Shown here: in pieces, positions 1-32,428 of the stretch
Layout: each line of letters starts with the position of its first letter
How positions within the stretch are numbered: the first letter of the stretch is position 1
Virus record (IMG/VR): IMGVR_UViG_2690316184_000005
Span: 1-32,428 of that record
Direction: 5' to 3' (one strand)
Source of the DNA: a virus
Taxonomy: Duplodnaviria; Heunggongvirae; Uroviricota; Caudoviricetes
Length of the DNA: 32,428 nucleotides
Position numbers and translations under genes: made by a program
The notes under the pieces: generated by a model
Told to the model about the DNA's origin: nothing
The model's database searches: none
Seen by the model: the letters and a program-made list of their open reading frames with translations, nothing else

Positions 1-1158
1 ATGCTCACCGTTAAGCAGATTGAAGCAGCAAAGCCGAAAGAAAAACCATACCGCCTACTCGATGGTAATGGCCTGTACCTTTATGTCCCTGTATCAGGGA
101 AAAAGGTATGGCAGCTTCGCTACAAGATTGACGGTAAGGAGAAAATCCTGACTGTCGGAAAATATCCGCTTATGACTTTGCAGGAAGCAAGGGATAAGGC
201 ATGGACTGCGAGGAAAGACATCTCGGTTGGCATCGATCCGGTAAAGGCGAAAAAGGCTTCGTCTAACAACAATTCATTTAGTGCGATTTACAAGGAATGG
301 TACGAGCACAAGAAGCAAGTCTGGTCAGTAGGCTATGCAACTGAACTTGCCAAAATGTTTGATGACGACATTTTACCCATCATCGGCGGTCTTGAGATTC
401 AGGATATTGAGCCGATGCAACTGCTGGAAGTAATCCGCAGATTTGAAGATCGCGGTGCAATGGAGCGAGCCAACAAAGCCCGCAGAAGATGCGGCGAGGT
501 TTTTCGTTACGCTATTGTCACCGGAAGGGCTAAATATAACCCGGCACCTGACCTTGCAGACGCCATGAAAGGATACCGCAAGAAGAACTTCCCGTTCCTT
601 CCAGCAGACCAGATGCCTGCATTCAACAAAGCACTGGCAACATTTTCAGGAAGTATCGTATCGCTCATTGCGACAAAAGTTTTACGTTATACAGCCCTAA
701 GAACGAAAGAGCTTCGTTCCATGCTATGGAAGAACGTCGATTTTGAAAACAGGATTATCACCATCGACGCCAGTGTGATGAAGGGACGCAAAATTCATGT
801 GGTCCCGATGTCAGACCAGGTGGTTGAACTTCTCACTACGCTAAGCTCAATCACCAAACCAGTCTCAGAGTTTGTTTTTGCCGGGCGCAACGATAAGAAG
901 AAGCCAATCTGCGAGAACGCGGTATTGCTTGTGATCAAACAAATCGGCTATGAAGGTCTGGAAAGCGGTCACGGATTCAGGCATGAATTCAGCACGATTA
1001 TGAACGAGCACGAATGGCCTGCTGACGCTATTGAAGTGCAGCTGGCACATGCCAACGGTGGATCTGTGCGCGGTATTTACAACCATGCTCAGTATCTCGA
1101 TAAGCGCAGAGAAATGATGCAGTGGTGGGCGGATTGGCTTGATGAAAAGGAGGGGTAG
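1..1158 (+). CDS. int: Tyrosine recombinase / phage integrase (P4-family-like); ATG lies exactly at the window edge
   Basis: 385-aa ORF; N-terminal 'KPYRLLDGNGLYLYV...KVWQLRYKIDGKEK' arm-binding-type domain and C-terminal 'GHGFRHEF...SVRGIYNHAQY' catalytic motif (His/Arg...Tyr) typical of tyrosine integrases. Confidence 0.9.
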   Translation: MLTVKQIEAAKPKEKPYRLLDGNGLYLYVPVSGKKVWQLRYKIDGKEKILTVGKYPLMTLQEARDKAWTARKDISVGIDPVKAKKASSNNNSFSAIYKEWYEHKKQVWSVGYATELAKMFDDDILPIIGGLEIQDIEPMQLLEVIRRFEDRGAMERANKARRRCGEVFRYAIVTGRAKYNPAPDLADAMKGYRKKNFPFLPADQMPAFNKALATFSGSIVSLIATKVLRYTALRTKELRSMLWKNVDFENRIITIDASVMKGRKIHVVPMSDQVVELLTTLSSITKPVSEFVFAGRNDKKKPICENAVLLVIKQIGYEGLESGHGFRHEFSTIMNEHEWPADAIEVQLAHANGGSVRGIYNHAQYLDKRREMMQWWADWLDEKEG

Positions 1159-1302
1159 TGCCACCTACATCACTGCATGCATACACAGTAGTCTTAAGGC
1201 GCATTCAGATCAACTGTCATTTACTATGATTAACCTTAATCTTGCAAAATGTTGAGGTTTTTCTTAATCTTTACACCTATTCACATTTCTGGCGAGCATA
1301 GA

Positions 1303-1854
1303 ATGATAAGCAGCAAGGAAGATTACAAGTCATACCTTCTCCTTGACGAAAAGGCTATGAGGCTTCAGGGGTCAAGGTTAAAAAATATAATATTCAACGA
1401 TATATGGAGATTCCTTAGATTGCTAAGGAGGTTGGAGTATCTTACTAATTGCAAAGGAAATAAAGTTTTAATTCTGATTACAAGACTTAGGTTACGCAAA
1501 ATTCAAATGAAACTTGGATTTTCAATACCTATCAATACCTTTGGTCCAGGGTTATCAATACCACATTATGGTAACATAGTTGTTAACGCAGGAGCCAGGA
1601 TAGGTGCAAATTGCCGAATTCATGTAGGTACGAATATTGGCACATCAGCTGGAGCAGGACTTGAATCCCCTGTAATTGGTGATAATTGCTACATTGGTCC
1701 TGGAGCAAAAATTTACGGAAAGATAGTTATAGGTGACAATTGTGCAATAGGCGCGAATGCAGTCGTTAACAAAGATTTTAAAGATGGAAATTGCACTATT
1801 GCTGGCGTCCCTGCCAAGATAACATCATATAAAACATCAAAAGGTTATATATAA
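1303..1854 (+). CDS. Hexapeptide-repeat (left-handed beta-helix) acetyltransferase, serine-acetyltransferase/WbbJ-like; candidate lysogenic-conversion enzyme
   Basis: Tandem hexapeptide repeats visible: 'VNAGARIGANCRIHVGTNIGTSAGAGLESPVIGDNCYIGPGAKIYGKIVIGDNCAIGANAVV'; visibly AT-rich. Start uncertain (ATG at 1249, 1303 or later; 1303 has a weak GAG RBS). Confidence 0.7.
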   Translation: MISSKEDYKSYLLLDEKAMRLQGSRLKNIIFNDIWRFLRLLRRLEYLTNCKGNKVLILITRLRLRKIQMKLGFSIPINTFGPGLSIPHYGNIVVNAGARIGANCRIHVGTNIGTSAGAGLESPVIGDNCYIGPGAKIYGKIVIGDNCAIGANAVVNKDFKDGNCTIAGVPAKITSYKTSKGYI

Positions 1855-3921
1855 TTATCGATAGAAAACAGTTTTCAGTCCTGTGTTAGTCCCAACAGAG
1901 GTAATCCCTCTGTAAAGGCCGACATTACTGTTGGTTGTGCTATCAACCCTAACGATTCCATCAATGTTATTTATAAGTGAATTTGTGGTTTGTACAGCGT
2001 TGACAGCATAAGATTTACTTTGTGCTGATATATTTGATGCAACTAAAGTACCAGTTGTCATTGATACACCAACGCTTGACGAACCACTCTCAAAAACTGA
2101 ATTTTTAACAATAGCTTTTGCAACCCCACCAGAAATGTTTATATCTGCTCCGTTAAATGCCTGACTGATTCTCTTGACGTCTGACACGCTGATCAGAGAT
2201 ATACGTCCACCTGATAATATATCAAAGAAGAATGAAGACCTTGTGGGATTTGAACTTGATACTGAAATATCACTTAAGTAAACATTACCAATATTAAATC
2301 CGTATCTGATTTCTAACAAAATCGCCCCGTCATAACCTTGCCCATATATGCCATTAATATTTACATACGGTGTTGTGTTATTAACTGCCCGAATTGCGAC
2401 TATGTATCTTGATCCTTCAGAGTGAATGTTATTCGCGTTTACCTGCCCGGAAGTTATCTGTAGACCTGCGCTTAGCTCATAGGTTGCTGTCGTCTTAAGA
2501 TAAACATCACTGATAGTATTGAACCCATCAGATGAATCAACACCATTGCCAATCCTTCCTCGCCCACTAACACCACGAACAACACAGGAACTACCATAAA
2601 CACTAACACAACTATACATAGGGTTAGTTGCTGAGGCGTCATCACAAACCGCAAATACATTTGTTACTGTAACATCATTGGCCTGAACTTTGACTGCTCG
2701 CTTAAGTGCATTGTAAGTATAAACGCCATCAACCTTTATTTTCTTCCCGCTGAGCATATTTGATGATGAGTTGTAAATCTGAATAACAACACCATCAGCA
2801 TCTTCCCAAGGGTTTAGCTTGTAAATCCTTACGTTACTTATAACTCCACTTGATACCTCATCATCATTTGATGGTACTGGATCAAGTGCCGTTCCTACAA
2901 GAATCCCTCGACATGGCCCAATTACATCAACCTGAATACCATTTCCAATGGTGGTAATATTATGTATTGATATGTTATCAACGACAAAATTCAATACAGA
3001 ATTTGCATCTATGAAAATACCATAAGTTAGTTGAGAACCATTACTATCAAAAACATCAACATTCTTAACTACTGGATTAACAGCCCCTGTTTTGATATGA
3101 ACAGGCCTTCTAATTGCCATCATATTGCAGTTAACTTTAATATTGTTAAGCATGCATGAGTTTACTGTTATAAATGATCCTTCATCTCCGATAGCAACAA
3201 TTTCACCATTAATCAAATCTTTCGTAATATTAATGGTGCTGGCTTTAACTGTAGTTCCGTTAAGGTCCACATTCAATCCGTGCGCCATAATAGATTCAAT
3301 TGAATATTTCGCATCAGCACTCGTATCGATATACTGAGATGGCCAAACCAGTGTGTTATGAGGTGAAGAGTATTTATAAGATAGGCCATTCCTTGTTAAA
3401 TATAACTGTGATGCTGATACCGAAAACCCATCGGCAAGACCTGTAATTCCCGGAGCATATTCGTAAATCTCACCTGAGGATGTGGTGATTTTAAAACCAA
3501 CATTTGGATCTGAATCCATGGCACCATGTAATGCCCCATTTACTAAATTAACCCCACCAACACCATCTAACTCCTGTCTTAGTTGGTCAGGGTCATACTT
3601 CAGCACATTAGGAAAATAGAACTGCTGCGCACCATACGCATCATATACAGCCATAGAATGGCCTTGCACAGTTACGAACTTGGCAATCTGCCCGTTATAT
3701 ACCGGGTAACCAGCAGCGTTAATGATGATTGGTTGCGAAACAGGAATGTGAGAACCGTCTTCGTTTTCCACATAAACCTGAATCTGGTTTTCAGGATTTA
3801 CCGGATCAGTGTCAATTTTACCGATATAAATTTTGCCATTGGCAACCGCTTTAAAAGAACGCGCCATAGTGAAGAGTTGCGAAGGCATGCTTACCACAAC
3901 ATTTGCGGTGATATCTGACAT
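1855..3921 (-). CDS. Tailspike protein: P22 gp9-type N-terminal head-binding domain fused to a divergent C-terminal receptor-binding/enzymatic domain
   Basis: N-terminus '[58 protein letters not shown]...[14 protein letters not shown]' matches my recollection of the P22 tailspike N-terminal domain; the rest does not resemble the P22 endorhamnosidase. Start at ATG 3921 (GGAG upstream), not track start 3969. Confidence 0.9.
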
Positions 3922-4042
3922 TTCATTGCTCCAGACGAATGATATGATGCAACCATGATGTGATTGCATACAGAAATGGTACTATTGAGTATTTATCCAG
4001 TAGGTTACGATGCCATTCCACCCAACTGGTGAGGCATCAAGG

Positions 4043-4309
4043 ATGTACAGCAAATACGACGAGGCGCAGTTTCACTTGAGACTTCCGCATGAACTCCACG
4101 CGAAAATTAAGCAGCGTGCGAAGATGAATAACAGATCGCTGAACTCAGAGATAATTGCAGCGATTGAAGAATCATTGGATAAACAAAACTCTGCATCTGT
4201 TTACATTGACGATGCAGAGCGTATGGCAGAACAACAATCTGAGATGGTTAAGAAAATTGTCTTTGATACGCTTAAGACCATGTATAGCAATAATAAAAAG
4301 GAAACATAG
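4043..4309 (+). CDS. mnt: Mnt-like ribbon-helix-helix repressor (Arc/MetJ fold)
   Basis: 'FHLRLPHELHAKIKQRAKMNNRSLNSEIIAAIEESL...DDAERMAEQQSEMVKKIVFDTLK' parallels P22 Mnt ('FNFRMPMEVREKLKFRAEANGRSMNSELLQIVQDAL...NDAERLADEQSELVKKMVFDTLK' as recalled). Start chosen at ATG 4043 (GGTGAGG RBS 8 nt upstream); track start 4010 also possible. Confidence 0.7.
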   Translation: MYSKYDEAQFHLRLPHELHAKIKQRAKMNNRSLNSEIIAAIEESLDKQNSASVYIDDAERMAEQQSEMVKKIVFDTLKTMYSNNKKET

Positions 4310-4379
4310 AAATCTAGTTTCCGGCTAAAATGGCATTTCCTTCATGATATCCTGTGAAAAACTAAGGAGAGTTAGCCAT

Positions 4380-4865
4380 ATGAAAAAATCACTGTTAATT
4401 ATCCCGCTTCTGCTGGTTGGATGCGCAAAAGTAAGTGACTATCAAGCAAGTTGCGAACAACGCTATCAAAAGCTTAGCGATATGGCTAATTGCCTTGATA
4501 CCAGTGTGAAGAACGACTCACGCATGGCATCAGCACCAACACCTAAGCTGTATGTCCTTGCTGCAAAGATGCTCGGGCAAGGTGTCGATGAAGGCAAGAT
4601 AAGTGACGCACAGGCAAGACTTGAGCTTCAGAATCTTTATGTTCAATTACAAAGCCAAGAACAAGCCCAACAAATAGCACAAAGCCAAGCATTCCAGCAG
4701 GCTTTATTGAATTATCAGGCTGTAAACACAATGCAAGCGATCGAGCAAAAAGCGCGCCAGCCTGTTATAACTCAACCTTACCCAACACGCGTTGACACAT
4801 ATACAAACTGCAATTCAGGATTTGGAAACACGGTAACATGCAACAGTAGCAGTAACATCAGATAA
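4380..4865 (+). CDS. Predicted lipoprotein with Gln-rich coiled-coil-like region; function unknown (candidate superinfection-exclusion/moron protein)
   Basis: Signal peptide plus lipobox 'MKKSLLIIPLLLVGC'; AAGGAGA RBS 9 nt upstream of ATG 4380; same strand and immediately downstream of mnt. Confidence 0.65.
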   Translation: MKKSLLIIPLLLVGCAKVSDYQASCEQRYQKLSDMANCLDTSVKNDSRMASAPTPKLYVLAAKMLGQGVDEGKISDAQARLELQNLYVQLQSQEQAQQIAQSQAFQQALLNYQAVNTMQAIEQKARQPVITQPYPTRVDTYTNCNSGFGNTVTCNSSSNIR

Positions 4866-4955
4866 CAATCAGCAAAGGTATCGCCTATGCAGAGGGATAC
4901 GATAAACCTCGCGTTCTACATATTTGGTTTTTGCACGTTCCTGGTGTTTGAAAGG

Positions 4956-7235
4956 CTATTCTGACAACGAATCAGACTTCGCACCCTGCGTCAGTGCATT
5001 AATCGCTTTTTGCGCTTGCTGCATGGCTTTCTCAAACGCTGTCGATCCGCGTGGGGTGTTTGCCATTCGGAGCATTGCATTTCTGAATGGCTCGCTCTCA
5101 TAGGCGCGAGTAAGAAGTCCGTAGCTTACTGCTGCGCCAGTTGTCGCCGGGTTCATTGCCGTCCCATATCCGATAATGAACGGGATGGTTTGCTGCCCTG
5201 TTGGTGTTGTTACTGCCGCTTTTGCTGCCTGCTGAGTGGACTGAAGGTAGTTTTTCAATCCTTTCAGATAAGCGGCTTCCTGACCTTTAAATGTGATGCC
5301 AGTCTGGTTTTGCAGGATGTTAAGCTGTCGAAGGAACTGGTCAGGGGAACCACCTGATTTCTCCATCGCCTTTCCAATGATGCCATTGCGCATTTGCGCC
5401 CTGCCAACACGACCAACTGAGTTATACAGCGTCTTAATTTCCGATTTGTTCTTGCTGAATAGCATGTTGTTGACAACTTCCGGCGTCAGGTCGCCTTTCA
5501 TGAGAACATTCTTCAGCCTGGTATTCTTTAGTTTCGCCGCTTCGTCAGCGTAGACGGCATTGGCCTGCTGATATTTACGGAGAGTATCGTTGCCAAGATT
5601 CTGACCAATGGCACCATTGATATCGTCTGTCATCGCCTTGTAAACGCGCTGAATGGCGGCATCGGAACGGTTTGGTAACACTGGTCGCTCACCCTTCACG
5701 TCCATTCTGAACTGGCTGCGCAGATCGCTTAATTGCTTCAAATCCAGATTTACCGGACCATCAGGACCAGCATTGCGAACAAGCTCATCACGATAGGACT
5801 GAAGTTTTGAAATAGTCTCGTTATCGGCGACCTTACCAAGCTTCTGCAGGTTAGATATTTCTGTATCAATCTGCTGAATTGCTCGAGCAGGCTGGATATT
5901 GACTCCCGCCATTGCATTCTGAACCTGCTCAAGACGGTTCCCTGCAGCACGACGAATTCCTGATGTTTTCGCTTTAAGGCTGTCAATAACAACAGCTGGA
6001 TCATACTCACCGAATTTATCAGCAAATCTCTGCACCAACTGGCTTCTCGCTTCCTGTTGCGTTGCTCTCATCCCGCTTGTGCCAGCCAGGGGGATATTTT
6101 CCGCTGTCGTCTGCGCCATTTTCCCGACGCGGGAAGTAGGCTGTAACAGGTCTGTGGTGTGCAGAGGAACTCCTTCACGCTCTGCAAATCTGATAGCCTG
6201 CTGCGCTTCTGGCGCAATAGCACCACGAACGCCACGATAAGCAGCACCTAATCCACGTCCGGCAGCGTTAATAGCACCGCCAGCCAGCACACCAACGCCT
6301 AAATCGGTGGCGAGGGCTTCCGCATCATCTTTCGCACTATTTGCAGCAAGTGATCCAACTGCGTTTTCTGCGAGAAGTCGTGTTGCACCCTGAGCAATTC
6401 GACCAGCAAGTGTTGGTGCCTGTACCGCCGCTCTCTCAACGCCAGCAGGAGTGAGGTAAGGCAATGCTTCAGCAAACACCCTGCCCTCTGTCGTTTGTGG
6501 AGTCAGCGCGCCTTGCTGAAGGCCAAAGTCCTGCTCTAATCCCTGCGTTGTTACTCGTGGCGCTGGTTGATATGTACCATCGCCAATGCCGAGTTTACCG
6601 CCAGCCCATGCAGCCGCACTTGTTACAGCATCGGCAACTGATGCAGGTATGTTTGCCACGTTCACGCCAGCCTGCACCAGTCCGCGACCAGTTTCAGCCG
6701 CGGCATTGCCAAGGTCGGAAATGAAACCTCCTTGCTGCTGTGGCGCTGCCTGTGTACTTTGCTGTACAGGCTGTTGTGTAGCTTGATTCTTCCTAGGGAG
6801 GTATTCATCAGCTTGCTGGTTGTGCAGACTCTCCGCATATGCAGTGGCATCGTCAGGATTGTCGAACATACCAAGATGCTTTCCCGTCCTCATGAAGTTA
6901 TCAATAGCTTCATCATCAGACATAATGCGACCATCATCACTAACGGTAGGAATCAGCACCTCTCTACCATCTATATTGGTAGACATGCTCCGCACAGTGC
7001 TAATGCTGCCATCAGAGTTTTTAACAACAGGCCGATTGTGAATGTCAATATTACCCTTCTCTAGCAGACCTCTAGGGTAAGCAGAGTAAAACGCTTGTTT
7101 TGCCTGCTCTGCATTTTCTCCGGCTTGCGGGGCCACGACTTCATTGAAGTATTGTTCCTGAGCCTGCGCTTTTTGTTCTGGTGCTAACGCCTGATACTGT
7201 GGAGAAGCGATAACATCTTTCCATGCTTTAGCCAT
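4956..7235 (-). CDS. Ejection (internal virion) protein, gp16 position of P22-like phages
   Basis: Synteny: last gene of the gp14-gp7-gp20-gp16 block; start overlaps upstream stop (TAATG); 759 aa with Ala/Gln-rich low-complexity stretches. Confidence 0.65.
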   Translation of the reverse strand: MAKAWKDVIASPQYQALAPEQKAQAQEQYFNEVVAPQAGENAEQAKQAFYSAYPRGLLEKGNIDIHNRPVVKNSDGSISTVRSMSTNIDGREVLIPTVSDDGRIMSDDEAIDNFMRTGKHLGMFDNPDDATAYAESLHNQQADEYLPRKNQATQQPVQQSTQAAPQQQGGFISDLGNAAAETGRGLVQAGVNVANIPASVADAVTSAAAWAGGKLGIGDGTYQPAPRVTTQGLEQDFGLQQGALTPQTTEGRVFAEALPYLTPAGVERAAVQAPTLAGRIAQGATRLLAENAVGSLAANSAKDDAEALATDLGVGVLAGGAINAAGRGLGAAYRGVRGAIAPEAQQAIRFAEREGVPLHTTDLLQPTSRVGKMAQTTAENIPLAGTSGMRATQQEARSQLVQRFADKFGEYDPAVVIDSLKAKTSGIRRAAGNRLEQVQNAMAGVNIQPARAIQQIDTEISNLQKLGKVADNETISKLQSYRDELVRNAGPDGPVNLDLKQLSDLRSQFRMDVKGERPVLPNRSDAAIQRVYKAMTDDINGAIGQNLGNDTLRKYQQANAVYADEAAKLKNTRLKNVLMKGDLTPEVVNNMLFSKNKSEIKTLYNSVGRVGRAQMRNGIIGKAMEKSGGSPDQFLRQLNILQNQTGITFKGQEAAYLKGLKNYLQSTQQAAKAAVTTPTGQQTIPFIIGYGTAMNPATTGAAVSYGLLTRAYESEPFRNAMLRMANTPRGSTAFEKAMQQAQKAINALTQGAKSDSLSE

Positions 7236-8590
7236 TAATCACCCCATAGTGAAGAAAAGTTACTGCTGGTTGCTGGCTGTGATACCTGTGCAGGTTGAGA
7301 TTGCTGCCGCTGTGATTTTCCAACATTAACGTTATATTGTTGGTTGTAATTGTTGGTGTATTCCTGAATCTCACGAATCGACTGCTGCATAGCCTCCGGG
7401 CTTGAATAGTCAACCTGCGGCATCCCCTGAAAATACATCTTCGCTTCTGCAACGGTGTTAATACCACTGGCACCCATGTCCCTTGCTGCCGCCACACCCT
7501 GATTCTGCATTCTGCCCTGAATACGTTGTGCTGAGTTATATAACTGGCGCTGCTCTTTTCCTGTTAATCGGCTGCGAACATCAGCACCAATTGCTGGATT
7601 ACCTGCACCGCCTGTCATTCCTGTCATGAAATCGAGAGCAGAAGCGTCTGCATTTGCGATCGCGTCGATATCCTTCTTCATGGCATAGTTTTGTGCTGAT
7701 GCAGACGATGTTGCAGGCGCTGCGATTGAACTGGCAGGAACGCGAACCATATTCCCCTCGTTGTCGATGCCTTCGTAGAACGCATTAGCCCCAGCGCCGT
7801 GAAGCTTCCCGCCTACCGTTACAGTTCTGCCATCTGATAACTGAACTGTACGCTCATTATTCCCAACCGACCCTTTCATTGATGCTCTCTGCATCGATAA
7901 ATCCTGACCGCGCATCGTGATATTCTGACCACGTGCTGTTAGCGCCTCTCCAGCCTGATTGCTGCGGATTGTCTCTGCCAGCCTGCCTCGGTCAATTTCA
8001 CGACCAGCCATCTTATCCTGAACATTGAAGTAATCAATCGGACCGAGAGCAGCCATCCCAAGGTGATCAACAAACTCACCAAATCCTGAAGGGTTCTGCT
8101 GATACATTTGAGCAACGCTGTTAGGGTCAACACCGACGCGAGTCAGTTCCTTGGCGTTGTTTTGCAGCCATGATTGCATTGCTTCTGGAGACGATGACGC
8201 AAGGCGTGCGCCAGCCGCTAAGGTGCCGATAGAATTACGCTGATCTTCATCAATGAATCCCATGCCTTTACGAACGGATTCAATCTGGTCTGGATATTGA
8301 GTAGCCAACTGACGCAAAGCACCGCGATCACCAGACGCATAAGCATTAGCGTACGCCTGCTGAAATTCTTTCTGCCGCTGAGCCTGCTTTTCCTGCTGAA
8401 ACACCCCTGCAATACCTGAAAGGCCTTGCAAAGCAGTCAGCCCAACATTGTTAGCGCCTGAACGCTCAATATCATTGTTCTGCCTGATAAGCTGAAGCGT
8501 ATTGCCGATGTCATTTACGCTCGGAGCGTTTGAGTTGACGCCGCCGATACCAGCCAACAATCCGCCGTTTGTTCCTTGCCAAGTAGCCAT
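7235..8590 (-). CDS. Ejection protein, gp20-like
   Basis: Synteny and size (451 aa vs about 471 in P22 as recalled); AGGGG RBS; translationally coupled to neighbours. Confidence 0.7.
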
Positions 8591-8599
8591 GATTACCCC

Positions 8600-9292
8600 T
8601 TAAAACAACGAGCCAAGCAATCCGATACCAGCACCAATGCCAGCGCCCCAAGGCGTTGATGTTCCCAAAAGGCTGGCAAGACCTGCACCGGCAATCGCAC
8701 CAGACGTGCCACCGCTAATTGCAGTCTGAAGACTTGATGGTTTATTGGCATTAGCAGCGGCAAGTGCTGCGCTTTGCTGTGCAATGCTGCTCATGTTGTT
8801 GGCGTATGTCTGCCCAGCGTTTGCCTGACCTTGCAGCGCACCAAGCCCAACGTTTGCCAGATTGTTGTAATTGCTCATCTGATTTGATAACCAAGACTGA
8901 CCGAGTGTCGGCGCGATCGTAGCCAGTTGATTGCTTGTGGCTGTCGAACCAAGTCCACCCGTCGCCTCCGCAGCAGCAAGACTCTGGTAACGAGCCTGAC
9001 CTGCAAGGTCTTTATACTGCTGAGAATTGTAATACTGATTAAGTGCCTGCCCCTGACCTTCTAAACTGGAAAGGTTCTGAAGCTGGTTAACATACTGCTC
9101 CGCAAGAGGCGTGAACGGAGCAAGGTTTTTCATGATCGTCTGCCACTGCTGATTTTGCAGATCTGCAGCATACTTCTGAGCTTCTGCTGCATACTTTGCG
9201 CTTTTATCAGAACTGCCACCTTTCCCGCCTTTTTCAGGGCAATAAGGTTCCTCGCCGCGCAGTTTTCTGCCCAGCTTAAATGCATATAACAT
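8600..9292 (-). CDS. Ejection protein, gp7-like (Gly/Ala-rich C-terminus)
   Basis: 230 aa, position between gp14-like and gp20-like; N-terminus 'MLYAFKLGRKLRGEEPY'. Confidence 0.7.
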   Translation of the reverse strand: MLYAFKLGRKLRGEEPYCPEKGGKGGSSDKSAKYAAEAQKYAADLQNQQWQTIMKNLAPFTPLAEQYVNQLQNLSSLEGQGQALNQYYNSQQYKDLAGQARYQSLAAAEATGGLGSTATSNQLATIAPTLGQSWLSNQMSNYNNLANVGLGALQGQANAGQTYANNMSSIAQQSAALAAANANKPSSLQTAISGGTSGAIAGAGLASLLGTSTPWGAGIGAGIGLLGSLF

Positions 9293-9294
9293 GG

Positions 9295-9750
9295 CTATCT
9301 CCCGTGATTCAGGAAGTCGATTAGTTCTTCGCGTGTGGCGCTGTAAAAAGTCACGTCATCCACGCCTTTGAAGTATTTCTTGATGGTTCCTACACGCTTA
9401 AGGCCAATCATTGCGCAGTAAATCTGCCCGTGGCGGAATTTGCGTGCGGCGAACGATGTGACGCACTGAACGGTGGTGTTAGTCAGAATGTATCGCCAGA
9501 ACTCCAGTCCGATTTCCTTGCTGAATCCACGAACCTCTGGCAGGTACATGGCGTGGCAATCGAATGTAAGCGGCTGAATTTCCTGATAGTAAACAATGCC
9601 GCCGAACTGCCCGTGCACGTTCACCTCAAAGTAACGGCAATCAGGTTTGTAGTCGTATCCATCACCGTTGTTGCTCCCGGCGATAATGTCGGGGTGATTT
9701 CCCACGGCTTCTATCAGGTCGATGTTTCGCGTTGGTTTGAATGTAATCAT
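9295..9750 (-). CDS. gp14-like virion assembly/ejection-associated protein
   Basis: Synteny directly downstream of tail needle; 151 aa. Confidence 0.6.
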   Translation of the reverse strand: MITFKPTRNIDLIEAVGNHPDIIAGSNNGDGYDYKPDCRYFEVNVHGQFGGIVYYQEIQPLTFDCHAMYLPEVRGFSKEIGLEFWRYILTNTTVQCVTSFAARKFRHGQIYCAMIGLKRVGTIKKYFKGVDDVTFYSATREELIDFLNHGR

Positions 9751-10451
9751 CAGTCAATCAGCCCATGTAATCTAAGTGCCGTTTCAAGCGCCAGAATACG
9801 CTGCCGCGCCTGCTGCAAACCTGTAGCGAGAGCTGCGACTTCGGATTGTGTGTACGTAGTGCCGACAGTGTATGACTGGTTAGCGTTGAATGAGCCAAGA
9901 AGTGGTGTGCCTGTGGCTGCAGTCCATCCGGTCTGCCTTGCTCCAACGACCTGAATTCCATCAACTGAATATGATGTTTTTACATCCAGCGGTGACGCAA
10001 GAGACTGCGATTCGGTTACGGTTTTCGATACGTAATCACTCTTAATGTCAGATACATCGCTTTCTACGCCATCCAGTCTTTGGTCAACAGTGACCAGATG
10101 CGCCTGAATATCGATAACCTCATCCAGCAAGTAATCAACATCGCTACGCAGTACGACTATCTTCCCTTCGACGGTTGTTAACCTGACCTCAAGGAGATTT
10201 ATCGCTTTTGTGTTTGCGGTGATTCTTGCGTCGTGATCTGCCAGTTCGACGTCCTGCTCATCGTTCCTGACTTGTGCGTCATAAGCGCCCTGTCCGGCCT
10301 CGTTGGCCTTGTTAGCCACGTTGCCAACATCAGTACCCTGTGCGATAACGTACAGCAGATATGACTGCGAGAAGATATTGCGTGGAAGGATTGATGTATC
10401 GAGCCGCGTCGCCTGAACAATAACAGGTGTATTGAGATTCGAATCAGCCAT
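9750..10451 (-). CDS. Tail needle protein (P22 gp26-like trimeric coiled-coil fibre)
   Basis: '[43 protein letters not shown]...[24 protein letters not shown]' matches recalled gp26 N-terminus; 233 aa. Confidence 0.85.
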
Positions 10452-11869
10452 TACTCAATCCTTATCTGGCAGCCAGACAGAGTGACAGGTGACTTCGTGA
10501 TAACACGCAATTTGAAGCCGACATTTTTCCTGATGCGCCCAACTCGCTTCCACAAAACGCGTTTGTCGTAAACGAACGGTTCATTCTGCTCAATCATCTG
10601 CTCACGCCCGTAATTGATGCCGTCAGTGGTTGCAGAGAGAAAAAGGCGGTCGGCGTACTGCGCAACGCCAGTTGACGATTCAACCTCAAGGTCGAACACT
10701 CTGGCGTTATCCGCTTTGAAGAGTGGAGTAAACAGCAGGTGTTCCTGTTGCTTGTCGTACTGGCTGCTGATGTCGAATTGCAATTTCCCGATCACCGATT
10801 CCAGCTTATCGCCGCACGTTATCTGATTGCCTTCGTAAATGAAGTCGATAGCGCGGTACACATCGTCATACAGGCCTGTTTTCAGCACACACCATTGCGG
10901 ACCATTGGCGCTTGAAGATGCGTCGTACACGAGAACATGGCGTGGAAGGTGGATAATCAGCAACTCATGAGCATCAAATCTCAGAGACTCCATCACGCCA
11001 TCAGCCAGTTCATCAGCAGTGTAGGAGCGGAGTATTTTCTCAATGCTCGAGCTGGCGATTGGTGACACCTGACCGGAGCCGATGATGTATACAGACGGCG
11101 CACCTGTTGCCGGATTGCTGATGAACGCATAGGAATCAGCAAACGGCGTTTTACAGTAGGTTCCTGCAATACCTTTCTGCACCATCAGCGATGGCTGTGC
11201 AACATACAAAGCGGCACCAACGGTGGTTGCGCCAGTAAGGGAGAAATATTCAATAGTCGATGAACCAAAGCAGACGATGAAGTCTCGCCATGTGCCGATG
11301 CCGATGATGCCGTCAGGCTGCGATTCTGCGCGATATTGTGCGCTGTATCGGTCAGGATGTGATTCGTCTTCAAGGTCAGTGATAAACCATGAATCAGTGC
11401 CGTCTTTTGACCACGCATAACGCCCACGTAAGCGCGTAATGTCGCGTACTGAGCCTAACTCATACTGCGTGAATCCGCTGTCTGTAGGCCAGTTTGAGAC
11501 GGTTTTAACCGTGCCATCATAGCGATACTCGACCAGTTGACCATTAACGCCTACCGCCTGTGATGTCCGACCATGCGCCATTGATACGCGACCACTTCCG
11601 GCAACATCACCGACTTCACTTTCGCCTTTGTACAGCTTGCCACCACACACGCGATAAACAGCATTCTGCGCCATGTTGTACTCGACGCCACGCGATACGC
11701 CGTTCACATCAGAACGTTTGGCAATGCCCGGGAATGAGCGAAGATATCCGCTGCTGTTAAGGATTTCTTTGGGTGTAGCCAACATATTCACTGGCAGATA
11801 GTCGATATAGTCGGCGTTTCGAAAGTCTTTGCCGACACCTTTCATAAGCGGAAGTTGCTGAATCGGCAT
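10451..11869 (-). CDS. Tail hub / tail accessory protein (P22 gp10-like)
   Basis: 472 aa, same size as P22 gp10; synteny between gp4 and gp26. Confidence 0.8.
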
Positions 11870-12370
11870 TTATTCGCTCCCGTTATCGCAAGGTTCCTTC
11901 CGGTGGAAGTAATTCCAACCGTTCCACTTCGCCAACTGGTTACCGCTACCAACAGGCATACGGTTTGGATAACCGGACTTACATTTAGCGGCTTTTGCCC
12001 TATCCATTGCAGACAGTTTGACGAGTCGCTCTTTACCGTATCTGGCAGTGGTTATAAGTTTTGCAGACGCTTCCAGCGCATAATCTGGAGCAATGCGGCA
12101 GGCAAGGTTGAAAATGACGGCATTGATAGCGTTATTTGATAAACCGTGCTCATCGCCCGGATCCGGAGCGACATCTGCATCAGCAAAAATGTAGCCAACG
12201 TTGATACCAGGTGACACATCACCGCCAAGCCATTCAGCCATCATCATTTCAAGGTCGTTGACGCCGTCTTCCATAGACTGCGGTTCGACATCGGTTAACG
12301 TGGCATTTGATGCAACACCGAGCTTACGTAATGCCGCAAGGACTAAATCACCCTTCGTTGTCAGGTTCAT
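11870..12370 (-). CDS. Portal-binding tail adaptor protein (P22 gp4-like)
   Basis: '[43 protein letters not shown]...[15 protein letters not shown]...[11 protein letters not shown]' matches recalled gp4; start taken at ATG 12370 ([10 protein letters not shown]) rather than track start 12442. Confidence 0.8.
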
Positions 12371-12947
12371 CTGCTGCCGCCTTAGGTTTTCGACTAGGCT
12401 TTTTACGCTGTTTTTCTTCTGGCTCTGGCTCTGGCTCTGCAATAGCCGGACGCAAACTCAGGAGTCGTCTAAGAACATCATTTGCTTCATGACCATCCCA
12501 CTCTTTCCCGAACTCAAGCTCAGTACCTTCAGGAAGGAACTCGATTTCTTCAACAGGTAGGTGATAAGTGATTTCGCCTTCTGGAGTGGTGATACCAGCA
12601 ATGATCCAGCCATCCCACTCTTCACCGTCACTGTGTTTGCGAGACCACCACGAAAGCTCAGCGTAAGCATGCATCAGCGATGAGAAGAGGCGCACTCGGT
12701 GAGCGTAAAGCTCGTTAAAAGTGTGATAACCGTCGGACACTTCGCCCATATCAACTGGGGAAGTTTCACCTCCGCCAACACTCCCAATTTGATCACCAAC
12801 AAGAGGATCATCAGGAACATCGTCAGGGTGCTTATACCAGCCATTTGCTAAGTGCACAGCTACATCATCAGGATCAACGGTTTTCGTTTTCAGCTTGCGT
12901 CCCCATATTTTGGTATCTCCGCCAGCCTGAAAAATCATTACGCTCAT
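12348..12947 (-). CDS. Hypothetical protein inserted between coat and gp4 genes; acidic, with C-terminal EPEPEPEE + Lys-rich tail
   Basis: 199-aa ORF starting ATG 12947 with GGAG RBS ('GGAGATACCAATG'); codon-sized 44-nt gap after coat stop; overlaps gp4 start by 23 nt; no homolog I can recall in the P22 core set. Confidence 0.5.
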
Positions 12948-12990
12948 TGGTATCTCCAATAGAAAAGGGAGCCGAAGCTCCCTCTGGTTA

Positions 12991-14286
12991 TCACGCGGTC
13001 TGGTTAGGCAGACCAACACCAATTGCCTCTGGTCGTACAGCACATGCTGAATACCACACAGCAATACGGCACTTACCAGACAGAGTGTTGATATCGCCCT
13101 GCGTTGCGAAGATGCCGTTAACACCAATACCAGGAATGCTGAAGGAAGACGTTTTCATACCAGCAAACAGTTCATGGGTTACCGGGATCGGCTGAGACAG
13201 CAGACGGATTGAGTCATCAGCCCAAAACACGTTAGCGGTGGTTGTTGCCACGTTAAGAACGTTTACCGGAGTGGTATCAGCAAGAGATGTGTTTACGTTA
13301 GCGTAAGCCTTCTCTTCTTTTGTCAGTGACGCGTCATCCAGCGCAATAGGCTTCGGCGTGATTTCGATGTGAGTACCATCGATCACACGGGTGATTGAGA
13401 AAGTCGCGTCATCAGTCAGCACGTTCTTCGCCATCTGAGACAGGAATTTCACACCAGTGAAACTGATTTTGTCTCCGCGCTTAAACCCGGTGGTGGAGGA
13501 TACGGTCACCGTTGCAACACGGTTGTCGACGTTCTCCTTGTTACCATCGGTATCAAGGGTGTATGCCTGCGGCTTAAACTTCTGCGCTCCAGTCACAGTT
13601 ACACCAGTAGCGGTTGACTTGGTAACTGCCGGAAGTTTCGGTGAGCGAAGAATTTCATCAAAGCCAGCAATCTGACGCTGAATAGTACCGTTGCGATACG
13701 CTTCTTCAGGAACGCGCCCAAAGATGTCACCATCTACCAGGTTGCGGCCTGCTTTGCGGTAATCGTCAGGGTTCAGGAAGTAACTGATGCCCATATCGCG
13801 ATTTAGCTCACGGGAGAACATCAGGCGCTCTGCATCAGACACAAAATCCCAGCCAGACAGGCCAGTAGATGGACCAATTGCGCGGGTATCGTGAACAACA
13901 AGCGAGCCCATTTCAGTTGCCTGTTTGGCAATCGCTGACTCAATGTTATTCGCCAGTTTTTTGGCGGATGCCTGGATGCGGCGACGGTAAGAACGCTCAT
14001 CACGCAAGTCATCTGCACGAAGCTCGAAGAAATCGTTATCCGGATCTCCCATGTTGCATTTCACGGAGAGTTCCAGAATCCCGGTTGCGTTGCCAGTTAA
14101 ATCCCAGCCAGTCTGTGTTGGCGCTTCCTGCTCAACAGGCATCCACACGGTGTTGCTTGAACGCTGCATGGATTCTGCCGGAGGGGTGTATTTTGTCACT
14201 TTGGACGCCATTGGCGTCAGGTTCTGGACGGTTTCGATGATTTCATCCAGAGCATACGTGACCAGTTGACCTTCATTTAATGCCAT
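12991..14286 (-). CDS. Major capsid (coat) protein, P22 gp5-like
   Basis: '[27 protein letters not shown]...[15 protein letters not shown]...[13 protein letters not shown]...[13 protein letters not shown]' near-collinear with recalled P22 coat; 431 aa. Confidence 0.95.
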
Positions 14287-15197
14287 TATCGAATTCCTTT
14301 ATTCAGTTGCGCCTTGAGCTTGCGGTATGTCTCTACATCCCCTTTGTTTGCTGCCGCTTCCATCTGCTTTTCAATCGCAGAGATATTTGCAGCAACAGCG
14401 TGTCCCTGAATGGGTTCATCAGGTAACGGGGCTTCTGAAACAGGCTTGGCTCGAGGCTTGAGAGTTAAACGTTCTGACAGTCGAGTGAGTTCAATCAGCG
14501 CGGATTGCCCGTCCATCGCCAGCAACTGGCGTGTTTTCTCAGGATTAGCACCAAGGTGATACATGAGAGCAGCGGATTTCTCCGGGAAGAGGCGCATGAT
14601 GTCGGCACCGACTGCTGGCGGCACCAGTTGCATGAATGCATCCTCTTTCTCCTGATAGTCAGGGATATTGAGCTTTTCCGCTGCGTCGTAGTGCTTACGG
14701 GCTGCCTCGACGTATTGCGCTGATTGCTGGGTGAACTCCTGAGTTTTGCGACCCTGCTCGGCGACAGCCTGGCTTCGTGCGTCCATAGCCTTGATCTGCC
14801 ATTCACTGTTTGCCTGCTGGAAGGCCGCCAGTGCGCGGCTCTGGTCATAGTCGTACTTAGCCAGTGCGTCTTCGGAAAGATAATCGTTAGGGTCTGGTTG
14901 TTTTGGTAACTCAGGGTTCACCCGCAGGTGCTCCGGCAACTCTCCACGCTTAACCGCTTCCATCTGCTGCTCAAGCTCACGCTGGCGTTTGCGTTCGATG
15001 CGGCGACGAGCAAATTCAGCATTAGTTGCCGGGTCTTGTTTTGGTTTCTCATCGTCTTTCAGGACAATCTCGAAGCCTTCTTCCTGACCTGCGTTGTCGT
15101 TGGCATTATCGACAACTAAGCCATCAGCAGATGCCGCTGCATGATTGCCGGGCAGGGTTAATTCTTCAGAAGCCTGAATGTCGGTGGTTTGGTCCAT
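14286..15197 (-). CDS. Scaffolding protein, P22 gp8-like
   Basis: 303 aa; '[65 protein letters not shown]' matches recalled gp8. Confidence 0.9.
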
Positions 15198-15210
15198 GAT
15201 TAACTCTCTC

Positions 15211-17376
15211 TTATTGAGGTGTCTCGGCTACTCCGCCGGAGGGGACTTGAACTTGACGCATAAGATTCGCGAAATCCATGCGTTGTGAATGAGTCTGGTC
15301 TGCATCTTTAAGAAGCAGCTCAGCGTTAGCGCGAGCGTCTTTGCTGCGCTGTTGCTGGAATTGACCTACGAGCTTGAGGTACTCACGCAGTTCTGCCTGC
15401 TTGTCGAGGTCCATATTGTTGAAGATTTCTGCAATCTTCGCGGCGTTGAGTTGGTTTTGGGCTTCAACCTTGGCAGCTTCAACCTGAATCTGCGCCTGTT
15501 GGTTCTCTGCCTTGAGCAATTCAGCCTGACCTTGCAGAAGGATGCCCTGCGCCTGAATTTGCTCTGCTGATGGCTGCTGCGGCTGTTGTTGTGTCTGCTG
15601 CACCATCTCCATCTCTTCAGGTGTTTCTGGTTTCTTCAGCCCCATCATCACCAGTTGCTTGTTCGCGTACTCTCGCATCATCTCGACGCCTTTACCGTCA
15701 AGCAGCGTGAAGTATTGCAGCATCAGCATCTGGAACTCTGGAGTACCTTGCGGAACCTTGGTGAGTAACTCCTGAATCTCTGCGCGGTTCTGTTCCTTCA
15801 TGCTCTGGAAGGATGGTCCAACTCCTATATAGCACTCGTAGCGACCGCGAATGTCGTTGAGTGTGACCACATTACCGGACTGGTAATCGACAACTTGCGC
15901 GTAGAGTTGAACGTCTTTCTCGCTTCCATCTTCAAGTGTCAGCGTTACATGACGAGGGATGTCATAAATATCATTGACCATTGAGGCATAAATCTCGCCA
16001 TCACGCCGCATTGCGGTAGCCAGGTTATCCTGAAACACGTATGTCTCAAGGTCTGACCGCATGTTCAGTTGATTGACGGTATCGAAAGAGACCTGAGAGT
16101 TTGCTGCCTGTGCATCCACGCCAAGACTAGCCACCTCTTTCACTGCGTTGGTGGCAGCCTCAAGCATGTAAGCGTTGGCTTGCGGCACTTCAGGGTTTTC
16201 CATGTAGGAGATTGGACCAATCGGCAGGTCGTTACCGTTTTCATCAGTCCTGTTCTGGAGATAGTACGGATAGTCATCATTTCCACCGTACATGTATTCG
16301 TAGCCTTCGATTTGCTCAGGGAAGAAGGTCGGTTTCTTCTTCGGTGAACGACCAACAATATCGGCGTTGAATGACATGATCATGTTACGAAGGCGTTGAC
16401 CGTCTTTCGTCAGCCTTACCACTCCTTCGTAGCACTCCTTGTCACCAGCGAATGACCATTCGCCATACACTGGAACGATTGGAATATGCTCTCCTGCTAT
16501 CTTCTCGCGGTCTTTCAGTATCTGCGTGCAGGTGATGATCGACTTATACACACGCCGACGCTTCACCTTGCGCTCTGCTACCTTAATGAATCCACGATTA
16601 GCCAGGTCGTCGATGACGTCTTTAATATCCTGCTGGTAATAGCTGACCGGCTCACCTGTCAGCGGGTCGCGGTAGATGAAGACCTTCTCTTTCTTCTCTT
16701 CTATCTCGTAATACTCAGCGACGTAGACGACATCATTCGATACCCACGGAAACAGCCATGTGTCGTTCGGATTCTGGAAAGATGGCAAGGTGTCCGGATC
16801 AATACCGTAATCCTCTGCGAACTCTTTCCAGCCATTGCGTGACAAGGCGTTAATCACCGTGCAGTGCTTGGCGTCGCTCTTATCCATCTGCTTGCTGTTG
16901 GCGTCCCATATGACGTGTGAGCAGGCTTCATGGATTGGAAGGCGTCGGATTACCTGATTGTTGCTTGTTGGATCGTTGTCTTCGTACTGCGTGACCAGAC
17001 GCCATGCACCAACGCCGGACTCTATCTGCTCACGAACGCCAACGTTAACGGCAATTTTTGCCGTGTTATGGCGCATATCAGTACGATACATCCCCATCAA
17101 CACATCGGCTGCATCAGGATTAGCACCGTCTTTTGGTCGGAAGAGAACGTCGATAGGGTTCCGGCGCATCTCTGCGACCAGCTTCCTGACCACCGGGCGG
17201 ACAACATCGAATTGTCCGCGATATTGCAGGGTGGTGTAGTTTGATAGCCAGTCATCCCATTGCGACACTCGGCTAAAATACAGGTCATTTGTCGCCTCGG
17301 TTCTGGCTTCATCGCTCGCCATCCAGTCTGCGTCAAACTTACACAGAATGGAATTGAGTCTGTTTTCGTCGGCCAT
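15211..17376 (-). CDS. Portal protein, P22 gp1-like
   Basis: 721 aa; '[66 protein letters not shown]' matches recalled P22 portal. Confidence 0.95.
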
Positions 17377-18876
17377 TTAAGTTCTCCGTGCGATGGGCCT
17401 GATTGGGGCTGGTATCTTTTTCTCTTTTGGTTTTTTGATGTCGCGCATCATTTTTGCGAAGCGGCGCATCATGTATGCATAGCGAACGGCGGAGAGCACG
17501 TCGTCGTTAAGCTTGACGATTTTCCCGTTTTCATCACGGTGATAGAGGCGAAACTCCTCAAAGAATGGCTCACAGGTGTTAAATACTTTGAAGCGGCCGT
17601 CGAGCATCATGTCTCGCAATTCAGTGATGCCAGGCTCAACAGCATTACCGCCATCAGGCCATGTCGCATGCTCCTGCAACATCATAAAACCAGCGTCCGC
17701 GTACTGCCCTTTAAGCTGCTCACCGCCGCCCTTCTCGTGCTGGTTTCCGTCATGAGGCCATGCTGTTGGCACTTTATGCGCCCATGATTTAACAGCTCCC
17801 CATGCCTGAACGGCTGTTTTTTCTTTCGCCTTCCACACGCGTGAAACGTAGATTGTGTCTGCGTCCTTATCCCACCAAAGCTGAACCTGCGCTTGTGGGT
17901 GATCCCATCCGAAATCCATCCCGCCAATTACGTAGAAGTGATCAGGACACTCGAACGGCTGGCACTTAATCGTCTCTTCCGGTATCTGGAAGATTCGACC
18001 GCTACCCATCGTAGGAATACCGCGAGCTCGAGCCTCTCTCTCATGCTCTGGATAGGATGCGATGATTTGCTCTTTCTGCTCGTCGGTATAGTGCTCAGCG
18101 TCATAGATGGTCATGTTGACCACTTTCTGCGACTTGCTGGGATTCTTCAGAAACTTGGTAACAACGTCAGACATCCCCATCAGCGGGGTAAACGTCAGGA
18201 TTGAGAATTGCCCGTATTTGTTGGTACGGGTAAGCCCTTCGCCATAAATGCTGTATGGTGGTTCTTCGTCAAACCACACTCCGTGGATTGTGTCACCCTG
18301 CCAGCGAGCACGACCTTGCGAGTATGGCTTGAAGTAGCAGATTGAAATGCCATCTTCAACGCCATCAGCCGTGTGATGCTTAACCAGAAGGTGATCAACA
18401 AGGTTCGGAAAGAAAGGAGACTTCTTCCAGCTAATGATGTCCTCTTTCGGTATGGAGCCGTAGCCAGGCTCATCATTCTCTTCGATACGACCGCACAGGA
18501 TGCGTTGAGTCGTTTTGGTTACAGTCTCGTTTGTCTCGCCGCCAATCCAGAAGACAACAGGCTCATAGAAACGCTTACCTTTCCACTCCCCACCATATTT
18601 ACCATCAGCCGGATAGCCTTTTGTGCCCGGATAACGCCCGGTAAGGTGAAACGCGACTTCAGCAGCACCAGTAAATGACTTACCAAGCTGGTTACCAGCC
18701 ATAAAACAGCGCTCTGGATAGTCATGCCCGGCGTCGATGAACTCACGCTGTTTGCTGTATGGCGTAAATTCATATAGCAGGTGTGTGTTCCGGTAGTTCT
18801 CTTCTTCTTCGAGTAGCTCGAGCAACTCGATTTGCTCTTCGTCGCTCAGGTTATCAAGAATCGCGTCCAGTTCCAC
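17377..18876 (-). CDS. Terminase large subunit, P22 gp2-like
   Basis: 499 aa; Walker-A-like '[10 protein letters not shown]'; matches recalled gp2 throughout. Confidence 0.95.
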
Positions 18877-19342
18877 GGTTGAATAGCTCCTTGATACGAG
18901 AGCGTCGCTTATCGCGATCTCCCTTATCAGGTGTCACGTCTTCAACTTGCGACTGCTCTTTGAGGCCCAAATCACGGGCGATGATGTTAGCGTTGAGAAG
19001 GTCAGCTGCTGCGCCAGAGAATTTCTGATCGTAGATGACCTGCTCTGCTCGCGTAACGACTTCAGATAAATCTTCTCTCAGGCGATATGTGCGCCATGTT
19101 TCAAGCGTCACATCAATGAACAGAGTGAGGCCTGTAATAGTCATCGCTCGCATCTTGGCGATAGGCTCTTGTATCACTTCACCCTGATACGAGAATGCCT
19201 TCATCTCCCATAGCGGGTTAGCTTCTACCCACTCGAAGTATTCACAACAAGCAGCCCACAGCGCCTCAGGCGATTCGAATTTAGGGTTTCGCCCATGACT
19301 ACTGCGGGCCTCCCAAAATCGGTTGCCCTTTGGTGCTGCCAT
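18854..19342 (-). CDS. Terminase small subunit, P22 gp3-like
   Basis: 162 aa '[50 protein letters not shown]'; overlaps large-subunit start. Confidence 0.9.
19054..19075 (-). other. Candidate pac site (headful packaging initiation) inside the small-terminase gene
   Basis: Minus-strand sequence GAAGATTTATCTGAAGTCGTTA matches my recollection of the P22 pac site located within gene 3. Confidence 0.5.
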
Positions 19343-19421
19343 ATTGATTATTTCCCTTCTGCTTGCTTATCCCATTCATCGCGGAATTTGGATGGGTTGT
19401 CGAAACCTTGAGTTGCCATGT

Positions 19422-19664
19422 TTATGCTCCGGTAGTGAACAGGTCTAACGCTTCCTTCGATTTACGCACCGCTTCGATAGTGCGGGTCGTGATATCTGAA
19501 TTAGCGCCGCCTGACTGGAAGTGAATTTTGAATAGCTCAAGCTTCAGCTCGTCAGTGCCAATGAACTGAAATGCTTCTTCTGCGGCTGCGTTCTGGTTCA
19601 TGACCAGTTTGTAAATCTCTAACTGGAATTTCTGTTCTTCAGTCATGGGAATAATCTCTGCCAT
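19422..19664 (-). CDS. Small hypothetical protein upstream of the terminase genes (80 aa)
   Basis: ORF with GGAG RBS 8 nt upstream of ATG 19664; occupies the small-ORF position before gene 3 in P22-like genomes. Confidence 0.5.
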   Translation of the reverse strand: MAEIIPMTEEQKFQLEIYKLVMNQNAAAEEAFQFIGTDELKLELFKIHFQSGGANSDITTRTIEAVRKSKEALDLFTTGA

Positions 19665-19810
19665 TGTTGGCTCCGTTTATCCGTTAAAAGGGATATCAGT
19701 TAAGTTATCCCGTGTAGGGTATAAGCCATTATCAAAGCCACTCTGTAGGGAATGGCTTTTGTGATGGCAATAAAAAAGGCCTACTTAGCGACCAATTTAA
19801 TAATTAATTA

Positions 19811-20053
19811 TCAATAATGTGGGAATTGACTACTATTTTGCAAGATAACCCAAGATGGGCGAAACAAGTCAAAAACATTGATGCTTAACAGGGCTTCATT
19901 TATTGATTTTTTTTCATCCATAGAAACTCCGCGTCCTGCTTTTGACATTACAAGCTGACCATTAACTATTTCACTACATTGTTTTACATAACTACCTTGC
20001 GGTATTGATTGAAAGTTACATGTACCATTTATTATTTTATCAATTTCACTCAT
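19811..20053 (-). CDS. Small hypothetical protein in an AT-rich islet (80 aa)
   Basis: ATG 20053 preceded by GAGGT RBS (5 nt spacing); surrounding sequence visibly AT-rich compared with flanks. Confidence 0.4.
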   Translation of the reverse strand: MSEIDKIINGTCNFQSIPQGSYVKQCSEIVNGQLVMSKAGRGVSMDEKKSINEALLSINVFDLFRPSWVILQNSSQFPHY

Positions 20054-20347
20054 ATCAACCTCGTCTAGTTGTTCGTCATAGATTCAGTGGCTGGCGGTGA
20101 CGATTCCGCTTTTCGGGAGCTACCCTAGCCACTGTTTTATTCTATCCGATGTCTTTCCATCAGTCCGCCACCACAAAGAATCTTTTTTGCCATAAGGCAG
20201 GAGGTTCATCTTTCAGTGGCTGCCAGTGTTATTTCCCCACTTACTGGCTTGGGTTGTTTCGCGGTACTGCCGTAACTGGTTGCCCAGAATAAATTCCGGT
20301 TTCATTATCAAGCCCACCCGTAGATAGGCTTTGTAATGACTACATGG

Positions 20348-20827
20348 TTAAATGATTTGCCAGTCTTCAGCCATCAGGTCGCCAATGGATGGAACCCATG
20401 TAGCAAGGCGGTTCTGTGAGTTTTTCAATACAAGCGTGTCATTGAAAGTTGGCTCGCCAACATATTCGCCAAAGCCATAACCCAACGCAGACGCTAATTT
20501 TTCCCCTTTCATGAGATAAACAAACTGGTCTTTCCCATTCCATCCTGCCCGCTGCAAACTTTTGCCCTGTTTTAACGCTTCCATGGCAAGGCCGAAACTT
20601 AGTCCTGATACCGGACGATAAGCCCTTTCGAATACTTCTTTTGGACTCCAGCTAACGTAGCCATCAAAGCGATCGGTGTTAGGTTTTCCGCCATCCAGAT
20701 ATTCAACCAGATAGCCTTCGTCCTCGCCGTTTTCTCCGGCAGGAAGCTGCCAGCCACGAAAATCGTTATATGCCTGTCTCGTCATCGGAAAGGCGTTAAT
20801 CAGTTTTACGCCAATATGCTGGGTCAT
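20348..20827 (-). CDS. Hypothetical protein, possibly DUF2829-like (candidate Thoeris anti-defence Tad2-type sponge); unverified
   Basis: 159-aa ORF with AGGTGA RBS; C-terminal 'AMEALKQGKSLQRAGWNGKDQFVYLM...TWVPSIGDLMAEDWQII' resembles motifs I associate with DUF2829 phage proteins. Confidence 0.55.
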   Translation of the reverse strand: MTQHIGVKLINAFPMTRQAYNDFRGWQLPAGENGEDEGYLVEYLDGGKPNTDRFDGYVSWSPKEVFERAYRPVSGLSFGLAMEALKQGKSLQRAGWNGKDQFVYLMKGEKLASALGYGFGEYVGEPTFNDTLVLKNSQNRLATWVPSIGDLMAEDWQII

Positions 20828-21048
20828 AAAATCACCTATGGAGTTGGGAATAAAAAACCCCGCGAATGCGAGGCTAAATCCTGGTATTTGTAATGACTGG
20901 CTCTTATCTCAACGCAGCCCCTTACCGCGCGCCAGATGCTCAATATCAAGCATCAACAATGAGATATTTAATCTGGATTCACTCCAGAAGTGATCACCAC
21001 CCTGTCTACAGAGCCAGATGTGAAGGATGATGAGTAAAATTATCGCTA

Positions 21049-21486
21049 TCATCGAAGGCATTGCGTCCTTATGTATTCCTGCAGGTAGTTAACCTGCGCG
21101 GTTATCCTGTCGATTCCACTTCGGAGACGGTAATAATTGAGTTCAGCATCTGCTGTAAGTCTTGGACTTTCTCCATCGCCCATGCTGCTGGCTCCGGTCG
21201 TTGACTTTGCACAGATGGCGGCGACTTGCAGGCGCTTACGACCAGCAGAAACATCAGCACGGAGACTTTCGATAGTCGCGTTAGCATCAGCAAGCTCCTT
21301 TGTGTATCTTGCGTCGAGTTCTGCTACATCACGTTGACGCTTCTGCATATCAGCGATGATGGATGTGGCTTTATCGCGCTGCTCTTTGTAGGTCATGGCG
21401 TTATCACGGTAATGATTAACAGCCCATGACAGGCAGACAATGATGCAGATAACCAGAGCGGAGATAATCGCGGTTACTCTGCTCAT
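21049..21486 (-). CDS. Rz: Spanin, inner-membrane subunit (Rz)
   Basis: N-terminal TM '[20 protein letters not shown]' plus coiled-coil region; overlaps R stop (ATGA); contains embedded Rz1 frame. Confidence 0.9.
21102..21287 (-). CDS. Rz1: Spanin, outer-membrane lipoprotein subunit (Rz1), embedded in Rz in the +1 frame
   Basis: '[20 protein letters not shown]' signal + lipobox Cys, Pro-rich mature peptide; AAGGAG RBS 7 nt upstream of ATG 21287. Confidence 0.75.
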
Positions 21487-21959
21487 ACCTCAATCTCTCT
21501 GACCGTTCCGCCTGCTTCTTTGAATTTTACAATCAGGCTGTCAGCCTTATGCTCGAACTGACCATAACCAGCGCCCGGCAGTGAAGCCCAGATATTGCTG
21601 CAACGGTCGATAGCCTGACGGATGTCACCGCGATCAATCATCGGTAAAGCGCCACGCTCTTTAATCTGCTGCAATGCCACTGCGTCCTGGCTTTTGGGGG
21701 AGAAGTCTTTCAGGCCAAGCTGCTTACGATAGGAATCCCACCAACGGGAAAGAAGCTGGTAGCGCCCGGCTGCTGTTGATTTGAGTTTTGGGTTTAGCGT
21801 GACAAGTTTGCGAGGGTGATCGGAGTAATCAGTAAATAGCTCTCCGCCTACAATGACGTCATAACCATGATTTCTGGTTTTCTGCCGTCCGTTATCAGTT
21901 CCCTCTGACCACGCCAGCATATCGAGGAACGCCTTACGTTGATTATTGATTTCCACCAT
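21483..21959 (-). CDS. R: Endolysin, lambda R-type lytic transglycosylase
   Basis: 158 aa '[51 protein letters not shown]' essentially as I recall lambda R. Confidence 0.95.
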
Positions 21960-22266
21960 CTTCTACTCCGGCTTTTTTAGCAGCGAAGCGTTTGATAAGC
22001 GAACCAATCGAGTCAGTACCGATGTAGCCGATAAACACGCTCGTTATATAAGCGAGATTGCTACTTAGTCCGGCGAAGTCGAGAAGGTCACGAATGAACC
22101 AGGCGATAATGGCGCACATCGTTGCGTCGATTACTGTTTTTGTAAACGCACCGCCATTATATCTGCCGCGAAGGTACGCCATTGCAAACGCAAGGATTGC
22201 CCCGATGCCTTGTTCCTTTGCCGCGAGAATGGCGGCTAACAGGTCATGTTTTTCTGGCATCTTCAT
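21943..22266 (-). CDS. S: Holin/antiholin, lambda S-type (dual start: S107 at 22266, S105 at 22260)
   Basis: '[62 protein letters not shown]' as recalled for lambda S; 17-nt overlap with R as in lambda. Confidence 0.95.
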
Positions 22267-22555
22267 GTCTTACCCCCAATAAGGGGATTTGCTCTATTTA
22301 ATTAGGAATAAGGTCGATTACTGATAGAACAAATCCAGGCTACTGTGTTTAGTAATCAGATTTGTTCGTGACCGATATGCACGGGCAAAACGGCATGAGG
22401 TTGTTAGCGCAGCCTCTTGCCACCCGCTTTCACGAAGCCAGCCATTGCGCTGGTTTTCTTTTATGCAAAGCACACCGCACCGTAGCCACAGCGGATAAGG
22501 TGATTATTTTTGTCTGTCTGGTATTTGGTTTGATGTGCTTTCAGAAAGGCCGTGC

Positions 22556-22593
22556 TTAAAACGCAAAAAGCCCCGAGCTATTAACTCAGGGCT
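22556..22593 (-). terminator. Intrinsic terminator downstream of pR' (tR'-like), target of Q antitermination
   Basis: Minus-strand RNA forms 9-bp stem GCCCUGAG.../...CUCGGGGC (one G-U) with 7-nt loop, followed by UUUUUGCGUUUU. Confidence 0.5.
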
Positions 22594-22628
22594 TTATTTA
22601 ACGAGTGCATTTATCCATCGTTGGGTCA

Positions 22629-22657
22629 AATTTACCCAACTTTATTCAAAAAGTCAA
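22629..22657 (-). promoter_or_regulatory. Late promoter pR' (with adjacent Q-utilisation region)
   Basis: Minus strand reads TTGACT-N17-TAAATT (-35 at 22652-22657, -10 at 22629-22634), the same hexamers as lambda pR' as I recall, immediately downstream of Q. Confidence 0.65.
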
Positions 22658-22699
22658 TATCATGCCGTAAAGATGTTGCCATCCGTGGCAATCATGCCG

Positions 22700-23323
22700 C
22701 TAACGTGTGACCGCATTCAAAATGTTGTCTGCGATTGACTCTTCTTTGTGGCATTGCACCACCAAAGCGTCATACAGCGGCTTAACAGTGCGTGACCAGG
22801 TGGGTTGGGTAAGGTTTGGGATTAGCATCGTCACAGCGCGATATGCTGCGCTTGCTGGCATCCTTGAATAGCCGACACCTTTGCATCTTCCGCACTCTTT
22901 CTCAACAACTCTCCCCAACTGCTCTGTTTTTGATATATCAACCGCACGGCCTGTACCGTGGCAATCTCTGCATCTTGCGCCCGGCGTCGCGGCACTACGG
23001 CAATAATCCGCATAAGCGAATGTTGCGAGCACTTGCAGTACCTTTGCCTTAGTATTTCCTTCGAGCTTTGCCACACCACGGTATTTCCCCGATACCTTGT
23101 GTGCAAATTGCATCAGATAGTTGATAGCCTTTTGTTTGTCGTTCTGGCTGAGTTCGTGCTTACCGCAAAATGCAGCCATCCCGAATCCGGCCTGTGATTG
23201 TGCCATCCCCATAGCAGCCATCACATCAGTACCGGAAAGAGAGTCAGAAGCCGTGGCCCGTGGTGAGTCGCTCATCATCGGGCTTTTTGGCGAATGAAAT
23301 TTAGCTACGCTTTCGAGTCTCAT
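22700..23323 (-). CDS. Q: Late-gene antiterminator Q (lambda Q-type)
   Basis: 207 aa 'MRLESVAKFHSPKSPMMSDSPRATASDSLSGTDVMAAMGMAQSQAGFGMAAFCGKHELSQNDKQKAINYL...CRDCHGTGRAVD...CGRCKGVG' as recalled for lambda Q (zinc-binding Cys cluster). Confidence 0.95.
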   Translation of the reverse strand: MRLESVAKFHSPKSPMMSDSPRATASDSLSGTDVMAAMGMAQSQAGFGMAAFCGKHELSQNDKQKAINYLMQFAHKVSGKYRGVAKLEGNTKAKVLQVLATFAYADYCRSAATPGARCRDCHGTGRAVDISKTEQLGRVVEKECGRCKGVGYSRMPASAAYRAVTMLIPNLTQPTWSRTVKPLYDALVVQCHKEESIADNILNAVTR

Positions 23324-23508
23324 GGTCTTCCCCTCTTGCCCTGTTTGACCATCAGGACGCCGTTAACTATTACGTGACGCTCGCCTTTGCTGTCTCGGTT
23401 GTACTTGAGCACTGTTCCTCTTGCGCAGGAAAGAATCCTCGCCACTTCGGTCTGATTGCCTCGTGTCTGGATAAGAAGCTCTGGTATCGTTTGAATTGTG
23501 GCGTTCAT
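23320..23508 (-). CDS. ninH: NinH-like small DNA-binding protein
   Basis: 62 aa 'IPELLIQTRGNQTEVARILSCARGTVLKY' resembles lambda NinH (Fis-like HTH). Confidence 0.7.
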   Translation of the reverse strand: MNATIQTIPELLIQTRGNQTEVARILSCARGTVLKYNRDSKGERHVIVNGVLMVKQGKRGRP

Positions 23509-23867
23509 GCGTTCTCCAGTTCGGTGATTTTTATTCCAAGCCGTCCGCCTGGTACTTTCACACCACGAATTACGCGAATGTCATCGAATTGCTCGTCGTC
23601 TTCCGCAAATCCGGCGTGGATAAGGGAGTCGAGTAAACCTTTCAGGATGTTGTCGAGGTCGCGGCGGCGGGAGTCTGGAACGTCTGCGATGACTTTGATG
23701 CGGAGTCGTGATTTGGTGAAAATGTCTAATTTGAGTTGGCGGATGATTTGCTGAACGTCTTTTCGGTATTTCTGGCCTTTATCGCTGATGTAGTATTGGC
23801 TTCCCCGTCTTCGCCAGTAGGTATTCACCGACGGCGGGTAAGGAAGCACAAACTGATATTCGTTCAT
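23505..23867 (-). CDS. rusA: RusA-family Holliday-junction resolvase
   Basis: 120 aa; 'FVLPYPPSVNTYWRRRG...DVPDSRRRDLDNILKGLLDSLIHAGF...DDIRVIRGVKVPGGRLGIKITE' matches RusA motifs. Confidence 0.85.
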   Translation of the reverse strand: MNEYQFVLPYPPSVNTYWRRRGSQYYISDKGQKYRKDVQQIIRQLKLDIFTKSRLRIKVIADVPDSRRRDLDNILKGLLDSLIHAGFAEDDEQFDDIRVIRGVKVPGGRLGIKITELENA

Positions 23868-24154
23868 GACTTAATCTTCCCCTCCTTCAGCAGTATCGCC
23901 TGCGTCCTGATCACGCCTTCGAGGTGGTAAAGTCTGGCGTCTTTGTTGTCGAGATTATGTGTGCGTCGGTCGATTTCATCGTGACACGCGCTACAAGCCC
24001 ATGCGCCGATCAGGTCGTCAGGCTTCATTCCCGTTCCGCAAATTCCAGCCATCCGGTAATGTGCCAGAACTGTAGTTTCAGGGTTGCCATTGCATACGCC
24101 GTAAATACGTACCTGACATTCTCTTCCGCGCGCTTCTTTGCGTAGGTTAGCCAT
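23864..24154 (-). CDS. DUF1364-family nin-region protein (E. coli YbcO-like)
   Basis: 96 aa 'MANLRKEARGRECQVRIYGVCNGNPETTVLAHYRMAGICGTGMKPDDLIGAWACSACHDEIDRRTH' resembles YbcO as recalled. Confidence 0.7.
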   Translation of the reverse strand: MANLRKEARGRECQVRIYGVCNGNPETTVLAHYRMAGICGTGMKPDDLIGAWACSACHDEIDRRTHNLDNKDARLYHLEGVIRTQAILLKEGKIKS

Positions 24155-24876
24155 TAAGCAGCCTCCCCTGTTACTTTCAGCATTCCGTTATCGAGCAACT
24201 TTCTGGTCAGCCACTGTTGACCGCGCCCGGTGATTTTTGTGGTGAACGATATCTGTATTCCGTGATTTGTGTTGACCGCTGTTTCTTTCACTGTGAAATA
24301 GCCGCGATCCATATATTCCTGCATTGGCACATTGCGCCGGGAACCTGAAGCAATAAGGATTTTGTGATCACGCATCCACGCAAACAGTTTGTTTTGACCA
24401 ATACCAACAACCTTTGCAAAGTTTCCAATCAAAATTCCGCTGGCCTCGCCAACGCGATCGGCAAACTCAACTTTAGGTGCGACAATTGCGAGCTGGTTTT
24501 CCAGTTGCATTTTCTGCTCAGCAAGATCGGCAGCAAGGCGCAACGCTTCCGGTAGCGTTTTGGGGATATTAACCGCAGCTTCTTCAAGCTCTCGCCAGCG
24601 GTCAACAAGGCGAGCGGTGAACTCTGGCGACAACTGGGCAACAACGACAATACTGTCTCGCTTACCTTGTTCGCCCTCGAAGACGTAATGCTCGTACTGA
24701 ACATTGAACCCTAAGTTATTGATTCTTTCGGAAACCTCAATTTGAGGAAGCCGGATAACACCATTTTTAGCCAGCGTTTCGATGGTACGTTTCACATTGT
24801 CATGACGCTTACCCACCAACTCAGCGATTTCAATGCTTGTCATTTTGATGGCATTGCCATTTATTAACTCATTCAT
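24154..24876 (-). CDS. Rha-family regulatory protein with C-terminal KilA-C/antirepressor (ANT) domain
   Basis: N-terminal 'MTSIEIAELVGKRHDNVKRTIETL' (Rha-type) and C-terminal 'TLPEALRLAADLAEQKMQLENQLAIVAPKVEFADRV...' typical of KilAC antirepressor domains. Confidence 0.7.
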   Translation of the reverse strand: MNELINGNAIKMTSIEIAELVGKRHDNVKRTIETLAKNGVIRLPQIEVSERINNLGFNVQYEHYVFEGEQGKRDSIVVVAQLSPEFTARLVDRWRELEEAAVNIPKTLPEALRLAADLAEQKMQLENQLAIVAPKVEFADRVGEASGILIGNFAKVVGIGQNKLFAWMRDHKILIASGSRRNVPMQEYMDRGYFTVKETAVNTNHGIQISFTTKITGRGQQWLTRKLLDNGMLKVTGEAA

Positions 24877-25039
24877 CGTCTTCTTCCTCGTACATTGAGC
24901 TATTCGGATCGCTCATCAGTTCTGCGCAGCAGTGCTCACACACGTGAACTTCCAGCACATGCAGCTTCTGACCGCAGTTAGCGCACGTTAAAGCCCGCTC
25001 GACGCTTTGTTGTTCGTAACTTCGATTTGGGTCAATCAC
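24869..25039 (-). CDS. ninF: NinF-like small Cys-rich protein (56 aa, GTG start; not in ORF track)
   Basis: Translates to '[56 protein letters not shown]', close to recalled lambda NinF; GAGGAA RBS 7 nt upstream; stop overlaps next gene start. Confidence 0.5.
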
Positions 25040-25217
25040 CTTGTTTTCCTCGCACGTTCTCTAAGCCACCGGATATCCCACAGGTGAGCCGTGTAGTTGA
25101 AGGTTTTACGTCAGATTCTTTTGGGATTGGCTTGCATTTATTTCTGGAGCGCTTCGTTGGAAGGTATTTGCAGTTTTCGCAGATGATGTCGGTGATACTT
25201 CGTCGCTGTCGTCTCAT
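25032..25217 (-). CDS. ninE: NinE-like small basic protein (61 aa)
   Basis: '[38 protein letters not shown]...' ; ATG 25217 overlaps methyltransferase stop as ATGA; part of track ORF 25032..25307. Confidence 0.5.
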
Positions 25218-25741
25218 GCTGCCCTCCTGACGCCCTGCCCGATCGCCATCAATGCCGCTTTGGATACGGTAGTAAACATCCGTCGAGGACTGATGAACGG
25301 TCGCCAAATCAGCAGCATGGAGCCTTTGCTGTTTCCCTTCTTCTCCAGCCCTGTCGATGGTTCGATAAAATTAATCCGTCCATCAGTGATAATGCGAACT
25401 TCGTCGACACTCTCCAGAGCCTTGCTGAACCATCCGACAGACATATCCTCTGGCACAAGCATCACTACCGTCTGTCGCTGTTGTATGCTCTGCTCAGCGG
25501 CTTTTTCCACCCACGGCCTGATATTGCTGTACGGTGGGTTATTCCAGATTGCACCGTGGCTTACCCACTCAGAATTGAGTGCGTCGTCGGCCTCAGTTAG
25601 CCAGTGAGCGCACAGAGCGTTTTTGTCGCTCGCTGCCGAATCCAGCCAGAATCCAAACTCAATATCCAGTGCATCAAAAAGCCAAAGCGGCGTCTGCCAG
25701 CAGTCCTTGTCGTGTGCTGGCGTATTTGATTTGATAGTCAT
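25214..25741 (-). CDS. Phage orphan DNA N6-adenine methyltransferase (Dam-like, NPPY motif)
   Basis: '[38 protein letters not shown]...[18 protein letters not shown]'; start ATG 25741 overlaps NinB stop (ATGA); no adjacent restriction endonuclease. Confidence 0.8.
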
Positions 25742-26178
25742 GCAGCCCTGTCTCCCCATCGCGCTTTCCATTCGAGAGCCAGTCGCGCTTCGTCTGACCA
25801 CTTAACGCCACGCTCTGTACCGAATGCCTGTATAAGCTCTAATAGCTCCGCAAATTCGTTTACACGCATCCTGCTGGTTGACTGTCCTATTACCACAAAG
25901 CCATTCCCGGCAAGGTTAGGAACAACATCCTGCTGCTTTAATGCTGCGGTAAACACACACTTCCAGCTTTCTGCATCCAGCCAGCGACCATGCCATTCAA
26001 CCTGACGAGAGACGTCACCTAAGCAGGCCCATAGCTTCCTGTTTTGGTCTAAGCTGCGGTTGCGTTCCTGAATGGTTACTACGATTGGTTTGGTTGGGTC
26101 TGGAAGGATTTGCTGTACTGCGTGAATAGCGTTTTGCTGATGTGCTGGAGATCGAATTTCAAAGGTTAGTTTTTTCAT
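25738..26178 (-). CDS. ninB: NinB (Orf) recombination mediator
   Basis: 146 aa 'MKKLTFEIRSPAHQQNAIHAVQQILPDPTKPIVVTIQERNRSLDQNRKLWACLGDVSRQVEWHGRWLDAESWKCVF' as recalled for lambda NinB. Confidence 0.9.
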   Translation of the reverse strand: MKKLTFEIRSPAHQQNAIHAVQQILPDPTKPIVVTIQERNRSLDQNRKLWACLGDVSRQVEWHGRWLDAESWKCVFTAALKQQDVVPNLAGNGFVVIGQSTSRMRVNEFAELLELIQAFGTERGVKWSDEARLALEWKARWGDRAA

Positions 26179-26371
26179 GACTTCCCTCTCTAACAGATTT
26201 CAGGTTATTCCACTCCGTTACCGCACTGCGATAATTCGCGGCCGCCACAGCAGCGTGGTTAGCGCAGTAGATTTGGCACCCGTTCTCCATGTCGAATATT
26301 GTCGGTGATTTTCCGCATTTACATTTTTTGGCACGCGGTGCGTCTGAACACATTCCGTTAACGGTGTCCAT
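26159..26371 (-). CDS. Small Cys-rich hypothetical protein (possible zinc-binding), between replication genes and ninB
   Basis: 70-aa ORF with Cys at 8,17,19,32,36; overlaps ninB start by 20 nt. Confidence 0.4.
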   Translation of the reverse strand: MDTVNGMCSDAPRAKKCKCGKSPTIFDMENGCQIYCANHAAVAAANYRSAVTEWNNLKSVREGSHEKTNL

Positions 26372-26456
26372 CAGGATCCCCCTCGTTCTTAATCCAATAA
26401 AAAAGGGCTACTGTGTAAATAGCCCCTGTTATTAGCTCAGTGATGTAGATGGTCAT

Positions 26457-28337
26457 TTAATACTCCGTCACGTTTTCCTGTCGCCACGCCTCGTCATATT
26501 CCGATTTCGGCATATTGGCGATGTAGCTATATGGCGATCCTGATTCAAGTTGCAGGAACTGGTGCGATTGCTCGTCAAGGAACAACGGGACACCACCTTC
26601 CCAACCTTCGCCGTTACGTTGTTTTTCAAGCATCAAAACAGATGCCGGAGATGCCAGTAGCTGTTCGTCCTTCTCTGACATCTTTTCACCACTCTGAACT
26701 CTCTGTAACGCTCTCTCGCGAGCCTTGTTACGCCAGATGATGAAAAGGTTGTCTGTCAGGTCTGTTATCGCTCCAGAGCCTTTTACGTCCATTTTCCCGG
26801 TTGGTTTTTCTTCGCTGTCTCCTTTTCGCGAGTGAGTAACGAGAATGACGTGGGAGTTTGTTTTGTTTTTGAAGTCGCAAATCGAGTCAACAAACGCCTT
26901 CTGCCCGTTATAGTCATCGTCTCCTATGCCACATTTCATCAGGCTGTCGATGATGAATAACTGGATCCCGTATCGGCGGCGAGCGTAGTCGAATATTTCG
27001 ATCAGCCTGTCGGCTTTCGCCGTTCCTGTCAGGCCAAACACCCAAAGTCTTTCGTCATAGAATTTAAATGCAGAGTCAATTTCAAGCACTGGCGGCATCT
27101 TGCAGCACGTTGCCTGACGGGTAAGTCGCTTAAGGAGAATACCAGGCTTCAGCTCAAGTGACGCGATGCACGTCTTCACACCCTGACGCATTGCCTCAAG
27201 TGCCATATGCCCGACAACCTCCGTTTTTCCGTGACCGTTCACACCATTGACCAGCGTCAACTCGGCCTCACGGAACTGGAATTTATCTGCCAGTGATTCC
27301 CACGGTGGATTAAACAGATACTGCTGCTTGCCGTAGAAAGCGTTGATAGTGTCCTGGTAAAGCTCTCGCGCGCTGTAGAGTTCTTCAGGATCGAAGTAGG
27401 ATGCCGTGCCGATGTACTGCCAGATTTCATCCTCGGTAACACCGTTCATCAGGCATTCGTTGATGTCTTTGTACGGCAGAGTAACAAGACGGCAACGATG
27501 TTCACCGAGTCGGCTTGCGATTTCCCTTGCGGCTTCACGACCAACATCATCAACGTCCATCGAGATAAATATTTCCTCAAACCTGTCGAGGTTGTGATAC
27601 TCAAACTCAATCCACTGTTGCTTAGCGCCTTTCCCGCCACCAAACGGCACGGATAACGCCGAGATGCCGTATTGCGCATAGCTCATACAATCAATTTCGC
27701 CTTCGCAAAGTACAACCGCCCTCACGCCAGCGTCCAGAGCCTGCCATCCGAACAGACAAGGTTCGCAATCACCTTCTGCCATAATGACTTTCTTCCCGTC
27801 AGGGCGCTCAGTGCTGATTCGCTTTACCTGCAACAACTCACCATCGCGTTTGTACGGAAGCACCAGAGCATCCAGTTCTCGTTCTCCATTCCACACCTTT
27901 CCGCTGACAACCTCGTAGCGCTTTACGACTTCTGGCGATATGCCACGCGATTGCAGGTACTCAAGATGGGATTCTGTTCTGGTAACGTAGCGGGCGATTT
28001 TCTTGCGATCAGGTCTGGAGAATTTCTTCTCACGTTTGGCATCGAAATGGTGATCGTCATCCTTGATACCGAGAAATGCTTTCGCTTCCTGCATAGCCTG
28101 ATGCAGGTTAATTCCACGACATGCCATCCACAAATCAAGCATGTCACCGCCGTCTCCCTCAGCGAAATCAGCCCATTTTTTCTTGCCGCTAAGGTTGACC
28201 TTAAGGCTGTTTCCCTTGTCACCGTTGACGTTACCGGCAACCCACTCATGCCCCTCTTTCTTGCCGTTTGGCAACAGGTGAGGAGCCACCCTGTCAACCT
28301 GCGCCCAAAGCAGGTCGCTAAGTTCACTTGGTGTCAT
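26457..28337 (-). CDS. Replicative primase-helicase (Toprim primase domain fused to DnaB/RecA-fold helicase)
   Basis: Toprim-like 'AVVLCEGEIDCMSYAQYGISALSVPFGGG...ISMDVDDVG'; Walker A 'VNGVNGHGKTEV', Walker B-like 'LFIIDSLMK'; occupies the lambda P position. Confidence 0.85.
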   Translation of the reverse strand: MTPSELSDLLWAQVDRVAPHLLPNGKKEGHEWVAGNVNGDKGNSLKVNLSGKKKWADFAEGDGGDMLDLWMACRGINLHQAMQEAKAFLGIKDDDHHFDAKREKKFSRPDRKKIARYVTRTESHLEYLQSRGISPEVVKRYEVVSGKVWNGERELDALVLPYKRDGELLQVKRISTERPDGKKVIMAEGDCEPCLFGWQALDAGVRAVVLCEGEIDCMSYAQYGISALSVPFGGGKGAKQQWIEFEYHNLDRFEEIFISMDVDDVGREAAREIASRLGEHRCRLVTLPYKDINECLMNGVTEDEIWQYIGTASYFDPEELYSARELYQDTINAFYGKQQYLFNPPWESLADKFQFREAELTLVNGVNGHGKTEVVGHMALEAMRQGVKTCIASLELKPGILLKRLTRQATCCKMPPVLEIDSAFKFYDERLWVFGLTGTAKADRLIEIFDYARRRYGIQLFIIDSLMKCGIGDDDYNGQKAFVDSICDFKNKTNSHVILVTHSRKGDSEEKPTGKMDVKGSGAITDLTDNLFIIWRNKARERALQRVQSGEKMSEKDEQLLASPASVLMLEKQRNGEGWEGGVPLFLDEQSHQFLQLESGSPYSYIANMPKSEYDEAWRQENVTEY

Positions 28338-28444
28338 GATTCCCTCAGATTGAGATTTTTAAACCAGAAATCGACAAACGAAATACTTAACCAGCCGTGG
28401 TTATAACCAGCGACCAGTAGCGATTTGATTTTTGATTTCATGGT

Positions 28445-29305
28445 TCACCTGTCGAAAAACACGTAGCCAGTTTTCGATACGGTGATTGCGGATGATGGTT
28501 TGGATTGTGGTTGAATAGTTTCTGGCTTCTCGTCGTTCCAGCGTTGACCGTTCAGGTAGCTCGATGGTAACAACCTGTCGAATCCGAACTGCTTACCATT
28601 CCTGCATGCGATGTCTTCTGCCAGCATCGTGGCAAACTCGCTTGCCGTACCCCTGGTAGTTTTACGCCATTCCCTGAACTGTGTTCTGAATGCCGAAGTT
28701 GCGTTTTTCTTCCCGGCTTTCCGCATGCCTGCACACCAGAATATTTCCTCGAATGCCTTGTCGATTTCTTCGTGACGGTCAGGTGATTTTTCACACTCCG
28801 TCCGAACAATTTCGGACATAGTGTTTTTATTATTTCTTTTTTCTTTTGTAATAGTTTCTTTTGTGTGTCCCTGTTTTGGTGACAGCGCTGTCACCGTTTT
28901 GGTGACACTTTTTGTCACCAATGCAGTGACATTATCACCAGAGTAGTGACACCCTTCGATTTGCCATTCTTCGATGTTCTTGTTAGGCCCGATTTGCTGG
29001 CCTTCGCGAAGGATAACCTTCATCGCGATAAGCTCATTCTTGGCCTTGTTTACCTTCTGTCTTGGCAGCCTGGTAATTTGAGCTAACTGACTATCAGAGA
29101 TGCGATCCATCTTTTTACCGTAGCCGTATGTTTTACGGCATATGGCGTGGGCAACCTTGCTCTGATTTTTAGTTAAATCTGCGCCGATAAGCTCTTCATA
29201 CAGGGCATTTGCAAGACGGGTATAACCATCTTCAACTTCTGCCACACGACGCTCCACAGGCCGTTGTGAAGGCCTTAAATGTGTTACGGTTGCAAGATTA
29301 CTCAT
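28445..29305 (-). CDS. O: Replication initiator, lambda O-like (origin-binding; ori embedded in the gene)
   Basis: N-terminal '[61 protein letters not shown]...GPNKNIEEW' resembles lambda O N-domain; iteron array inside coding sequence. Confidence 0.8.
28812..28951 (-). repeat. Replication origin: iteron array (GGTGACA/TGTCACC dyads) followed by AT-rich unwinding region
   Basis: Perfect palindromes GGTGACAGCGCTGTCACC (28878-28895) and GGTGACACTTTTTGTCACC (28901-28919) plus further GTGACA/TCACC units to 28951; AT-rich tract 28812-28860 downstream in the O reading direction. Confidence 0.6.
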
Positions 29306-29444
29306 GACCTTTCTCCTTCTGCATCAGCTTCACTTTTTCCAACTCAGCCCGGAATCGACCAGGCTGCTTGAAGCTGGACAGGAAGCGATCACGTAGTATG
29401 TGTTTGTGAATTTTGTCCTGGTAAGGACTGAGTTGTTTTGTCAT
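29298..29444 (-). CDS. Small hypothetical protein (48 aa) between cII and O; not in ORF track
   Basis: ATG 29444 with AGGAG RBS 5 nt upstream; '[48 protein letters not shown]'; stop overlaps O start. Confidence 0.4.
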
Positions 29445-29476
29445 AATGACTCCTGTGGATTGATCCAGTAATGACC

Positions 29477-29770
29477 TCAGAATTCCATCTGGATTTGTTC
29501 AGAACGCTCGGTTGCCGCCGGGCGTTTTTTATTGGTGAGAATCGAAGCAACTTGTCGTGCCAATCGAGCCATGTCGTCGTCGACGACACCCCATTCAAGA
29601 ACAGCAAGCAGCATTGAGAACTTTGGAATCCAGTCCCTCTTCCACCTGCTGATCTGCGACTTATCAACCCCCACAGCTTCCGCTGTCTTCTCAGTTCCAA
29701 GCATTGCGATTTTGTTAAGCAACGCACTCTCGATTCTTAGAGCCTCGTTGCGTTTGTTTGCACGAACCAT
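29477..29770 (-). CDS. cII: CII transcriptional activator (lysogeny establishment)
   Basis: 97 aa '[75 protein letters not shown]' as recalled for lambda CII; track ORF N-terminal extension rejected. Confidence 0.95.
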
Positions 29771-29828
29771 ATGTAAGTATTTCCTTAACAAATAAGAAGT
29801 TATGCGCACCAACTGATGCGCGTTGTAT

Positions 29829-29872
29829 TCCCGCATTTCGGCGGGAATAAGGACCATGACTGTTAAAGAGCG
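29829..29872 (-). promoter_or_regulatory. nutR (boxA + boxB hairpin) between cro and cII
   Basis: Minus strand: boxA-like CGCTCTTTAACA then boxB hairpin UCCCGCCGAAAUGCGGGA; same elements as at nutL. Confidence 0.6.
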
Positions 29873-29878
29873 GTGTTA

Positions 29879-30073
29879 CTATTTGTTTTTCTTGTTGCTT
29901 GGGAAAGGACGAACTTCCTCTCCAATCACACTGCCATCAGGCTTTACCGTAACCATAATGTTACGGCCTGCCAGAATGGCCTTGCTGATAGCGCACTGGA
30001 TTACACCAAAGTCACTGGCTGCTTTAGCCTGTCCATGGATTTTGGCGTAATCGGCAAGTGTCATTCGAATCAT
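29879..30073 (-). CDS. cro: Cro-like repressor
   Basis: '[59 protein letters not shown]' parallels lambda Cro ('[39 protein letters not shown]...EEVKPFPSNKK'); start ATG 30073 with GGAGAG RBS. Confidence 0.8.
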
Positions 30074-30102
30074 ATGCACTCTCCGTTATTAACCATGAAC
30101 AA

Positions 30103-30173
30103 AGAATACTACAGGTATTCAAAGCAATCAATACTCAGGGTATTTTTAGTTTAAGTACCTTAGCTATTAGAAT
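30103..30173. promoter_or_regulatory. Right operator region: OR1 (30104-30120), OR2 (30130-30146), weak OR3 (30154-30170); pR (minus strand -35 30126-30131, -10 30103-30108); pRM (-10 TAGAAT 30168-30173, leaderless cI mRNA)
   Basis: 17-bp dyads GAATACTACAGGTATTC and CAATACTCAGGGTATTT with about 25-bp centre spacing; minus strand TTGATT-N17-TATTCT; TAGAAT 7 nt before the cI ATG. Confidence 0.6.
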
Positions 30174-30179
30174 TAAGCT

Positions 30180-30896
30180 ATGGAAAATAAAAAATCACTG
30201 ACGACAGAACAGCTCGAAGACGCTAAGCGGCTTAAGGCTTTGTATGAGTCAAAAAAGAAAGAATTGGGAATAACCCAATACTCAATCGCTGATGAACTGG
30301 GTATCACCCAAGGAGCGGTAGGGCATTATCTTAATGGCAGAAACGCGCTAAACGTTGAGGTTGCATCTGGTTTTGCGCGATTGTTGCAAGTCTCAATTGC
30401 TGATTTTAGCCAGTCAATTGCTGCCAAGGTTGCAGAACAGGCAGAAAGCCTTAAGAGCGATGCCAACGTAAGGTATGCAGGGGAATACAGAGCAGGAAAG
30501 AGGTATCCGGTGTTAAGCAGTATCCAGGCTGGCTCGTGGTGTGAAGCATGCGAACCATACACCATTAAAGACATAGATGTTTGGCTTGAGTCTGACGCGC
30601 ATATTCAAGGTAATGCGTTTTGGCTTAAAGTGGAAGGTGATTCAATGACGGCACCGGTTGGGTTAAGCATTCCAGAGGGAACATTCGTTCTTTTCGATAC
30701 CGGAAGGGAGGCGATCAACGGCAGCTTGGTCATAGCAAAACTTTCTGACTCTAACGAAGCAACATTCAAGAAGCTGATAATCGACGGCGGAAATAAATAC
30801 CTCAAGGGACTTAATCCTGCATGGCCTCTCATGCCAATCAATGGAAACTGCAAGATTATAGGCGTTGCAATTGAGACAAAACTAAGGCTGGTTTGA
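30180..30896 (+). CDS. cI: CI-type prophage repressor (HTH + LexA/S24-like autocleavage domain)
   Basis: 'LTTEQLEDAKRLKALYESKKKELGITQYSIADELGITQGAVGHYLNG' and C-terminal 'AFWLKVEGDSMTAPVG...FKKLI' parallel lambda CI; helix residues differ, so different immunity specificity. Confidence 0.9.
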   Translation: MENKKSLTTEQLEDAKRLKALYESKKKELGITQYSIADELGITQGAVGHYLNGRNALNVEVASGFARLLQVSIADFSQSIAAKVAEQAESLKSDANVRYAGEYRAGKRYPVLSSIQAGSWCEACEPYTIKDIDVWLESDAHIQGNAFWLKVEGDSMTAPVGLSIPEGTFVLFDTGREAINGSLVIAKLSDSNEATFKKLIIDGGNKYLKGLNPAWPLMPINGNCKIIGVAIETKLRLV

Positions 30897-30913
30897 TCAC
30901 GCAAGGGGCGATT

Positions 30914-31282
30914 ATGGTTGGAACCGCTATAGCAAGCTTTTTTGCGATGTTGGCAATCTCGACAATTTACGGCTTAGCGCATGCTTTTATTGCGAAATCT
31001 CTATCAGAAAAAATAAGCCAGGCTTGGGCGCATAGATCAGCTCGTTTCATGATTCTTGTGATCATAGCAATACAAGGGATATCTGCATTTATCCTCTATG
31101 GATCAAGCTTATACCTATTGTATCAAGGCGCGACATTTACGCCTTACACCAGTGATTACGGAACTCTATACGATGGTAGTGAAGACATCACTGTGGCTTG
31201 GATCGTCTTTGGTTTATCTATGGCCGTGTCTGTTGTAGCAGACATCATTAAGGTAATTCTCGTCTTAACCTTCGCTGACTAA
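30914..31282 (+). CDS. Small three-TM membrane protein co-oriented downstream of cI (rexB-position gene; candidate exclusion/abortive-infection protein)
   Basis: ATG 30914 with AAGGGG RBS 5 nt upstream; three hydrophobic segments (approx. residues 2-27, 45-70, 90-120); track TTG start 30893 rejected. Confidence 0.6.
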   Translation: MVGTAIASFFAMLAISTIYGLAHAFIAKSLSEKISQAWAHRSARFMILVIIAIQGISAFILYGSSLYLLYQGATFTPYTSDYGTLYDGSEDITVAWIVFGLSMAVSVVADIIKVILVLTFAD

Positions 31283-31367
31283 CCCATAATCCCGGCAGCA
31301 ATAGCTATCGGGATCCACTTCACATATCCCGCATAAAAATCACTGAACAAGCAGACAGCGAAAAAAT

Positions 31368-31455
31368 AAATATCCTTTGTATTCATTTGCTTATCATTAT
31401 TTCACCAAAAATAAATACCTTGGGTATTTACACAATAAAATACCTACAGTATTCT
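31368..31455 (+). promoter_or_regulatory. Left operator/promoter region: OL sites 31368-31384, 31412-31428, 31437-31453; pL (-35 TTTACA 31427-31432, -10 TATTCT 31450-31455)
   Basis: 17-bp dyads AAATATCCTTTGTATTC, AAATACCTTGGGTATTT, AAATACCTACAGTATTC share half-sites AAATAC/GTATTC with OR; -10 hexamer identical to pR. Confidence 0.55.
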
Positions 31456-31501
31456 TTAGCCATCAGCAGGACGCTGGAAGCCAAACGGAACAGATTGGCA
31501 G

Positions 31502-31542
31502 GCTCTTTAACATTGATGGGATTGTCCCGCCGAAATGCGGGA
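31502..31542 (+). promoter_or_regulatory. nutL (boxA + boxB hairpin) in the N leader
   Basis: GCTCTTTAACA (boxA-like) followed 12 nt later by TCCCGCCGAAATGCGGGA hairpin; identical to nutR elements. Confidence 0.6.
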
Positions 31543-31649
31543 ACCAAAGAGTAGTTGGCTTTGGGGTGACGTGAAGTGCAGCTGCACGACGGCAACCGGA
31601 AGATAAGCACCCGGCGCGTCACCGCCAAAGTCAATCATCGGAGGTCAAC

Positions 31650-31949
31650 ATGACAGTAGTCATTACATATCTGGCTGACGATAACGCCAGAAATCGCCGC
31701 AGAGCACGCAGACAGGCTCAACGTGAACAGGCAATGCAAGAGCAGCGACTGGCGAGAAAAATTGCGCTAAAGCTCTCTGGTTGCGTCAGAGCAGATAAAG
31801 CAGCATCACTCGGAAGCCTTCGCTGCAAGAAGGCAGAAGAGGTCGAGAGTAAACGGAATCGTATTTACTACCGCAAGCCACGCAGTGAAATGGGTGTGAC
31901 TTGTGTTGGTCGCCAGAAAATGAAATTAGGCAGCAAACCACTTATTTGA
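31650..31949 (+). CDS. N: N-type transcription antiterminator
   Basis: Arg-rich motif 'NARNRRRARRQAQREQ' near N-terminus; C-terminus 'IYYRKPRSEMGVTCVGRQKMKLGSKPLI' parallels lambda N 'TWYSKPGERGITCSGRQKIKGKSIPLI'; GGAGG RBS. Confidence 0.85.
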   Translation: MTVVITYLADDNARNRRRARRQAQREQAMQEQRLARKIALKLSGCVRADKAASLGSLRCKKAEEVESKRNRIYYRKPRSEMGVTCVGRQKMKLGSKPLI

Positions 31950-31957
31950 GGTGAGAT

Positions 31958-32428
31958 ATGACAAAATCATGGAGCGTACCTTTTCCTGAATCAGAAACTG
32001 AACATGATGGAATGCCTGTTTTCTGGAGATTCCAGGCGACAGTTGAAGAAGATGGGATAAAAATATTCGCACTTCAATATATAGCTTTTCATCAGACAGA
32101 GCATTATGCATGGTTGGTTCCTGCGCATTGGATTGTTAATTTTAAACCAGCACCAAATCAGTGGTTACAGGAATGGAAACAAAGGAGAAATAGATATGCA
32201 ATTAAGAAAGTAGCAAAAAATGCAGAAAGATCTTTTGCATTCCCAACGAAGAAACTTGCTATTGAAAGTTTATTGCGTCGGAAGAAATACCATTTAATGA
32301 GAATAAAACAAGATTTGGCTGTTGTATCAACTCTTGTTGATGGGATGAAAAATATTGATACATCAACACCAGATATTGAATATAACTTTGGACACAACCA
32401 AGAAACAGAAAATTGGGTATTTTATTAG
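31958..32428 (+). CDS. Hypothetical protein, first gene after N in the early-left operon; AT-rich
   Basis: 156-aa ORF, GAGGTGAG RBS 5 nt upstream of ATG 31958; basic central helix 'WKQRRNRYAIKKVAKNAER...LLRRKKYHLMRIKQ'; no family recognised. Confidence 0.55.
   Translation: MTKSWSVPFPESETEHDGMPVFWRFQATVEEDGIKIFALQYIAFHQTEHYAWLVPAHWIVNFKPAPNQWLQEWKQRRNRYAIKKVAKNAERSFAFPTKKLAIESLLRRKKYHLMRIKQDLAVVSTLVDGMKNIDTSTPDIEYNFGHNQETENWVFY

Follow-up and report, generated by a model that had tools for sequence, protein, structure and literature searches.

The gene analysed here, which lies in a 32,428-nucleotide stretch of phage DNA (hereafter the window), encodes a soluble acetyltransferase of the hexapeptide-repeat (left-handed-beta-helix, LbH) superfamily and forms a two-gene unit with the receptor-binding domain (RBD), a putative depolymerase, of the neighbouring tailspike. 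In the reading that we favour, with a probability of roughly 60%, it is an acetyl-CoA-dependent surface-polysaccharide O-acetyltransferase that would act in the lysogen, O-acetylate the repeat units of the O76 O-antigen and so mask the receptor from the cognate tailspike. This reading builds on what we observed of the enzyme family, of the CysE features missing from the protein, of the cassette linkage, of a relative inside an O-antigen cluster and of the association of the carriers with O76.

The gene belongs to an E. coli prophage of the P22-like kind, integrated at tRNA-Arg(argW), where it is placed between intS (1-1158, +) and the tailspike gene (1855-3921, −, with a P22 Head_binding domain), as a previous sequence-only reading had described (Table 1). 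The open reading frame (1303-1854, +) starts with the ATG at 1303, stops at 1852-1854 and specifies 183 residues, and the same CDS is called by RefSeq/PGAP in three complete genomes (WP_000625801.1). An alternative start at the upstream ATG 1249 was unsupported, since in all 31 homologues compared the protein begins with a conserved MIxS, which matches a start at 1303. Homologues number 5379 at E<=1e-5. Comparison with a copy of 86% identity gave a dN/dS of 0.07; the ORF is no product of chance but a genuine, constrained gene under strong purifying selection.

Table 1 Features of the acetyltransferase-tailspike region of the window.
Feature	Position	Strand	Evidence
IntS-type tyrosine integrase of a P22-like prophage at tRNA-Arg (argW), beside yfdC	1-1158	+	Pfam Phage_integrase, Phage_int_M, Arm-DNA-bind_3; RefSeq order argW then intS; GC 0.478
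Low-GC spacer upstream of the acetyltransferase gene, presumed promoter region	1159-1302		GC 0.375; travels with the gene in E. coli
Soluble hexapeptide-repeat (LbH) acetyltransferase, SAT/WcaB-like branch, 183 aa; candidate O-antigen O-acetyltransferase	1303-1854	+	Hexapep; phrog_2154
TAATTA, where the convergent acetyltransferase and tailspike genes end stop codon to stop codon, zero spacer, no terminator	1852-1857		Sequence, palindrome report, terminator scan
C-terminal right-handed beta-helix of the tailspike, its receptor-binding/enzymatic domain and the other half of the low-GC cassette	1855-3573	−	GC 0.381; GC3 0.28
Tailspike N-terminal P22 gp9-type head-binding domain, phage-backbone part outside the cassette	3574-3921	−	Pfam Head_binding E=1.1e-66; GC 0.437

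The gene is GC-poor (0.370, with 0.479 for the window), and the earlier claim that its GC is below that of its neighbours stands for int (GC3 0.29 versus 0.53) but not for the C-terminal 570 codons of the tailspike, which are equally poor. Since these codons share its low GC, the island extends from 1159 to about 3573 and comprises the acetyltransferase and the tailspike RBD, not the acetyltransferase alone. Among the three carrier prophages, divergence is 3.5-5.4% for the int alleles but 0.3-0.7% for the acetyltransferase block. The N-terminus of the tailspike matches those of the P22 and Sf6 tailspikes in the PDB, and this head-binding part alone is common to >1100 E. coli genomes. When the gene was compared with a phage collection by megablast the sole match was to the end of int, the gene itself occurring in no sequenced phage there.

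That the protein is a soluble acetyltransferase of the LbH superfamily, as had been proposed, was borne out by a match to Pfam Hexapep PF00132 (score 47.2 bits, cut-off 27, E=1.3e-12, residues 123-157), with no transmembrane segment predicted (maximal Kyte-Doolittle 19-residue mean 1.14) and no match to Acyl_transf_3 PF01757, results consistent with a cytoplasmic location. A full-length HMM match assigns it to phrog_2154, annotated as 'unknown function' (E=1.7e-45, residues 13-178 against profile positions 17-183 of 185). The best NCBIfam models all scored below cut-off (EpsC NF041874, 79.3/150 bits; cysE TIGR01172, 63.2/210.65; WcaB TIGR04016, 38.7/194.65), as did PRK11132 (44.9 bits against 397). 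It resembles the SAT-like LbH enzymes (CysE, WcaB and 'EpsC'-type) in its short helical N-terminal domain, which precedes a predicted LbH domain, and in retaining the catalytic histidine, H88 aligning with His158 of CysE; another histidine, H107, is invariant across the family. It differs from CysE and WcaB in its low identity to them (26-29%, with 26% to the host's own WcaB), in falling below every curated cut-off and in lacking the serine-pocket residues, and CysE has an N-terminal domain about 90 residues longer. The AlphaFold2 monomer had a pLDDT of 70.7 overall, 51-69 over most of the repeat region and <50 at the C-terminus, and a Foldseek search of the PDB with this low-confidence model gave nothing significant, the best matches being SATs at E ~0.08; the model was set aside.

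These likenesses raise the question of whether the gene is a true serine O-acetyltransferase, that is, an auxiliary metabolic gene raising cysteine synthesis. PGAP labels the product 'serine O-acetyltransferase', its best PDB sequence matches are CysE enzymes (E=5e-11, 29% identity), and like CysE it ends in Ile. We nevertheless regard this as very improbable and rejected a CysE identity because of the sub-cut-off TIGR01172 and PRK11132 scores, the absence of a SATase_N (PF06426) match in a protein of 183 aa, compared with 273 aa in CysE, and the replacement of four key residues. Asp143, Asp157, Arg192 and His193 of CysE correspond to S74, P87, E121 and S122, so that four of the five mappable active-site and serine-pocket residues are replaced and only His158 is kept, as H88; in the published SAT structures Asp143-His158 is the catalytic dyad, and Asp92, Asp157, Arg192 and His193 form the serine/cysteine pocket. 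Homologues are moreover located in polysaccharide clusters, in one case (locus L005) with a genuine cysE 1.2 kb away, whose 273-aa product does carry SATase_N. The strong CysE homology that would have told against the earlier proposal is thus absent. Across hundreds of E. coli assemblies the family nonetheless bears the label 'serine O-acetyltransferase', while PHROGs lists it under 'unknown function', and its putative role in seroconversion is therefore hidden from current annotation and in-silico serotyping.

The acetyltransferase and RBD genes, with their stop codons abutting, recur together on the P22-like backbone in hundreds of assemblies, and the pair was also found on an epsilon15/TL-2011b-like prophage (acetyltransferase 86% and RBD 89% identical), where the tailspike joins this RBD to a T7-type N-terminus, on an Enterobacter hormaechei prophage (94.5% and 84%) and on a Proteus-type prophage (75% and 63%). 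Judged from these comparisons, the acetyltransferase and the RBD are a two-gene mobile unit, and the four prophage backbones that carry it come from E. coli, Enterobacter and Proteus-type DNA. The two also recombine apart, as their divergence is unequal (dS 1.42 for the acetyltransferase versus 0.48 for the RBD). Beside RBDs that are 61% and 58% identical to that of the window, the same convergent position is occupied by a membrane O-acetyltransferase of the Acyl_transf_3+SGNH (AT3-SGNH) type. Relatives of the RBD occur as well without an acetyltransferase in two virulent-looking phages, a siphovirus encoding a DNA polymerase and SNF2 and a 127-kb contig with multiple tailspikes. The AlphaFold2 model of the RBD (pLDDT 90.9) is all-beta and, among PDB folds, comes closest to beta-helix glycan enzymes and tailspikes; no SGNH esterase signature was detected in the RBD of the window's tailspike.

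One pairing does not fit simple masking. In Proteus-type DNA the identical acetyltransferase also adjoins an SGNH esterase tailspike similar to G7C gp63.1, and such an esterase would strip the acetyl groups off again. Further afield, the family gene adjoins a tail-fibre or tailspike gene in six of seven distant viral contigs, where members of the family are placed 3' of the tail gene, co-directional with it, and are probably expressed late. A broader proposal, which we judge about evenly balanced, is that an RBD and a cognate receptor-masking O-acetyltransferase constitute a self-contained host-range-plus-immunity cassette that temperate phages of differing architecture (P22-like, epsilon15-like and others) exchange across the Enterobacterales, with a swappable partner that may be either a soluble SAT-like LbH enzyme or a membrane AT3-SGNH protein; by extension, phrog_2154 would be a widespread family of glycan acetyltransferases coupled to phage receptor-binding proteins.

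The best clue to the function of the acetyltransferase is a relative in a chromosomal O-antigen cluster (L005: ugd, GT4, epimerases, wzx and AT3-SGNH). This gene is 90% identical in amino acid sequence to the copy on the Proteus prophage and 72% identical to the protein of the window, is likewise 183 aa long and is the closest non-phage relative that we examined. The locus is Proteus-type and lies next to trmL-cysE-gpsA-secB. Unlike the gene of the window, its member is co-directional with its neighbours inside a biosynthetic operon and has no tailspike beside it, and its DNA homology with the prophage copy ends exactly at the ORF ends. In a set of 47 species-representative genomes, the genes directly flanking family members included GT1/GT4 glycosyltransferases (19 of 94), Wzy_C (12), Wzx (9), AT3 (5) and Ugd (4).

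The genomes that carry the cassette point to a particular O-antigen. The cassette is present in three complete E. coli genomes, and all of them have the O76 wzx/wzy cluster, compared with 5 of 5426 genomes overall (hypergeometric p ~4e-10, a naive value based on three genomes and ignoring phylogeny). The O76 cluster already encodes an LbH acyltransferase of its own. In FORC_042, an O76 strain without the prophage, argW is empty. We also considered the O8 mannan as the shared receptor and rejected it, as the O8 cluster is absent from two of the three carriers; O8 is present in 309 genomes. The target is therefore likely to be the O76 O-antigen rather than a capsule, which narrows the sequence-only reading, where either was allowed. 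Its central idea, that the gene alters the glycan which the phage's own tailspike recognises, is supported by the RBD-linked inheritance, by the AT3-SGNH replacement and by the O-antigen-cluster relative.

In the mechanism that we propose, the acetyltransferase would be transcribed from the prophage, which is plausible because the late operon occupies the other strand. Acting at the cytoplasmic face of the membrane, the enzyme would acetylate an O-antigen repeat unit, most probably that of O76, while the unit is still linked to undecaprenyl diphosphate, and export by Wzx/Wzy would follow. The acetylated polymer would then be neither bound nor cut by the cognate tailspike, so that the lysogen would resist superinfection and have its own O-antigen spared by its own tailspike. 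Blocking of this kind has precedents: GtrC of BTP1 shields the cell against the phage's own tailspike and superinfection, acetylation by NeuO protects K1 cells from a K1 phage, and O-acetylation of the O157 LPS blocks infection by PhiV10. Kapi1 is an argW P22-like phage with O-antigen modification; we rejected it as a match, since its candidate genes are different and none altered the LPS profile when over-expressed singly.

Two other accounts of the association were weighed against receptor masking. The enzyme might modify some other host molecule (colanic acid, enterobacterial common antigen, LPS core, capsule or a small molecule) as a moron of benefit to the host, for instance in immune evasion, with its position beside the tailspike reflecting the usual site for accessory genes near att. 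The slot between int and tailspike does host varied accessory genes, such as gtrABS in CPS-53 and neuO in CUS-3, NeuO also influences interactions with neutrophils and serum, the acetyltransferase remains intact in the decayed prophages K99B and L013, which suggests a host benefit independent of the phage, and the unequal divergence of the two genes points the same way. We consider this account unlikely, because chance co-location near att does not explain why the same RBD family is kept as partner on four backbones, down to 63% RBD identity, or why other relatives of the RBD have an AT3-SGNH O-acetyltransferase in that position; on the other three backbones (epsilon15-like, Enterobacter and Proteus-type), moreover, the pair adjoins lysis genes and not att/int.

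The opposite possibility is that the acetyl group forms part of the receptor, being required by the partnered tailspike or tuned for it, and that the cassette keeps hosts usable by the phage or acts in lytic growth. Tailspikes of the G7C gp63.1 type require O-acetylated O-antigen, and the finding of the identical acetyltransferase beside one of them, together with the co-directional and probably late-expressed members downstream of tail genes, would suit such a role. However, a prophage has no obvious gain from turning its own lysogen into a better receptor, the characterised cases all act by blocking, and the relatives of the RBD that lack an acetyltransferase in virulent-looking phages fit a role specific to lysogeny better than one in adsorption. 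A receptor-building role thus seems quite unlikely to us, and masking by O-acetylation remains the preferred reading.

Prophage-encoded O-acetylation is already known as a form of lysogenic conversion (NeuO, Oac and GtrC of BTP1), and what is new here is most likely the use of a different enzyme family. The nearest parallel is NeuO of CUS-3, likewise a soluble LbH acetyltransferase encoded between int and tailspike in a P22-like argW prophage, whose partner tailspike degrades the glycan in question, the same pairing that we propose for the acetyltransferase of the window. NeuO belongs however to a different LbH branch, only about 50 residues of generic hexapeptide repeats being alignable (32% identity), and lacks the SAT-like N-terminal helical domain. 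It has a phase-variable AAGACTC tract (19 copies in CUS-3; poly-psi domain), whereas no such tract or other neuO-like phase-variation repeat was found in or upstream of the window's gene, where the only tandem repeat is a 10-mer of 1.9 copies. Furthermore, neuO is on the strand of the tailspike, while the gene in the window is convergent with it, and the target of NeuO is an ABC-transporter capsule rather than the Wzx/Wzy O-antigen that is likely here.

Oac of Sf6, GtrC of BTP1 and the PhiV10 acetyltransferase share the proposed role, namely to O-acetylate an O-antigen receptor and so block the cognate tailspike or phage, but are unrelated integral-membrane Acyl_transf_3 proteins that act after export, whereas the soluble protein of the window would have to act in the cytoplasm. 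The contrast with the membrane Oac of Sf6 had been drawn correctly in the sequence-only reading, which had nevertheless overlooked NeuO as a precedent for a soluble LbH enzyme in this slot. It was also right that gtr cassettes occupy the same place: gtrABC of P22 and gtrABS of K-12 CPS-53 (yfdGHI, directly 3' of intS at argW and on the int strand) are classic O-antigen seroconversion modules. They differ in adding glucose from Und-P-glucose in the periplasm and in comprising three genes instead of one, and they have no sequence relationship with the gene studied here.

Prophage-driven O-acetylation alters serotype, phage susceptibility and immune recognition. If the RBD-acetyltransferase unit is confirmed, the gene abutting the tailspike of a temperate phage would predict both the glycan target and the route by which lysogens escape, a simple genomic rule that would help to predict host range and to choose therapeutic phages. 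O76 strains, the tailspike and the acetyltransferase would offer a matched set for studying how a single acetyl group may defeat a depolymerase.

Expression in the lysogen is assumed, since a sigma-70 consensus scan of 1050-2600 gave fewer promoter-like matches than shuffled sequences and none upstream of the gene, and an intrinsic terminator scan of the same interval gave two terminator-like sites, both within the tailspike gene and none at the convergent junction. Zero-gap or overlapping junctions between acetyltransferase and tailspike genes also occur at L004 (the epsilon15-like copy), L122 and L121. The spacer at 1159-1302 showed no conservation beyond the end of int when compared with the intS-yfdG spacer of K-12 CPS-53 and the corresponding spacer of CUS-3, and homology with L004 begins only at 1302. 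Within E. coli the spacer accompanies the gene in all 15 copies compared, including those at two other insertion sites.

A P22-like prophage makes up the window; it is integrated at a tRNA-Arg gene (argW), adjoins yfdC, and otherwise carries ejection, tail, head, portal, terminase, lysis and immunity genes in P22 order. As the sequence-only reading had proposed, the acetyltransferase gene lies between the integrase and tailspike genes. At this site K-12 carries CPS-53, in which yfdGHI (gtrABS) comes after intS across a similar gap and with the same orientation; CUS-3 has neuO between int and the endosialidase tailspike gene. Since gtrABS and neuO occupy the equivalent place, the gene fills the classical seroconversion slot, and gtrABS behind intS at argW bears out the earlier comparison with a gtr cassette. 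In the 144-bp spacer 5' of the gene there was no conservation with the K-12 or CUS-3 spacer, and a promoter scan found no consensus promoter. Acetyltransferase and tailspike are convergent, stop-to-stop (TAATTA), and a terminator/palindrome scan detected no terminator between them.

The open reading frame called in that reading was upheld: it runs from an ATG at 1303 to a stop at 1852-1854, encodes 183 aa, and is identical to a RefSeq CDS named 'serine O-acetyltransferase' (WP_000625801.1) in three complete E. coli genomes, including KD602, whose prophage is 100% identical to the window. An upstream start (ATG 1249) was disfavoured, since 31 homologues share an MIxS N-terminus that corresponds to 1303. 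Homologues number in the thousands, and dN/dS is 0.07 against an 86%-identical copy. The low GC claimed for the gene held against the window (0.370 versus 0.479) and against int (GC3 of 0.29 versus 0.53), but not against the last 570 codons of the tailspike, which are equally AT-rich (GC 0.381, GC3 0.28). The foreign-looking low-GC island therefore extends from 1159 to ~3573, spanning the acetyltransferase and the C-terminal part of the tailspike.

Coordinates of the features discussed, in the window and in comparison loci
Feature	Coordinates	Strand	Remark
IntS-type integrase	1-1158		
Acetyltransferase	1303-1854	+	
Acetyltransferase C-terminus	1840-1854	+	...SKGYI
Tailspike	1855-3921	-	P22 head-binding N-terminus
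Predicted lipoprotein	4344-4865	+	PGAP start 4380
int-alpA RNA motif (RF02996)	20073-20135	-	
Acetyltransferase-tailspike comparison locus, Proteus-type	L021 686-3049	-	identical acetyltransferase
Acetyltransferase-tailspike comparison locus, Proteus-type	L021 25-624	+	identical acetyltransferase
Acetyltransferase-tailspike comparison locus, Proteus-type prophage	L121 5001-8104		identical acetyltransferase
Acyl_transf_3+SGNH locus	L124 7130-8977	-	beside RBD relative
Acyl_transf_3+SGNH locus	L125 2729-4570	-	beside RBD relative
Truncated prophage of K99B	L002 13048-18200		
Decayed prophage with split tailspike	L013 8352-9955		
KD602 O-antigen loci (L009/L010)	NZ_CM145715.1 1,836,000-1,862,000		
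Distant LbH genes in phage records, e.g.	NC_031069 17362-17706; MZ516527 19190-19516; ON470591 505-822		

The protein belongs to the serine-acetyltransferase-like branch of the left-handed beta-helix (LbH) superfamily. A short helical N-terminal domain precedes the hexapeptide coils, and the Pfam Hexapep match (47.2 bits, cut-off 27) agrees with the LbH assignment made beforehand. The best curated models all score far under threshold: EpsC 79 bits (cut-off 150), cysE TIGR01172 63 (211) and WcaB 39 (195). The top PDB sequence matches are CysE enzymes (E=5e-11), and pairwise alignment gave 29% identity to genuine enterobacterial CysE and 26% to the host WcaB. The roles of CysE residues Asp143, His158, Asp157, Arg192 and His193 follow the published structures of serine acetyltransferases. 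Among the key residues aligned only the catalytic His158 is retained (H88 here), with Asp143, Asp157, Arg192 and His193 replaced by Ser74, Pro87, Glu121 and Ser122. A Pfam search detected no SATase_N domain in the protein and a hydropathy scan no hydrophobic segment, in line with the cytoplasmic location that had been expected. From these findings the protein is predicted to be a soluble acetyltransferase with a substrate other than serine. The PHROGs match is phrog_2154 ('unknown function', E=1.7e-45), and the AlphaFold2 model is too weak in the beta-helix region to be informative. CysE docks into CysK through a C-terminal Ile (...GDGI). The ending here is YI, and YI or YL is kept in close relatives; since it is absent from homologues of 50-60% identity, the likeness is probably coincidental.

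The gene was present in 3/5426 complete E. coli genomes, every time with a window-type tailspike, and in all 15 further copies compared the spacer, acetyltransferase and tailspike form a single block (98.6-100% identity), some at two other chromosomal insertion sites. At int, the prophages of the three complete genomes show 3.5-5.4% divergence, so the block sits on different prophage mosaics. The acetyltransferase is also paired with the C-terminal receptor-binding domain (RBD) of the tailspike in an epsilon15/TL-2011b-like prophage (86% and 89% identical, stops abutting, tailspike with a T7-tail-fibre N-terminus), in an Enterobacter hormaechei prophage (94.5% and 84%) and in a Proteus-type prophage (75% and 63%, 4-nt gene overlap, Tail_spike_N tailspike). 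At the DNA level, the window and the epsilon15-like copy are homologous from 1302, at the start codon, to 3402. Judged from these sequences, the unit appears to have been exchanged between phage architectures. The two partners diverge unequally (dS 1.42 for the acetyltransferase versus 0.48 for the RBD against the epsilon15-like copy; 94.5% versus 84% identity, in the same order, against that of E. hormaechei), which implies recombination between them, though the stop-to-stop junction was kept. Two decayed prophages, that of K99B (truncated by IS100 and IS3 elements) and one in which an IS3-family insertion interrupts the tailspike, still encode an identical acetyltransferase protein, which hints at host-side selection.

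At two further loci, L124 and L125, where the RBDs are 61% and 58% identical to that of the window, an Acyl_transf_3+SGNH (AT3-SGNH) membrane O-acetyltransferase occupies the corresponding convergent place; of these loci, one has its backbone in common with the Proteus-type LbH copy. The L125 gene is in two ORFs and may be frameshifted. Two more RBD relatives lie in virulent-looking contigs (a 127-kb multi-tailspike contig, and a siphovirus that encodes DNA polymerase A and an SNF2 helicase), both of which lack an acetyltransferase. A convergent O-acetyltransferase of either of two unrelated families was thus found in 6/8 RBD contexts examined, the two exceptions being not obviously temperate. 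Replacement by a non-homologous enzyme gives the best support for the view that what matters is O-acetylation of the glycan recognised by the RBD family.

The RBD is confidently predicted to be a right-handed beta-helix (pLDDT 90.9). Its nearest PDB folds are AlgE4, CBA120 TSP2, phi29 gp12 and HK620, i.e. glycan epimerases, lyases and phage tailspikes, with marginal Foldseek E-values, and no esterase signature was found in it. In Proteus-type DNA, copies of one acetyltransferase (100% aa identity) are found convergent with either of two unrelated tailspikes, the first with a beta-helix RBD related to the window's and the second a G7C gp63.1-like SGNH esterase of the deacetylase type (PDB 4QNL, E=5e-93), an odd arrangement in which an acetyl-adding gene adjoins an acetyl-removing tailspike.

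In KD602, galF and gnd enclose an O76-family wzx/wzy cluster. This cluster occurs in 5/5426 complete genomes, and all three carriers of the acetyltransferase-RBD cassette are among those five (naive hypergeometric p ~4e-10, relatedness ignored). The carriers are not clones, since their chromosomal flanks differ by 7-26 substitutions in 6.7 kb and their his alleles differ. KD602 has a second O-antigen locus, in which wzzB and hisI flank a wzm/wzt polymannan cluster of O8 type. In the remaining O76 strains that were examined, O76 is the sole O-antigen locus. O8 mannan, whose locus is found in 309 genomes overall, was ruled out as the shared glycan because the other two carriers, JNE132847 and K99B, do not have it, and O76, present in all three, is therefore the glycan common to carriers. 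FORC_042 combines O76 with an empty argW site and so constitutes a natural non-lysogen control. The O76 cluster encodes three glycosyltransferases, galE and its own LbH acyltransferase, with an Und-PP-GlcNAc 4-epimerase gene upstream of galF and ugd downstream of gnd. We take the O76 repeat unit to be a tetrasaccharide of the GalNAc/GlcA type that bears a single O-acetyl group; the action of the prophage enzyme would introduce an additional acetyl group or make acetylation more complete.

An O-antigen-type cluster in a chromosome (ugd, GT4, epimerases, wzx, AT3-SGNH) ends with a gene for a 72%-identical protein. This cluster, presumably a Proteus/Providencia O-antigen locus, adjoins trmL-cysE-gpsA-secB in DNA of 39% GC, and a true CysE of 273 aa is encoded at a distance of 1.2 kb. 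With the Proteus-prophage copy the chromosomal acetyltransferase gene shares 90% identity, and DNA homology is restricted to the ORF. The GC of the cassette (0.37) is near that of Proteus-type loci (0.36-0.39), in keeping with an origin in a host of that type. Members with lower identity (50-61%) range from Proteobacteria to Bacteroidota, Firmicutes and archaea. Their neighbourhoods are Wzx/Wzy polysaccharide clusters: immediate neighbours in 47 species-representative genomes were mainly GT1/GT4 (19/94), Wzy_C (12), Wzx (9), AT3 (5) and Ugd (4). On viral contigs, 6/7 distant members adjoin a tail-fibre, tailspike or baseplate receptor-binding gene. Massilia aerilata has a podovirus-like prophage in which a copy of 61% identity and the gene for a beta-helix tail protein are convergent. 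Distant LbH genes labelled 'serine acetyltransferase' were likewise seen within or next to the tail or tail-fibre modules of Streptococcus thermophilus 987-group phages, Hafnia phage yong2 and a P2-like coliphage.

In colanic acid synthesis WcaB and WcaF act on the Und-PP-linked repeat unit before flipping. Drawing on the observed enzyme class, lack of CysE features, RBD linkage, AT3-SGNH replacement, O-antigen-cluster relative and O76 association, we infer, with a probability of about 0.6, that the prophage enzyme O-acetylates O76 before export and masks the receptor from the cognate tailspike. The enzyme would use acetyl-CoA in the cytoplasm and, since it is soluble and has relatives in Wzx/Wzy clusters, would act on the Und-PP-linked unit before flipping. 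Lying on the strand opposite the late operon, the gene could be active during lysogeny, with the tailspike switched off. Acetylated O76 polymer would be a poor ligand or substrate for the beta-helix tailspike, so that superinfection would be blocked and the O-antigen of the lysogen spared by its own tailspike.

Prophages are well known to encode enzymes that O-acetylate the glycan receptor of the phage itself (Oac of Sf6, GtrC of BTP1, PhiV10, NeuO of CUS-3), and GtrC of BTP1, NeuO and O-acetylation against PhiV10 are direct precedents for receptor masking. In Klebsiella and Acinetobacter, prophage acetyltransferases track capsule type. The window gene stands outside the Oac, GtrC-BTP1, PhiV10 and NeuO families and, on our reading, works like them by way of a serine-acetyltransferase-like LbH enzyme. 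It fails the AT3 tests, as expected from its proposed distinction from membrane Oac-type enzymes; unlike NeuO it has no repeats, and no specific similarity to it. What distinguishes it is that such an enzyme, from a phage family without assigned function, is organised as a unit with a tailspike RBD. That this unit represents a general, portable cassette of receptor-binding domain plus receptor-masking acetyltransferase is a proposition to which we give even odds.

Acetylation might instead benefit the host in a way unrelated to the tailspike receptor, the gene being merely parked near att; its recurrent pairing with the RBD away from att, and the AT3-SGNH replacement beside related RBDs, make this unlikely. 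Slightly less probable again is that the acetyl group forms part of the receptor and does not mask it, as could be suggested by the identical Proteus-type acetyltransferase beside the esterase tailspike and by distant viral members that are co-directional with, and behind, tail genes. A true serine acetyltransferase is very improbable: the protein fails the cut-off and alignment tests for CysE and likewise falls short of the WcaB and EpsC cut-offs, and the strong CysE homology that would have spoken against a surface-modifying role was not found.

Finally, two other features of the window were observed. Between an mnt-like repressor gene and a gene-16-like ejection protein gene lies a predicted Q-rich lipoprotein of ~161 aa with a MKKSLLIIPLLLVGC lipobox and no Pfam match. 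In P22 the corresponding place is occupied by sieA, and the protein is a possible candidate for a superinfection-exclusion lipoprotein. An Rfam int-alpA RNA motif (42 bits, gathering score 35.8) lies in the interval that separates the small terminase subunit from the lysis genes.

Follow-up and report, generated by a model that had tools for sequence, protein, structure and literature searches.

A lone mnt gene divergent from the tailspike gene in a P22-like prophage of Escherichia coli, and its predicted operator

Background

In phage P22, Mnt made by the prophage silences ant on superinfecting genomes, an established role of this repressor in maintaining lysogeny. The immI region is summarised in PMC11016777, the interval between genes 16 and 9 has been named the "ant moron" (Villafane 2008, PMC2629481), and ant morons that hold only mnt are published for phages ST64T, ST104, L and SE1 (PMC2629481, PMC8022706). 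For phage L, both readings of a lone mnt, a new function or a decaying immI, are already in print (Zaworski 2020, PMC8022706). The specificity of Arc and Mnt is known to be set by their N-terminal residues (work of Knight and Sauer from 1989, cited in PMC3413123).

Here we consider a stretch of 32,428 nucleotides (the window; IMG/VR record IMGVR_UViG_2690316184_000005) in which an earlier note, made from the sequence alone, had described an orphan Mnt-like repressor, either repurposed, for example for control of the tailspike or of a lipoprotein, or left over from a decaying immI.

Results

Locus and gene order

The window derives from a P22-like (Lederbergvirus) prophage of E. coli, and its positions 3500-4900 are 100% identical to the chromosome of E. 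coli KD602. The tailspike gene closes the late operon; it begins on the minus strand at 3921 (product beginning MSDITANVV), and mnt begins on the plus strand at 4043, so that the two diverge over 121 bp as had been described (Table 1). The ejection-protein genes of the late operon lie on the minus strand past the lipoprotein gene. The ant moron interval is bounded here by the gene 16 homologue and the tailspike gene, and the order gene 16 homologue, lipoprotein gene, mnt, tailspike is that of an mnt-only ant moron.

Table 1. Features of the window at and around mnt (positions counted from the first nucleotide of the window)
Feature	Position	Strand	Details
intS	1-1158	+
Hexapeptide O-acetyltransferase gene	1249-1854	+
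Tailspike gene	1855-3921	-	P22-type head-binding N-terminal domain; Pfam Head_binding 1e-66, PHROG tail spike families
mnt-tailspike intergenic region	3922-4042		121 bp, genes divergent
Tailspike-leader dyad ATGCAACCA/TGATTGCAT	3947-3969	-	repeat search; weak fold z-scores
Candidate Mnt operator O1, ATACAGAAATGGTAC	3968-3982	+	register of P22 Omnt, conservation
Pmnt homologue	3985-4011	+	-35 TTGAGT 3985-3990, 15-nt spacer, -10 TACGAT 4006-4011
Nested dyad GATGCC...GGCATC enclosing CACC-CAACT-GGTG	4009-4038	+	repeat search
mnt	4043-4309	+	88 aa; Pfam and PDB matches, purifying selection
Hairpin GGAAAC-N11-GTTTCC, overlapping the mnt stop codon	4300-4322	-	sequence and RNAfold
Lipoprotein gene	4380-4865	+	lipobox LLVGC, phrog_6067
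Gene 16 homologue (DNA transfer/ejection protein)	4956-7235	-

On the other side of the tailspike gene, intS and the O-acetyltransferase gene (1-1854) directly adjoin it. In the KD602 prophage (L005; intS and O-acetyltransferase segment at 10198-11925) the argW tRNA lies on the 5' side of intS, and a second integrase with a TorI-like excisionase is found at the far (PL) end (39795-41188); either two integrases flank one P22-like prophage, or the prophage is a composite with a CPS-53-like remnant. A match to the int-alpA sRNA family (Rfam RF02996, 42 bits, above the gathering score) lies at 20073-20135 on the minus strand, with the small-terminase region on one side and the lysis genes on the other.

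The Mnt protein

The claim that an Mnt homologue is encoded here was borne out. The 88-aa product carries an Arc-like ribbon-helix-helix domain (Pfam PF03869, Arc, 2.2e-14) and the Mnt-specific C-terminal domain (PF11423, Repressor_Mnt, 8.2e-14, residues 57-81); its best solved relative is P22 Mnt (PDB 1MNT, 8.4e-19 over residues 6-78), to which it is 47% identical, and it matches the Mnt tetramerisation domain (PDB 1QEY) at 4.2e-7. The C-terminal coiled-coil tetramerisation domain, the feature that sets Mnt apart from Arc, is therefore present, and these matches show the product to be, by homology, a member of the Mnt repressor family (ribbon-helix-helix, Arc/MetJ superfamily). In the KD602 segment, which is identical, this 267-nt ORF is also the one annotated by PGAP. 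Between its start and the in-frame ATG at 4010, which the Sf101 record uses, relatives show 1-nt indels or a stop codon; for these two reasons the upstream ATG was rejected and the start at 4043 preferred. Genes of this module are currently labelled, as a rule, only "Arc family DNA-binding protein", or are misnamed "partition protein ATPase".

The predicted operator and its specificity class

We aligned the upstream regions of mnt from P22, phage L, phage 720R6 and the window class. A single register is common to all: the dyad comes first and is followed by TATTG(A/T)G, which is the -35 in P22 Pmnt; a spacer leads to a TAnnAT -10, and a short leader separates this from the start codon. This upstream homology to P22 Omnt and Pmnt shows the mnt modules to have a common ancestry. 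O1 immediately precedes TATTG, as do P22 Omnt (AGGTCCAC-C-GTGGACCT) and the palindromes of phages L and 720R6 (AGACCAC-N-GTGGTCT).

Among 229 related loci, over which the variants were tallied, O1 is conserved in about 220, with the consensus rTACC-nAAAy-GGTAC. It occurs most often as ATACCGAAATGGTAC, and in some Buttiauxella/Serratia-like loci the arms match perfectly over 5 bp; the window copy has one C-to-A mismatch in the left arm, at position 3972, a minority variant found in 8 of the 229. In 68 of 71 loci, TACC-N5-GGTA precedes the mnt start by 71-80 nt; elsewhere it occurs only at chance level, and within the window 3968-3982 is the sole close match.

The operator half-sites differ together with the residues of the recognition strand. 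The P22 class combines H-F-N-F-R with GTCC, the L/720R6 class Q-F-N-L-R with GACC and the window class Q-F-H-L-R (Q9-F-H11-L-R13) with TACC, that is, H-N-R, Q-N-R and Q-H-R respectively. By its recognition strand the window Mnt belongs to a distinct specificity class, and O1 is likely to be its operator. Homology and conservation agree in placing the predicted operator just upstream of the -35 of mnt's own promoter, on short arms.

To the left of O1, several unrelated sequence classes are found, and the stretch from O1 to mnt stays conserved. The mosaic breakpoint thus lies directly left of O1, between O1 and the tailspike leader, as would be expected if a functional mnt module had its outer boundary at the dyad.

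A scan of IMG/VR for the exact O1 motif gave 126 occurrences on 120 stretches, 52 of them beside a window-class mnt. The remaining 74 are scattered chance matches in unrelated contexts, and no Mnt-like gene was found on the motif-bearing IMG/VR stretches that have no window-class mnt. In one unrelated phage group of IMG/VR (L261, L266, L292, L303, L327 and L343), the exact 16-mer CATACCGAAACGGTAC directly follows a TATATA box, in a promoter-like unit that is duplicated tandemly 515 bp apart upstream of small acidic ORFs. No Mnt-like gene was found in the fetched stretches, and we took these units for a coincidence.

Promoters

A simple sigma-70 weight matrix, which recovers P22 Pant at 17.2 bits and P22 Pmnt at 14.8 bits, found Pmnt in register in all types (12.2 bits in 720R6, 11.0 in phage L, 9.7 in VSe13, L007 and L010). 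The window copy scores 8.7 bits because its spacer of 15 nt is 2 bp shorter, and the mnt transcript would start near 4018. A consensus scan also gave an alternative upstream promoter at 3915-3943, which would flip the sign of the regulation.

Pant was found for P22 alone. The earlier note had suggested that Mnt might control tailspike expression; no conserved promoter toward the tailspike was detected, by the weight matrix in any mnt-only type or by the consensus scan, and the mosaic breakpoint parts the operator from the tailspike leader. Leftward candidates score 5.6-9.1 bits across types against 17.2 for P22 Pant, the best in the window being ATGGCA-17-AATACT (7.4 bits), whose transcript would start inside O1. 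Phage L keeps a crippled Pant vestige, TCGGCA-17-TATATC, the equivalent of which is unrecognisable in the window. A leftward tailspike promoter was rejected on this lack of conservation across types.

Other dyads and hairpins

A CACC-N5-GGTG dyad, reported earlier near the 5' end of the gene, does exist as CACC-CAACT-GGTG at 4019-4031, but it lies 12 nt upstream of the start codon and outside the gene. With arms of 4 bp, about 0.4 such dyads are expected per 121 bp at the exact spacing and about 2.6 with spacers of 3-8 nt, so that it is not above chance on its own. In relatives with the same recognition strand (Buttiauxella, Serratia, Citrobacter) its spacing differs by one base, GTCC-N6-GGAC stands in its place, or it is missing, which speaks against it as the operator of the family; as the position homologous to Omnt is that of O1, we rejected it in this role. 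A second site with the ACC-N5-GGT core of O1 is conceivable here, though not one conserved family-wide.

The dyad that encloses it (4009-4038) has conserved stems and variable loop positions. It may form a stem-loop where the mnt mRNA begins, or these may be merely the conserved flanks formed by the -10 and the ribosome site. Two-sided covariation was not found in this segment, which is not above shuffles and has a fold z of -1.6, and on these grounds the RNA hairpin was rejected; its one-sided changes would keep the pairing through G.U only on the plus strand, a hint that does not reach significance.

The dyad at 3947-3969, which is part of the tailspike-leader module and not of the mnt module, may form a hairpin on the late strand, about 25 nt ahead of the Shine-Dalgarno sequence of the tailspike gene. 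At the same place L006 carries compensatory ATTCAAT/ATTGAAT. More generally, a late-strand hairpin stands about 20-45 nt upstream of the tailspike start in every leader type (window, L006, L003, L007, L172 and L004), in unrelated sequences. The "boundary sequence" of P22 and L, GCCGUAGCCAYGCUGCGGC, can form only on the late strand, since it depends on a G.U pair; a strong leader-hairpin z-score was obtained for phage L only (-3.9).

At the end of mnt, the hairpin at 4300-4322 is followed by the T-run TTTTTATTATT on the minus strand only. Its plus strand has no U-tract, so that mnt transcripts can read on. Missed by the consensus scan, the hairpin is a possible weak terminator for the late direction, which late transcription in its antiterminated state would then have to get past.

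Missing immI genes and the antirepressor operons of relatives

The observation that no arc or ant lies between mnt and the tailspike stands: the 121-bp gap contains no ORF, hence no divergent arc, and tblastn queries with P22 Arc and P22 Ant had no match in the 32-kb window. Neither sar nor any other Rfam family matched at E <= 1 in 3700-5000, and arc-ant, the target of sar, is absent from the window. The P22-type set of arc, a Mnt-controlled ant, a Pant overlapped by the operator, and sar is thus without a counterpart in the window. Nor was an arc or ant with a Mnt operator found elsewhere in these 32 kb. The sole ANT-domain ORF (24154-24876, minus strand, 240 aa, Rha plus ANT/KilAC; phrog_63, 9e-100) lies within the nin operon, where its start overlaps the end of the ORF before it. 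It has no Mnt-type operator nearby and was rejected as a Mnt-controlled antirepressor.

In about 66 related loci a complete antirepressor operon lies 3' of the tailspike-proximal mnt and converges with it (for example L009 from Citrobacter, L010 from Serratia, and L100 and L105 from IMG/VR). These operons contain an Arc-like gene, a Bro-N/P22_AR_C antirepressor, a Rha-like gene and a Mnt-like or LexA-like repressor of their own, and no copy of O1 was found near the ant promoter in these two-repressor loci. The loci fetched (IMG/VR, metagenomes, species genomes) included no case of arc or ant between a window-class mnt and the tailspike, and no cognate complete immI for the TACC operator class. 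The loss of arc and ant from between these two genes that the earlier note implied is not supported by this layout, in which ant operons, when present, lie 3' of mnt. In VSe13, the 97-aa "antirepressor" is the C-terminal stub of the Rha-like gene, which shows one route of deletion: in that lineage at least, mnt came to stand alone through loss of sequence on its 3' side.

The window class of mnt lies 121-137 bp from the tailspike start in essentially every locus with context, in Escherichia, Salmonella, Citrobacter and Buttiauxella. In L008 (3330-3869) and about six IMG/VR or metagenome loci with gaps of 660-728 bp, an HNH/AP2-type homing endonuclease gene sits between tailspike and mnt, and a duplicated stub of the old tailspike start is found beside the intact O1-mnt module, which looks like the footprint of tailspike swapping.

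Conservation and selection

The 229 loci with full context, drawn from IMG/VR, metagenomes and species-representative genomes, have an intact mnt ORF in 226 cases (98.7%). For 63 distinct E. coli-type alleles, pS is 0.122 and pN 0.016, with a dN/dS of 0.12 (0.095 in the DNA-binding domain). Over 56 haplotypes, pi is 0.019 in the 121 intergenic bp, against 0.083 at mnt third codon positions and 0.051 in the first 60 nt of the tailspike, and positions 3974-4002 are invariant. Where an ant operon is also present, the tailspike-proximal mnt is intact in 66 of 66 loci, with a dN/dS of 0.13. Decay of an immI region, one of the two options raised beforehand, is at odds with an ORF this often intact, this dN/dS and an upstream region more conserved than synonymous sites; by these measures the lone mnt is shown to be kept by selection and not to be decaying, which answers, for this class, a published question.

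One of the only three disrupted copies is in Citrobacter (L009, 4001-4255): codon 5 of the mnt next to the tailspike is a stop, and the right arm of O1 carries a mismatch; this locus also has a complete second antirepressor operon. The module is carried by 276 of 5426 complete E. coli genomes.

Lipoprotein and other cargo genes

About half of the loci carrying a window-class mnt have the lipoprotein gene. Since the 70-bp gap between mnt and this gene has no plus-strand terminator and no good promoter, the two are probably co-transcribed, and the P22 annotation, which places the mnt terminator after orf59a, offers a precedent for mnt with a cargo gene. The suggestion that Mnt controls lipoprotein expression is plausible in this form. 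In mnt-only ant morons the cargo genes are repeatedly small, mutually unrelated lipoproteins, namely the phrog_6067 member of the window, protein 15 in 720R6 and orf62 in phage L (L002, 3137-3556; L172, 1761-2054); they are candidates for surface or exclusion functions.

Discussion

A proposed self-regulating module

With moderate confidence, we propose that this is an autoregulated Mnt module expressed from the prophage, in which mnt and the lipoprotein gene would probably form one transcript. O1, the Pmnt homologue, the short leader and mnt would together make a self-contained unit under selective maintenance. Mnt, made from the prophage and assembled into a tetramer through its C-terminal helix, would bind O1 where it abuts the -35 of its own promoter and set its own level and, through co-transcription, probably also that of the lipoprotein. 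The antirepressor promoter that Omnt controls in P22 no longer exists in the window, and with this Pant-type promoter lost the tailspike would be expressed only by read-through of the late operon. Several points weaken this proposal: the arms of O1 are only 4-5 bp and the window copy has a mismatch, the Pmnt score is modest and its spacer 15 nt, the alternative upstream promoter would flip the sign of the regulation, and self-regulation alone leaves the purifying selection on Mnt unexplained. Mnt may also benefit the lysogen. The lipoprotein gene is not a general reason for keeping mnt, because it is absent from about half of the loci, as in Sf101.

Other explanations

The distance of 121-137 bp from the tailspike start, found in four genera, and the intact mnt (66 of 66, dN/dS 0.13) even where a separate repressor governs the ant operon, would also suit a Mnt that controls the tailspike from O1, either by repressing a weak leftward promoter derived from Pant or as a roadblock gating read-through from the late operon (in relatives, the ant operon). 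P22 Pant transcripts reach gene 9, and an effect of Mnt and Arc on tailspike read-through has been suggested (PMC2629481); the Pant vestige of phage L and the window candidate starting inside O1 fit as well. We nevertheless judge this control unlikely, as leftward promoters are not conserved (5.6-9.1 bits against 17.2), the breakpoint falls between O1 and a tailspike leader that exists in at least four unrelated forms, HNH-gene insertions part mnt from the tailspike in some loci with no loss of mnt, and P22 deleted for mnt-ant still yields viable phage (PMC11016777). A related idea, to which we give little credence, is that the tailspike-proximal Q-H-R Mnt is a separate, dedicated regulator of the mnt-tailspike junction and not an immI leftover, which might gate late or ant-operon read-through into the tailspike on resident or superinfecting genomes with the same O1.

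Selection on a repressor with no local target would be accounted for if the lone Mnt were a trans-acting immunity factor against relatives whose antirepressor promoter has an O1-type operator. Such a role would match that established for P22 Mnt in the maintenance of lysogeny, and the diversification of operator and recognition strand into classes is what immunity specificities would be expected to show. It is made quite improbable by the roughly 230 mnt loci, in which no O1-type site was found beside any arc or ant, by the 74 of 126 exact motifs in unrelated contexts, with no Mnt-like gene on stretches that have no window-class mnt, and by the ant operons beside this mnt class, which have other operators and their own repressors. 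Finally, the module might be a functionless relic of a degraded immI, hitch-hiking between two anchors, the end of gene 16 and the tailspike head-binding domain, an option raised in print for phage L (PMC8022706). The loss of Pant, arc and ant, the 15-nt Pmnt spacer and mismatched O1 of the window, and the 3 disrupted copies of 229, including that with a stop at codon 5 (L009), could be read in this way, but a dN/dS of 0.12-0.13 with many synonymous changes, 98.7% of copies intact, and a non-coding operator and promoter stretch that is invariant while third codon positions vary make a relic very unlikely.

The three pairings of half-site (GTCC, GACC, TACC) with recognition-strand variant form a small natural data set on DNA recognition by a beta-sheet, and the analysis supplies for the window class a concrete, testable prediction of operator, promoter and recognition residues. 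The importance of the locus is modest; the module is present in about 5% of complete E. coli genomes and poorly annotated.

Comparison with known phages

Compared with immI of P22, the window has a homologous Mnt with both domains, located likewise between genes 16 and 9 and oriented in the same way with respect to the tailspike gene, and its upstream register is that of Omnt and Pmnt, but Pant, arc, ant and sar are absent. The window has the half-site TACC and the residues Q/H/R where P22 has GTCC and H/N/R, and its Pmnt spacer is 15 nt.

The ant morons of L, ST64T, ST104 and SE1 resemble the window: mnt and the tailspike gene are direct, divergent neighbours (separated by 135 bp in L and SE1), arc and ant are absent, the palindrome and Pmnt are kept, and one or two small genes, often a lipoprotein gene, lie alongside. 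These L-type morons belong to the Q-N-R / AGACCAC-N-GTGGTCT class and have a P22-like tailspike leader, unlike the window with Q-H-R / TACC-N5-GGTA and a different leader containing an ATGCAAC dyad.

Direct adjacency of mnt and tailspike is also seen in Sf101, IME10, 720R6, Gally, VSe13, L and SE1. The Mnt proteins of Shigella phage Sf101 and coliphage IME10 are 93-95% identical to that of the window, and the nucleotide match from the 5' end of the tailspike gene across the 121 bp to mnt is 96-97% identical. O1 there has the consensus form ATACCGAAATGGTAC, unlike the window, and Sf101 differs further in having no lipoprotein gene, mnt being directly followed by the gene 16 homologue. The mnt gene of these two phages is either left unannotated or called a "partition protein ATPase", and it receives no discussion in the Sf101 paper.

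The two-repressor ant morons (Citrobacter L009, Serratia L010 and many IMG/VR prophages) have the same mnt class with O1 adjoining the tailspike, except L010, whose upstream stretch has no tailspike match, and CUS-3 has more than one mnt. Unlike all of these, the window has neither such an antirepressor operon nor the repressor that goes with it. The reduced, mnt-only layout is thus already known, and the copy in the window is a further member of it, of its own specificity class and largely ordinary.

Follow-up and report, generated by a model that had tools for sequence, protein, structure and literature searches.

Gene content around the lipoprotein locus

The window (the whole stretch of 32,428 nucleotides analyzed here) is an E. 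coli prophage of the P22-like (Lederbergvirus) type that sits beside tRNA-Arg and yfdC. Strain KD602 has an identical annotated segment. The genes and features at and around the lipoprotein locus are as follows.

1-1158, plus strand: integrase
1249-1854, plus strand: hexapeptide acetyltransferase
1855-3921, minus strand: tailspike
4043-4309, plus strand: mnt homologue, 88 aa, Arc/Mnt ribbon-helix-helix repressor (Pfam, identity to P22 Mnt, RefSeq start in the identical region)
4277-4885, plus strand: indel cassette, running from the last mnt codons through leader and lipoprotein ORF to 20 nt of 3' flank (alignment against E. coli A11)
4341-4369, plus strand: sieA-type leader with Shine-Dalgarno, TTCATGATATCCTGTGAAAAACTAAGGAG, 86% identical to the P22 sieA leader TTCATGGTATCCTGCACAAAACTAAGGAG
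4380-4865, plus strand: lipoprotein gene, 161 aa plus stop, member of PHROG 6067
4380-4424, plus strand: signal peptide (residues 1-14) and lipobox L-V-G-C, with Cys15 at 4422-4424 and Ala at +2 (sequence)
4425-4679, plus strand: N-terminal helical-bundle domain, residues 16-100, with conserved Cys25 and Cys38 (AlphaFold2, invariant columns)
4629-4763, plus strand: Gln-rich segment, residues 84-128 (composition; helix predicted at low confidence)
4794-4850, plus strand: C-terminal predicted beta-hairpin with conserved Cys144 and Cys154 (low-pLDDT strands, Cys conservation)
4956-7235, minus strand: gene-16-type ejection (DNA transfer) protein gene, convergent with the lipoprotein gene
7235-8590, minus strand: gene-20 ejection-protein homologue
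8600-9292, minus strand: gene-7 ejection-protein homologue

An earlier note, made from the sequence alone, had described the lipoprotein gene as lying right after an mnt-like repressor gene on the same strand and convergent with the ejection-protein operon, in the neighborhood where P22 carries sieA. This description holds. The mnt homologue precedes the lipoprotein ORF by 70 nt on the same strand, and its product has Pfam matches to Arc (3e-14) and Repressor_Mnt (8e-14) and shares 47% identity with P22 Mnt; neither arc nor ant accompanies it within the window. Downstream, the gene-16 homologue is transcribed toward the lipoprotein gene, and the corresponding order in P22 is 16→ ←sieA ←orf59a ←mnt / arc→ ant→ 9.

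The ORF starts with the ATG at 4380 and its stop ends at 4865, giving a product of 161 aa, and a Shine-Dalgarno sequence (AAGGAG, 4364-4369) lies 10 nt 5' of the ATG. RefSeq, in a 100%-identical region, likewise uses the 4380 ATG. A longer version of 173 aa, starting at 4344, finds no support, because relatives do not conserve a coding sequence 5' of 4380. Constraint on the protein is very strong, with a pN/pS of 0.06 over 54 distinct 483-nt alleles and of only 0.01 in the C-terminal tail (residues 129-161), despite a pS of 0.30 in the latter.

Sequence features and predicted structure of the lipoprotein

The N terminus of the protein, MKKSLLIIPLLLVG-C15, is a canonical lipoprotein signal. As the definition of a type II signal peptide we used a positive n-region, a hydrophobic h-region, and a lipobox [LVI][ASTVI][GAS]C within the first ~35 residues, all of which are found here (MKK-SLLIIPLLL-VG-C15). 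When all six frames of the 32-kb window were scanned, this ORF was the sole strict match to signal plus lipobox. The lipobox reported in the earlier note, written here as LLVG-C15, is borne out by an alignment of 28 diverse homologues (46 to 89% identical), in which Cys15 is invariant and the other four cysteines of the 161-aa protein (positions 25, 38, 144, and 154) are conserved as well. In the same alignment the +2 residue is never Asp, and conservation is highest in residues 16-90. The lipobox Cys is also at least 90% conserved in the set of remote homologues. No hydrophobic segment was found after the signal peptide (past residue 16), the maximum Kyte-Doolittle 19-residue mean being 0.47. 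An outer-membrane location is predicted solely from the +2 Ala rule, and sorting to that membrane is made less certain by the lack of a tether linking Cys15 to the first helix.

AlphaFold2 predicts four helices (residues 18-28, 32-45, 53-71, and 76-100), with pLDDT values of 80 to 88 over about residues 20-95, and two strands at low pLDDT (139-146 and 150-157). The Gln-rich helical region mentioned in the earlier note was recovered as residues 84-128, which are 33% Gln and for which a helix is predicted with low confidence. The C-terminal strands contain the motif T-N-C-x3-G-N-x3-C, and its Cys pair is kept even in remote relatives. Across the wider family, conservation is greatest in the N-terminal domain, and remote relatives align over positions 1-100.

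Database comparisons and the wider family

The protein matches PHROG 6067, which has no functional annotation, over its full length (E = 4.4e-110, positions 1-161/161), and 25/25 diverse family members also match this PHROG. Neither the protein nor the 25-member family alignment gave a match in Pfam, NCBIfam, PADLOC, or the PDB sequences; a weak hit to NCBIfam GspK (E = 9e-4; cut-off of 130 bits) fell on the Gln-rich segment and was treated as compositional. Fold searches returned generic helical bundles only and nothing specific. The known phage lipoprotein exclusion factors T5 Llp and Cor, suggested earlier as possible homologues, gave no sign of relatedness: the PHROG Cor family (phrog_1119) was matched at E = 0.032 over residues 1-31 only, that is, the signal peptide, and the PHROG family scan listed no Llp family among its matches at E ≤ 1. 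The Lambda_Bor, TraT, and Rz1 families gave no Pfam match at E ≤ 1, and no Ltp-like family was among the Pfam and PHROG scan matches. In the literature searched we found neither an exclusion phenotype for any family member nor a functional study of the family.

A profile search of 1.8 billion representatives retrieved 252 clusters at E ≤ 1e-3, many of which are lipoproteins of 125 to 170 aa with a common plan. This plan begins with the lipobox, V-x3-Q-x2-C-E, a second Cys, and K-L-Y-x-L-x-A ... D-A-R-x-E-L-Q, and continues with a variable linker and a C-terminal T-x-C-x3-G-x4-C. Several of the distant homologues (27 to 45% identical) are stand-alone chromosomal genes in housekeeping neighborhoods with no phage context, such as one near minCDE in an Enterobacterales genome, flanked by holE and ycgN, and another near uvrC, pgsA, earP, and bio genes. 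A subgroup of ~130 aa had no viral relatives in the IMG/VR scan, and its neighbors in metagenomic contigs are mutually unrelated and uninformative on function. Since the family includes stand-alone chromosomal genes, the fold is not intrinsically an antiphage device, and the prophage clade looks like a recruited branch of an older family of envelope lipoproteins.

The sieA slot in P22-like prophages

Approximately 87 loci carrying the lipoprotein gene were compared, made up of 80 IMG/VR contigs, phage Gally, loci from Tatumella, Providencia, and Citrobacter, and one MAG. Wherever there was enough flanking sequence, the gene was directly convergent with a gene-16 homologue. What lies upstream varies: most loci, the window among them, have only mnt there, and others have mnt-orf59a and then 350 nt of gap, ant-arc-mnt, or immediately the tailspike gene. 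The arrangement in O104:H4 C227-11 is mnt-orf104-lipoprotein gene, with gaps of -4 and 25 nt. Members that are only 33 to 40% identical occupy the same slot beside gene 16; in one of them, P0131, the lipobox Cys has been lost and the signal is type I-like, and in another the gene and mnt share an ATGA overlap.

The region between genes 16 and 9 is a hypervariable "ant moron" with many unrelated genes of unknown function (PMC2629481), and for this reason position alone is weak evidence. E. coli B7A, drawn in Fig. 3 of PMC2629481, is among the matches of the lipoprotein gene, and the ORF is visible there as an anonymous ant moron gene. The proposal that the gene sits at the sieA position gains its strength from the DNA upstream. 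In 15 related prophage loci, the 590 nt located 5' of the lipoprotein ORF are 97 to 98% identical to the P22 DNA upstream of sieA, a stretch in which lie the 3' part of mnt, orf59a, and the mnt terminator as well as the annotated promoter of sieA (PsieA). Identity to P22 stops 7 to 11 nt before the lipoprotein start and resumes, at only ~69%, inside gene 16. Because the upstream DNA matches P22 up to the Shine-Dalgarno, the lipoprotein ORF is, judging from these alignments, an allelic replacement of the sieA ORF behind a common promoter and leader.

The window keeps only the proximal 29 nt of the sieA leader, including the Shine-Dalgarno. The active type-B sieA of E. coli HS (HS1), the function of which has been reported (PMC10883804), has CAAAACTAAGGAG just before its start, and its junction, AAAACTAAGGAG, is as at the lipoprotein ORF. 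HS1 sieA, P22 sieA, and the lipoprotein gene thus share the end of the leader, so that three different ORFs follow one junction sequence. Moreover, neither SieA type A nor type B co-occurs with the lipoprotein gene in the ~87 loci, a mutual exclusivity that also supports the sieA-position argument.

Among the loci the receptor-binding domains of the tailspikes are different, with matches only in the first ~120 aa (the head-binding part), and the gene-16 proteins are 31 to 97% identical. Such variety of tailspikes and gene-16 types fits a target that is a conserved step rather than a serotype-specific receptor.

An optional cassette and its abundance in E. coli

The limits of the indel segment were measured against otherwise 86 to 98% identical "empty-site" prophages. 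In the alignment with A11, homology ends at 4276 and restarts at 4886. The empty site of A11, M18, and ETEC4069 consists of mnt, 89 nt, and gene 16 (the full order in A11 being tailspike-mnt-89 nt-gene 16), and in WP3-W18 mnt is missing too, leaving the tailspike gene and gene 16 only. Empty-site prophages and carriers share the same gene-16 3' end. The gene therefore shows the presence/absence polymorphism between collinear relatives, with clean boundaries, that is expected of a moron.

Within the 5,426 complete E. coli genomes the lipoprotein gene was detected in 186, and HS1-type sieA in 21/5426, which makes the former ~9 times more common. Gene 14 of the type found in this prophage was present in 826 genomes of the same set. 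Carriers of the lipoprotein gene include the O104:H4 outbreak strain C227-11 and the adherent-invasive (AIEC) strain LF82.

Expression in lysogens

The prophage Gally of LF82 encodes an orthologue (GALLYPH_13 / LF82_138) that is 96.9% identical to the lipoprotein, and RNA sequencing data are available for this lysogen (PMC9928086 S1 Table). In stationary phase in LB, its normalized expression was 70, compared with a prophage median of 15.6, making it the second most transcribed prophage gene in LB after the c2 repressor (727). This 4.5-fold excess is just below the 5-fold cut-off (78) that the authors applied to morons (PMC9928086), which is why they did not list it as one. In macrophages, the log2 fpkm of the orthologue reached 10.3 at 1 h and was 8.6 at 6 h, and in the samples labelled B1 and B6 it was ~8; the adjacent ejection-protein genes were at background (2.3 to 4.1) (PMC9928086 S1 Table). 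These values indicate that transcription of this orthologue in the lysogen does not depend on the late operon. Expression in a lysogen, which the earlier note had proposed to check by RNA sequencing, was thus found with the late genes silent. Exclusively late expression, named there as an argument against an exclusion function, does not apply to this 97%-identical orthologue.

Gally differs from the window upstream of the lipoprotein gene, where its leader is divergent and where one more gene, on the opposite strand, separates the lipoprotein gene from mnt. The window lacks the -35 part of the P22 PsieA, and a scan of the interval separating mnt from the lipoprotein gene turned up neither a convincing sigma-70 promoter nor a terminator. 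On these two grounds, read-through from the mnt promoter is the likelier source of transcription in the window, as far as can be predicted from the DNA. From the gene order and the description of the region in PMC2629481, we infer that late transcription toward the tailspike gene must cross the lipoprotein gene in antisense.

Comparison with SieA and other exclusion systems

SieA, for which types A, B, and C have been described by Leavitt et al. 2024 (PMC10883804), is the only characterized inhibitor of the P22-type ejection-protein conduit and is found in a third of sequenced P22-like phages (PMC10883804). The lipoprotein resembles P22 SieA in occupying the same slot between genes 16 and 9, convergent with 16, and in having the leader and Shine-Dalgarno in common (in 15 loci the promoter region, too). 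The two are also of similar length (162 to 164 aa for SieA and 161 aa for the lipoprotein), are expressed from a prophage, as seen for the lipoprotein in its Gally orthologue, and at this slot occur only in P22-like elements of Enterobacterales. However, the proteins are not alignable by BLASTP at E ≤ 100, and tblastn with the SieA of P22 and HS1 (types A and B) found nothing at E ≤ 1 in the window or in any lipoprotein locus. [quoted passage not shown] A six-frame regular expression search detected FxRYPxEAxxFNK in P22 and HS1 only; it was absent from the window and the lipoprotein loci. Finally, exclusion has been demonstrated for SieA, whereas the lipoprotein is only a candidate.

T5 Llp and the Cor proteins of phi80, N15, and HK022 are, like the protein described here, small phage or prophage lipoproteins with type II signals, and they protect the cell at the entry step. 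They differ in showing no homology, in being about half its size, and in that the lipoprotein has chromosomal homologues and a predicted fold in which a helical bundle is joined by a Gln-rich helix and by a hairpin closed by a disulfide. Lambda Bor/Iss and TraT of the F plasmid are also moron-type lipoproteins expressed from a resident mobile element, and are involved in serum resistance or surface exclusion, but the lipoprotein has no Pfam match to them. According to a title cited in PMC10883804, Ltp of the Streptococcus thermophilus phage TP-J34 is a prophage lipoprotein that blocks DNA injection by binding the tape measure protein. By analogy, Ltp would be the closest mechanistic precedent for the action proposed below, since it binds an injected or tail-derived phage protein and not a receptor; it differs in its Gram-positive host and siphovirus target, and we found no evidence of relatedness.

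Two other roles were considered and discarded. A function as an Rz1 spanin was rejected, since a separate embedded Rz1-like lipoprotein is present in the lysis cassette of the window. Inhibition of a lytic-transglycosylase domain in the gene-16 protein was dropped because the gp16 of the window has no Pfam SLT match, and it is also disfavored by the occurrence of the lipoprotein with many gp16 types.

Proposed function and alternative explanations

The reading we favor, tentatively and at slightly less than even confidence, is that the gene encodes a prophage-expressed, periplasm-facing lipoprotein that functionally stands in for SieA without being homologous to it and keeps superinfecting P22-like phages out at the stage of DNA delivery. 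It best accounts for the substitution of sieA, the mutual exclusivity with it, the retention beside the ejection genes, and the expression in a lysogen, together with the periplasmic location and the independence from tailspike and gene-16 type. The signal peptide and lipobox, the four conserved cysteines, and the absence of transmembrane segments point to the periplasm, which is where the conduit assembles (PMC10883804).

A possible sequence of events can be outlined. The lysogen would transcribe the lipoprotein gene opposite to the late operon, through read-through from the mnt promoter and/or from the sieA-type leader. The precursor would be exported and lipidated at Cys15, and with Ala at +2 it would probably reside in the inner leaflet of the outer membrane. 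Two disulfides (Cys25-Cys38 and Cys144-Cys154) are expected to form. In the structural model, confident for the N-terminal domain only, this four-helix domain would lie directly under the membrane, and the Gln-rich helix and a Pro-rich linker would push the disulfide-closed C-terminal hairpin into the periplasm. When a P22-like virion released gp7, gp20, and gp16, the lipoprotein might bind the nascent trans-periplasmic conduit or the outer-membrane entry point, and the DNA would then fail to reach the cytoplasm, as suggested by the analogy with SieA, Llp, and Ltp. The more specific version of this proposal, which we put forward with somewhat greater reserve, is that the lipoprotein represents a second, structurally unrelated solution of the SieA type, usually anchored in the outer membrane, that disables the gp7/gp20/gp16 conduit from the periplasmic side and was recruited into the sieA cassette from ancient chromosomal lipoproteins of proteobacteria.

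The main rival to exclusion, although we regard it as rather unlikely, is an envelope or host-interaction moron that helps the lysogen to withstand envelope or host stress (macrophages, serum), as lambda Bor does, without any effect on phages. The strongest induction of the Gally orthologue, ~16-fold within 1 h, is in macrophages, and in B1/B6 it is ~4-fold up relative to LB; the five rightmost Gally genes are co-induced (PMC9928086). A role of this kind would also agree with the distant homologues being ordinary chromosomal lipoproteins (holE/ycgN; uvrC, pgsA, earP), with carriage by the pathogenic lineages O104:H4 C227-11 and AIEC LF82, and with strong purifying selection showing no sign of an arms race. 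However, it leaves unexplained why the gene is wired behind the sieA promoter and leader and does not coexist with sieA, and why members that are 33 to 40% identical are retained at this slot in P22-like elements of several genera. Nor do the chromosomal homologues share conserved neighbors that would point to a pathway, and according to the LF82 study Gally did not impair survival of the bacteria inside macrophages (PMC9928086).

Masking of a receptor is how Cor and Llp exclude phages, and the lipoprotein could likewise bind the periplasmic face of OmpA, OmpC, or FhuA and block the phages that use it. Its prediction as an outer-membrane lipoprotein (Ala at +2) with a prophage-expressed orthologue would suit such a role, and OmpA and OmpC are the secondary receptors of Sf6, a P22-like phage. 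Lipoprotein exclusion factors are, besides, an established class, for which T5 Llp and the Cor of phi80 and N15 are cited (PMC10883804). Nevertheless, we judge this improbable: there is no Cor homology beyond the signal peptide, the P0131 member without the lipobox Cys should be soluble and is hard to reconcile with outer-membrane anchoring, and the precise substitution of sieA suggests the step targeted by SieA. Less probable still is a phage-internal or vestigial role, in which the gene would be a decaying remnant, would assist in lysis, or would serve as a transcribed spacer that modulates how late transcripts read through into the tailspike gene. The ant moron region is thought to affect how often late transcription reaches the tailspike gene (PMC2629481), the lipoprotein gene is antisense to this read-through, and the existence of empty-site prophages indicates that it is dispensable. 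Yet a spacer or remnant would not be expected to show the low pN/pS of this ORF (0.06 overall and 0.01 in the C-terminal tail) or to keep the lipobox and four cysteines down to ~27% identity; the Gally orthologue is transcribed in the lysogen while the late genes are silent, and the lysis cassette already has its own embedded Rz1-type lipoprotein.

Implications

If the lipoprotein does exclude phages, it would be a new nonhomologous prophage lipoprotein exclusion factor and a second type of occupant of the sieA cassette, as well as a determinant of host range that matters for phage therapy and typing. It would offer a soluble, tractable handle on the assembly of the podovirus trans-periplasmic conduit and on DNA delivery, and would exemplify how nonhomologous genes are swapped behind one conserved promoter/leader junction. 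Should it instead be a macrophage-induced envelope factor, the gene would be a candidate prophage fitness gene in pathogenic E. coli. As an exclusion factor, it would account for why ~3% of E. coli, O104:H4 and LF82 among them, would resist P22-like phages.

Gene 16 and other genes of the prophage

The gene 16 homologue adjoining the lipoprotein gene, and two further genes of the window and of a related prophage, were located as follows.

Window 4956-7235, minus strand, gene 16 homologue (759 aa)
Window 1249-1854, plus strand, hexapeptide-repeat acyltransferase gene flanked by the integrase and tailspike genes
L007 (E. coli KD602 prophage) 30202-30717, plus strand, HNH endonuclease gene, an insertion separating the genes for coat and scaffold

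The gene 16 product has 759 aa in the window, compared to 609 aa in P22, and a Pfam scan of the window homologue gave no match. In its relatives adjoining the same lipoprotein gene, the length varies from 665 to 886 aa and some have an SLT lytic-transglycosylase domain, so that the ejection protein is highly mosaic. The acyltransferase gene, named “serine O-acetyltransferase” in RefSeq, is probably involved in O-antigen acetylation (lysogenic conversion). The coat and scaffold genes, which the HNH endonuclease gene separates in KD602, are direct neighbours in the window. In the KD602 annotation, the replicative helicase is a truncated pseudogene that abuts the gene for the terminase large subunit, and no lysis or nin genes are listed between the two.

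The mnt gene and small ORFs around the lipoprotein gene

Window 3922-4042, intergenic region
Window 4043-4309, “orphan” mnt, with neither arc nor ant on the tailspike-gene side
L001 (phage Gally) 5447-5866, minus strand, GALLYPH_14 (139 aa), between mnt and the lipoprotein gene and on the opposite strand
Window 4887-4964, plus strand, 25-codon ORF encoding the hydrophobic peptide MQRDTINLAFYIFGFCTFLVFERLF

In the intergenic region, the P22 Mnt operator is reduced to a half-site-like remnant, TGGTACTATTGAG, whereas Gally has the full palindrome AGACCACTGTGGTCT. The only domain match of GALLYPH_14 was a weak one to PEGA, and in the LF82 transcriptome (RNA-seq) its log2 fpkm was ca. 10 to 11 outside LB, exceeding that of the lipoprotein gene.

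The 25-codon ORF follows the lipoprotein gene and reaches into gene 16, the stop of which it overlaps. It is absent from P22. In ca. 47 related loci it is unbroken, and its hydrophobic core is invariant among them. Prophages with an empty site also have it, there after mnt and preceded by a strong GGAGG. The product may be a small membrane protein belonging to the mnt operon.

Occupants of the slot and the sequence ahead of them

L095 721-1185, plus strand, gene of P0131, a relative resident in the same slot (33% identity)
Window 4357-4369, AAAACTAAGGAG
L008 (P22) ca. 4832-4870, minus strand, region upstream of sieA with AAAACTAAGGAG
L093 (E. coli HS) ca. 41102-41130, minus strand, region upstream of sieA with AAAACTAAGGAG

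Since P0131 lacks the lipobox cysteine and has a signal of the Ala-x-Ala type, the prediction is that this member of the family is soluble in the periplasm. The sequence AAAACTAAGGAG was found ahead of three different ORFs, the lipoprotein gene, P22 sieA, and HS1 sieA. It resembles a conserved junction for recombination, or a translation-initiation cassette, by which cargo genes are swapped.

Follow-up and report, generated by a model that had tools for sequence, protein, structure and literature searches.

What does a 199-codon reading frame do between the coat and gp4 genes of a P22-like phage, and does it belong there? In the stretch of DNA that we analysed (the window, 32,428 nucleotides), this ORF runs on the minus strand from an ATG at 12947 to a stop codon at 12350-12348, in the late operon and directly after the coat-gene hairpin. 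The original prediction described it as an unrecognised gene inserted into a P22-type order in which coat is followed by gp4, and as a candidate decoration or ejected protein or a late-expressed moron such as an anti-defence factor. The features of the locus are as follows.

11870..12370, minus strand: gp4 head-tail adaptor gene, 166 aa, the downstream neighbour
12348..12370, minus strand: 23-nt overlap of the ORF with gp4, whose ATG is at 12370; the ORF ends here in the acidic sequence EPDNEG and its stop codon
12348..12947, minus strand: the ORF, a WDGH-bearing long allele of the coat-gp4 junction gene, 199 codons plus stop
12954..12957, minus strand: GGAG Shine-Dalgarno sequence, 6 nt upstream of the ORF ATG
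12964..12985, minus strand: hairpin after the coat stop codon and ahead of the ORF; GGGAGC and GCUCCC pair around a UUCG loop, the stem reaches 9 bp, and UUUUCU follows
12991..14286, minus strand: P22-type coat (major capsid) gene, the upstream neighbour

A gene in an occupied slot

The ORF is far beyond what chance would produce, given its database scores, its homologues and the pattern of its substitutions. The Pfam WDGH model (PF25311) matches with E 6e-40 and 135.9 bits against a cutoff of 27, over model positions 1-97 of 97, PHROG 3769 matches over the full length with E 1e-99, and 1,383 homologues were found at E <= 1e-3. Across the 100 WDGH codons, the ORF and ST104 orf54 differ at 22, 13 and 64 nucleotides in the first, second and third codon positions, with 77% amino acid identity, a distribution that indicates purifying selection on the WDGH part. 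Selection was judged from this comparison and not from the 14 near-identical long alleles, where polymorphism is sparse (6 synonymous and 11 non-synonymous changes). We are practically certain that this is a real gene and a member of the junction-gene/WDGH family. Identical copies are named "WDGH domain-containing protein" in RefSeq, and the earlier statement that the protein matches nothing must be withdrawn, since it carries a WDGH domain and belongs to PHROG 3769 over its full length. An NCBIfam search with the protein returned only a chance SeqA match (E 0.22), and PADLOC gave no match.

The frame can be extended upstream into the coat gene, as a 259-aa in-frame ORF from a TTG at 13127. 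This start was rejected because a Shine-Dalgarno sequence is missing in front of it, the extended frame runs into the coat gene and the homologues begin at MSVM. Together with the GGAG motif, the homologues pin the start to 12947. The original prediction was correct in giving the 199-aa ORF its own GGAG ribosome-binding site (12957-12954), and in describing an acidic protein (pI 4.7; 40 D/E versus 21 K/R) with an EPEPEPEE repeat, at aa 171-178, and a Lys/Arg-rich tail.

The premise about gene order does not hold for P22 itself, where orf69 lies between coat and gp4 after a stem-loop, and Sf6 gene 6 and ST104 orf54 are placed likewise. With ε34 (gene 6) and L/ST64T (orf186) also filling this slot, the ORF is not a foreign insertion. 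The hairpin at 12964..12985 folds with -15.4 kcal/mol (z -1.95) and is the counterpart of the Sf6 "t coat" and of the annotated P22 stem-loop; it is absent from the list produced by a simple terminator scan. The 23-nt overlap with gp4 is present as originally described, compared with 17 nt in P22, 17 nt in ST104 and 26 nt in Sf6, and the arrangement fits translational coupling of the ORF to gp4. The ORF follows the coat hairpin, is homologous to junction genes in its N-terminal domain and as a whole protein, carries the basic tail and ends across the gp4 start. Judged by these sequence features, it is the E. coli-prophage allele of a gene kept between coat and gp4 in every examined P22-like phage.

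No sigma-70-like promoter was found upstream of the ORF in a promoter scan, and the flanking hairpin upstream belongs to the coat gene. A classical moron with its own promoter was rejected for these reasons. The locus resembles a lambdoid moron in being dispensable, variably present and inside the late operon; it differs in that the gene itself is a fixed presence, with gain and loss confined to an internal domain. Villafane et al. (2008) reported no morons in the morphogenetic cluster except the ant moron (PMC2629481).

A constant chassis and an optional WDGH cassette

The protein has four parts, namely an N-terminal mini-domain, a WDGH domain, an (EP)n spacer of variable length and an AT-hook-like basic tail, which map as follows.

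12807..12947, minus strand: N-terminal mini-domain, aa 1-47, a beta-hairpin and helix with a GW..HP motif, common to the short forms (P22 orf69 type)
12747..12806, minus strand: disordered Gly/Asp-rich linker, aa 48-67, pLDDT below 50
12453..12746, minus strand: WDGH domain (PF25311), aa 68-165, domain model pLDDT 94 and pTM 0.83
12418..12439, minus strand: hexanucleotide tandem repeat GAGCCA (coding strand), 3.7 copies, encoding the (EP)3 spacer
12381..12413, minus strand: basic Pro/Lys/Arg tail, AT-hook-like, an 11-residue stretch

The mini-domain matches phrog_1175 with E 3.9e-13 on aa 1-44 and has an AF2 pLDDT of about 78-87. All signature motifs of WDGH are present in the ORF protein (SDGYHTF, YxHR, HxDG, TYHLP and WDGH), and the conserved residues are S71, D72, G73, H75 and F77; Y81, H83 and R84; W100 and S102; H105 and D107; Y128 and H129; and W150, D151, G152 and H153. 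The domain is net acidic, with 20 D/E versus 7 K/R. Among relatives, the number of GAGCCA copies ranges from 1 to about 15. The basic tail reads KKPGRKPK in most alleles and has a canonical RGRP core in some, from which we suggest that it may act as an AT-hook.

The WDGH part is present in 14 of the 76 close relatives that could be scored and in 42 of 217 E. coli prophages of the lineage, and the remaining copies of the junction gene lack the WDGH part only. The original prediction had asked whether the insertion is sporadic or conserved; the WDGH domain is sporadic, while the gene itself is constant in the slot. When long and short forms were aligned as DNA, they were identical up to the hairpin and again from (GAGCCA)n onward, with the cassette swapped in between, so that its left edge is the coat hairpin (12964..12985) and its right edge the GAGCCA repeat. 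On this alignment, the N-terminal domain, (EP)n spacer and basic tail form a constant "chassis", and the WDGH domain of about 100 aa is an optional cassette. Since most relatives carry the chassis gene without WDGH, the slot gene must have a separate function of its own.

The named relatives follow the same division. ε34 gene 6, ST64T/L orf186, ST104 orf54 and SE1 orf56 share the slot, the layout of N-domain, WDGH, linker and basic tail, and membership of PHROG 3769. These Salmonella long forms, of which ST104 orf54 is 62% identical to the ORF over aa 1-165, are nevertheless a different allele; the best match to an isolated phage in INPHARED is about 62%, and the (EP)n repeat is found in the window copy. 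P22 orf69 and Escherichia phage Bas106_0006 share the slot, a homologous N-domain, the basic tail and the gp4 overlap but are entirely without WDGH. The Bas106 short form consists of the N-domain and the same tail, which differs from that of the window by one residue (G in Bas106, S185 in the window), and P22 orf69 has the same layout; the N-domains of both are 26-37% identical to that of the window and nearer to those of other long forms. In Sf6 gene 6 and HK620 hkbT, the slot after the "t coat" terminator, a Lys/Arg tail with an acidic end and the overlap with the gp4 homologue are all retained, whereas the N-terminal part is apparently unrelated and WDGH is missing. Each short form is nearest to different long forms, at 57-61% identity, while identity between the two short forms is only 35%. 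Their polyphyly rules out one recent deletion behind all short forms.

Villafane et al. (2008; PMC2629481) note that the ε34 gene 6 homologues vary in length and that the P22 copy has an internal deletion; they give the role as unknown and, with reference to Eppler et al. (1991), describe the gene as non-essential in P22, where plaques form without it. Phage L orf186 is entered as "function unknown" (PMC8022706). A literature search for "hkbT" gave nothing relevant, and one for "P22" with "orf69" gave no functional study. Homologues at the same position exist, and a structural role has been assigned to none of them.

The WDGH family and its fusions to immune-signal sponges

WDGH is a family of at least 3,691 clusters at 50% identity, mostly from phages and prophages, and among phages it occurs mainly in those of Listeria, Bacillus, Salmonella, Streptococcus and Lactococcus. 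Copies from Enterobacteria phages and from Listeria/Bacillus phages are about 45-50% identical, with near-invariant His, Asp, Arg, Trp and Tyr residues. Searches of the PDB by sequence and by profile gave no match for the ORF, Foldseek with the full-length AF2 model found nothing in the PDB at E <= 1e-3, and a BFVD structure search returned only other WDGH proteins. No literature was found for "WDGH" or "PF25311".

Fused domains occur in only about 8% of WDGH representatives, and most of the partner domains are unrecognised. Among 149 representatives, the recognised partners are PF21825 (6), Lar (2), an Acb2/Tad1 hairpin (1) and a Tad2-like domain (1). Sequestin, the PF21825 domain, has been validated as a 3'cADPR sponge and owes its own discovery to fusions with Tad2 and Acb4 (bioRxiv 10.1101/2025.07.12.664507). 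The following architectures were verified: Tad2-WDGH-Sequestin (P0103), X-WDGH-Tad2 (P0260), Sequestin-WDGH (P0139), WDGH-Sequestin (P0077, P0082, P0108, P0132 and P0243), Acb2/Tad1-WDGH (P0207) and Lar-WDGH (P0234). P0103 corresponds to the Tad2-Sequestin protein P0251, with flanks 99% and 97% identical, plus an exact 105-aa WDGH insertion. The late operon of the window also encodes a Tad2-like protein (20348-20827), and at the same place in a Serratia contig with a P22-type portal gene stands a triple Tad2-WDGH-Sequestin fusion. Lar-like genes recur beside WDGH genes; Lar_restr_allev is essentially a zinc ribbon, which makes this link weak. The screen of Tal et al. for sponge-like phage proteins does not mention WDGH (bioRxiv 10.1101/2025.07.12.664507).

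Because WDGH is fused to validated sponge families, we tentatively propose by analogy that it is a late-expressed counter-defence module, a reading that we consider a serious possibility while stopping short of calling it probable. The domain fusions thus lend indirect support to the anti-defence role first suggested for this protein. In its most specific form, the proposal is that the cassette would counter defence by binding or cleaving an immune second messenger made from nucleotides, of the kind used by Thoeris, CBASS or Pycsar, and that the protein would be produced late, together with the capsid proteins. That a nucleotide immune signal is the target is the more doubtful part of the proposal. 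Anti-defence activity, target and oligomeric state are all features that we infer for WDGH.

The likeness to Sequestin (PF21825), Tad2 (PF11195) and Acb2/Tad1 extends to small size, a largely phage- and prophage-restricted distribution and accessory positions, and the fusions to them are repeated and vary in order, the same logic that exposed Sequestin. Unlike the known sponges, homo-oligomers whose ligand pockets at the subunit interfaces are positively charged, the WDGH monomer is net acidic, and neither homology nor fold similarity to known sponge families (Tad1, Tad2, Acb2, Acb4, Sequestin and Lockin) was found. Acb5, an anti-CBASS protein described by Tal et al. (2025), is likewise small and phage-encoded, conserves Arg, Trp and His residues, and cleaves cGAMP instead of sequestering it. 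It may be a functional analogue for the His-rich WDGH domain. Membership of WDGH in the Acb5 family was rejected on host distribution alone, as Acb5 comes mostly from Streptomyces and Mycobacterium phages.

Other explanations and what the cassette may mean

The surroundings of the gene would also suit a head-associated or virion-delivered accessory protein, joined to the procapsid or virion through its basic tail or N-domain and serving in head completion, DNA retention or as released cargo. In the window the gene is flanked by coat and gp4, and across 56 other loci the annotated genes found most often beside WDGH are those for MuF/minor-head, portal and scaffold proteins and not genes related to defence, which also counts against the counter-defence proposal. 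A pneumococcal phage carries a WDGH gene between its portal and minor head protein genes, and Actinoplanes phage phiAsp2 has one immediately upstream of its tail genes. Of the 22 phage proteins in virion preparations of phage L, 9 go unnamed in the paper's text, but its authors put these extra proteins down to contamination. The P22 homologue is non-essential, the virion gels of ε34 (long form) and P22 (short form) are reported to be nearly identical (PMC2629481), and in many phages WDGH genes are located in early or accessory regions instead. Identification as a decoration or ejection protein by homology was rejected, as Pfam, PHROG and NCBIfam gave no match to Dec, gp7, gp20, gp16 or any other virion protein. 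We consider a virion role quite unlikely on balance; such a role would leave room for cargo with anti-defence activity. A small enzyme or binding protein that acts on nucleotides or nucleic acids for phage metabolism (DNA modification, repair or nucleotide salvage) and not in immunity could explain why five near-invariant His together with Asp, Arg and aromatic residues within about 100 aa resemble a catalytic or ligand site. WDGH neighbours elsewhere include nucleoside 2-deoxyribosyltransferase (3), PAPS reductase (2), dUTPase, RusA and RNase H, and C-terminal zinc ribbons are frequent in Firmicutes-type members. However, no enzyme fold or family was matched in Pfam, NCBIfam or the structure and profile searches, the verified fusion partners are immune-evasion domains, and a gene that is dispensable and sporadic among near-identical phages suits an accessory role over a core metabolic one, so that we regard this explanation as unlikely.

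It is also conceivable that the slot ORF serves mainly gene expression, by loading ribosomes after the coat hairpin and delivering them to gp4, with a product of little importance. The junction gene is non-essential, and hairpin, slot ORF and gp4 overlap are kept in P22, Sf6, ST104 and the window, even with the different N-domain of Sf6. Such a role could account for the occupancy of the slot but not for WDGH, which occurs in thousands of proteins unrelated to gp4, and conservation at the protein level is strong in the N-domain, in the tail and above all in WDGH; we think it very unlikely. WDGH is inserted exactly and in frame into the linkers of small proteins that are unrelated to one another, and it is patchy among near-identical prophages, which could instead reflect a selfish domain cassette with promiscuous insertion and no advantage for the window phage. 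Nuclease, intein and transposase features are absent in Pfam and NCBIfam, and purifying selection is strong, with near-invariant surface-type residues across phyla, which together leave this idea highly improbable.

Returning to the counter-defence reading, we speculate that WDGH is a counter-immunity family of new fold, acting on a nucleotide second messenger as either a sponge or a His-dependent hydrolase, that travels as an in-frame cassette in linkers and is carried here on a late, perhaps packaged, chassis with an AT-hook-like tail, such that the antidote would arrive with the structural proteins that trigger signalling. Taken as a whole, this scenario is rather unlikely.

The gene itself is ordinary, an allele of a P22-like junction gene described since 1991-2008 and labelled in RefSeq. 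What makes it interesting is the WDGH domain, a very large phage family with a confident predicted structure that resembles no solved one. The kind of evidence that led to Sequestin applies to it, in the form of fusions to Tad2, Sequestin and Acb2/Tad1 and, once, an exact insertion between two of these domains. The natural pairs of long and short alleles with identical flanks are ready isogenic controls. If WDGH does neutralise an immune signal, a widespread family would be added to the known anti-defence proteins, and part of a long-unexplained gene of the P22 family would gain a function.

The coat-gp4 slot and its gene

The 199-aa ORF that lies between the coat gene and gp4, the head-tail adaptor gene, was read in the window as follows.

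12947 (ATG) to 12350-12348 (stop), minus strand: ORF, 199 aa
12957-12954, minus strand: Shine-Dalgarno sequence GGAG, 6 nt 5′ of the ORF ATG
12370, minus strand: gp4 ATG, making an ORF/gp4 overlap of 23 nt

These positions agree with the length, RBS and overlap in the original prediction, and the composition is as it described: an acidic protein (pI 4.7; 40 Asp/Glu vs 21 Lys/Arg), with EPEPEPEE at residues 171 to 178 and a basic 11-residue tail. Judged from sequence, the ORF is certainly a genuine gene, because residues 68 to 165 match Pfam WDGH (PF25311, E 6e-40), the full length matches PHROG 3769 (E 1e-99), 1,383 homologues are found at E <= 1e-3, and differences from ST104 orf54 over 100 WDGH codons (77% amino acid identity) fall as 22/13/64 nt at codon positions 1/2/3.

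The window is a P22-like E. coli prophage with integrase, tailspike, gp16/20/7/14/26/10/4, coat, scaffold, portal, terminase, lysis, Q, replication and repressor genes, and three E. coli strains carry the 701 bases surrounding the ORF in their chromosomes at 100% identity. Two further ORFs of the prophage were observed near the tailspike gene (1855-3969). A 201-aa hexapeptide-repeat acyl/acetyltransferase (1249-1854, plus strand), which could serve lysogenic conversion as an O-antigen acetylase, lies between it and the integrase (1-1158). A 173-aa opposite-strand ORF (4344-4865, plus strand), with no Pfam match, lies between it and the gp16 homologue in the "ant moron" position, the place of sieA in P22.

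The premise that gp4 closely follows coat in P22-type phages is wrong, given the slot genes of P22, Sf6 and ST104 and the published descriptions of the junction gene. In P22, coat and an annotated stem-loop are followed by orf69 (69 aa), which overlaps gene 4 by 17 nt; in Sf6, gene 6 (61 aa) comes after coat and the terminator annotated "t coat" and overlaps the gp4 homologue by 26 nt; in ST104, orf54 (186 aa; annotation "similar to P22 orf69") lies between coat and gene 4. Gene 6 of ε34 has homologues of markedly different length, with sizeable internal deletions in the copies of P22 and Scho1, and the family's role is given as unknown (Villafane et al. 2008, PMC2629481). The P22 gene is non-essential (PMC2629481, citing Eppler et al. 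1991), and the phage L counterpart, orf186, is listed as "detailed function unknown" (PMC8022706). Nor is the gene unrecognised, as had been proposed: besides the Pfam and PHROG matches, RefSeq labels identical copies "WDGH domain-containing protein".

Two observations concern the DNA around the coat gene. A hairpin rich in GC, with UUCG as its loop and UUUUCU after it (12964-12985, minus strand), lies 5 nt past the coat stop codon and is the equivalent of Sf6 "t coat" and the annotated P22 stem-loop. It was not picked up by a simple terminator scan; inside an antiterminated late operon, its candidate roles are partial termination or mRNA 3′-end protection. Two phages closely related to the window, Escherichia phages Dewey and Louie, have an opposite-strand HNH endonuclease gene (locus L003, 3510-4031) between scaffold and coat; in the window these two genes abut.

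A constant chassis with an optional WDGH cassette

An AlphaFold2 model of the protein, based on 79 homologues, together with a domain-only WDGH model (pLDDT 94, pTM 0.83), gives the following protein anatomy.

aa 1-47: N-terminal mini-domain, beta-hairpin plus helix with a GW..HP motif, pLDDT about 78-87, matching the 72-aa phrog_1175
aa 48-67: linker, disordered in the AlphaFold2 model
aa 68-165: WDGH domain, compact alpha/beta fold with helix 77-94, strands 99-102, 114-121 and 124-131, and helices 132-137 and 155-163
aa 166-199: tail, disordered, running from (EP)3 through a basic Pro/Lys/Arg stretch to an acidic end encoded within the gp4 overlap

In the basic stretch, homologues have KKPGRKPK, RKGRKPK or KRGRKPK (KKRGRPAK in the homologue P0045), and by motif it resembles an AT-hook, with a Gly-Arg-Pro core between basic residues. 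The (EP)n spacer is encoded by a hexanucleotide repeat, (GAGCCA)n, at 12418-12439 that is prone to slippage; its copy number varies from 1 to about 15, always in frame, among otherwise near-identical junction proteins (loci L009-L088). Together with the downstream Lys/Pro-rich stretch it is reminiscent of TonB, whose rod has the form (EP)n-(KP)n.

In Escherichia phage Bas106/CurroJimenez, among the window's nearest sequenced phage relatives, the same slot encodes a 76-aa protein, a homologous N-domain fused directly to a tail that has G in place of S185 and otherwise matches the window's. This short layout is shared by P22 orf69. The window and Bas106 DNAs are identical through the coat hairpin and T-run and again from the (GAGCCA)n repeat onward; between these flanks lies a cassette of about 520 nt in the window vs about 150 nt in Bas106. 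Among 80 IMG/VR loci with gp4 at least 98% identical, 14 encode the long form with WDGH (one a protein identical to the window's), 62 the short form and 4 a truncated form. The flanks occur in 217 of 5,426 complete E. coli genomes, with the long form in 42 of the 217. Of the alternatives raised originally, a sporadic or a conserved insertion, the first therefore holds for the WDGH part, while the slot gene itself is kept without it.

Long forms span Escherichia, Salmonella, Pantoea, Cronobacter, Serratia, Xenorhabdus, Hafnia, Erwinia and Klebsiella. The E. coli short-form N-domain is 54-61% identical to long forms P0046, P0050 and P0043, and P22 orf69 is 50-57% identical to long forms P0035, P0034, P0039 and P0038. 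WDGH has thus been lost or exchanged more than once on an older long-form background, because the two short forms are nearest to different long-form sets and only 35% identical to each other.

The WDGH family, its fusions and neighborhoods

WDGH comprises 3,691 clusters at 50% identity with E <= 1e-3 (2,254 with E <= 1e-10) and occurs in about 200 records of sequenced phages, mainly of Listeria (54), Bacillus (45) and Salmonella (about 35), then of Streptococcus, Lactococcus, Klebsiella and Staphylococcus. Copies from phages of Enterobacteria and Firmicutes are 45-50% identical. Across 149 representatives, S71, D72, G73, H75, T76, F77, E79, L80, Y81, H83, R84, W100, S102, H105, D107, G108, Y128, H129, W150, D151, G152, H153 and R161 are invariant or nearly so, a pattern that points to a ligand or catalytic site rather than a lineage-specific protein-protein contact. 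Sequence and profile searches of PDB gave no WDGH relative, BFVD matches were other WDGH proteins only, PADLOC and NCBIfam gave no match for the ORF protein, and we found no literature on WDGH or PF25311. The Foldseek search originally suggested, run with the ORF model against PDB, returned no structural match.

WDGH usually has a variable N-terminal partner, with a median of about 59 aa ahead of the SDGYHTF motif, and sometimes a C-terminal one. Most partners in the 149 representatives lack a recognized identity; the recognizable ones are PF21825 (6), Lar_restr_allev (2), and YodL, the Acb2/Tad1 hairpin, Tad2-like, DUF551 and a zinc ribbon (1 each).

Verified domain order in WDGH fusion proteins
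P0103: Tad2-like 1-87, WDGH 98-195, PF21825 205-264
P0260: N-terminal part without known family, WDGH 94-192, Tad2-like 204-294
P0139: PF21825 8-66, WDGH 83-179
P0077, P0082, P0108, P0132, P0243: WDGH then PF21825, N-terminal regions mostly unlike each other
P0207: Acb2/Tad1 hairpin 11-66, WDGH 76-172
P0234: Lar 4-52, WDGH 65-161
P0182: YodL 2-103, WDGH 117-213

PF21825 is Sequestin, an experimentally validated sponge of the type I Thoeris signal 3′cADPR; its fusion to two other sponges, Tad2 and Acb4, is what led to its discovery (Tal et al., bioRxiv 10.1101/2025.07.12.664507). P0103, from a Serratia prophage (locus L089, 6001-6798), equals the Tad2-Sequestin protein P0251 plus exactly 105 WDGH residues at the domain junction, with flanks 99% and 97% identical. 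This pair suggests that WDGH moves as an in-frame cassette, behavior like that of the P22 junction gene. The P0103 gene lies in a contig with a P22-type portal gene, at the same position as a Tad2-like gene of the window.

20348-20827, minus strand: Tad2-like ORF (PF11195, Thoeris anti-defence 2-like), 159 aa, domain at aa 77-159 (77 bits)

The lysis cassette (21049-22266) lies on one side of this ORF and the small terminase gene (18854-19342) on the other. The 76-aa N-terminal part of its product is without assignment, and the product is likely an immune-signal sponge, encoded like the junction gene in the prophage's late operon.

Among 150 ORFs flanking 56 distinct WDGH genes in other viral contigs, the commonest annotated neighbors are head-module genes (MuF/minor head, 5; portal; scaffold; prohead protease), followed by Lar-like (4), nucleoside 2-deoxyribosyltransferase (3), PAPS reductase (2) and Sequestin (1). 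Portal and minor head protein genes flank WDGH in a pneumococcal phage, in Actinoplanes phage phiAsp2 it is immediately 5′ of tail genes, and in a Staphylococcus phage and Erwinia phage Pavtok it is in early accessory regions.

Stand-alone WDGH genes recur in head or head-tail modules of unrelated siphophages (loci L006, 2908-3303; L173, 1432-1821; L093-L172), between portal and MuF-like minor head genes or ahead of tail genes, a placement that parallels the coat-gp4 position. Separately, a tblastn WDGH match in Bacillus phage vB_BanS_Nate (H95, about 58832-59113) overlaps features annotated as hypothetical and as a member of NADAR, a family of ADP-ribose-removing enzymes; it is a single anecdotal tie to ADP-ribose biology.

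A candidate counter-defence module

The junction gene lies in the late operon right behind coat and joins a constant chassis to an optional, strongly constrained WDGH cassette, and that cassette is repeatedly fused to immune-signal sponges. We hypothesize that WDGH is a counter-defence module and, as the most specific guess, that it would sequester or cleave a nucleotide second messenger. The chassis, N-domain and AT-hook-like tail, may tether the protein to DNA or head components. Late expression beside coat would be no obstacle, because the window's Tad2-like gene is also in the late operon and structural proteins are known to trigger signalling defences. Capsid proteins trigger some such systems. 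Side tail fibres trigger another, type II Thoeris (bioRxiv 10.64898/2026.06.04.730250). The cGAMP-cleaving enzyme Acb5 (Tal et al., bioRxiv 10.1101/2025.07.12.664507) uses Arg, Trp and His residues that are conserved, and the His/Asp-rich WDGH signature would suit an enzyme of this type, a likeness at the level of residue pattern; Acb5, unlike WDGH, is found mostly in Streptomyces and Mycobacterium phages. Counting against counter-defence, the domain is net acidic, recognizable fusions make up only about 8% of representatives, and sequence, profile and fold searches found no likeness to any known sponge.

The head-module neighborhoods may point to something else, a head-associated or virion-delivered accessory protein, a reading for which virion proteomics of phage L leaves room through the proteins it does not name; however, the junction gene's dispensability and the near-identical virion gels of ε34 and P22 (PMC2629481) weaken it. 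Such a protein would also be compatible with anti-defence cargo. The overlapping ORF stop probably couples translation to gp4, and a coupling leader could account for the occupied slot, but not for the WDGH domain. WDGH could also be a nucleotide or nucleic-acid enzyme for phage metabolism, or a selfish cassette.

The ORF belongs to two known families without assigned function, the coat-gp4 junction gene of P22-like phages and Pfam WDGH, and is therefore itself ordinary and already annotated. What is new is that the gene reads as a chassis plus a cassette whose DNA boundaries are defined, that its short forms are polyphyletic, that its (EP)n spacer is hypervariable and that fusions tie WDGH to immune-signal sponges. 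Together, modularity, polyphyly, spacer and fusions make WDGH a directly testable candidate anti-defence family.

Follow-up and report, generated by a model that had tools for sequence, protein, structure and literature searches.

An int-alpA leader RNA as 5' module of a late-operon moron cassette of a P22-like prophage, with a probable role as translational riboregulator

Gene order and inserted cassette

The window analysed here is a stretch of 32,428 nucleotides of viral DNA (IMG/VR record IMGVR_UViG_2690316184_000005). It carries the late operon of a P22-like prophage, in which Q, holin, lysozyme, Rz and a Tad2-like gene are followed by an AT-rich islet, DUF2560 and the terminase; all features of the islet lie on the minus strand. 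An initial annotation made from the letters alone had placed a composition drop at about 19780-20060, and sliding windows of 200 nt indeed reach a GC content of 0.33-0.365 over 19700-20099, compared to 0.44-0.54 on either flank. The drop is limited to ORF80 (19811-20053), a reading frame of 80 amino acids with an ATG start and, as likewise anticipated, a ribosome-binding site, namely a GAGG Shine-Dalgarno (SD) sequence 6 nt ahead of the ATG. Its GC content of 0.329 stands against a mean of 0.48 (sd 0.049) in windows of 243 nt (z = -3.06), and 0.66% of these windows are as GC-poor. The 92-nt leader upstream has a backbone-like GC content of 0.478.

Alignment with related phages reveals that the islet is an insertion. 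SEN22 and HZ41 both lack, at exactly the same site, a segment of about 372 bp (19774-20145, minus strand) which comprises a -10 box, the leader RNA, ORF80 and a terminator. In these two empty sites, the backbone runs from GGAAAGACATCGG straight into TTATTGC. In the window, A-TAGAAT directly follows CATCGG, and the T-run of the terminator directly precedes TTATTGC. The cassette also occurs in E. coli EC6622 (NZ_CP096587.1, 1450092-1450463). The 3' edge of the insert is only approximate, since the neighbouring stretch of about 48 nt (19725-19773) is a diverged counterpart of a 36-nt segment of the empty site. The suspected acquisition of a moron is supported both by this presence or absence at one site among relatives and by the deviant, foreign base composition of ORF80, while the span originally assigned, 19665-20347, does contain the islet but is wider than the inserted element.

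A second expectation, that the islet brings its own regulatory or terminator structures, holds for a structured leader upstream and a terminator remnant downstream of ORF80; the dyad itself is no terminator. The remnant, at the far end of ORF80 from the dyad, is a decayed intrinsic terminator (19772-19793, minus strand) consisting of GGUCGCUAAGUAGGCC followed by U6, with the stem reduced to 4 bp. Its folding energy is -5.8 kcal/mol, compared to -16.7 and -12.4 kcal/mol in sister cassettes carrying the homologous GGUCGCUYAGGCGGCC-U6. Taken alone, the islet is an ordinary moron with an orphan gene. Together with the leader described below, it is probably best read as a moron cassette which occupies the slot between the lysis genes and the terminase of a P22-like prophage and is equipped with a portable translational riboregulator.

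The ORF80 protein

ORF80 encodes a real, selected, small cytoplasmic protein. Compared with relatives at 68-70% identity, its dN/dS of 0.19-0.25 reflects purifying selection; in some genomes, the reading frame is frameshifted to 52 amino acids. The protein had been described as Cys-containing and unclassified, and so it stays: two cysteines, C12 and C26, are conserved, and homology as well as structure searches came back empty. No family was found in Pfam, PHROG or NCBIfam, and blastn and tblastn gave no match in 50,697 phage records. Relatives are confined to E. coli-type prophages and fill only 6 clusters in a set of 5.8 billion proteins, and a HMMER profile run against 1.84 billion representatives retrieved its own cluster only, plus three spurious matches to repetitive proteins. 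The AlphaFold model consists of three helices at low confidence (pLDDT 62), and Foldseek gave no fold match below E = 1.6 in the PDB. Because of the adjoining Tad2-like gene of the anti-Thoeris type and the location in an accessory-gene hotspot, ORF80 is most likely, as a guess, a putative anti-defence or host-modulating accessory.

The dyad as outer helix of an int-alpA RNA

Upstream of ORF80, the dyad arms CAGTGGCT (plus strand) at 20085-20092 and AGCCACTG at 20127-20134 had been taken for one long inverted repeat. The arms are exact, but instead of a single long repeat they form a 7-bp helix around two small hairpins, i.e., a three-way junction. RNA folding of the dyad region, as had been suggested at the outset, reproduces this three-way junction in the minimum-free-energy structure (z = -2.8); the folding energy is alike on both strands and does not tell them apart. 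The structure belongs to the int-alpA RNA motif (Rfam RF02996), which cmscan places at 20073-20135 on the minus strand with 42.0 bits, above the curated gathering score of 35.8, at E = 6.5e-07 in a 1.6-kb search and E = 1.3e-05 in the whole window. Six scanned sister loci with identical ORF80 score 35.9-42.0, the sixth just above the threshold. The cmscan alignment contains the helices P1, P2 and P3 with the conserved CUAG, CGAAAAG and CC; on the minus strand, P1 joins the dyad arms (20128-20134 paired with 20085-20091) and encloses the P2 hairpin (20115-20125), the junction GAAAA (20110-20114) and the P3 hairpin (20094-20109). Hence, the dyad is the outer helix P1 of an int-alpA RNA, neither an operator nor a terminator. 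Among 61 distinct instances, the two strands of P1 form on average 6.6 of 8 pairs with each other, compared to 4.0 when strands are swapped between instances, and the covariation spans all four Watson-Crick pair types. One relative (L002) has an intact ORF behind a leader without the 5' arm of P1, and the junction is therefore dispensable there.

It is highly improbable that the dyads act as DNA, be it as operator, attC-like recombination site or transcription terminator. Such a role would suit the exactness of the repeat, the over-representation of its 8-mer (four copies in the window compared to 1.07 expected, a count reached in 1 of 100 shuffles) and the position of the element at the 5' edge of a swappable cassette. 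However, the helix covaries with all four Watson-Crick pairs, and since covariation keeps the pairing and not the sequence, an operator is disfavoured; moreover, the sequence of the P3 loop varies in concert with the ribosome-binding region of the gene that follows on the same strand. The sequence after P1, AAUCUAUGA, has no U-run, so the arms make no terminator, and a terminator scan called none at the dyad on either strand. Likewise, a consensus scan called no sigma-70 promoter at the dyad. The third copy of the dyad sequence, which had been counted as part of the islet, belongs to the phage backbone. This copy does exist, with the 8-mer at 20214-20221 and 15 of 17 bases identical between 20212-20228 and 20083-20099, but it lies outside the insert in conserved sequence without any difference between six P22-like phages. 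Its resemblance to the RNA motif is limited to the 3' 17 nt, and it is probably unrelated to the motif; a second regulator site or a scar of an older cassette would be less likely readings.

Other RNA identities were considered as well. ARAGORN and the Rfam tRNA model found no cloverleaf in the window, which dismisses a tRNA or tmRNA, and among the Rfam families only int-alpA passes, with the matches to mir-458, Proteo-phage-1 and GIR1 at E values of 2-8 being due to chance. The int-alpA motif originates from Weinberg et al. (2017; PMC5737381), where it is undiscussed in the main text. Another article names int-alpA only as listed predicted matches (PMC12370729), and a further one uses int-alpA-pri as a gene order, not as an RNA (PMC13612085). 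In the literature searched, no function is described for the int-alpA RNA. The location between integrase and alpA is a naming context and no feature of the Rfam model; in the window, the motif lies between the Tad2-like gene and ORF80. The archetypal order is int, motif, DUF6387 and HTH regulator in E. coli 873.10, and in the archetypal E. coli element the end of the motif adjoins the start codon of the next gene.

Proposed pairing partners of the P3 loop

The Rfam model ends after P1, and the features that would link the junction to translation follow downstream on the same strand. The P3 loop AAUCGUCA (20098-20105) is complementary to two sites. The first one, site A (UGACGA, 20073-20078), abuts the P4 hairpin (20056-20072), which the minimum-free-energy fold builds from the 5' strand CAACU (20067-20071), the loop AGACGA (20061-20066) and the 3' strand GGUUG (20056-20060). 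This P4 loop constitutes the second complement, site B. The GAGG SD sequence (20059-20062) spans the loop-stem boundary of P4, with one half on either side, and the ATG is at 20053. The P3 loop has a calculated duplex energy of -7.8 kcal/mol for site A and of -7.1 kcal/mol for site B. Because of this complementarity to site A and the P4 loop, the P3 loop is proposed to be an anti-SD or 'kissing' loop, and site A its decoy or pseudoknot partner. In the Rfam consensus, the 3' tail (…auaAgGG) is apparently site A, included as unpaired columns. Pairings of the P3 loop with a decoy and an SD hairpin loop are unannotated in Rfam and represent a new architecture.

The leader comparison covered about 90 distinct instances of phage and bacterial origin. 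The genome-wide pattern scan would yield about 430 matches by chance in its 596 Gb; of the 112 hits scored, 72 failed the P1/P2 filter, and only filtered hits were used. Two downstream Watson-Crick complements of at least 5 nt, at fixed distances with medians of 17 and 31 nt, accompany 42 of 61 distinct P3 loops, while loop-swapped controls average 2.1 and do not exceed 8 in 1000 runs. The other 19 loops are without two clear sites, and a handful of them (L016, L101, L103, L110 and L060) look like chance pattern matches. In 48 of the 56 canonical instances, compared to 26 ± 3.4 expected, a covarying hairpin holds site B in its loop, and none of 20000 simulations reached the observed count. In the instances listed, the start codon follows about 1-10 nt past the P4-type hairpin. 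The same leader design is present in 23 of 40 filtered instances from bacterial genomes of several phyla.

These covarying complementarities bear on two further interpretations. The leader might be a passive structural module, for example one that stabilises the 5' end, directs RNase processing or insulates cargo expression from its context, with a static pseudoknot, which would agree with its position at the 5' end of the unit ahead of unrelated cargo at many genomic positions. Hairpins sequestering the ribosome-binding site also have a precedent in the selfish genes mobE and I-TevI of phage T4. However, a static fold has no need of two equivalent targets per loop, one of them over the SD sequence, and such a passive role is considered unlikely. 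Alternatively, the three-way junction could be a sensor, i.e., a riboswitch aptamer or a protein-binding site that sets the partner of the P3 loop, in which case a metabolite, host factor or phage factor would steer translation of the cargo. Anti-SD and anti-anti-SD elements form the classic layout of a riboswitch platform. The junction nucleotides (C-UAG, CGAAAAG, CC-U/A-G) are near-invariant across distant phyla and helices and loops vary, as is typical of a binding pocket, but this invariance is partly circular because the search pattern itself demanded those nucleotides, with the Rfam consensus as the only independent support. As the downstream genes are without a common function, no ligand suggests itself either, and little probability is given to a sensor.

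Cargo exchange behind a common leader

The leader is not tied to ORF80. In E. coli genomes, an identical leader (100% over 20056-20145) stands ahead of other cargo, for example DUF551, two ORFs of 53-54 amino acids or an ORF of 89 amino acids, and 16 cargo clusters occur behind the same loop type. One prophage (L004) harbours two cassettes in two slots of its late operon, each closing with the same terminator; these cassettes have the AUCGUCA loop core in common, and their target sites are almost the same. Cargos behind int-alpA-type leaders include DUF1376, Dam, HNH and GIY-YIG nucleases, NUMOD genes and orphans. In these data, the int-alpA leader emerges as the 5' part of exchangeable gene cassettes that occur across phages from many bacterial groups. 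Leader and terminator form the conserved ends of the cassette, and the ORF between them differs from phage to phage; the simplest route of exchange would be homologous recombination within these ends.

Candidate promoter

How such a cassette might be transcribed is suggested by a -10-like hexamer, TAGAAT (20139-20144, minus strand), read from the sequence 4 nt upstream of helix P1. From its position, transcription directed by this hexamer would begin where the RNA motif has its 5' end. The sole -35 candidate, CGGACT at 20162-20167, matches in 3 of 6 positions and lies within the backbone. A -10-like hexamer occurs at the matching position in 20 of 93 distinct instances under a stringent definition, compared to 3.2 expected from shuffles, i.e., a six-fold enrichment. 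The consensus sigma-70 scan called no promoter upstream of the leader in the window, in Enterobacter phage Tyrion or in Vibrio phage 1.198.A. In the two latter phages, the int-alpA-type cassette is antiparallel to the neighbouring genes, and therefore an own promoter is needed there.

Proposed mechanism and possible action in trans

Based on these pairings, the leader is proposed to act as a translational riboregulator, presumably in cis, with the P3 loop picking between its two downstream partners. In the putative ON state, the P3 loop would sit on site A and leave the ribosome-binding hairpin P4 free. In the putative OFF state, pairing of the P3 loop with the P4 loop (AGACGA) would, together with the P4 stem, cover the GAGG SD sequence and block initiation. 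During lytic growth, the cassette would also be read through from the Q-antiterminated late promoter, while in the lysogen any expression would rest on the weak candidate promoter of the cassette.

A regulator of this design could also act mainly in trans, by analogy with c4 RNA of P1/P7 or CI RNA of P4. The junction would then be released or accumulate as a small RNA, the P3 loop of which would pair with ribosome-binding hairpins sharing its loop type, while site A would occupy the loop in cis. Copy-number feedback or an immunity-like cross-talk among phages, satellites and morons could be the outcome. The 61 distinct loops among the scorable viral instances, with target sequences that are likewise very diverse, on a near-invariant junction core form the pattern expected of specificity groups, and the cassettes of the L004 prophage share loop core and target sites. 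Two target copies, one of them over the ribosome-binding site, recall c4, which reportedly has the two target copies a1b1/a2b2 (Citron & Schuster 1990). Furthermore, Rfam classes int-alpA as an sRNA, and in some members as well as in the Rfam consensus a U-run directly after P1 could end a short RNA. In the window, however, P1 is without such a U-run and nothing obvious would release a short RNA; a search of 19300-20900 gave no match to RF01695 (c4) even at E <= 10. Archetypal elements also carry an Icd-like gene. The Icd gene is the usual target of c4 and CI RNA in P1/P4-type elements, and its presence therefore points to a distinct system residing in that element. Overall, action mainly in trans appears rather doubtful for this leader.

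Significance

With these findings, a curated RNA family to which no function had been assigned gains a role as 5' module of cassettes as well as strongly covarying pairings that had not been annotated. The leader pairings offer a concrete hypothesis for how phages may dose or gate accessory genes, and the cassette design accounts for swaps of small cargo exactly at the start codon. The leader could also serve as a compact natural part where translation is to be controlled programmably, and the cassettes flag sites of unexplored small phage proteins, here next to a gene of the anti-Thoeris family. As a tentative generalisation drawn by analogy with the c4 and CI immunity RNAs, int-alpA-type leaders might form a pan-bacterial, portable and sequence-programmable control module with loop types acting as trans-acting specificity groups. 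If true, morons, homing-endonuclease genes and early operons of satellites sharing a loop type would be co-regulated or mutually excluded in a given cell.

Comparison with known systems

Classical phage morons, reportedly described by Juhala et al. (2000) and Hendrix et al. (2000), resemble the islet in being extra DNA between genes that are adjacent in related phages; in the islet, too, the composition deviates, a terminator follows the gene and a candidate promoter precedes it. In the window, however, the candidate promoter is weak and the terminator decayed, and a conserved structured leader common to many unrelated cargos is absent from the classical moron description. With the int-alpA family (RF02996), the leader has the three-way junction and the conserved junction nucleotides in common. 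It differs in its location, the late operon of a P22-like phage ahead of a moron ORF, and in extending beyond the Rfam model, which ends after P1 and holds no pairing for the P3 loop, no site A and no P4.

Against the background of what is known of their mechanisms, c4 (RF01695) and CI RNA are alike in being leader-encoded RNAs of phage or satellite elements with variable specificity loops, in which loop sequences are complementary to a duplicated target, with one copy lying over the first gene's ribosome-binding site; this likeness is one of analogy only. There is no match to RF01695 in sequence or structure. Moreover, the int-alpA leader has one recognition loop instead of two, both of its targets are downstream of the RNA, it is without an evident RNase P-type processing signal, and its cargo is unrelated to icd/ant.

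The T4 hairpins of mobE and I-TevI share with the islet an accessory gene inserted in a phage operon and an SD sequence inside a hairpin, and HNH, GIY-YIG and NUMOD genes are also found among the int-alpA-type cargos. In T4, though, the hairpins are simple and local, whereas here an upstream junction loop matches both the hairpin loop and a decoy. Finally, integron cassettes likewise combine small, promoterless-looking ORFs and exchangeable cargo with a conserved structured boundary (attC). In contrast to attC, the structured element of the islet is located 5' of the ORF as part of the sense RNA, and it covaries with the ribosome-binding site; no attC-type R/L boxes were found, and no integron integrase was seen in the late-operon neighbourhood. 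Exchange of cargo is better explained by homologous recombination in conserved cassette ends than by a mechanism of the integron type.

Genomic setting of the islet

The islet is best read as a moron cassette with a leader RNA that would gate translation of the ORF behind it. It resides in a P22-like (Lederbergvirus-type) prophage, all relevant features of which lie on the minus strand. The late operon starts with the Q antiterminator (22700-23323), followed by holin (21943-22266), lysozyme (21483-21959) and Rz (21049-21486). A Tad2-like protein of 159 aa belonging to the anti-Thoeris family (20348-20827; PF11195, E 1.4e-21) is encoded directly upstream of the cassette, while DUF2560 (19422-19664), the small terminase gp3 (18854-19342) and finally the large terminase (17377-18876) follow after the islet.

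In sliding windows of 200 nt, GC content amounts to 0.33-0.365 across 19700-20099 compared to 0.44-0.54 in the flanks on both sides, in agreement with the AT-rich islet proposed in the initial annotation. The proposed ORF with ribosome-binding site was recovered as well: 19811..20053 (-) encodes 80 aa (ORF80), with a GAGG Shine-Dalgarno (SD) sequence 6 nt upstream of the ATG. Its GC content of 0.329 (243 nt) compares to a mean of 0.48 for the window (z = -3.06), with only 0.66% of equal-sized windows being as low, whereas the leader displays a backbone-like value of 0.478. Other AT-rich stretches (243-nt windows, GC <= 0.36) are located at 1177-4491, 30038-30306 and 32029-32428 of the window.

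That the islet has been acquired, as already suspected, is evident from an alignment of the window with five relatives. Here, the related phages SEN22 and HZ41 carry an empty site with the backbone sequence ...GGAAAGACATCGG|TTATTGC..., compared to which the window contains ~372 extra bases (about 19774-20145), the insert starting with A-TAGAAT at its 5' end and closing with GGTCGCTAAGTAGGCC-TTTTTT at its 3' end. Using a 1.6-kb query (19300-20900), the flanks were found to be common to many phages; no phage record covered at least 80% of this query, and ORF80 was absent from 50,697 phage records in DNA and protein searches alike.

Identity of the dyad

The repeated dyad could be confirmed, with the 8-mer CAGTGGCT at 20085-20092, its complement AGCCACTG at 20127-20134 and a further copy at 20214-20221 (four occurrences in the window vs 1.07 expected). 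Its two arms pair to form P1, the outer helix of an RNA with a three-way junction that is encoded on the ORF80 strand. Rfam family RF02996 (int-alpA RNA) matches 20135..20073 with 42.0 bits at a gathering score of 35.8, and is the sole Rfam family above threshold across the whole window. Folding of the dyad region, suggested earlier as a check, yielded a minimum-free-energy structure composed of P1 (7-8 bp), a P2 GGG/CCC hairpin and a P3 GCGG/CCGC hairpin (z = -2.8). Across 61 distinct instances, pairing of P1 is kept using all four Watson-Crick pair types, and 6.6 of 8 pairs are formed on average by an instance's own strands vs 4.0 with strands swapped between instances. Since pairing is kept with varying pair types, a sequence-specific DNA operator is disfavoured, and with it the earlier idea of a dyad bound by a regulator. 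Both this covariation and the link to a ribosome-binding site on the same strand speak against a role at the DNA level in general, be it as operator, attC-like site or terminator. As to other structural classes, no tRNA was detected at the dyad, ruling out this assignment, and a terminator was ruled out because a U-run is missing after the helix and the terminator scan made no call there.

The third copy (20214-20228), in contrast to the earlier description, is located outside the insert. It lies in a backbone stretch of ~195 nt (20146-20340, -) with hardly any variation between six P22-like phages. The genes flanking this stretch differ or are swapped among these phages, and compared with P22, indels of 1 and 2 nt disrupt its reading frame; it is therefore noncoding. 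It folds into several hairpins with a z of only -1.5, and possible roles are those of a recombination linker or an RNA element. The third CAGTGGCTGCCAGTG copy itself is identical in 15 of 17 bases to the 3' end of the int-alpA motif, which may reflect either chance or an old recombination scar.

Leader architecture and proposed mechanism

Scanning for the junction core with the pattern CTAG-N7-15-CGAAAAGCGG-N5-15-CCGCC gave at least 120 matching stretches each in IMG/VR viral contigs and GTDB genomes; as the junction and the initial P3 base pairs were preset in the pattern, conservation of those bases in the scanned set is circular. Among the GTDB matches listed, 40 of 112 scorable ones passed a P1/P2 pairing filter, and the failing ones are consistent with the ~430 chance matches expected for the pattern. 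In the viral matches listed, 42 of 61 distinct-loop instances possess a P3 loop that is complementary (Watson-Crick, 5 nt or more) to two downstream sites, while loop swaps between unrelated instances yielded 2.1 on average and never more than 8 (1000 runs). The first complement, site A, begins at a median distance of 17 nt past CCGCC and adjoins the 5' strand of a short hairpin, P4; the second, site B, begins at a median distance of 31 nt past CCGCC and is part of the P4 loop. Stems of P4 covary freely (e.g. ACAACU/GGUUGU, GUCAC/GUGAC, UAAUACU/GGUAUUA), and 48 of the 56 canonical instances have the hairpin (26 ± 3.4 expected), 36 of them with stems of at least 5 bp (11 ± 2.8 expected); none of 20000 simulations matched these counts. 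The Shine-Dalgarno G's usually form the beginning of the P4 3' strand, with the start codon located ~1-10 nt past P4 in the listed instances.

In the window (all minus strand), the P3 loop AAUCGUCA (20098-20105) is complementary to site A, UGACGA (20073-20078), as well as to site B in the AGACGA loop of P4 (CAACU/GGUUG, 20056-20071), which also contains the SD GAGG (20059-20062) ahead of the ATG at 20053. Both duplexes are near-equal in energy (-7.8 kcal/mol for site A, -7.1 kcal/mol for site B). Pairing of the P3 loop with site A would leave P4 and the Shine-Dalgarno sequence available, while a kissing interaction with the P4 loop would cover the latter. The direction of this switch and its action in cis or in trans, like the promoter and the role of the protein, we infer from sequence. 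Three candidates can be considered for what sets the site A/P4 balance: a free leader RNA acting in trans like the c4/CI antisense RNAs, a ligand or protein at the near-invariant junction, or nothing at all, in which case the leader would be a static pseudoknot or stabiliser. The Rfam structure line of RF02996 contains no pairing for P3 loop, site A or P4, though the conserved tail auaAgGG of its consensus looks like a site A for the seed loop AaaCCuUua. In the article texts found and in the Rfam model, neither use of the leader in cassettes nor the P3 loop/site A/P4 pairings are described.

Interchangeable cargo and terminator

Between the same leader and the same terminator, Salmonella phage BIS08P22 carries an unrelated 89-aa ORF, prophage L004 and E. 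coli NCCP15648 a DUF551 ORF, and E. coli strain 13KWH46 two ORFs of 53-54 aa. Similarity between cassettes stops at the ATG and returns at the terminator stem. The cassette query matched 48 of 5,426 complete E. coli genomes, 15 of which contain the whole cassette; the remaining matches are mostly leader-only (query 283-372), with one listed match covering the terminator end only, and in several of the 48 genomes the leader is 100% identical over 20056-20145. At the loci compared, 16 unrelated cargo clusters of 53-248 aa reside behind ORF80's leader type, none of the 16 with known function.

A relative of ORF80 with 70% identity (P0003, locus L002) occupies the same Rz-DUF2560 slot, while others (P0004, 68% identity) are found in the Q-holin interval, which is the other classical slot for morons. 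The latter end in the same terminator and carry a diverged leader copy with compensatory changes in P3 (GCGG/CCGC to AGUU/AACU). Hence, prophage L004 has two int-alpA-type cassettes, in the Q-holin (5920-6285) and the Rz-DUF2560 slot (8214-8560). Both close with the same terminator, their target sites are near-identical and their loops have AUCGUCA as a common core; the Q-holin copy stays below the Rfam threshold and displays compensatory changes in P3. In L002 (5400-5490), the P1 5' arm is missing due to a mosaic junction inside the motif. Since the ORF persists nonetheless, the three-way junction is not indispensable for keeping it. Related prophages further display two tRNA genes in the Q-holin slot (L014, 3916-4068) and an isrJ (RF01393) match directly past Q (L002, 2807-2885).

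Of the terminator suggested for the islet, a decayed homologue is found at the end of the cassette (19772-19793, -), and the scan called none at the dyad. A substitution has reduced its stem to 4 bp, with -5.8 kcal/mol vs -16.7 and -12.4 kcal/mol in the sister cassettes (L004 8530-8552 and 6258-6280).

The ORF80 protein

Only six clusters of ORF80 relatives were found among 5.8 billion proteins, all in same-type prophages. ORF80 is a real gene, as judged by a dN/dS of 0.19-0.25 against relatives at 68-70% identity and by C12 and C26, invariant in all aligned copies. Its description as a Cys-containing, unclassified protein thus holds, and the homology and structure searches advised earlier gave no classification: a profile search of 1.84 billion representatives added nothing except spurious repetitive-protein matches, and the AlphaFold model (three helices, low confidence, pLDDT 62) had no significant fold match. 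By eye, neither signal peptide nor membrane segment is apparent. Some E. coli genomes carry frameshifted 52-aa versions (P0005, P0006) diverging near residue 43-49, close to a run of eight A's (about 19900-19915, -), indicating decay or phase variation of the gene within a subset of the population. In other P22-like phages, the Rz-DUF2560 slot contains Rha, KilA-N, GIY-YIG, gp49/66 and genes annotated as anti-CRISPR. Based on these accessory genes and the neighbouring Tad2 anti-Thoeris family member, an anti-defence or host-modulating function is the best guess for ORF80.

Promoter and autonomy

Of 93 distinct instances, 20 possess a -10-like hexamer (at least 5/6, A2 and T6 required) with its end 10-18 nt upstream of CTAG, vs 3.2 in shuffles and 4 at a control position, and L037, L084 and L108 exhibit full TTGACA-17-TATAAT promoters. 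A transcript initiated from here would have its 5' end at, or inside, the initial bases of P1. The hexamer TAGAAT occupies this position in the window (20139-20144) and is part of the insert rather than of the backbone. Phages of Enterobacter, Vibrio, Edwardsiella, Pantoea, Klebsiella and Pseudomonas share the 78-nt leader with 76-89% identity. Both Enterobacter phage Tyrion and Vibrio phage 1.198.A carry the cassette in an orientation opposite to that of the adjacent genes, so that it needs its own promoter there. A consensus promoter scan upstream of the leader made no call in the window, Tyrion or the Vibrio phage, and the window's -35 candidate is poor. Weighing the -10 enrichment and the antiparallel cassettes against these results, a promoter of the cassette's own is likely, the sequence at hand being a candidate only. 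The window cassette and the late operon have the same orientation, and by established lambdoid biology, Q-modified polymerase would transcribe it late in infection. In Tyrion (L263, 1850-2080, -), the start codon expected from the leader is located ~140 nt ahead of the annotated gp03 start, and the longer ORF (MNGEEERDLIATLFEEL...) resembles a cargo protein that L069 carries behind this leader; gp03 has probably been annotated with the wrong start.

Comparison with known int-alpA elements

Genes downstream of the motif in the wider family encode DUF1376, Dam and other methyltransferases, HNH/NUMOD/GIY-YIG/EndoVII nucleases, ParB_N, DUF6387, an integrase and many orphans. With cargo this heterogeneous, a portable module serving accessory and selfish genes is a better fit than a switch dedicated to one pathway. 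The archetypal E. coli element (L266 from E. coli 873.10, 2275-6345) comprises integrase, int-alpA motif, DUF6387, HTH regulator and KilAC antirepressor, up to an Icd-like protein, from which a separate c4/CI-type system is probably also present. There, the motif likewise ends at the start codon. The islet is a moron carrying an RNA of a curated family, both kinds of which are already known.

What the first reader, a model, noticed from the sequence alone, without database searches (positions are those of the whole stretch)
30914..31282. Small three-TM membrane protein in the rexAB slot downstream of cI
In lambda the lysogen-expressed cI transcript continues into rexA-rexB, an abortive-infection/exclusion system. 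Here cI is followed 18 nt later by one 122-aa protein with three predicted transmembrane helices and a good RBS, before OL/pL. Position and orientation imply expression in the lysogen, so this is a candidate single-gene exclusion or abortive-infection determinant that does not resemble RexB.
Basis: partly seen in the sequence, partly recalled or inferred. Interest (0 to 1): 0.6.

Follow-up and report, generated by a model that had tools for sequence, protein, structure and literature searches.

The report
Unstudied membrane gene hkaS after cI
The small gene just after the phage repressor gene is real: it is hkaS, first listed in phage HK620 in 2001 and never studied, it encodes a three-helix inner-membrane protein with no known relatives, and it probably helps a dormant phage shut out rival phages, though nobody has tested that.

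Summary
ORF 30914-31282 (+) starts 17 nt after the cI stop codon, has an AAGGGG ribosome-binding site and encodes 122 aa with three transmembrane helices. It lies upstream of OL/pL.

It is not a new ORF. It is hkaS of phage HK620 (98% identical, annotated 'unknown'), equivalent to phrog_6534. The family has no relatives elsewhere: one cluster at 50% identity among 1.84 billion representative proteins, and no match in Pfam, NCBIfam, PADLOC or PDB. It shows no similarity to RexB or to P22 SieA.

The gene is maintained by selection:
- It was intact in all 80 IMG/VR copies checked.
- dN/dS is about 0.15-0.25, against 0.01-0.03 for cI.
- In E. coli complete genomes it occurs in 146 of 5426, the same count as the HK620-type cI gene.

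It is nevertheless movable cargo. In a Buttiauxella prophage it follows a hybrid repressor of different immunity specificity. In two metagenomic prophages a 57-59% identical homologue sits after phage tRNA genes and upstream of the lysis genes, the position stx genes hold in Stx phages as I recall it.

Function is untested. My best guess (confidence about 0.35) is a lysogen-expressed inner-membrane protein that blocks superinfection at the DNA-entry step. The rivals are Rex-like abortive infection, modulation of the lysis-lysogeny switch, and a host-physiology role. Interest is moderate.

The parts
30180..30896 (+). cI repressor of HK620 immunity type, 238 aa. First gene of the immunity operon.
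   Evidence: HTH_3 and Peptidase_S24 domains. More than 99% identical to HK620/HK630/mEpX2 cI over the C-terminal domain. Found in 146 of 5426 complete E. coli genomes, the same count as hkaS.
30903..30908 (+). Shine-Dalgarno-like AAGGGG, 5 nt before the hkaS ATG.
   Evidence: Read directly from the sequence.
30914..31282 (+). hkaS: 122-aa protein with three transmembrane helices. Predicted topology is N-terminus out, basic loop 28-44 in the cytoplasm, acidic loop 72-92 in the periplasm, C-terminus in.
31289..31314 (+). Stem-loop in the 3' untranslated region just after the hkaS stop. It lacks a U-tract. Candidate 3' end or stabiliser of the cI-hkaS transcript.
   Evidence: RNA fold. Hairpins of different sequence sit at the equivalent position in the Salmonella, L008 and Hafnia loci. 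A canonical terminator occupies it in Buttiauxella locus L014, 3389-3416.
31368..31454 (+). OL operators: OL3 31368-31384, OL2 31413-31429, OL1 31438-31454. The pL promoter overlaps them, with -35 TTTACA at 31427 and -10 TATTCT ending at 31455.
   Evidence: Pattern search, promoter scan, HK620 annotation for OL1, OL2 and pL, conservation in other loci.
30104..30169 (+). OR operators between cro and cI: OR1 30104-30120, OR2 30129-30145, OR3 about 30153-30169. The pRM region lies here.
   Evidence: for OR1 and OR2. OR3 and pR come from the HK620 annotation transferred with an offset of 27299.
31502..31543 (+). nutL: boxA GCTCTTTAA (31502-31510) and the boxB hairpin (31525-31543).
   Evidence: Inverted copies of nutR at 29828-29871 (pairs I2 and I4). 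HK620 annotation.
31650..31949 (+). N antiterminator gene, first gene of the pL operon. It marks the far end of the slot.
   Evidence: phrog_271, E = 4e-36. HK620 annotation.

Best explanation
hkaS is an accessory ('moron'-type) gene carried inside the immunity operon of HK620-type lambdoid and P22-like prophages.

**Shown.**
- It is a real gene under purifying selection.
- It encodes a 122-aa protein that is almost entirely membrane-embedded, with three helices.
- It sits 17 nt after cI on the same strand, has its own ribosome-binding site, and is followed by a stem-loop before OL.

**Inferred.**
- It is transcribed with cI from pRM (and from pRE), so the protein is present in the inner membrane of every lysogen.
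- Most likely mechanism: it acts at the inner membrane to stop superinfecting phages at the DNA-entry step. It would either obstruct the channel that incoming tail or ejection proteins build, or mask an inner-membrane host factor they need. P22 SieA and HK97 gp15, which are unrelated in sequence, work this way. The cell would not be killed.
For: **A real, selected gene.**
- Intact in all 80 IMG/VR copies.
- dN/dS is 0.15 against Hafnia and 0.25 within the population.
- Conserved down to 52% identity, with invariant motifs K33-x2-Q-x-W-x-H-x2-ARF and D110-x2-K-x-I-x-VLTFAD at the C-terminus.

**Membrane protein.**

**Operon position.**
-.
- The same cI-hkaS-OL order holds in Salmonella, Hafnia, Buttiauxella and an uncultured prophage (L008), while the flanking genes differ.
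- A terminator or hairpin follows the gene.

**The slot holds defence genes elsewhere.** Lambda has rexAB there and BTP1 has bstA. The cI-N region is described as a hotspot of mosaic diversity (PMC8585504). Epsilon34 genes 44 and 45 are described as placed 'like rexA and rexB' (PMC2629481).

**Functional analogues.**
- P22 SieA is a 162-164-aa inner-membrane protein with three transmembrane segments that blocks DNA injection (PMC10883804).
- HK97 gp15 is a small inner-membrane protein that blocks genome injection (PMC3594210).

**Why entry block rather than suicide.**
- There is no soluble domain and no partner gene that could sense infection.
- The homologue placed between phage tRNA genes and the holin gene would presumably be made late in the phage's own lytic cycle. 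An entry blocker is harmless or useful there. A depolarising effector would risk triggering the holin early.
- The gene travels with podovirus (HK620, phi367) and siphovirus (HK630, a Lambdavirus) backbones and with Stx2c phages, so it is not tied to one virion type.
Against: - No experiment exists on this protein in any paper I could search.
- No sequence or fold similarity to SieA, RexB or any known defence protein. The function rests on position and architecture only.
- The most conserved parts, loop 1 and the C-terminus, are predicted to face the cytoplasm, not the periplasm where incoming phage proteins arrive.
- Lysogen expression is inferred, not measured.
- The stem-loop after the gene in this window lacks a U-tract.
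- The cI-OL slot also holds non-defence or unknown cargo in other phages: an exported protein in phage 434 and a P63C-domain protein in Midgardsormr38.
Confidence: 0.35

Rival explanations
1. Single-gene abortive-infection effector, a 'RexB without RexA'. HkaS would oligomerise in the inner membrane and collapse membrane potential when a superinfecting phage perturbs the membrane. The cell would die and the clone would be protected.
For: - It occupies the same slot and orientation as rexAB.
- Invariant polar or charged residues lie inside the predicted helices (Q54, D110, K113), as expected for a channel or for oligomer contacts.
Against: - No sensor domain and no partner gene.
- No similarity to RexB: hhalign probability 0.6%, and three helices rather than four.
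- No PADLOC hit.
- The homologue sitting just upstream of a holin in late-gene territory would be dangerous to its own phage if it depolarised membranes.
Confidence: 0.15
2. Modulator of the phage's own life cycle rather than a defence gene. HkaS would tune the lysis-lysogeny switch or induction, for example by holding the repressor's C-terminal domain at the membrane as proposed for RexB and CI. Alternatively it would tune lysis timing.
For: - RexA and RexB modulate the lambda switch, and RexB interacts with CI in a two-hybrid assay (bioRxiv 10.1101/2021.04.19.439022).
- The hkaS and HK620-type cI counts match across E. coli complete genomes: 146 genomes and 147 places each.
- In Buttiauxella the repressor has a different DNA-binding domain but keeps the 88%-identical C-terminal domain next to hkaS.
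- The most conserved HkaS segments are predicted to face the cytoplasm.
- The second genomic context adjoins the lysis cassette.
Against: - Homologues L178 and L220 lie far from any repressor gene, so no obligate cI partnership exists.
- The linkage is equally explained by adjacency inside an immunity module that must be inherited whole.
- HkaS evolves 4-5 times faster than cI at the protein level. It has 24 protein alleles against 5 for cI in the same loci. That is unlike a tightly co-adapted partner.
- It lacks the charged C-terminal tail I recall as typical of class I holins. It has no PHROG lysis-family match beyond a weak amidase hit at E = 0.18.
Confidence: 0.12
3. Lysogenic-conversion gene unrelated to phage-phage conflict. 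The small inner-membrane protein would alter host physiology, for example bacteriocin or colicin immunity, stress or ion tolerance, or modulation of a transporter.
For: - Many moron products benefit the host in ways unrelated to phage defence (PMC3594210).
- From my own knowledge, the size and three-helix architecture resemble E1/Ia-type pore-forming colicin immunity proteins.
- The gene occurs in two classical moron hotspots.
- It has lower GC than its surroundings, 42% against 47.9%.
Against: - No Pfam or NCBIfam match to any immunity, transporter or stress family.
- No bacteriocin gene lies nearby.
- The family is confined to prophages of a few Enterobacterales genera and has no chromosomal homologues.
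Confidence: 0.2

Closest known systems
HkaS of coliphage HK620 (AAK28867, 'unknown'), equivalent to phrog_6534
   Same: It is the same gene. It is 98% identical, sits at the identical position between cI and OL, and matches the PHROG profile over its full length.
   Different: Only a few amino-acid substitutions. No function has ever been assigned.
Lambda RexB (with RexA)
   Same: It occupies the same slot downstream of cI in the immunity operon. It is a small integral inner-membrane protein, presumably made in the lysogen.
   Different: No sequence similarity. Three helices rather than four. No RexA-like partner. No internal promoter like pLIT was found.
P22 SieA superinfection-exclusion protein
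   Same: A prophage-encoded inner-membrane protein with three predicted transmembrane segments and no soluble domain. It acts alone.
   Different: No sequence similarity. HkaS lacks the FxRYPxEAxxFNK motif. It is 122 aa rather than 162-164. It lies in a different genomic location, the immunity operon rather than the ant moron next to gene 16.
HK97 gp15 (moron-encoded inner-membrane exclusion protein)
   Same: A small inner-membrane protein expressed from a lambdoid prophage that blocks genome injection without touching the outer-membrane receptor.
   Different: An unrelated family (YebO-like). It sits in the tail operon and has its own promoter and terminator.
BstA of Salmonella prophage BTP1
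   Same: It is encoded directly downstream of the cI repressor and presumably shares its promoter.
   Different: Described in the paper as localising to sites of phage DNA replication and causing abortive infection. Not a membrane protein, and no PADLOC model matched HkaS.

Membership tests
HkaS / phrog_6534 | Full-length sequence match to the family profile | tested here: met
   E = 2.2e-78, residues 1-122 matched to profile positions 1-122. 98% identical to HK620 HkaS.
RexB (lambda Rex system) | Sequence homology to RexB | tested here: not met
   hhalign probability 0.6%. No Pfam hit.
RexB (lambda Rex system) | Four transmembrane segments and a co-encoded RexA sensor | tested here: not met
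   Three helices. The only ORF between cI and OL is hkaS.
RexB (lambda Rex system) | Located downstream of cI in the pRM operon | tested here: met
   17 nt after cI, same strand, before OL.
P22 SieA | Sequence homology and the conserved cytoplasmic motif FxRYPxEAxxFNK | tested here: not met
   BLASTP E = 1.1, hhalign probability 0.3%. The motif is defined in PMC10883804 and is absent from the HkaS sequence.
P22 SieA | Inner-membrane protein with three or four transmembrane segments that blocks DNA injection on its own | not testable with these tools
   The architecture is compatible. The phenotype needs experiment.
Class I holin | Three transmembrane domains (N-out, C-in), a highly charged cytoplasmic C-terminal tail, and a position at the head of the lysis cassette (features as I recall them) | tested here: not met
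   The topology is compatible. The protein ends at TFAD straight after helix 3. No PHROG lysis-family match beyond a weak amidase hit at E = 0.18. In L178 and L220 a separate holin is present downstream.
Known anti-phage defence systems (PADLOC-DB v2) | Match to any defence-protein model | tested here: not met
   No families at E <= 1.
Moron (Hendrix definition) | Extra gene flanked by its own promoter and terminator, present in some related genomes and absent in others | tested here: inconclusive
   No own promoter was detected in the window. A hairpin but no U-tract follows the gene. Related repressors carry other cargo in the same slot. The gene also occurs in a second slot, bounded by tRNA genes and a terminator.
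Pore-forming colicin immunity proteins (E1/Ia type) | Sequence family membership and adjacency to a colicin gene | tested here: not met
   No Pfam or NCBIfam hit. No colicin-like ORF nearby. The resemblance in size and helix number is from memory only.

The most novel reading that the evidence does not exclude
HkaS would be the founding member of a one-protein, sensor-less membrane immunity module. A 122-aa three-helix protein would by itself detect and abort, or block, phage genome entry. It would be portable between the repressor operon and the late (stx-type) cargo slot. In a more exotic version, it would couple the repressor's C-terminal domain to the state of the inner membrane, linking envelope perturbation to the lysis-lysogeny switch.
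Probability: 0.12. Interest if true: 0.7.

Novelty: new member of a known kind. Interest (0 to 1): 0.4.

Why it matters
About 2.7% of complete E. coli genomes carry this gene, including those with Stx2c-converting phages, as do Salmonella, Enterobacter and Hafnia prophages. [quoted passage not shown]

If it is an exclusion protein, it adds a new, very small family to the short list of inner-membrane entry blockers (SieA, gp15, Imm). It would also affect how phage-therapy or typing phages plate on such lysogens.

The two-slot distribution and the hybrid-repressor case are a clean natural example of one cargo gene moving between the two classical moron hotspots of lambdoid phages. If hkaS turns out to have no phage phenotype, that is a useful caution against assigning defence function from position alone.

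Tried and rejected
- **Family and sequence searches.** Pfam, NCBIfam and PADLOC scans and the PDB sequence search found nothing.
- **Profile comparisons.** HkaS against P22 SieA, lambda RexB and the phage 434 post-cI protein gave probabilities below 1%.
- **Deep profile search.** A search of 1.84 billion representative proteins found no remote relatives.
- **The 35-aa minus-strand hydrophobic ORF at 31279-31386.** It overlaps the hkaS stop. I considered it as a possible partner or toxin and rejected it because it is not conserved in the Salmonella and L008 loci.
- **The 65-aa ORF at 31377-31574.** It is annotated in HK630 and phi367. I rejected it because it lies across OL, pL and nutL.
- **Internal promoter for hkaS, analogous to pLIT.** None was found.
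- **Literature.** Searches for hkaS, the HK620, HK630, HK140 and mEpX2 phages, and 'repressor protection protein' gave no functional data. The HK620 genome paper is not held.
- **Obligate cI partnership.** I considered this on the strength of the matching 146-genome counts, then downgraded it after finding L178 and L220.

Full report
**1. What is at the coordinates**

The window is a P22-like E. coli phage or prophage read in reverse orientation. It carries portal, coat, ejection-protein and tailspike genes on the minus strand. Its right end carries a lambdoid immunity region:

- cro at 29879-30073 (-), with the start taken from the HK620 annotation
- OR operators at 30104-30169
- cI at 30180-30896 (+)
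- the ORF in question at 30914-31282 (+)
- OL and pL at 31368-31455
- nutL at 31502-31543
- N at 31650-31949 (+)

The ORF starts 17 nt after the cI stop codon. AAGGGG lies 5 nt before its ATG. It encodes 122 aa.

Hydropathy analysis and an AlphaFold2 model (mean pLDDT 89) agree on three long helices, at about 2-29, 41-74 and 89-121. The loop between helices 1 and 2 is basic (K28, K33, R41, R44). The loop between helices 2 and 3 is acidic (D81, D87, E90, D91) and carries a small beta hairpin. By the positive-inside rule the topology is N-terminus out and C-terminus in.

**2. Identity**

The gene is hkaS of coliphage HK620. It is 98% identical to AAK28867, whose product is annotated 'unknown'. 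It matches phrog_6534 (unknown function) end to end.

The same immunity region, at 96-99% DNA identity, is carried by HK630, HK140, mEpX2, HF4s, HZ41, vB_EcoP-611R6, phi296, phi367 and two Stx2c-converting phages. These include podovirus (HK620, phi367) and siphovirus (HK630) backbones.

In RefSeq complete E. coli genomes the gene occurs in 146 of 5426, always as 'hypothetical protein'. Every source name in its 525-member cluster is 'hypothetical' or 'uncharacterized'.

**3. A family with no relatives**

- A word-indexed search of 5.8 billion proteins found 12 clusters at 90% identity, reaching down to 52% identity.
- A full HMM search of 1.84 billion 50%-identity representatives found one full-length cluster and one fragment.
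- Pfam, NCBIfam, PADLOC and the PDB sequence search gave nothing.
- Profile comparison with lambda RexB, P22 SieA and the phage 434 protein in the same slot gave probabilities below 1%.

**4. A real, selected gene that is less constrained than cI**

- Against the Hafnia homologue, hkaS has dN 0.097 and dS 0.66, a ratio of 0.15. For cI in the same pair the ratio is 0.03.
- In every lineage pair, the hkaS dN is 4-5 times the cI dN.
- Among 80 IMG/VR loci the gene is intact in all 80.
- In those loci hkaS shows 19 synonymous and 23 nonsynonymous segregating changes and 24 protein alleles. The neighbouring cI shows 37 synonymous, 4 nonsynonymous and 5 protein alleles.

Most hkaS changes are conservative swaps within the helices.

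Nine lineages share invariant residues concentrated in two places:

- Loop 1 and the start of helix 2: K33, Q36, W38, H40, A43, R44, F45, Q54.
- The end of helix 3 and the C-terminus: D110, K113, I115 and the terminal VLTFAD.

Both regions are predicted to face the cytoplasm. The far half of the periplasmic loop is the most variable part.

**5. Genomic context across relatives**

Of about 176 fetched loci with enough upstream DNA, 174 have a full HK620-type cI directly upstream. This includes the Salmonella, Hafnia and other divergent versions. In those, the replication, N and recombination genes differ, but the operators keep the AAATAC/GTATTT half-sites.

In E. coli complete genomes the cI and hkaS counts are identical, at 146 genomes and 147 places each.

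There are two kinds of exception.

*Hybrid repressor.* In an uncultured Buttiauxella genome (L014) and a metagenome contig (L222):

- The repressor has an unrelated N-terminal DNA-binding domain.
- Cro and the operators are different (TTAAGT-type).
- The C-terminal domain is 88% identical, and a 55%-identical hkaS follows it.
- The gene ends with a textbook intrinsic terminator.

*Late-gene slot.* In two metagenomic prophage fragments (L178, the same contig as L219, and L220):

- A 57-59% identical, fully intact homologue lies far from any repressor.
- It starts 21 nt after a phage tRNA-Thr gene. In L178 this is the last of three tRNA genes downstream of a Q-like antiterminator.
- It is followed by a terminator, a 72-aa ORF (phrog_5440), a second terminator, and then holin, endolysin and spanin genes.
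- The tRNA-hkaS-ORF72 module is 94% identical between the two contigs, while the lysis cassettes differ.

As I recall the Stx-phage gene order, this is the slot that holds stx. That recollection was not checked here.

Repressors whose C-terminal domain is 84% identical or less carry other cargo after cI:

- an exported 134-aa protein in phage 434
- a P63C-domain protein in Erwinia phage Midgardsormr38
- rexAB in lambda

hkaS is therefore movable cargo that has lodged in the two classical moron hotspots of lambdoid phages. It is not an obligate partner of one repressor.

**6. Expression**

This part is inferred, not shown.

- The consensus scan found no promoter-like or terminator-like site between cI and hkaS.
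- A stable stem-loop follows the stop codon at 31289-31314 but lacks a U-tract.
- Hairpins of different sequence occupy the same position in the Salmonella, L008 and Hafnia loci. A canonical terminator occupies it in Buttiauxella.

This is the architecture of the lambda cI-rexA-rexB-tIMM operon as described in bioRxiv 10.1101/2021.04.19.439022. Expression in the lysogen from pRM, and from pRE during establishment, is therefore the expected behaviour. No transcript data were available.

**7. Mechanism**

*Arguments for defence.* They rest on position and architecture.

- The cI-N interval is a recognised hotspot that holds rexAB and bstA (PMC8585504).
- Small inner-membrane proteins made by prophages and lacking soluble domains have repeatedly proved to be entry blockers. 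P22 SieA has three transmembrane segments and acts alone through the ejection proteins (PMC10883804). HK97 gp15 is another example (PMC3594210).

*Why I favour an entry block over Rex-like suicide.*

- HkaS has neither a sensor domain nor a partner gene.
- A homologue is tolerated immediately upstream of a holin in late-gene territory. A depolarising protein there would risk triggering lysis prematurely.

*Arguments against.*

- The best-conserved surfaces are predicted to be cytoplasmic.
- There is no experimental evidence of any kind.

*Rivals.*

- Abortive infection, 0.15.
- A role in the phage's own switch or lysis timing, 0.12. This is prompted by the RexA/RexB findings and by the retained link to the repressor C-terminal domain, and weakened by L178 and L220 and by the fast evolution of HkaS.
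- A host-physiology function, 0.2.
- The remainder covers no significant function.

**8. Verdict**

Its positional reasoning is sound, and its statement about RexB is right. The gene is not newly discovered, though. It is the known but uncharacterised hkaS, and the defence role remains a hypothesis.

New here are:

- the demonstration that the family has no relatives and is under purifying selection
- its matching counts with the HK620-type cI gene in E. coli
- the hybrid-repressor case
- the second, late-gene location

I rate it a new, non-homologous member of a known kind, namely prophage cargo encoding a small inner-membrane protein. Interest is moderate.

Noticed in passing
window 4344-4865 (+): An ORF occupies the slot that holds sieA in P22, between an mnt-like gene (4010-4309) and the gene-16-like ejection gene (4956-7235). 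From Met13 it reads MKKSLLIIPLLLVGC, a lipoprotein signal with a lipobox. It matches phrog_6067 (unknown function). It has no transmembrane helix, no SieA motif and no similarity to P22 SieA. It is a second candidate lysogenic-conversion or exclusion gene in this phage.
   Followed up: partly
window 31368-31384 versus 31391-31407: The third left operator found by the consensus AAATACnnnnnGTATTT lies at 31368-31384, 45 bp from OL2. It is conserved in the Salmonella, Hafnia and L008 loci. The HK620 GenBank annotation, transferred by offset, puts OL3 at 31391-31407 and draws tIMM over 31364-31394. That annotation is probably misplaced.
   Followed up: partly
L178 2250-3435 and L220 1-1100: A module of tRNA-Thr, an hkaS homologue, a terminator, a 72-aa ORF (phrog_5440) and a second terminator is 94% identical between two metagenomic prophages. 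Their holin and endolysin genes differ. L178 begins with a host tRNA-Arg and an integrase remnant that appears fused to a Q-like ORF, so it may be a decayed prophage.
   Followed up: partly
L014 2333-2980 (Buttiauxella) and L222: A hybrid repressor. The N-terminal DNA-binding domain, Cro and the operators belong to a different immunity type. The C-terminal domain is 88% identical to the HK620-type cI. This is a natural domain swap with its junction in the linker.
   Followed up: yes
window 31279-31386 (-): A 35-aa hydrophobic ORF on the opposite strand overlaps the hkaS stop and the 3' stem-loop. It is not conserved in the Salmonella and L008 loci, so it is probably spurious.
   Followed up: yes
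L095 2193-2597 (phage 434): The gene after the 434 cI overlaps the cI stop. It encodes a 134-aa protein with an N-terminal signal peptide and is annotated 'repressor protection protein'. No paper using that name was found.
   Followed up: partly
window 31650-31949 and 31958-32428: Similarity to HK620 ends near 31840, inside the N gene, so there is a mosaic junction within N. N here is 99 aa against 90 aa in HK620. The next ORF, 156 aa and matching phrog_1636 (unknown function), ends exactly at the window edge.
   Followed up: no
L217 and L218 (CYGL01000194.1, CYGL01002683.1) 3001-3332: These are the only copies in which hkaS departs from the family, after about codon 79, with a stop at codon 108. 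Both lie at a contig end, so the cause may be an assembly break, an insertion or a true truncation.
   Followed up: no
window 30168-30180: TAGAAT at 30168-30173 lies 6 nt before the cI ATG. This suggests a leaderless cI mRNA from pRM, as I recall for lambda. hkaS, by contrast, has a normal ribosome-binding site. This was read from the sequence only.
   Followed up: no

Follow-up and report, generated by a model that had tools for sequence, protein, structure and literature searches.

The window analyzed here, a stretch of 32,428 nucleotides (positions 1 to 32,428), comprises most of the genome of a P22-like (Lederbergvirus-type) temperate podophage. Its closest relatives are the Escherichia phages HZ41, APC_JM3.2 and IME10 (~96% identity over 64–71% of positions 7500–32428), and the immunity, N and gp45 region is shared instead with phage vB_EcoP-611R6, which is typical lambdoid mosaicism. 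The features of this region are summarized in Table 1. The final gene of the window encodes a protein of 156 amino acids and is the subject of this analysis.

Table 1. Features of the immunity and early-left region, in window coordinates
Feature	Position	Strand	Description
OR operators	30105-30168		three copies of AATAYC-N5-TATT, between the cI-like and cro-like genes
cI-like gene	30180-30896		HTH and S24 peptidase
Gene for a 122–129-aa protein	30893-31282, or from ATG 30914	+	several hydrophobic helices; match to phrog_6534 (unknown function)
OL operators AATATCCTTTGTATT, AATACCTTGGGTATT, AATACCTACAGTATT	31369-31383, 31414-31428, 31439-31453		AATAYC-N5-TATT motif
pL promoter	31427-31455	+	TTTACA, 17-nt spacer, TATTCT; overlaps OL2 and OL1
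boxA of the nutL-like site, GCTCTTTAACA	31502-31512	+
boxB-like hairpin of the nutL-like site	31525-31542	+	UCCCGC-CGAAAU-GCGGGA; in both MFE and centroid folds
N leader RNA	31553-31640	+	long stable hairpin just 5΄ of the N ribosome-binding site
N-like antiterminator gene	31650-31949	+	99 aa, arginine-rich N terminus; phrog_271, E 3.7e-36
3΄ end of the N allele, ending in VTCVGRQKMKLGSKPLI and the stop codon	31890-31949	+	final ~19 codons homologous to the untranslated N–gp45 spacer of HK97/933W
Shared cassette, 5΄ edge TTATTTGAGGTGAGAT	from ~31943		adjoins N directly
Shine–Dalgarno sequence GAGGTGAG of the 156-aa gene	31948-31955	+	overlaps the TGA stop codon of N; sequence reading
156-aa ORF, HK97 gp45 / 933W L0079 family (phrog_1636)	31958-32428	+	ATG start; TAG stop (32426-32428) forms the final bases of the window; product basic and predicted soluble

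We searched the plus strand from position 31200 to the end of the window and found that pL is the only promoter-like site; neither a sigma-70-like promoter nor a plus-strand terminator was found between pL and the ORF, in agreement with an earlier note on this DNA, which had described the ORF as the first gene past N on the pL transcript. The operator motif has 16 matches in the window, compared with 3.2 expected by chance, and these cluster at OL and OR. By analogy with the nutL sites of lambda and P22, the boxA and boxB-like elements downstream of pL were assigned as a putative nutL site. The N-like gene matches a family annotated as ‘anti-termination protein N-like’ (phrog_271), and its match to the Pfam N_peptide model is weak (E 0.014). 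The RNA from positions 31456 to 31660 folds with an MFE of –72.2 kcal/mol (z = –3.2 versus shuffled sequences), and its hairpin recalls the RNase III-sensitive leader structure of lambda, which controls N translation. On the other side of the operators, directly 3΄ of the cI-like repressor gene and therefore in the rexAB slot, lies the gene for the 122–129-aa protein, for which no match was found in Pfam, NCBIfam or PADLOC. This gene is presumably co-transcribed with cI in lysogens, and its sequence makes it a candidate for a prophage-expressed exclusion or defence membrane protein.

The 156-aa ORF starts 8 nt after the stop codon of N. Its ATG–TAG frame matches exactly the reading of the earlier note, which had also called the gene AT-rich; the measured GC content is 35.0% (GC3 24.8%), compared with 47.9% for the window. 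An alignment of 20 homologues with 55–85% identity contains 40 invariant columns, and the dN/dS values (Nei–Gojobori; all pairs without saturated synonymous sites) are 0.07–0.15. Because full-length homologues extend down to 55% identity, the dN/dS values are this low and a confident AlphaFold model is obtained, we consider it nearly certain that the ORF is a coding, functional and strongly constrained phage gene. The possibility of a spurious or decaying ORF without function draws on the lack of annotation and on nothing else; it is refuted by the dN/dS values, by the model quality (pLDDT 94.8), by a superfamily of 87 representatives, and by full-length conservation to Pectobacterium, Brenneria, Cronobacter and Rosenbergiella, so that we assign it practically no weight.

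The protein matches the phrog_1636 profile (‘unknown function’) with an E value of 2.7e-112, over residues 1–156 of a 156-position profile. At the nucleotide level, the gene is 98.5–99.8% identical to HK97 gp45 (AAF31125.1), 933W L0079 (NP_049479.1, also ST933Wp19), phi24B vb_24B_11c, Stx2-86 orf57, Min27 ORF20, and the copies in BP-4795 and dozens of Stx1- and Stx2-converting phages. In all of these phages the annotation is ‘hypothetical protein’ or ‘Gp45’. Among 5426 complete E. coli genomes, 598 (11%) carry the gene, with up to four copies per genome and always as ‘hypothetical protein’; matches on plasmids were traced to misassemblies or to circles of excised phage DNA. When 5.8 billion proteins were searched, 33 homologues were obtained, all from Enterobacterales (E. 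coli, Cronobacter, Pectobacterium, Brenneria, Rosenbergiella and Symbiopectobacterium), of which the full-length ones are ~156–163 aa long. A full-text literature search found no paper on the gp45/L0079 gene. Judging from these sequence matches, the ORF is almost certainly one that has already been catalogued and never characterized; its finding here is a correct re-discovery, and its sequence contains nothing surprising for a specialist.

We aligned the flanks of the gene among its carriers and found that homology between otherwise unrelated phages begins 17–60 nt 5΄ of the ATG, and that the boundaries of the homology are sharp. The AT-rich cassette is 97–100% identical at the nucleotide level in HK97 (a siphovirus), in 933W-type Stx phages (Sepvirinae) and in P22-like phages. 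The idea that the gene was acquired horizontally, which had been advanced earlier from its low GC content, is thus borne out by an AT-rich cassette that is near-identical in unlike phages and ends abruptly. In both HK97 and 933W, the TGA stop codon of N lies where the shared segment begins. Since the last ~19 codons of the N allele in the window match the untranslated spacer of these two phages, the C terminus of N is mosaic and belongs to the flank of the shared cassette.

Past the stop codon, homology among the relatives continues for ~100 nt to an intrinsic terminator that lies ~110–130 nt after the stop. In the closest relatives, alignment showed that a segment of ~125 nt located 3΄ of the gene is identical to the ral–ea10 intergenic region of lambda. 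This region has been reported to encode an Hfq-dependent sRNA, LPR1/PreS, whose 3΄ end is the terminator tL2a (bioRxiv 10.1101/2024.10.31.621285). The PreS segment was located at 4472–4600 in both HK97 (L003) and 933W (L004), at 7217–7350 in 611R6 (L001), where the terminator hairpin differs, at 2766–2890 in a further locus (L007), and at about 905–1045 on the minus strand in lambda (L031). A search of the N-to-cIII stretch of HK97 against Rfam gave no match, and PreS was seen only through the alignment to lambda. PreS and the terminator lie beyond the end of the window, and they are present in 611R6 (98.3% identity over the region) and in an E. coli contig encoding a 100% identical protein. 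The 156-aa gene and the PreS segment travel together in the relatives.

In these relatives, the gene is accordingly located between N and PreS/tL2a, which is the slot of ral, orf28 and sieB in lambda; in P22 the same slot contains sieB/esc, ral, orf78, orf87 and 17. The earlier description of a slot after N that holds genes of the ral and sieB type therefore agrees with what lambda (ral, sieB) and P22 (ral, 17, sieB) carry there. Phage phi367 (L002) keeps ral, and its cassette, AATTATTTGAGGTGAGAT–ORF–TACGAATAA, is a discrete insertion between the 3΄ flank of ral and PreS. The insertion is bounded by a 6-bp direct repeat, GCACTG (7226–7231 and 7730–7735), one copy of which corresponds to the uninterrupted lambda sequence. 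This repeat could be the footprint of the recombination event that placed the cassette.

The operon architecture suggests that the gene is immediate-early, that is, read along with N from the onset of pL activity and located upstream of the first recognizable terminator. From its position behind pL and from the terminator found downstream in the relatives, the protein would be produced during the first minutes after infection or induction and would not require N, and the gene would be silent in a lysogen. As the stop codon of the gene is also the end of the window, the argument draws on the relatives, and it concerns intrinsic terminators only.

The predicted product has a mass of 18.6 kDa and a pI of 9.07. 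Its hydropathy (maximum 19-residue Kyte–Doolittle value 0.56, GRAVY –0.59) includes no transmembrane segment and marks it as a soluble protein. Residues 73–117 contain 16 K/R against 2 D/E, with a net charge of +14. The central helix that had been described as strongly basic was thus right as to a basic region and not as to a single helix: in the model described below, residues 73–117 span a loop, a short strand and half of a helix at 98–130.

An HMM search of 1.84 billion cluster representatives returned 87 matches with E < 1e-3 (representatives at 50% clustering), most of them stand-alone proteins of 130–155 aa. Two apparent domain fusions, P0066 (940 aa) and P0080 (444 aa), were discarded as repetitive or low-complexity false positives. 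We aligned 75 members, which fall in phrog_1636, phrog_13631, phrog_25384 and phrog_28215, all of unknown function. No Pfam domain was found in the protein or in any of the 75 members, a search of NCBIfam with the protein gave no usable match, and a profile search of a large database returned only the name ‘hypothetical protein’. Searches of the PDB sequences with the single sequence and with the profile had a best E value of 0.13, with a reticulocyte-binding protein and twinfilin as hits, and were treated as chance.

An initial structure model from 20 close homologues was poor (pLDDT 59.5) and was replaced by an AlphaFold2 model from the 75 diverse sequences (pLDDT 94.8, pTM 0.82). In this model, three long antiparallel strands (19–30, 33–46 and 50–55), two short helices and a short strand (83–86) are followed by a helix of 33 residues (98–130) and a well-ordered tail with the motif YNFGHNxETExW. 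No structure in the PDB shows the predicted architecture, in which a sheet is combined with a 33-residue helix and a packed C-terminal tail. The earlier note had named a Foldseek search as a check; in this search, 13 viral proteins in BFVD were matched (E 3e-7 to 8e-4, probability 1.00), all of them ‘uncharacterized’, and no solved structure was matched. Phages with the same fold include Erwinia phiEa2809 (A0A0A0YXB3), Achromobacter phiAxp-3, Delftia RG-2014, Rhizobium RHph_N38, Sinorhizobium ort11, Tenacibaculum Gundel_1 and Cellulophaga phi17:2. By HMM, their proteins belong to the same sequence superfamily, with 12–23% identity to the 156-aa protein, and they differ from it in lacking the N-terminal 18 residues and the YNFGHNxETExW tail of the enterobacterial clade. 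The predicted fold would therefore be phage-wide, and it carries neither a structural nor a functional annotation.

We further examined the conservation of charge and catalytic residues in this superfamily. Ten basic positions (R24, 75, K83, K84, K87, 92, K98, R108, K109 and 118) are K/R in 61–97% of 62 relatives with at most 27% identity, and K87 reaches the upper value. In addition, the pI exceeds 8 in 68 of the 75 members. These sequence comparisons show the basic character to be a family trait across the superfamily. An HxT motif resembling that of 2H phosphoesterases was rejected, as it is a single motif and the 2H fold was not matched. A possible catalytic pair, E46/H115, was also rejected: it is conserved in distant members and looks like a co-varying contact. 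Because these two residues are replaced by Q and R in the enterobacterial clade, and no catalytic fold was matched, an enzymatic role is unlikely.

We compared the protein with known early and anti-defence proteins. The earlier suggestion of a ral-, sieB- or kil-type gene did not hold, as neither BLASTP nor hhalign detected similarity and there is no transmembrane segment. BLASTP against the Ral protein of phi367 gave an E value of 23, and no local alignment with the Kil protein of phi367 was found at E ≤ 100. Because the gene co-occurs with ral in phi367, where the two are adjacent, and in phi296, it is not simply a substitute for ral. The hhalign probability was 0.2% for P22 SieB and 2% for P22 gp17, a protein that allows growth on Fels-2 lysogens. 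A SieB-type gene is further disfavored because the stretch from pL to the gene contains no promoter-like site. No sequence or fold similarity was found to known anti-restriction and anti-defence proteins represented by Pfam models or solved structures (Ocr, ArdA, KlcA/ArdB, Lar, Gad, Tad, Acb, Acr and others), and PADLOC-DB v2 gave no meaningful match, the best being a partial Cas1_II (E 0.018, 12 bits). AntiDefenseFinder has been applied to phages carrying the gene, and only methyltransferases, Ral and Gam were reported (PMC12502783). It follows from this and from the sequence comparisons that the protein belongs to no recognized anti-defence family. The silence of AntiDefenseFinder means that the family is not a known one, and it stays compatible with an anti-defence role as such.

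These comparisons bear on the possibility that the gene protects the lysogen, as a phage-encoded defence, superinfection exclusion or toxic abortive infection function of the SieB, Rex or moron type. The slot holds sieB in lambda and P22, the gene is AT-rich in the manner of a moron, and in some phages its homologue is a lone gene on the opposite strand. However, the gene has no promoter of its own here and should be silent in a lysogen, behind the repressor-controlled pL; moreover, the protein has no transmembrane segment, and the PADLOC and SieB comparisons were negative. We therefore regard a role in lysogen defence as very unlikely.

The genomic contexts of the homologues vary. A 71%-identical homologue starts 3 nt after an N-like gene, and in prophages of Pectobacterium and Brenneria the homologue occupies the distal end of the operon and directly precedes xis–int. 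In Escherichia phage Bas81 (L016) and Salmonella phage NX263 (L015), a short operon on the opposite strand amid structural genes (3994–5291 in both) begins with a 63–64%-identical homologue; a gene for a ParB-like DNA-binding protein follows directly, a RusA-type resolvase gene lies further on, and no lysogeny genes were found in the stretch of these virulent-looking siphophages that was examined. The homologue and the ParB-like protein may form a functional pair. The more distant members occur in early or accessory operons with genes for RdgC, YqaJ, RecE, SSB or CsrA, several of them just before xis/AlpA–int, and one is a lone opposite-strand gene within a tail module. A C5 DNA methylase gene was found on the same strand, a few kilobases away, in five contexts (Pantoea phage Nafs113, Pseudomonas phage Medea1, and prophages of Marinobacterium, Pseudomaricurvus and one further host), and in one context the homologue is located two genes after a Lar restriction-alleviation gene. 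Across these neighborhoods, the gene behaves as a self-contained accessory module of one gene, without any fixed partner.

Some of these neighbors would be expected if the protein had an accessory role in DNA metabolism, binding DNA or a DNA intermediate and aiding phage recombination, replication or integration/excision. Its basic character is conserved, its operons contain RecT, Erf, YqaJ, RecE, SSB, RdgC, ParB-like and RusA genes, and it lies directly 5΄ of xis/AlpA–int in Pectobacterium, Brenneria and other prophages. However, there is no fixed partner gene and the position in the operon varies; the gene is absent from most phages with the same recombination or integration modules, it can also stand alone on the opposite strand within structural modules, and the predicted fold bears no likeness to known folds that bind ssDNA or dsDNA, among them PC4/Whirly, HU, AP2 and excisionase. 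On balance, a role in DNA metabolism is improbable.

Based on the conservation of charge, the slot and the neighbors, we tentatively propose that the 156-aa protein is an accessory factor for counter-defence or host takeover. It would represent a new structural type, would not be an enzyme, would have no kin in Ral, SieB or Kil, and would act by binding a polyanion. The target would be either nucleic acid itself or a host protein engaged in nucleic-acid handling; nucleic-acid binding is suggested with low confidence, from the conserved charge only. Through binding its target, the protein would either neutralize a barrier that the host raises against the entering phage genome or divert a host process. 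We hold this proposal as possible, somewhat short of probable. The earlier note had named an early anti-restriction or host-takeover factor as a candidate, and circumstantial evidence for such a role comes from the predicted early expression, the conserved basic character and neighborhoods rich in DNA methylase, Lar and Ral genes. The last of these associations counts for little, since genes of this kind are common in early-left operons in any case. The proposal is at odds with the fact that many characterized anti-restriction proteins are acidic DNA mimics, whereas the present protein is basic.

A more specific alternative concerns takeover of host transcription or translation, in which the N-terminal β-sheet, as a small Tudor/KOW/SH3-like module, would dock on RNA polymerase or on a different core machine and thereby modulate host or phage gene expression at a very early stage. 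Docking modules of this kind include the C-terminal Tudor domains of UvrD/PcrA, CarD, the KOW domain of NusG, and PipX. The match scores to such small β-barrels (PipX and the C-terminal domains of UvrD/PcrA) were not significant, and the overall architecture differs; we consider this docking unlikely.

Extending the counter-defence or takeover proposal from the single protein to the gp45/L0079 superfamily, one may suppose a new and structurally unprecedented class of immediate-early factors, widespread in phages of Proteobacteria and Bacteroidota, whose conserved basic surface acts on a universal bacterial target. Such a target could be a restriction complex or another nucleic-acid-sensing immune complex, RNA polymerase or a nucleoid protein. 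In this general form the proposal is doubtful.

The gene is among the commonest unannotated genes in E. coli prophages, and Shiga-toxin phages, those of the 933W type and many others, carry it as well. This frequency in Stx and other E. coli prophages makes it a sensible choice for screens of anti-defence or host-takeover functions. It is predicted to share its early transcript with N, and it occupies the slot in which lambdoid phages place functions directed at host and prophage barriers. If the counter-defence or takeover proposal is true, the repertoire of such factors would gain a new fold and probably also a new mechanism, and the protein would bear on the host range of Stx phages. To the catalogued ORF, the present analysis adds a confident model that lacks a counterpart in the PDB, a phage-wide superfamily whose basic surface is conserved, and precise boundaries of the cassette beside PreS.

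Among known systems, the T7 Ocr protein (gene 0.3) offers a functional analogy only: the genes of both proteins are small, non-essential accessory genes, and the present one is, like gene 0.3, predicted to be among the first to be transcribed from the incoming genome, whereas Ocr is an acidic DNA mimic, the present protein is basic (pI 9.1), and the two share neither fold nor sequence. The Ral proteins of lambda and P22 are closer in setting, with the same genomic slot and the same predicted early-left transcription, but Ral has 66 aa instead of 156 and no sequence similarity. The nearest counterparts are gp45 of HK97 and L0079 of 933W, homologues which, like those of phi24B and Stx2-86, carry no assigned function. 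In HK97 and 933W, the same 156-aa protein is encoded directly after N and in the same orientation in the pL operon as in the window, whereas the N protein of those phages has 127 aa compared with 99 aa here, and the backbone into which the gene is set here is P22-like.
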